Assembly: GCA_964016885.1 (NCBI GenBank)
Contig: CAXHJY010000236.1
Coordinates: forward strand, 1 to 42,470
Length of the DNA stretch: 42,470 bases
Source: Eledone cirrhosa
Taxonomy: Eukaryota
Reading direction: 5' to 3'
In this document: positions 1 through 42,470 of the stretch, piece after piece
Numbering within the stretch: position 1 is the first letter of the stretch
How the letters are laid out: each line of letters opens with the position of its first letter
Translations under genes and position numbers: made by a program
The notes under the pieces: generated by a model
Database searches by the model: none
What the model saw: the letters and a program-made list of their open reading frames with translations, nothing else
What the model was told of the DNA's origin: nothing

Positions 1-13870: not shown

Positions 13871-16800
13871 TTAATTGTAAGTTGGGATGTTGCTTTTCAA
13901 CTCATGTTTTCTATTTAATTTTGGTTGTAATTTTTTTATGTTTATTGCCTCTGTGATTTGTCTAAACATTGCGTCTTTTCTGTGTGTAGATTCTATTTTT
14001 ATTTCTATGTCCTCTAATTTACCCTTATGTTCTATTTTAGCATGTTGGGAGAGTACAGATGATTCTTTACTATCTTGAAGGTCTCGCCAGTGTTCATTTA
14101 TCCGTTCCCCTACACTACGTGCTGTCTCACCTATGTACACTATATTTTTGTCTCTACATTGTCCTTCAGTACATCTTATGCTATATACTACATTTCTAGT
14201 TTTACAGTTAATTTAAAGGTTATACATTTCTTATCTATACAGGGGTGTCTTTGAAAAGGGTATGTCTTGCTAATAACTGTTTTTACGGAGGTACCTGGTC
14301 TTTCTACTATCTTAATATTGAGTTTATATTTATCTAGGGCCCTTCTAAATTTGTAAGCTAATTCACTTCTAGGGGTTGTATCGATGAACATTACACTCTG
14401 GTATTTATTGCTATCATACCATGAGTTTATTCTATTAGCCTTATTCCTAGTTCTTTCTATTCTATTCCAAAATTTGCTCCTATGCAAGGGGCAGGTCCCA
14501 TTTGTGTCATTATTTACCGTTTTTTTCCATTTGGTTCTGGCTCCTCTATACACTCTGATTTTATCTCTCTGATTGTAACCAGAGAACTGCATACGGTGGA
14601 TGAAGTGTTGTATGTGTCTCTCTAGTTCTTCGGGGTTGCACATGCGGGATACGTTTCTCATCACCCGTACCAAATACGCAATCAGTATGTTGATTTTGGT
14701 ATGGTCCGAAACAGCTGAGTTTCGGTGGATCAGATATTTGGAAGTCATGGGTTTTTGCATAATGGGAATGGAGGATTTGTTTTTTGTTATTAATGGTATC
14801 TAACTAGATCTATGTGTCTAGTACAGGTAATCGATGGTTGGGGTGTTTACTTGGGTAGTCTATAGTAACTCTAATACACTGGTGGATTGAGTTAGCTATT
14901 TGCTGGATGCTTTCCATTCTGTTTTTCCCTAATTCCTGACTGTTCTCTAGTGGGGGTGTTTTAACTACGATGTTTATATCATCAACGTAGCGGGAGTACA
15001 TTATCAGGGTTAAGGGGTCTTCTAATTGTTCTTTAAGTTTAAGTTTAAGTCTACTGTCCCACCATACCATGAATAAGTTAGCTATGTCGCCTGCAATGCT
15101 AACACCAATGGCTGCTCCTATCCTCTTGGGCATATGTTTTTCCATTAAATTTGAACATATGTTCCTTAAGGGTTAATTTTATGCTGGCCCCCACCGCATG
15201 TGCAATCATTTTCTTTAGTTCATCGTGGTTTTCGGGTGTCCGTATGACTCTGGTCCACCCGTTCCATCTATCTGTGTGGGTTTTCTTGGCCATTGAGGTA
15301 ATGGTAGGTGGTCTGCCTCTTGCTGGTTTTGTTGCTAAGGTCATATGTGTCTAGGTAATTATTACTATAGGTAAGTTTAAGTAGGAGTCCCAGCTCACTG
15401 GTATCAATCCCACTTGAACTCAACATTGCTCTCACTGATCATTTCTACGCATTTCTCCACATCAAAATCCACGTCAATAGATGGATACAGGGACACAACA
15501 TCCATACTACCTATTATGCAGTTTGTTAGGTCCCTAGATCGGTTACTCTCGTCGATTCTGCTGAGGAGGTCCTCCGTGCTGTCACATACATCTGGGGACA
15601 TTTCAATGATGGGCGTATGATCAGGGAGAGGAAGTAGGACAGTCTGTAATTACTAGCAATGTTAGCTCCACAGACTGGCCGTGTTGGTGGTCCTGTGACA
15701 GGGTCACTGCCCGTTTTATGGTCTTTTCGAAGCCCATACAACTCTGGCACGTCATTGTTGCAGGCCTGGAAGTTGTTGACAGTCCTTTTGTTGGGCTGCA
15801 TTATATTTGTCCACATCACCATATGGGCAGTGAGGGCTTTTTCTCTATCCTCATGCTCTTGTGGTGTAACTTCTCTTGTGTTAGTGATGTGGGGTTGCAT
15901 TGCCTGGATGTAGTTTGGCAGACTGTCAACCGACATTCTGCCAGACTTGTCTGTTGGAAAGCATGCTATCTCTCCATTACGCGAGCGCTACATGAGCTTA
16001 CGCAAGCCATTTGCAGATTGTTCTCCCAGTTGATGGGCCTCTATTCTATTATGCTTCATGCTATACTGTTCTATAATATTTCTAAGTTTAGATCTAGCTA
16101 TACTAAATTGTGCTTCTGTTTGTTCATCGTCCTGCGACGGCAATTGCGTGCGTTTGTTAAAAGGTAAAGTCGTGGCGTGGATTCGTCGCAGGTCGAACGA
16201 CTTACCGGAGGGATTATAAAAAGTAGAGTTCCAGGCTGCTGCTTTATGTGTACTAGTGCTATTGTTATTGTTAGTTGTGTTGTTTCTATTTCTATTTCCA
16301 CCAACAGCCTCATGGTTGTTTCTATGACTCTCATTATTACTCCTGTCTCTTTCCTCTGGCTCATTGTTATTATCCACTCTATTTTGTGTGTCTGTGTGTT
16401 CATCTTGGTTATTTTCTCGGTCCATAATCTCTCTTCTCCTTCCAATCCTATTACCTTCCCTTATTTCTGTGCTACTGCCATTACCTGTTTTCTGTGTCTG
16501 TGTGTCTGTTAAGATTGTGGTGGTGGTGAGAGGCATTGAATGTGTGTGTGTTGTTGTTGTTGTTGTTGATGTGTGCTGTTGTTGATGTGTGTTGTTGTTG
16601 TTGTCTCCGTACGTGTTATTATTGTTGTGTGTGTTGTTATTGTTGTTTGTGTCTGTGTGTCTGTTGTTTTGGGGATGTGTGTTGTATATGTCTGTGCGTA
16701 TGTTGTTACTTTTGTTTTTGTTTTTGTTTTTGAGGCTCCAACGTAATTTTGTAAATGATTTTTCTATTTCTGACAAACAACTAATCATATTTACCTTCTT

Positions 16801-17484
16801 GAATGTCGCATACTTAGGTCGCAGTTGTAATACAGATAATTCATCAGAGTCGACCATAGCGTTGCTGCATATATTTGTGTTGTTGTTGTTGAACTCATCA
16901 GTTAATGAGATGTCGGCCATATTTATACCGTCAATTTTGTCGGGATATCTATTGGTATTCTCTAAAGTATCTTGATTTAGTTTTATCTGATTAAGCCACT
17001 TTAGTTTCTTGTTAAAGTGCTTATCACATTCATGAACAATGTACTGTTCCTCAGGACGTATAAGGCTTATAAATATTAGGTTTTCCCTTTGTGTGGTGAT
17101 CTTAGTTATTTCTTGTATTAGGTTACGCTTATGTTTTTCTTGATGACTTAATTCTCTATAGATCTTTTTTATGTTTAGAATTGGTGCTCGTTTTACCCTA
17201 TCTGCTTGCTTTTTGGTGAGTTGTAATCTTCTTGCATCGGTGTTGATGGTGTTGGTGTAAACTCGGGACGAGGCACATTATTTTATGAAGTGTAGTTGTC
17301 GAGATGTTATTGTTTTTCGTAGATAACAGAACATGGTGGTTTTCAGTATATTGTTAGCCTGGCTAAGGCTTACGATATTTCGTTTCTGAATTTGTTTAGC
17401 AAGATACTTTATTTGAAAACGTGTGTTGAAACCGATATTGTTATACTTTGGGAGGGTCATGTTGCCAATAAGAAACACACGCAC
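13871..17484 (-). pseudogene. PLE RT + GIY-YIG polyprotein, multiply frameshifted
   Basis: VLQLRPKYA, LYGLRKDHK, PPTRPVCGA, IGSMDVVSLYPSID, GAAIGVSIAG, YSRYVDD, LPVLD, KPM, SGY, KIVERPG, NVVYSIRC..YIGETARS..ER..EH. Confidence 0.92.
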
Positions 17485-19141
17485 CAGTTGCTTTCACTTC
17501 AATTTATTATAATAAATTTATAAATTTAGGAATTTATAAATTTCCGGTTGGTTGGTTGGTTCCACAATCAGATGGTTGTTTATATATTGTCAAAGTTCTT
17601 TCGTCACACACTCTGTGACCTCTTCAGTGACTGGGGATTCTTTTCTTTGTTTTTGTGCCTCTCCTTTGTTCTGTCCTACGCCATCTTGTATATGTGTGTG
17701 TGTTGTGTGCTCAGTCTGCGCATGCGCCACATCCGGGTGTCTGTGTGTGTTTATATTCGTTTATTTATTTATTTATTTACATGTTACAGTTTGTTTATTT
17801 GTTCTATGTGCGTGTGTGTTTTCATGTTGTCCTTAATTGTTAGTTGTGATGTTGCTGTTCCACTCAAGTTTTCTATTTAATGTTGGTTGTAATTCTTTTA
17901 TGTTTATTGCCTCTGTGATTTGTCTAAACATTGCGTCTTTTGTGTGTTTAGATTCTATTTTTATTTCTATGTTCCCTAATTTACCCTTATGTTTTAGCAT
18001 GTTGGTAGAGTACAGATGATTCTTTACTATCTTGAAGGTCTCGCCAGTGTTCATTTATCCGTTCCCCTACACTACGAGCTGTCTCACCTATGTACACTAT
18101 ATTTTTGTCTCTACATTGTCCTTCAGTACATCTTATGCTATATACTACATTTCTAGTTTTACAGTTAATATCATGGTATGATAGCAATAAATACCAGAGT
18201 GTAATGTTCATCGATACAACCCCTAGAGGTTAATTAGCTTACAAATTTAGAAGGGCCCTAGATAAACATAAACTCAATATTAAGATAGTAGAAAGACCAG
18301 GTACCTCCGTAAAAACACTTATTAGCAAGACATACCCTTTTCAAAGACCCCCCTGTATAGATGAGAAATGTATAACCTGTAAATTAAGCCCCCATATTAA
18401 CTGTAAAACTAGAAATGTAGTATATAGCATAAGATGTACTGAAGAACAATGTAGAGATAAAAATATAGTGTACATAGGTGAGACAGCTCGTAGTGTAGGG
18501 GAACGGATAAATGAATACTGGCAAGACCTTCAAGATAGTAAAGAATCATCTGTACTCTACCAACATGCTAAAATAGAACATAAGGGTAAATTAGAGAACA
18601 TAGAAATAAAAATAAAATCTACACACAGACGCAATGTTTAGACAAATCACAGAGGCAATAAACATAAAAGAATTACAACCAAAATTAAATAGAAAACATG
18701 AGTGGAAAAGCAACATCCCAACTTACAATTAAGGACAAAATGAAAACACACACGCACATAGAACAAACAACCAACCTGTAACATGTAAATAAACAAATAA
18801 ATAAATAAACGAATATAAACACACACAGACACCCGGATGTGGCGCATGCGCAGACGGAGCACACAACACACACATAGAAACAAAATGGTGTAGGACAGAA
18901 CAAAGGAGAGGCACAAAAACAAAGAAAAGAATCCCCAGTCACTGAAGAGGTCACAGAATGTGTGACGAAATAACTTTGACAATATATAAACAACCACCCG
19001 GTTGTGGAACCAACCAACCAACCGGAAATTTATAAATTCCTCAATTTATAAATTTATTATAATAAATTGAAGTGAAAGCAACTGGTGCGTGTATTTCTTA
19101 TTGGCAACGTGACCCTCCCAAAGTATAACAATATATATTTT

Positions 19142-19193
<52 letters not shown>

Positions 19194-19221
19194 TAGATAT
19201 ATATATATATATAAATATATA

Positions 19222-19294
<73 letters not shown>

Positions 19295-19296
<2 letters not shown>

Positions 19297-20368
19297 TGAA
19301 ACAAAATGAAAACGAAATTTCATTTCTCACTCTTAGTATGGCACTTACTTAAATGTAATATATATATATATCTAGATTACTGATATATTAGATTACTGAA
19401 GCTACCTTATACCTTCTTAAAAATACATTTTATAATTATTGTCTTTTTGCTTATATATTTTCTTATCATTTTCTTTAATCTTGCCCAACTTGATAAGCTC
19501 TTTGAATTGCTCCCTAATTAAATTACTTAAATTACTTAAATTATTTTATCTATTATACCTAAGTTGTATCTGTTGAAGCAGCCCTTTGAAAATTCCTCGG
19601 ATATCCCAAATCCCGTAATTTTTAACTTTTAATTTATAATTTTCCTCAATTCGTTTTTATATATATCCTTAAAGGCTCTCTAAAATTTTAATTCTTCGAA
19701 GGGTGTCTCGGAAGAGGTTCTTATTATAAATATTAAAGGGGCCTTTTCTGGGGGAATTTTTGAAGGCTTTTTGAATTAACCTTTAATTGATTAGTTTCTT
19801 TCAACTTAGTAGGGATTATCAAAACTTCGTAAATTTTCTGAAATTTTTTAACGTGATCTCTGGGGAAGAAAATTTTTTTCTTTCGAAAAAACTTTTTTTC
19901 TCTCGAAGCAATTTTTTAGGAAACTTTATATTTTTTTTTTTTTTTTTTTAGTCTCTTAATCTCTTCTGGTTTGTTAGGTTTATTGAGGGATTTTTTAAGG
20001 TGCTTCTACGGGATCCCGACTCTTTTACTTTTAATGCGTAAATTATAAATTATCTAATTTTTAACCTTCAATCCCTGACTCTTAGGCCCTTTTCAAATTC
20101 TCTTAACTCCCCATAACCCATCCCTTTTACAATTCCTACATCTAATAAAAAAGAGCCCCCTTAGAATATAGACCTCAAATATACAAGCGGAGCTGCTGAT
20201 GTATACCACAATTTCAAACTGCTAATCTTGAGTGAAACGTTGATGTAAATAATGAACTTACAATCACGTTATATGCCTTGAAAAGTCCCACCATATGGTC
20301 GGACGAAACATCTGTCGGCAATAAACTTGTTATAATGTCATAATAGTTCCTTTGTCCTTTTTCATTAA
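19295..20368 (+). mobile_element. Non-coding 3' end of another HHR-bearing (PLE-type) element
   Basis: AT-rich, no ORF, ends with HHR + AATAAA then (TA)n. Confidence 0.6.
20274..20320 (+). ncRNA. Type I HHR (U3:A8 core)
   Basis: TGCC-TTGAAAA-GTCC(c)ACCA(ta)TGGT(c)GGAC-GAAA-CA(tc)TG-TC-GGCA. Confidence 0.88.
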
Positions 20369-20386
20369 TATATATATCTATATATT

Positions 20387-20513
<127 letters not shown>

Positions 20514-20643
20514 ATATGTATATATTTATATATATATTTATATATATATATATTTACATATATATATATTTATATAAATATATATGTATTTATATATATA
20601 GATATAAATTTATATATATATATTTATATATATATATTTATAT

Positions 20644-20708
<65 letters not shown>

Positions 20709-20751
20709 TATATATATTTATATAAATATATATATATATATAAATATATAT

Positions 20752-20808
<57 letters not shown>

Positions 20809-20872
20809 TAGATATATATAAATATATGTATATATATATAAATATAGATATTTGTAAATATATATATATATA

Positions 20873-23800
20873 TAAATATAGTAGAATAATCGAGTATCGA
20901 AAAATCGGCGCACGAGTTCACGATAAACAAAATTCGACATGAGTGGCAGAGGGCTCAATAATTCAGATAAATCAGAGCTATAACTATCGTTAAAATACCA
21001 ACACACATAGATTATGTCTAAAATCAACCATACGACCGAAAAATTACGATCAGGAAGATTCGGGTCACACAGATAAAATATCAATAAATCAATAAATCAT
21101 GTGAATGTAAAAAGCTTACCCGGACCCACTAGAAAGATGGTAAATCTAGCTTCTTGGGTTTCTGTAAATCCTTAAACCGCCCACTATCAGCCCACATAAA
21201 AATATATAAGACTTCTAGAGAGCGGCGGACAGGAAATACTTTATCAACGAGCTTTGTCCAGACGAATAAAAAAGCCAACCCTAGCTGAAAACGCACATGG
21301 AATCCAGCAAGGGAGATAACCTCTATATCCGCGAAAAATATTCGGGAATGTGGAAAATCACATATCGAATAAGAGTGCTCAATAGACATGTTAAAATAAA
21401 CAGGAGCTATTCATCATTTAATAGAATCGACAAAAAATGAACAATAAAATTAACTGGTCAATAGCTAAGTCTAGAGCTAAATATAGTAGAATAATCGAGT
21501 ATCGAAAAATCGGCGCACGAGTTCACGATAAACAAAATTCGACATGAGTGGCAGAGGGCTCAATAATTCAGATAAATCAGAGCTATAACTATCGTTAAAA
21601 TACCAACACACATAGATTATGTCTAAAATCAACCATACGACCGAAAAATTACGATCAGGAAGATTCGGGTCACTCAGATAAAATATCAATAAATCAATAA
21701 ATCATGTGAATGTAAAAAGCTTACCCGGACCCACTAGAAAGATGGTAAATCTAGCTTCTTGGGTTTCTGTAAATCCTTAAACCGCCCACTATCAGCCCAC
21801 ATAAAAATATATAAGACTTCTAGAGAGCAGCGGACAGGAAATACTTTATCAACGAGCTTTGTCCAGACGAATAAAAAAGCCAACCCTAGCTGAAAACGCA
21901 CATGGAATCCAGCAAGGGAGATAACCTCTATATCCGCGAAAAATATTCGGGAATGTGGAAAATCACATATCGAATAAGAGTGCTCAATAGACATGTTAAA
22001 ATAAACAGGAGCTATTCATCATTTAATAGAATCGACAAAAAATGAACAATAAAATTAACTGGTCAATAGCTAAGTCTAGAGCTAAATATAGTAGAATAAT
22101 CGAGTATCGAAAAATCGGCGCACGAGTTCACGATAAACAAAATTCGACATGAGTGGCAGAGGGCTCAATAATTCAGATAAATCAGAGCTATAACTATCGT
22201 TAAAATACCAATACACATAGATTATGTCTAAAATCAACCATACGACCGATAAATTACGATCAGGAAGATTCGGGTCACACAGATAAAATATCAATAAATC
22301 AATAAATCATGTGAATGTAAAAAGCTTACCCGGACCCACTAGAAAGATGGTAAATCTAGCTTCTTGGGTTTCTGTAAATCCTTAAACCGCCCACTATCAG
22401 CCCACATAAAAATATATAAGACTTCTAGAGAGCGGCGGACAGGAAATACTTTATCAACGAGCTTTGTCCAGACGAATAGAAAAGCCAACCCTAGCTGAAA
22501 ACGCACATGGAATCCAGCAAGGGAGATAACCTCTATATCCGCGAAAAATATTCGGGAATGTGGAAAATCACATATCGAATAAGAGTGCTCAATAGACATG
22601 TTAAAATAAACAGGAGCTATTCATCATTTAATAGAATCGACAAAAAATGAACAATAAAATTAACTGGTCAATAGCTAAGTCTAGAGCTAAATATAGTAGA
22701 ATAATCGAGTATCGAAAAATCGGCGCACGAGTTCACGATAAACAAAATTCGACATGAGTGGCAGAGGGCTCAATAATTCAGATAAATCAGAGCTATAACT
22801 ATCGTTAAAATACCAACACACATAGATTATGTCTAAAATCAACCATACGACCGAAAAATTACGATCAGGAAGATTCGGGTCACTCAGATAAAATATCAAT
22901 AAATCAATAAATCATGTGAATGTAAAAAGCTTACCCGGACCCACTAGAAAGATGGTAAATCTAGCTTCTTGGGTTTCTGTAAATCCTTAAACCGCCCACT
23001 ATCAGCCCACATAAAAATATATAAGACTTCTAGAGAGCGGCGGACAGGAAATACTTTATCAACGAGCTTTGTCCAGACGAATAAAAAAGCCAACCCTAGC
23101 TGAAAACGCACATGGAATCCAGCAAGGGAGATAACCTCTATATCCGCGAAAAATATTCGGGAATGTGGAAAATCACATATCGAATAAGAGTGCTCAATAG
23201 ACATGTTAAAATAAACAGGAGCTATTCATCATTTAATAGAATCGACAAAAAATGAACAATAAAATTAACTGGTCAATAGCTAAGTCTAGAGCTAAATATA
23301 GTAGAATAATCGAGTATCGAAAAATCGGCGCACGAGTTCACGATAAACAAAATTCGACATGAGTGGCAGAGGGCTCAATAATTCAGATAAATCAGAGCTA
23401 TAACTATCGTTAAAATACCAACACACATAGATTATGTCTAAAATCAACCATACGACCGATAAATTACGATCAGGAAGATTCGGGTCACTCAGATAAAATA
23501 TCAATAAATCAATAAATCATGTGAATGTAAAAAGCTTACCCGGACCCACTAGAAAGATGGTAAATCTAGCTTCTTGGGTTTCTGTAAATCCTTAAACCGC
23601 CCACTATCAGCCCACATAAAAATATATAAGACTTCTAGAGAGCGGCGGACAGGAAATACTTTATCAACGAGCTTTGTCCAGACGAATAAAAAAGCCAACC
23701 CTAGCTGAAAACGCACATGGAATCCAGCAAGGGAGATAACCTCTATATCCGCGAAAAATATTCGGGAATGTGGAAAATCACATATCGAATAAGAGTGCTC

Positions 23801-26800
23801 AATAGACATGTTAAAATAAACAGGAGCTATTCATCATTTAATAGAATCGACAAAAAATGAACAATAAAATTAACTGGTCAATAGCTAAGTCTAGAGCTAA
23901 ATATAGTAGAATAATCGAGTATCGAAAAATCGGCGCACGAGTTCGCGATAAACAAAATTCGACATGAGTGGCAGAGGGCTCAATAATTCAGATAAATCAG
24001 AGCTATAACTATCGTTAAAATACCAACACACATAGATTATGTCTAAAATCAACCATACGACCGAAAAATTACGATCAGGAAGATTCGGGTCACTCAGATA
24101 AAATATCAATAAATCAATAAATCATGTGAATGTAAAAAGCTTACCCGGACCCACTAGAAAGATGGTAAATCTAGCTTCTTGGGTTTCTGTAAATCCTTAA
24201 ACCGCCCACTATCAGCCCACATAAAAATATATAAGACTTCTAGAGAGCGGCGGACAGGAAATACTTTATCAACGAGCTTTGTCCAGACGAATAAAAAAGC
24301 CAACCCTAGCTGAAAACGCACATGGAATCCAGCAAGGGAGATAACCTCTATATCCGCGAAAAATATTCGGGAATGTGGAAAATCACATATCGAATAAGAG
24401 TGCTCAATAGACATGTTAAAATAAACAGGAGCTATTCATCATTTAATAGAATCGACAAAAAATGAACAATAAAATTAACTGGTCAATAGCTAAGTCTAGA
24501 GCTAAATATAGTAGAATAATCGAGTATCGAAAAATCGGCGCACGAGTTCGCGATAAACAAAATTCGACATGAGTGGCAGAGGGCTCAATAATTCAGATAA
24601 ATCAGAGCTATAACTATCGTTAAAATACCAACACACATAGATTATGTCTAAAATCAACCATACGACCGACAAATTACGATCAGGAAGATTCGGGTCACAC
24701 AGATAAAATATCAATAAATCAATAAATCATGTGAATGTAAAAAGCTTACCCGGACCCACTAGAAAGATGGTAAATCTAGCTTCTTGGGTTTCTGTAAATC
24801 CTTAAACCGCCCACTATCAGCCCACATAAAAATATATAAGACTTCTAGAGAGCGGCGGACAGGAAATACTTTATCAACGAGCTTTGTCCAGACGAATAAA
24901 AAAGCCAACCCTAGCTGAAAACGCACATGGAATCCAGCAAGGGAGATAACCTCTATATCCGCGAAAAATATTCGGGAATGTGGAAAATCACATATCGAAT
25001 AAGAGTGCTCAATAGACATGTTAAAATAAACAGGAGCTATTCATCATTTAATAGAATCGACAAAAAATGAACAATAAAATTAACTGGTCAATAGCTAAGT
25101 CTAGAGCTAAATATAGTAGAATAATCGAGTATCGAAAAATCGGCGCACGAGTTCGCGATAAACAAAATTCGACATGAGTGGCAGAGGGCTCAATAATTCA
25201 GATAAATCAGAGCTATAACTATCGTTAAAATACCAACACACATAGATTATGTCTAAAATCAACCATACGACCGACAAATTACGATCAGGAAGATTCGGGT
25301 CACACAGATAAAATATCAATAAATCAATAAATCATGTGAATGTAAAAAGCTTACCCGGACCCACTAGAAAGATGGTAAATCTAGCTTCTTGGGTTTCTGT
25401 AAATCCTTAAACCGCCCACTATCAGCCCACATAAAAATATATAAGACTTCTAGAGAGCGGCGGACAGGAAATACTTTATCAACGAGCTTTGTCCAGACGA
25501 ATAAAAAAGCCAACCCTAGCTGAAAACGCACATGGAATCCAGCAAGGGAGATAACCTCTATATCCGCGAAAAATATTCGGGAATGTGGAAAATCACATAT
25601 CGAATAAGAGTGCTCAATAGACATGTTAAAATAAACAGGAGCTATTCATCATTTAATAGAATCGACAAAAAATGAACAATAAAATTAACTGGTCAATAGC
25701 TAAGTCTAGAGCTAAATATAGTAGAATAATCGAGTATCGAAAAATCGGCGCACGAGTTCACGATAAACAAAATTCGACATGAGTGGCAGAGGGCTCAATA
25801 ATTCAGATAAATCAGAGCTATAACTATCGGTAAAATACCAACACACATAGATTATGTCTAAAATCAACCATACGACCGAAAAATTACGATCAGGAAGATT
25901 CGGGTCACTCAGATAAAATATCAATAAATCAATAAATCATGTGAATGTAAAAAGCTTACCCGGACCCACTAGAAAGATGGTAAATCTAGCTTCTTGGGTT
26001 TCTCTAAATCCTTAAACCGCCCACTATCAGCCCACATAAAAATATATAAGACTTCTAGAGAGCGGCGGACAGGAAATACTTTATCAACGAGCTTTGTCCA
26101 GACGAATAAAAAAGCCAACCCTTGCTGAAAACGCACATGGAATCCAGCAAGGGAGATAACCTCTATATCCGCGAAAAATATTCGGGAATGTGGAAAATCA
26201 CATATCGAATAAGAGTGTTCAATAGACATGTTAAAATAAACAGGAGCTATTCATCATTTAATAGAATCGACAAAAAGTGAACAATAAAATTAACTGGTCA
26301 ATAGCTAAGTCTAGAGCTAAATATAGTAGAATAATCGAGTATCGAAAAATCGGCGCACGAGTTCACGATAAACAAAATTCGACATGAGTGGCAGAGGGCT
26401 CAATAATTCAGATAAATCAGAGCTATAACTATCGTTAAAATACCAACACACATAGATTATGTCTAAAATCAACCATACGACCGAAAAATTACGATCAGGA
26501 AGATTCGGGTCACTCAGATAAAATATCAATAAATCAATAAATCATGTGAATGTAAAAAGCTTAACCGGACCCACTAGAAAGATGGTAAATCTAGCTTCTT
26601 GGGTTTCTGTAAATTCTTAAACCGCCCACTATCAGCCCACATAAAAATATATAAGACTTCTAGAGAGCGGCGGACAGGAAATACTTTATCAACGAGCTTT
26701 GTCCAGACGAATAAAAAAGCCAACCCTAGCTGAAAACGCACATGGAATCCAGCAAGGGAGATAACCTCTATATCCGCGAAAAATATTCGGGAATGTGAAA

Positions 26801-28810
26801 ATTACATATCGAATAAGAGTGCTCAATAGACATGTTTAAATAAACAGGAGCTATTCATCATTTAATAGAATCGACAAAAAATGAACAATAAAATTAACTG
26901 GTCAATAGCTAAGTCTAGAGCTAAATATAGTAGAATAATCGAGTATCGAAAAATCGGCGCACGAGTTCACGATAAACAAAATTCGACATGAGTGGCAGAG
27001 GGCTCAATAATTCAGATAAATCAGAGCTATAACTATCGTTAAAATACCAACACACATAGATTATGTCTAAAATCAACCATACGACCGAAAAATTACGATC
27101 AGGAAGATTCGGGTCACTCAGATAAAATATCAATAAATCAAAAAATCATGTGAATGTAAAAAGCTTACCCGGACCCACTAGAAAGATGGTAAATCTAGCT
27201 TCTTGGGTTTCTGTAAATTCTTAAACCGCCCACTATCAGCCCACATAAAAATATATAAGACTTCTAGAGAGCGGCGGACAGGAAATACTTTATCAACGAG
27301 CTTTGTCCAGACGAATAAAAAAGCCAACCCTAGCTGAAAACGCACATGGAATCCAGCAAGGGAGATAACCTCTATATCCGCGAAAAATATTCGGGAATGT
27401 GGAAAATCACATATCGAATAAGAGTGCTCAATAGACATGTTAAAATAAACAGGAGCAATTCATCATTTAATAGAATCGACAAAAAATGAACAATAAAATT
27501 AACTGGTCAATAGCTAAGTCTAGAGCTAAATATAGTAGAATAATCGAGTATCGAAAAATCGGCGCACGAGTTCACGATAAACAAAATTCGACATGAGTGG
27601 CAGAGGGCTCAATAATTCAGATAAATCAGAGCTATAACTATCGTTAAAATACCAACACACATAGATTATGTCTAAAATCAACCATACGACCGAAAAATTA
27701 CGATCAGGAAGATTCGGGTCACTCAGATAAAATATCAATAAATCAATAAATCATGTGAATGTAAAAAGCTTACCCGGACCCACTAGAAAGATGGTAAATC
27801 TAGCTTCTTGGGTTTCTGTAAATCCTTAAACCGCCCACTATCAGCCCACATAAAAATATATAAGACTTCTAGAGAGCGGCGGACAGGAAATACTTTATCA
27901 ACGAGCTTTGTCCAGACGAATAAAAAAGCCAACCCTATCTGAAAACGCACATGGAATCCAGCAAGGGAGATAACCTCTATATCCGCGAAAAATATTCGGG
28001 AATGTGGAAAATCACATATCGAATAAGAGTGCTCAATAGACATGTTAAAATAAACAGGAGCTATTCATCATTTAATAGAATCGACAAAAAATGAACAATA
28101 AAATTAACTGGTCAATAGCTAAGTCTAGAGATAAATATAGTAGAATAATCGAGTATCGAAAAATCGGCGCACGAGTTCACGATAAACAAAATTCGACATG
28201 AGTGGCAGAGGGCTCAATAATTCAGATAAATCAGAGCTATAACTATCGTTAAAATACCAACACACATAGATTATGTCTAAAATCAACCATACGACCGAAA
28301 AATTACGATCAGGAAGATTCGGGTCACTCAGATAAAATATCAATAAATCAATAAATCATGTGAATGTAAAAAGCTTACCCGGACCCACTAGAAAGATGGT
28401 AAATCTAGCTTCTTGGGTTTCTGTAAATCCTTAAACCGCCCACTATCAGCCCACATAAAAATATATAAGACTTCTAGAGAGCGGCGGACAGGAAATACTT
28501 TATCAACGAGCTTTGTCCAGACGAATAAAAAAGCCAACCCTAGCTGAAAACGCACATGGAATCCAGCAAGGGAGATAACCTCTATATCCGCGAAAAATAT
28601 TCGGGAATGTGGAAAATCACATATCGAATAAGAGTGCTCAATAGACATGTTAAAATAAACAGGAGCTATTCATCATTTAATAGAATCGACAAAAAATGAA
28701 CAATAAAATTAACTGGTCAATAGCTAAGTCTAGAGCTAAATATAGTAGAATAATCGAGTATCGAAAAATCGGCGCACGAGTTCACGATAAACAAAATTCG
28801 ACATGAGTGG
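20873..28810 (-). repeat. Tandem array of 13 full 605-bp units plus about 70 bp; candidate retrozyme multimer
   Basis: GTAGAATAATCGAG recurs at 20881, 21486, 22091 ... 26326, then 26930 (1-bp deletion), 27535, 28140, 28745. Only a few substitutions per unit. (TA)n on both sides. One HHR per unit. Confidence 0.95.
21118..21252 (-). ncRNA. Type I HHR in the 605-bp unit (13 copies, last at 28377-28511)
   Basis: GCTCG-TTGATAA-a[GTA tt TCCT gt CCGCC...GGCGG ttta AGGA tt TAC]a-GAAA-CCCA..CTAGA..TCTAG.TGGG-TC-CGGGT. GUC triplet, predicted cut between 21123 and 21122. Confidence 0.72.
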
Positions 28811-28860
28811 TATAAATATATATAAATATATATAAATATATATAAATATATATATATATA

Positions 28861-28876
<16 letters not shown>

Positions 28877-28893
<17 letters not shown>

Positions 28894-29000
28894 TTATATG
28901 CAAAAGTTATACTTAAAATTGTTGGGTTACAACGAGTAAATATTTTATAACTGATATAAAAGCACTCAACAGTTTCTGGAGTAGGTTTACGATATTAAAC
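28877..29000 (-). repeat. Solo 3'-tail fragment of the 36353-37190 family (another at 35221-35270 +)
   Basis: Reverse complement aligns to 37090-37190. Confidence 0.8.
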
Positions 29001-29073
29001 CTATATATTTATATATATATATTTATATATATATATATATTTATATATTTATATATATATTTATATATATATA

Positions 29074-29168
<95 letters not shown>

Positions 29169-29380
29169 TTTACGTATCGAGAAAGAGAAAAAAGGGGGGA
29201 TAGGTGATACATATAGTTATTTGCCAAGTAGCGTATGCCAAAGGTGCTCGATACTAGTGCCGGCAGTATTAAATATTCGAAGTGTTAATATTTAGTGGGC
29301 TAGAGAGTTAGCAGAGCGTAAGCACGTGGGAAAGCAAAAAATCGGAGAATAGACCGTTAAAACATGTTTATTTAAATTAT

Positions 29381-29420
29381 CACCTACGTACGTTTCGCCC
29401 AGTTGGGCTTCTCAAGGGCA
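29381..29420 (-). ncRNA. Minimal HHR (U3:A8 core) of PLE-4
   Basis: CC-TTGAGAA-GCCC(aact)GGGC-GAAA-CGTACG-TA-GG. Palindromic stem III, short stem I. Confidence 0.82.
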
Positions 29421-29710
29421 TAAATAATCACAAGTGTTCCTTATATTGCTCGGAAAATTTTTTGGTGTTAAAATCCACATCAAGGTTCATTGCTCGCAAA
29501 AATATCTTGTTTTGATTTTGCAGCAGGTCAAGGGAGGTAACTCTGGCCGGTGTTAGGGCAATCTTTCCCGGAAAAAAATTTTTTTTTTTCCGCCGCATCC
29601 GTTTGTCTGAGGCTGGGTCTGGTATGCAAGGATTATTTCCTGGGTGTTATTTTGCAGCGCCTGCCCGCCGGGGTGTTAAGACTTGTTGCAGGGAGATCCA
29701 GTGTACTATT

Positions 29711-30079
29711 TCACTCTTCATCCTTAACCCATCTGAAGAAGGATATTTTTAAGCGATGTGTTAAATTTATCGCTGTTTCAGCTCTGCTGTTGATGAGCTC
29801 GTGGGGTGCAGTTATGATGTGGTAGAGCTCCATGAGGCAAAGATCGCATTTCCTCTTGAAGTTGTACGGTGCAGCCCTGCCGACAATCTCCCAGTGCGTG
29901 GAGAAGCTGATGTTTAAGTCCTTTAGTGATGTGATGTAGTGCGCGAGCGAAGTGGAGTGCCTTAGTTTTCTATTTGTGAAAGAGTGGAGATGTGTTCGAA
30001 ACCTAATTTTGAACGGGCCGGAGGTGGCCCCTATATAATGTTTAACGCTATTGTGGCTAGTAATAGTGCATCTATAAAT
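29711..30079 (-). pseudogene. GIY-YIG endonuclease domain (no start codon; absent from the ORF track)
   Basis: My translation: IYRCTITSHNSVKHYIGATSGPFKIRFRTHLHSF...STSLAHYITSLKDLNISFSTHWEIVGRAAPYNFKRKCDLCLME...LINSRAE. Confidence 0.88.
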
Positions 30080-30084
30080 ATATA

Positions 30085-30139
<55 letters not shown>

Positions 30140-30141
<2 letters not shown>

Positions 30142-30622
30142 ATATGAATGTATATATAGTGTATTTTGCAATACACTGTATGCTTAATAAAAAGAATTTT
30201 GAAGACCTTATGCTATTGTTTTAGAGTAGTCACAGACTCACTTACTTTAATTTCAGCAAACAGGGGGAGATAAAGCTGACAAGGCCTTGTTTCTGCATTA
30301 ATTTCTGCTTGACCGGCAATCGCTCTGTATAATCAGTTCCTGATTATTTACTAGAATTCTATAAGAACCAAATCATCCATGTTCTTAGCAATCGGGAGGA
30401 GTGGTTGGCTTTGATAAGCATCAATAAATGCAGAAACAAGGCCTTGTCAGCTTTATCTCCCCCTGTTTGCTGAAATTAAAGTAAGTGAGACTGTCACTAC
30501 TCTAAAACAATAGCATAAGTTCTTCAAAATGCTTTTTATTAAGCATACAGTGTATTGCAAAATACACTATATATACATTCATATATATATAGCTATTTCA
30601 GAGCAACAATTCTAATTTTTAA
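30140..30622. mobile_element. Non-coding fold-back insertion (arms about 30140-30299 / 30428-30590, plus tail)
   Basis: About 160-bp inverted arms. HHR spans the spacer/right-arm junction. Confidence 0.8.
30407..30452 (+). ncRNA. Type I HHR (U3:A8 core)
   Basis: GGCT-TTGATAA-GCAT(caataa)ATGC-a-GAAA-CAAGGCCTTG-TC-AGCT. Confidence 0.8.
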
Positions 30623-30678
30623 TATATATACATATTTTTATATATATATATATGTATATATATATATTTATATATATT

Positions 30679-30925
<247 letters not shown>

Positions 30926-30926
30926 T

Positions 30927-31092
<166 letters not shown>

Positions 31093-31130
31093 TATATAGA
31101 TATATATATTTATATATATATATATATATA

Positions 31131-31885
31131 GAAATTACATGAATCAAAATTCTGTTCAAATCATTTATTCGCTTACAATTGTTTCTTCCAAACCCAGGTT
31201 TGGAGTCTTCGGAGAAATTTTTCAATGATTGTTTACATACTTGACCTCCTTTTCAACAGAAGAGACATACGGAAACATATGTATATATTGATACACAGTG
31301 GGTTGACATCCATTATAATATTTAAGTATGGAAGTTTACATTTAAAGATTAAAGTCATATTAAATGAAAATTACAACAAAAATAAAGTTATAATACAACA
31401 TTGGCACTCTATGTAGGTGATGCAGGAGGATAGTTAGAAGTAGTTAGTTACACGAGGGGCATGCACGTGTGTCCTATTTATATAAGATTATAGTGCGGTA
31501 AGGTGTTATATGGATTATAAGCACTGTAAGCGGGCAATCAAGGGTATTATGGGGGTTGTATAGTATTTTATATGTATGATATAGAAGCTTGTGTGGAGAG
31601 AAATATTTAAAGTATTAAGAATGAGAAGCAAAACAGTGTTATAGTTTTTCGTATACACCACCATTTTCACAATCCAGGAAACGTAATATATAGGATATAT
31701 GTCCTTCACATAATCTACGATGATTCAATATAGTTTTATATAACTGCTCTGTAGAACAACTGATGTTATTACATTAAGCTATTTATCTTAATGGTAATGA
31801 CTGTCTTTCACTGTATAGGGTTTAAAATATATATAACTATAAAAGGTTTTACTGTATACATAACCATAAATAGTATCCTTAACAC

Positions 31886-31886
<1 letters not shown>
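31131..31886 (-). mobile_element. Non-coding HHR element, 'C4 family' copy 1 (HHR 31171-31215)
   Basis: Diverged homology to 37313-37830 and 39088-39690. Confidence 0.75.
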
Positions 31887-31916
<30 letters not shown>

Positions 31917-31924
31917 GTATTTAT

Positions 31925-32040
<116 letters not shown>

Positions 32041-32105
32041 TTATATATATATATATTTATATATATATATATTTATATATATATATAATTATATATATAT
32101 ATATA

Positions 32106-32168
<63 letters not shown>

Positions 32169-32171
32169 ATT

Positions 32172-32202
<31 letters not shown>

Positions 32203-32276
32203 TTATATATATATTTATATATATATATATATATTTATATATATTTTTTTTTTATATATATATATATTTATATATA

Positions 32277-32330
<54 letters not shown>

Positions 32331-32412
32331 TTTATATATATATATATATTTATATTTATATTTATATATATATATATATAAGAACAAAAGATGGTTAAAA
32401 GAGTTTCATGTA

Positions 32413-32478
32413 TTTTATTATGCGCATTTCAAAACCAAATATCATCATGCAATAATATTTGTGTTTCATCAGATAAAA
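32413..32478 (-). ncRNA. Type I HHR (canonical core) of PLE-5
   Basis: TTTTAT-CTGATGA-stem II(CAAATATTA/TGATATTTG)-GAAA-TGCGCA-TA-ATAAAA. Confidence 0.8.
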
Positions 32479-33423
32479 CAGGAAGACATGATATGAAGGT
32501 TAAAAAACACTTGTGGATAGTGCAGTTTTAAATAAAAATATGAGAAGTAGTTTTAGATTGATGTGTGATATTGGGAAAAATATTTTATTTTGAGGGTGGG
32601 GTTGGAAAGGATGTAAAAGAGGAGGAGATGAGAGTAAAAAGTGGGGAGGGAGGAGTATAATGAGGAAGGATGAGATAGGAGGAGAGATGGGTGATAGAGA
32701 GAGAGAGATAGCTTTTATAACTGAGAAAGATATATTGTTTTACATAGAGAGGTTGAAAACCGTTGGAAGATAATGTATAAATTAAAAGAATTTGAAAATT
32801 AACGAAGAGAAAAATAATGTAAAGTTAAGGTTTGTATATTGAGGGGTTTAATAATATGTGCGATGAAAAGAAAATGTTAATATGTATTAAGAATAATATT
32901 TAAGGGTTTAATAACATGTGCGATGGAAAGAAAAAGTTAATATGTATTAAGAATGATATTTAAGGGTTTAATAATATGTGCGATGGAAAGAAAATGTTGA
33001 TATGTATTATTAAAAAAGCAATAGGTAATTTAAGTAAGGATATATTGTGAGATGAGCATGAATGAGTTAGATGAAAGGGAGAAAAGAATAATGAATTGAG
33101 GATGAATAATCTAACTTCAAAAAGATGTTTATTTTTACGAAGGATTTTTACAAGGTGATATAGAGTAAGAATGTATTGTATTATGTAATAATTGATTCTA
33201 TGTTAGGCAACAGTCAGAAAAGGTACAGATTAGGGGTTAGACATTAAAAGAAAAAGAGAAGAAAGGGAAGTGATAAATAGGAGCGATATGGAATGAGTAA
33301 CAAGTATTATAGAATGTATAATAACCTTTGAAATAAGGTAGAAAGATGGTATATTTTTAAAGAAGTGTATATATATATATGTGCCTTTGAGAAAAAGATT
33401 CTAAATTGATAAAGATTTGGATA

Positions 33424-34735
33424 TTAGCTGTATACTTTGTGGAATGTTTTGTGGAATGTATGCAAGCAGATAGAAAACAAGTCAGTGCGTCTATTTATTA
33501 TAGAATCTAAATTAGATATAATGGTAAATTTTTCATTTAGACAGAGATTGCAAATTTTGGATAGTGAACTGTTCAAGTATGGAGACGCAGAAGAAACCTT
33601 CTTCCAAAAGATGCTATATTTAATATTTTTGTCATTCAAGGACCATATGAGTTCTGAGAGAGCCGTGTTGGTCTTTTAAGTTTGTATTTAAAAGACGAAT
33701 GATGGTTATAAAGACGGGCTTCAAAAGAGGTGGAAGTGGAGCCAAAATAGGTGAAGGAATTGGTGTCAGTTATAACTTTACATTCGTAAATTAAGTTTTT
33801 ATCAAGACAATGGTTGTTGAGAGGACATTTATTTTTAACAAGGCAATTGCAATTGCGATTAGAGAGATTATTAACGAGTGACCTAGTGTTATCTATAGAA
33901 GGAATTGGATTGGAGAAGTTATTTGCGATAGGAATAATAGTTTCTTGATTTAGAATGGGATTAAGAACATTTAGCGAAGTTGTGTTTGACGTTGATTTGG
34001 GTTTGCAGAAATTAGCCTAGGGTTTACAATGACGTCGGGAGTACTATTACTATTATTATGATATTTAGTGTTGGAAGGAAGAGATTTAGTATTTAGTATT
34101 TTATTGTTGTGTTTAGAGATAATGTTGGAAATGTTGGAGGATGTAGAATAGGAAAATTTTATAGTGTGTTTGTTAAATATTTTACGATAGATATGTGAGG
34201 GAGGGAAGCATTTATTTAAGGCACTAAAGAATAATTTAGGAATATTGTTATTAATAGAGATGGAGAAAGGAGCATTATACCAGATTATTTTTTTGTATCT
34301 AGGTCTTTTATTAAAGTTATTGGAATGATCATGATTAATTATTCTACTGTAAGTTCTTCTAGAATTTGTTTCTTTACTTTATTTGATTTTATCAGGATAG
34401 CCGGCTTTAGAAAGCGCGTTATTATAGTAATTGGCGTTAGCATCAAAGATGTTTTTATTAGAAGATAGGTTAGATAATCTTTTTCCATTATTACTAACTA
34501 TAGAATTCTTGTTATTAGTAGGATGGTTAGATTTAAAGTTAACATAATTTAGGTTCTCATTGTTTTTATGGTAAGGGTAATATAGGCCAGTGTCCAGATT
34601 AAGAGATACATCCAAGAAATTAGCTAGTTTGATGCTGTTATCAAATTCAATTTTTAGGTTATGTTGGTTAAAGAGATTACGTATATTGCTCTTAATAATA
34701 TTAAGGTTAACTATGTTGCAATTTAAGATAGTAAA
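33424..34735 (-). pseudogene. PLE RT C-terminus + GIY-YIG, decayed
   Basis: ANFLDVSLNLDTGLYYPYHK, SNHP, ALSKAGY, WYNAPFS, CNCLVKNKCPLNNHCLDKNLIYECKV..TYFGST, CNLCLNEK. Confidence 0.88.
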
Positions 34736-34924
34736 TTTGAAATGCGCATAATAAAATACATGGAACTCTTTTAACCATCTTTTGTTCTTATATATTATGT
34801 ATACTCCAGTCCTACAAACTGTAGAGTGCTTCTTATCCGATATGTGCATTGCTTTATTGTACTACAATAAAACTCACCTCCTACATTATATATATATATA
34901 TATATTTATTTATATATATATATT

Positions 34925-34958
<34 letters not shown>

Positions 34959-34980
34959 TATATATATATATATTTATATA

Positions 34981-35055
<75 letters not shown>

Positions 35056-35084
35056 TATATATATATATAGATATATATATATAT

Positions 35085-35211
<127 letters not shown>

Positions 35212-35304
35212 ATATTTATATAAATACTTACTCGTTGTAACCCAACAATTTAAATAAAACTTTGCATATTTATATATATATATATTTATATATTTATATA
35301 TATT

Positions 35305-35337
<33 letters not shown>

Positions 35338-35346
35338 ATACATATT

Positions 35347-35487
<141 letters not shown>

Positions 35488-35489
35488 AT

Positions 35490-36245
<756 letters not shown>

Positions 36246-36306
36246 ATTTATATATATATATATATTTATATATATATACATATATATATTTATATATATA
36301 TATATT

Positions 36307-36343
<37 letters not shown>

Positions 36344-36352
36344 ATTTATATA

Positions 36353-37190
36353 TATACGATATTAAATAAATGGAAACTATATTTATAAAACCATATTTAT
36401 TTCATTATACATATTTCAGGGATACCAAATTAAAATATGGTATGCCTTCATCAGACAAAATACAATATATAAACAGTTTTATAAATAATTTTGACGTACC
36501 CTATTAGATGCGACCATTATTTTTGGAAGCTGTCTGGATAGTGAGATGTTTATAATTATTTTATTAGTTATAGTGTTAAGCACAGTTAGAAAAAGACGGA
36601 GAGAAAGAAGAAAAAACGGAGAGAGAGAAGGGGAAAGAAAAAGAAGGAGAGAGAGAAAAAGAAAACCAACTCTCTGTTGCTTTCTTTTGTTTTTCTTATT
36701 TCTTCCTTCTTTCTTTCTTTTTCATTTCCTCCTATCTATTTATATCTTTCTTTTCTGCATTCATTCCTCTCTCCGGTATTTCTCCAGGTTTTCTTTTTCT
36801 CTCTCTCCTTCTTTTTCTCTCCCCTTCTCTCTCTCCGTTTTTTCTTCTTTCTCTCCGTCTTTTTCTAATTGTGCTTAACACTATAACTAATAAAATAATT
36901 ATAAACATGTTACTATCCAGACAGATTCCAAAAATAATGGTCGCATCTAATAGGGTACGTCAAAATTATTTATAAAATTGTTTATATATTGTATTTTGTC
37001 TGATGAAGGCATACCATATCTTAATTTGGTATCTCTGAAATATGTATAATGAAATAAATATGGTTTTATAAATATAGTTTCCATTTATTTAATATCGTAT
37101 ATCTGCTCCAAAAACTTGTCGAGTGCTTTATATCAGTTATAAAATATTTACTTGTTGTATCCCAACAATTTTAAATATAACTTTTGCATA
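36353..37190. mobile_element. Non-coding fold-back insertion (arms 36353-36667 / 36787-37101, tail 37102-37190)
   Basis: About 315-bp inverted arms. HHR-like CTGATGA-AGGcATACCA..TGGTATcCCT-GAAA-tatg-TA at 36403-36460 (-) and 36995-37052 (+), with stem I imperfect. Confidence 0.85.
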
Positions 37191-37238
37191 TATTTATATA
37201 TATATATATTTATATATATATATATTTATATATATATA

Positions 37239-37312
<74 letters not shown>

Positions 37313-37317
<5 letters not shown>

Positions 37318-37830
37318 TTAAGGAAACTATTTATGGTTATACAAATACAAGAACCTTTTGTAGTTATATATATTTTTACAAATCGTAAATAATGATAGGC
37401 AGTAATATATTACTACCTTATTACCAGTAAGTTAAATAGCTCAATGTACTAACATCAGATGTTTTACAGAGCAGTTATATATAAACAAGACACACGTGCG
37501 TGACACACGTGAAACTATAGCGCTCAATAACTGCTTATGACTATCCTATCACATTAATTTCATGTTGTATTTTAACCTTAATTTTTATTTTATCCTCTTT
37601 GGATATGAATGTAACCTTTAAATGTATACTGCCACACTAAATATTATAATGGTTGTAGACCTGCCGAGCAACAATGTTTGCATATGTATCTGTATGTCCC
37701 TTGGGTTGAAAAGGATGTCATATATGTGATCATCCATTAATAAATCGCTCCGAAGAATCCAAACCTCGGTTTGGAGGAAACAATTGTAAGCATAGAAATG
37801 ATTTGATCAGAACTTTTATTATTATAACTT
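37313..37830 (+). mobile_element. Non-coding HHR element, 'C4 family' copy 2
   Basis: Inverted tail 37313-37480 followed by body with HHR. Confidence 0.75.
37747..37791 (+). ncRNA. HHR variant with CCGAAGA core (copies 31171-31215 -, 39294-39340 -)
   Basis: GCT-CCGAAGA-aTCCAAACC(tc)GGTTTGGAg-GAAA-CAATTG-TA-AGC. Confidence 0.75.
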
Positions 37831-37855
37831 ATATATATATATATATATATATTTA

Positions 37856-38662
<807 letters not shown>

Positions 38663-38671
38663 TATATTATA

Positions 38672-38795
<124 letters not shown>

Positions 38796-38822
38796 TATAT
38801 ATTTATATATATATACACACAC

Positions 38823-38887
<65 letters not shown>

Positions 38888-38892
38888 CATAG

Positions 38893-38929
<37 letters not shown>

Positions 38930-39087
38930 CATATATATATACATATATATATATATTTATATATATATACATATATATGTATATATGTATATATATATAC
39001 ATATATATATATATATTTATATATATATACATATATATATATTTATATACATATACATATATATAAATATATGTATATATATATACA

Positions 39088-39690
39088 TAGTATTAGTTAT
39101 ACTATTTATGGTTATGTAAATACAAAACCTTATGCAGTTATAAGTATTTTACACACACCCTAAATAGTGGTAGGCAGTAATGTATTACTACCTTATTACC
39201 ATTAAGTTAAGTAGCTCAATGAAAAAACATCAGATGATTTACAGAGCAGTTATATGAAATATAAGAATCAAAGAACTGTTCAAAACATTATTGTGCTTAC
39301 AGCTGTTTCCTCCAAACCGAGGTTTGGATTCTTCGGAGCAATTTATTAATGCATGGACAGTTATATGACCTCGTTTTCAGCCGAGAGACATACCGACACA
39401 CATTCAAACATTGATACATATTCAAACATTGTGGGTCAACATTCATTACAGAATTTAGAGTGGCAGTACACACTTCGAGATTACAATTATATTAAGAGGT
39501 ACAATCAAAAATCAAAAATACATGTTAAAATACAACATGAAGATAAGCGGTTATATAGTGCAAATGTTATATGTGTGGCACGCATGTGCGTCTTGTTTAT
39601 ATAGTGTGGCAGAGAGATATGTGTCGTAGAGGCACTTAGGTAGGTAAACAAGAGTGTTAGGTTGGTAGATCTGGTGGCAAATTATTTATA
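39088..39690 (-). mobile_element. Non-coding HHR element, 'C4 family' copy 3 (body + tail collinear)
   Basis: HHR 39294-39340. 39088-39255 is homologous to 37313-37480. Confidence 0.75.
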
Positions 39691-39713
39691 TGATTATACA
39701 TATATATATAAAT

Positions 39714-39763
<50 letters not shown>

Positions 39764-39935
39764 TTATATATATATACATATATATATATATTTATATATA
39801 TATACATATATATATATATATTTATATATATATACATAAACAATCAAATTATAAATGTAAATATGTAAGTATGTTTTTGAAACCGTGCGGGAGTTTGAAA
39901 TTAGAAATCAGATATTATAAGCTTTCACCGTATTT

Positions 39936-40091
39936 TAGACTAAAGAATTTTCTAGCCTAATAGTGGGGTTTATAACCCTCGGAGAAATGGAAAAAGATGA
40001 GTGTTGCCGTACATGTACGGCAACACTCATCTTTTTCCATTTCTCCGACGGTTTTAAACCCCACTTTCAGGCTAGAAATTTCTTTAGTCTA
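39936..40091. repeat. Spacer-less palindrome (78-bp arms)
   Basis: Centre GTACA|TGTAC at 40013/40014. Inner about 35 bp of each arm perfectly complementary. Confidence 0.92.
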
Positions 40092-41478
<1,387 letters not shown>

Positions 41479-41679
41479 GTTATGTAATAAAAAACATAAG
41501 GCAATTATTCCATTTACCAGTGGTTTCTTAAAAGCAAAAAAATTTGCTTTCAATCAACAGAATGAAAAAATCCTTGTGTATTTATTGATATTGTATTCTA
41601 AAAACAAAAATTCAATCTACATGAAAGTGAGGCTGGAGAAGGAAGAAGGAAAGGAAAAATAAAATAAAAACAGACATGC

Positions 41680-42450
41680 AAACACACACACACACACACA
41701 CAATTATATTCATACACACACATATATACACATATATATATGTATATATATACATACACATACATATACACATACATACATACACACATAAATATCAACA
41801 TATCCATTCATACACATAAATATATAAAACCACACGAATATATATACATATATATATATAGAAATATAAACATATATATATATGCATACACATACATAGC
41901 CATACACACATACATATACATACATACATACATACACACACACAATCATACGTATATACACACGTACATACATACACATACATACACACATATATACATG
42001 CATACATATGCATGCACAAAAATGGAAAAATATACACACACCTCTACATATTCACACACGCAAATAAATATAAGAAAAAATATATATAATAATAACAGAA
42101 AATAAAGACTATTATAAAGTTGACAGCGATACAGGCAACAAATAAATGAACAAACACACGTGGTAAGCAATACACACAAATGTACGTACACATACATACG
42201 TAAAAATAAATACATACACACACTCTCACATATAAATATACATATACAAATACATAAACACATACATACGCATACACAAATACATACACAGAAACACACA
42301 CACATATACATATATACACACACCTATACATACATATATATATATATACACACACACACATACATACATAGCCATACAATTATACATATACAAATACGTA
42401 CATATCACAAACACGCACAACCAAATACAAACACATATATATATATATGC
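41680..42450. repeat. Degenerate (CA)n/(TACA)n low-complexity tract
   Basis: Alternating CA/TA repeats. Confidence 0.9.
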
Positions 42451-42470
42451 GTGTAAAACTCATTCTTAGA

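Follow-up and report, generated by a model that had tools for sequence, protein, structure and literature searches.

The 605-bp tandem array in a 42,470-nt stretch of the Eledone cirrhosa genome (the window) reads best as one insertion of a non-autonomous, retrozyme-type element that is mobilised by a (TA)n-targeting Penelope-like element (PLE) and carries a slow variant of the type I hammerhead ribozyme; we put the probability of this reading at roughly 0.55. Two landmarks, both visible from DNA alone, carry the argument: a fixed 3' end, which probably marks the start of reverse transcription, and an accumulation of 5' ends where the scissile bond is predicted. A retrozyme-type element spread by a PLE had been suggested before. 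It is favoured by dispersal and the fixed 3' end, by partial tandems and covariation, and by the 5' ends at the cut. The 3'-end sequence showed no significant likeness to that of a neighbouring Neptune-like family.

The array consists of 13 full units plus 67 bp and closes at 28810 (Table 1). Near-identical units with a short terminal redundancy between (TA)n tracts had been expected, and the redundancy measures 67 bp. Counted from 20880 there are 14 unit starts, spaced by 605 bp and once by 604. The junction between the TA tract and the element is ambiguous, as the tract can be counted to 20880, where the unit also starts; an earlier estimate of 20873 falls within this ambiguity, and we set the unit start at 20880. 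Among the window units 20 of the 605 columns vary. The same arrangement of a partial unit followed by full units recurs among the dispersed copies described below.

The terminal unit has a GC content of 36% and folds strongly (z = -3.87, 20 shuffles). It contains no long open reading frame for a reverse transcriptase or GIY-YIG endonuclease; with a longest frame of 93 codons, the 13 units show the tandem, non-coding organisation of a retrozyme. No tRNA gene was found in the window and no match to a Pol III B-box within the array. At least one other array, of about 65 units, is known, and it looks satellite-like, as the window array does.

Table 1. Coordinates of the insertion, its flanks and the hammerhead of unit 1 in the window.
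Feature	Position	Strand	Remark
Whole insertion: 67-bp 5'-truncated partial unit and 13 full units, a PLE-like partial tandem	20880..28810	-	
Terminal 605-bp unit, non-coding	20880..21484	-	longest frame 93 codons, stop to stop
Partial unit at the 5' end (unit positions 539-605), equivalent of a pseudo-LTR	28744..28810	-	
Fixed 3' end of the element, merging into (TA)n	20873..20905	-	243 nt downstream of the cut
(TA)n target tract, 3' side of the element	20368..20879		
(TA)n target tract, 5' side of the element	28811..28899		
Variant type I hammerhead, unit 1	21118..21252	-	repeated every 605 bp
Stem I, 5' strand GCUCG	21248..21252	-	partner CGGGU, 21122-21118
Core U3 U4 G5 A6 U7 A8 A9 and extra A (9b)	21240..21247	-	
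Long interrupted stem II, 76 nt, with G10.1-C11.1 at its base	21164..21239	-	
Extra A between 11.1 and G12, then GAAA	21159..21163	-	
Two-part stem III (ACCC/GGGU, CUAG/CUAG) and C17	21123..21159	-	predicted cut 21123/21122
25-nt stretch directly 3' of the cut, in which many dispersed copies have their 5' ends	21098..21122	-	

On the minus strand we recovered the type I hammerhead of the original prediction, with its stem I, UUGAUAA core (21247-21241), interrupted stem II, two-part stem III and GUC. Cuts are predicted after 21123, 21728 and so on to 28382, at unit position 362/363. The core letters are identical in 13/13 units, as had been claimed. The broader claim of a complete hammerhead in every unit holds for the core but not for the stems: 11 of the 13 units match the descriptor, and a pair near the core is broken in the other two, at C11.1 in the unit at 26092 and in stem I in the unit at 26697. 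In unit 1 the core lies 78 nt from GAAA, and an extra A, absent from the earlier description, flanks stem II on both sides. With a stem II of 76 nt, the usual contact between loop 1 and loop 2 is unlikely as such. The lowest-energy fold differs from the hammerhead, which lies 3.3 kcal/mol higher in a 161-nt fragment and 0-3.3 kcal/mol higher across the 7 copies tested. The descriptor was drawn up only after the candidate had been seen; it was matched by 0/3000 dinucleotide shuffles as observed, by 2/3000 in a loose form and by 6/3000 in a very loose form. Rfam returned no hammerhead match for the window or a single unit up to E=10, in line with the expectation that a standard search would miss this ribozyme. 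The neighbouring hammerhead said to share its core is real and is placed at 30411.

The unit belongs to a dispersed, non-coding family with a unit length of about 600-625 bp. Genome-wide, the 3'-end motif has 3,571 exact matches (control, 1), and on their 3' side the copies pass from a fixed end into (TA)n; 96 matches have 95-100% identity (40 scored from 2513 candidates). Outside the window, each of 18 distinct insertions stops at an identical base and passes into (TA)n, as had been proposed for the minus-strand 3' end, and their 5' starts vary. A 622-bp subfamily has this fixed end in all but one of 30 loci. Dispersed copies are mostly single or double units with the fixed 3' end, and at five near-monomer loci TA or unrelated DNA lies 5' of the unit. 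A fixed 3' end with variable 5' ends is the PLE pattern, and such dispersal by retrotransposition with 5' truncation is a retrozyme trait. The fixed 3' end would correspond to an internal start of reverse transcription.

Contigs from the sequencing runs of four other organisms yielded relatives in two, many of the pieces less than 95% alike. Because the 5' half of the ribozyme was not usably covered by these contigs, covariation was analysed within the genome. Here the homologues bear out the predicted conservation of the stems and of most of the core. Subfamilies with identities as low as about 72% still have the type I fold, and compensatory changes occur in each of the three stems. In a set of 23 representatives, one per lineage, pairing holds in 96.3% of cells (0/500 shuffles reach this; slid controls, 16-49%) and 5/13 pairs change on both sides (1/500 shuffles); the shuffle counts are not probabilities because the sequences are related. 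Stem I is paired in 99.1% of cells in this set, and three of the four basal pairs of stem II change on both sides; double-sided changes in stems I and IIIa depend on a single copy, L218. RNAalifold recovered stems I and III unprompted.

We then counted core letters in 58 regions, at loci chosen by the 3'-end motif. GAAA was present in 58/58, UC in 57/58 and U4G5A6 in 56/58, and N7 was G in 24, U in 18 and A in 16. Variation in the core is chiefly at positions 3, 7 and 8. The 3:8 pair is U·G in 32 regions, U-A in 23, C·A in 3 and C-G in none, leaving 35/58 without a Watson-Crick pair; all 13 window copies have U-A. One copy has the canonical C3-G8 form, compared with 1,212 that have U3 in the same context. 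The 3:8 pair has changed at least 8 times on a rough tree of 59 copies. An extra A precedes G12 in 58/58 regions (123/124 in a second set) and an extra base follows A9 in 58/58, being A in 56. Unlike in the canonical hammerhead, stem II is therefore not joined directly to A9 and G12, although an A·A mismatch at 10.1-11.1 is another way to read the extra As. The canonical traits that the family does share are three covariation-backed stems, conserved U4 G5 A6, A9, G12 A13 A14, A15.1-U16.1 and H17, and a free N7.

The 5' ends of insertions accumulate at the predicted cut. Of 103 ends, 27 fall 0-24 nt 3' of it, where 4.0 are expected (p = 4e-14); in a hold-out set the figure is 7/19 against 0.64 (p = 5e-6), with one end exactly at the cut. 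The left edge of the peak lies within 1 nt of the predicted scissile bond (ends at 363 and 364), and no first-pass ends lie in the next 33 nt past the cut (lengths 243-276). The pile-up returns in later passes, in which 6/19 ends lie within 30 nt. Most ends in the peak are 11-17 nt 3' of the cut, not at it: a TACAT site at position 376 takes 19/109 ends, and perfect TATAT sites at 157 and 277-279 take 0 and 2. Stem II has a smaller excess at its foot, with 8 ends between positions 308 and 332 (4.8 per 1000 nt at risk), and four second-pass ends 6-12 nt 5' of the cut are without explanation. At the first site 23/85 copies stop and about 70% read through. Grouped by the core of the nearest relative, stop rates are similar for U-A (12/39), U·G (14/44) and C·A (2/3). 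In a 321-bp family a hand count puts the starts of 6/20 partial matches within 0-19 nt after the family's own cut, where about 3 are expected, which is not significant. The position of the 5' ends is indirect evidence that appears to point to cutting in the living animal.

A mechanism consistent with these patterns would begin with multimeric transcripts of the minus strand of tandem copies. The hammerhead would cut some units at 362/363, leaving 5'-OH ends, as the footprint suggests. A PLE endonuclease would nick (TA)n, and the PLE reverse transcriptase would start inside the RNA at the fixed site 243 nt downstream of the cut. On reaching a cut end it would run off, and the cDNA would join the target at the nearest TA-like microhomology. 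The resulting copies, which are dead ends, would measure about 234 bp, or 234 + n x 605 bp, the pattern that is seen. Where the site was uncut or religated, read-through would give more-than-unit copies that regain a complete ribozyme, and a weak core may therefore be favoured. Some loci would later expand into long arrays at the DNA level, as suggested by the variants common to neighbouring units of the window array (e.g., units 6-8 and 10-11).

Self-cutting at 362/363 is a prediction of the slow-ribozyme reading, and a non-catalytic cause would give the same stop rates. Against a slow ribozyme, neither U·G nor C·A at 3:8 forms a Watson-Crick pair, but copies with them stop at rates similar to those with U-A; the hammerhead is not the lowest-energy fold, and most ends lie 11-17 nt past the cut. 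More tentatively, the family may represent an undescribed natural hammerhead variant that can do without the 3-8 Watson-Crick pair, has an invariant A ahead of G12 and still cuts in vivo, perhaps helped by a PLE protein; it would stay slow because copies able to spread again arise only from templates whose internal site is uncut. If so, thousands of genomic 5' ends would be a fossil read-out of ribozyme cleavage in vivo, and linear cut RNAs would serve as PLE templates besides circles.

We searched for a partner PLE. The 11 other TA-adjoining ends in the window showed no convincing 3'-end similarity to the family, the best others being AT-rich patches. The 3'-end likeness to a neighbouring Neptune-like family (the end at 29166) was not significant (13/200), nor was a 9-nt identity with it at the tandem junction (138/1000). 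This Neptune-like family is young; it carries a U3:A8 hammerhead and an intact frame of 927 codons, and 596 of its 5' ends were found. The frame has no Pfam match. Its Neptune label follows from a Cys linker motif described in PMC8557442, from what we take to be reverse transcriptase and GIY-YIG motifs, and from 44% identity to the window frame 11601-12611.

Efficient cleavage to 605-nt monomers that then circularise, as first proposed for the array, is a rather unlikely alternative, in which a PLE reverse transcriptase rolling around circles would make the more-than-unit copies and long arrays, and unligated monomers the short copies. It would accommodate the read-through at the first site (about 70%), the strong self-pairing of the unit and the arrays of 13 and about 65 units, and circles have been shown for other metazoan retrozymes (in the accessible text of PMC7229834). 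However, copies stop at the cut in second and later passes too, where a circle has no end; a single circle copied in one pass would not give the variants common to neighbouring window units; and a core that is not canonical (C-G in 0/58; 1 vs 1,212) argues against efficient cutting. Incomplete cleavage of linear multimers fits the data at least as well as circles.

The drift of 3:8 among U-A, U·G and C·A at similar stop rates would also suit a relic with weak or no catalysis whose fold has been kept, for instance as a binding site for a PLE protein, with the peak marking starts from an internal promoter at about 363-376. Promoters do lie in PLE pseudo-LTRs (PMC6765202, in the part available), and a transcription start in every unit would explain the later-pass peaks. 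We consider this unlikely: the left edge of the peak matches the predicted scissile bond to within 1 nt, U4, G5, A6, A9, G12-A15.1 and C17 are kept while flanking positions drift, and the lack of a B-box match in the array and the U5 run directly after the site speak against Pol III.

It is improbable that the template is never cut and that reverse transcriptase stalls at the foot of the folded hammerhead, the cDNA joining at TA microhomology. The peak mode is indeed the TACAT microhomology at 376, adjoining a possible extension of stem I, and the foot of stem II has its own smaller excess (8 ends, 308-332), but stem I is weak and missing from the lowest-energy fold, stronger hairpins elsewhere give rates below 12 per 1000, and first-pass ends extend to 363-364, where they cease abruptly. 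An ordinary satellite in which a hammerhead-like motif arose by chance, in keeping with the satellite-like arrays and the blank Rfam result, is very improbable, being already contradicted by mostly dispersed single or double copies with fixed 3' ends, by the 5'-end footprint and by a motif that is rare in shuffles and conserved with covariation.

That PLEs mobilise retrozymes through circles has the status of a model and not of a demonstrated process. Counting 5' ends as we have done here is transferable to any retrozyme or PLE family in any assembly. The natural series of 3:8 variants in one scaffold offers a test of how far the hammerhead core can be relaxed. The hammerhead is non-canonical at 3:8, in its extra A and in its long stems II and III, and canonical descriptors therefore miss the family; large retrozyme families thus escape descriptor searches.

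We compared the family with known systems as described in the available portions of the sources, in which neither its core variant nor its cut-site footprint turned up. U3-A8 is a known natural core (PMC4209133; PMC3088659), and we rejected it as a novelty. Like metazoan non-LTR retrozymes (PMC7229834; 10.64898/2026.07.22.740005), the family has non-coding tandem units with one type I hammerhead each, GC below 50%, copies from monomers to long arrays and co-occurrence with PLEs. It differs in its non-canonical hammerhead (3:8 not C-G, an extra A, a 76-nt stem II and a two-part stem III), and a fixed start of reverse transcription with a 5' footprint at the cut is not among the features given in the accessible descriptions. 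The unit exceeds the 170-400 nt circles tested in 2020 (Cervera & de la Pena, PMC7229834), but a size beyond known retrozymes, as originally predicted, does not stand: 605 bp lies inside the 51-972 bp of published consensus lengths (Li, Clavereau & Pollet 2026, 10.64898/2026.07.22.740005, in the part available). In print, 8/9 predicted Xenopus retrozymes were uncleaved in vitro.

No homology was found between the family and a PLE pseudo-LTR. The hammerheads of these pseudo-LTRs (Cervera & de la Pena 2014, PMC4209133, in the accessible text) are likewise type I, with a U3-A8 variant, partial-tandem insertions, an extra nucleotide between 9 and 10.1, and G10.1-C11.1. They have a minimal form in which stem III is tiny and palindromic, act as dimers and lie inside coding elements, whereas in the family stem III is complete, stem II is very long and the unit is non-coding, with U·G and C·A at 3:8 and the extra A before G12 in addition. 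Natural core variants (Perreault et al. 2011, PMC3088659) share U3-A8 covariation, single-base core insertions and a 10.1-11.1 mismatch; the portion available lists A6a, U13a and 2a/2b insertions, and it includes neither an invariant A between 11.1 and G12 nor families in which 3:8 is fixed as U·G or C·A.

A further parallel concerns the Poseidon element PAc of Anolis, for which internal initiation of reverse transcription downstream of a protein-assisted hammerhead was shown in vitro (Frangieh et al. 2024, PMC11167929, in the accessible portion). Hammerhead mutants did not impair insertion in that in vitro PLE assay. The family and PAc share a reverse-transcription start, predicted in our case, downstream of a hammerhead and AT-rich targets, and the PAc ribozyme is weak without protein. 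PAc is autonomous, and according to the available text no RNA ends turned up at its cut site; in the family described here, genomic 5' ends accumulate at the predicted cut.

The tandem array comprises 13 non-coding units of 605 bp (one of 604) and a 67-bp partial unit, bearing out the 13 copies with terminal redundancy originally proposed, and its units vary at 20 columns. Every unit has, on the minus strand, the order GCUCG, UUGAUAA and A, a 76-nt stem II, A and GAAA, a two-part stem III, and UC followed by CGGGU; the predicted cut falls at unit position 362/363. The original prediction held that every unit carries an intact hammerhead: the core letters are the same in 13/13 units, but a stem pair is broken in two of them. 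It also held that a standard search would miss the ribozyme, and Rfam indeed gives no match. The hammerhead fold of the window copy lies 3.3 kcal/mol above the lowest-energy fold, a gap of 0-3.0 in six other copies.

The array's unit is one member of a family of dispersed retroelements. The window itself is an entire small contig of a 3.0 Gb genome; a search of that genome with the unit returned 2513 candidates, and scoring 40 of them yielded 96 matches at 95-100% identity across many large contigs. Thirty loci were excised; 11 overlapped the window and two represented one insertion, leaving 18 distinct outside insertions. The original prediction proposed looking for dispersed, TA-flanked arrays; dispersed insertions were thereby found, all 18 sharing a 3' terminal base that passes into (TA)n; one additional adjoining piece has a different end. 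Their 5' starts vary, mostly giving a partial unit plus a full unit, and partial tandems with microsatellite targets are a pattern reported for Penelope-like elements (PLEs) (PMC8557442). A 17-nt 3'-end motif occurs 3,571 times in the genome (control, 1), and a 35-nt version spanning the TA junction 1,049 times. An array of ~65 units of a U·G-core subfamily lies at G000:C1:81709745-81748683. The family also extends beyond the Eledone cirrhosa genome: contigs from sequencing runs of two other organisms (X5 and X6; organisms B and C) carry sequences related to the unit, many of them <95% alike.

Core conservation was assessed in our least biased set, 58 hammerhead regions (loci L206-L315) chosen by 3'-end motif and then by profile match, two of which are neighbouring elements within flanks. 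GAAA was present in 58/58, UC in 57/58 and U4G5A6 in 56/58, while N7 was G in 24, U in 18 and A in 16; the fixed and free positions match those of the hammerhead. The 3:8 pair was U·G in 32 regions, U-A in 23, C·A in three and C-G in none, and a rough tree of 59 copies requires a minimum of 8 changes of state at this pair. The canonical core form was counted once genome-wide, against 1,212 copies with U3 in one sequence context; arrays account for many of the latter. An A stands between 11.1, the base of stem II, and G12 in all 58 regions. Such 3:8 mismatches reduce hammerhead activity. Lowered activity is stated for C3G and G8C (PMC11167929), and a U3-A8 pair and a base after A9 are already known in natural hammerheads (PMC4209133; PMC3088659). 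Neither a fixed A before G12 nor fixed mismatched 3:8 pairs were found in the literature consulted on core variants.

Variant letters from related organisms led to a 622-bp subfamily (~72% identity) and from there to further subfamilies, which have a common 3' end ~245-255 nt downstream of the hammerhead site. When RNAalifold was applied to 33 copies, stems I and III and the stem II tip emerged unprompted; the stem II base, a gapped part of the alignment, did not. The stem covariation sought in homologues is present: across 23 lineage representatives, 13 core-adjacent pairs were 96.3% paired (slid controls, 16-49%) and five had changed on both sides, although shuffle counts are not probabilities here because the copies are related. 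The both-sided changes in stems I and IIIa come from one far copy (L218); in stem IIIb, CUAG/CUAG became CUGG/CCAG in five copies.

We mapped 5' ends for insertions taken in list order along contig C1 from 3'-end motif searches. The 117 loci gave 109 rows; two edge artefacts were removed and four open-ended rows kept as censored, leaving 103 usable. The strongest 25-nt window of the unit lies directly 3' of the predicted cut: its 0-24 nt span holds 27 of these ends, where the rate at other positions predicts 4.0 (ratio 6.7, p 4e-14). The earliest ends fall at +1, +4, +5 and +7 and the peak at +13, a TACAT microhomology, BLAST ends adjoining TA being uncertain by a few bases. No first-pass copies end in the next 33 nt beyond the cut. 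Twenty further loci held out (19 usable) gave seven ends against 0.64 expected, one beginning exactly at the cut. Microhomology alone is insufficient as an explanation of the peak: 19/109 ends are at position 376, whereas the perfect TATAT matches at 157 and 277-279 account for 0 and 2. Of 85 copies, only 23 end at the first site; the peak is seen again at later sites (6/19 within 30 nt).

The observed landmarks are a (TA)n target, a conserved fold, 5' ends that vary but peak at the predicted cut, and a 3' end fixed 243 nt further downstream. They indirectly support hammerhead cleavage in vivo, to which, judging from sequence, we assign a probability of roughly 75%. In the slow and linear version, which we consider slightly better than an even bet, multimeric minus-strand transcripts would be cut slowly at 362/363, a PLE would nick (TA)n, and reverse transcription would begin internally, as demonstrated in vitro for PAc, the Poseidon element of Anolis (PMC11167929). 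Run-off at the cut end would leave ~234-bp dead-end copies, and read-through of uncut or religated sites would produce more-than-unit copies that regain the ribozyme. As only read-through copies would regain it, a weak core would be favoured. Circles may form and are not needed by this mechanism. A circle-dominated version of cleavage, which is included in the probability above, seems unlikely: the window array's neighbouring units have variants in common, a pattern that points to expansion of the array as DNA or to copying from a mixed multimer template, and away from a single circle traversed once.

Two observations count against a simple cleavage reading of the footprint. Stop rates are similar across core lineages (U-A 12/39, U·G 14/44, C·A 2/3), and four more-than-unit copies (L244, L250, L285 and L290) have second-pass starts 6-12 nt 5' of the cut, possibly through a template jump onto the cut 3' end. 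A promoter at the cut position beside a relic hammerhead fold is doubtful, a little more so than dominant circles. Reverse transcriptase stalling as the source of the 5'-end peak is improbable. A chance hammerhead-like motif is very unlikely, a descriptor written post hoc having matched 0/3000 shuffled units as observed and 2-6/3000 once loosened.

Features of the window and one diverged relative
Feature	Location	Hammerhead	Strand	Remarks
Tandem array	20880-28810	predicted scissile bond of first unit 21123/21122	-	flanked on both sides by (TA)n tracts
Second, unrelated repeat family, period ~321 bp	30160-30580	30407-30452	+	U3:A8 core, palindromic stem III
Neptune-like PLE, long 3' UTR	10181-12611	~10194-10285	-	U3:A8, ~58-nt stem II, full stem III
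3' fragment, young abundant Neptune-like family	29166-30072	core 29415	-	minimal U3:A8
Type I hammerhead, canonical core	35715-35800	core 35789	-	7-bp stems I and III; 36-nt stem II
Possible minimal hammerhead, canonical core, long stem II	37945-38020	core 38013	-	
Frameshifted PLE	2582-4909		+	RT and GIY-YIG Pfam matches
Frameshifted PLE	13871-17277		-	GIY-YIG Pfam match
Far-diverged relative	L218:2400-2900	core UUGAUAG	+	compensatory changes in stems I and III; single copy seen

The ~321-bp family (2041 candidates, 40 scored) is probably a second retrozyme; inverted 5'-truncated copies are frequent, and its hammerhead at 30411 also has an extra A before GAAA. The two Neptune-like PLEs have UUGAGAA cores, and the hammerhead of the one with the long 3' UTR lies just 17 nt from the element's 3' end. 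At 95-100%, 150 matches to the young Neptune-like family were scored, some of them with an intact 927-codon open frame; the family targets TA and carries its hammerhead ~220 nt from its end. It is a plausible helper of the 605-bp family; similarity between their 3' ends was not significant. At 17375-19296, 3' pieces of the frameshifted minus-strand PLE are duplicated and inverted.

The 605-bp family has the sequence-level features described for metazoan non-LTR retrozymes (PMC7229834; 10.64898/2026.07.22.740005) and, with indirect support for cleavage, appears to work like one. Its unit, first thought unusually large for this group, falls within the 51-972 bp already in print, and eight of nine predicted elements in the same source were without cleavage (10.64898/2026.07.22.740005). 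What is new here is the hammerhead core variant and the 5'-end footprint, the latter touching on the question of hammerheads in PLE mobilisation.
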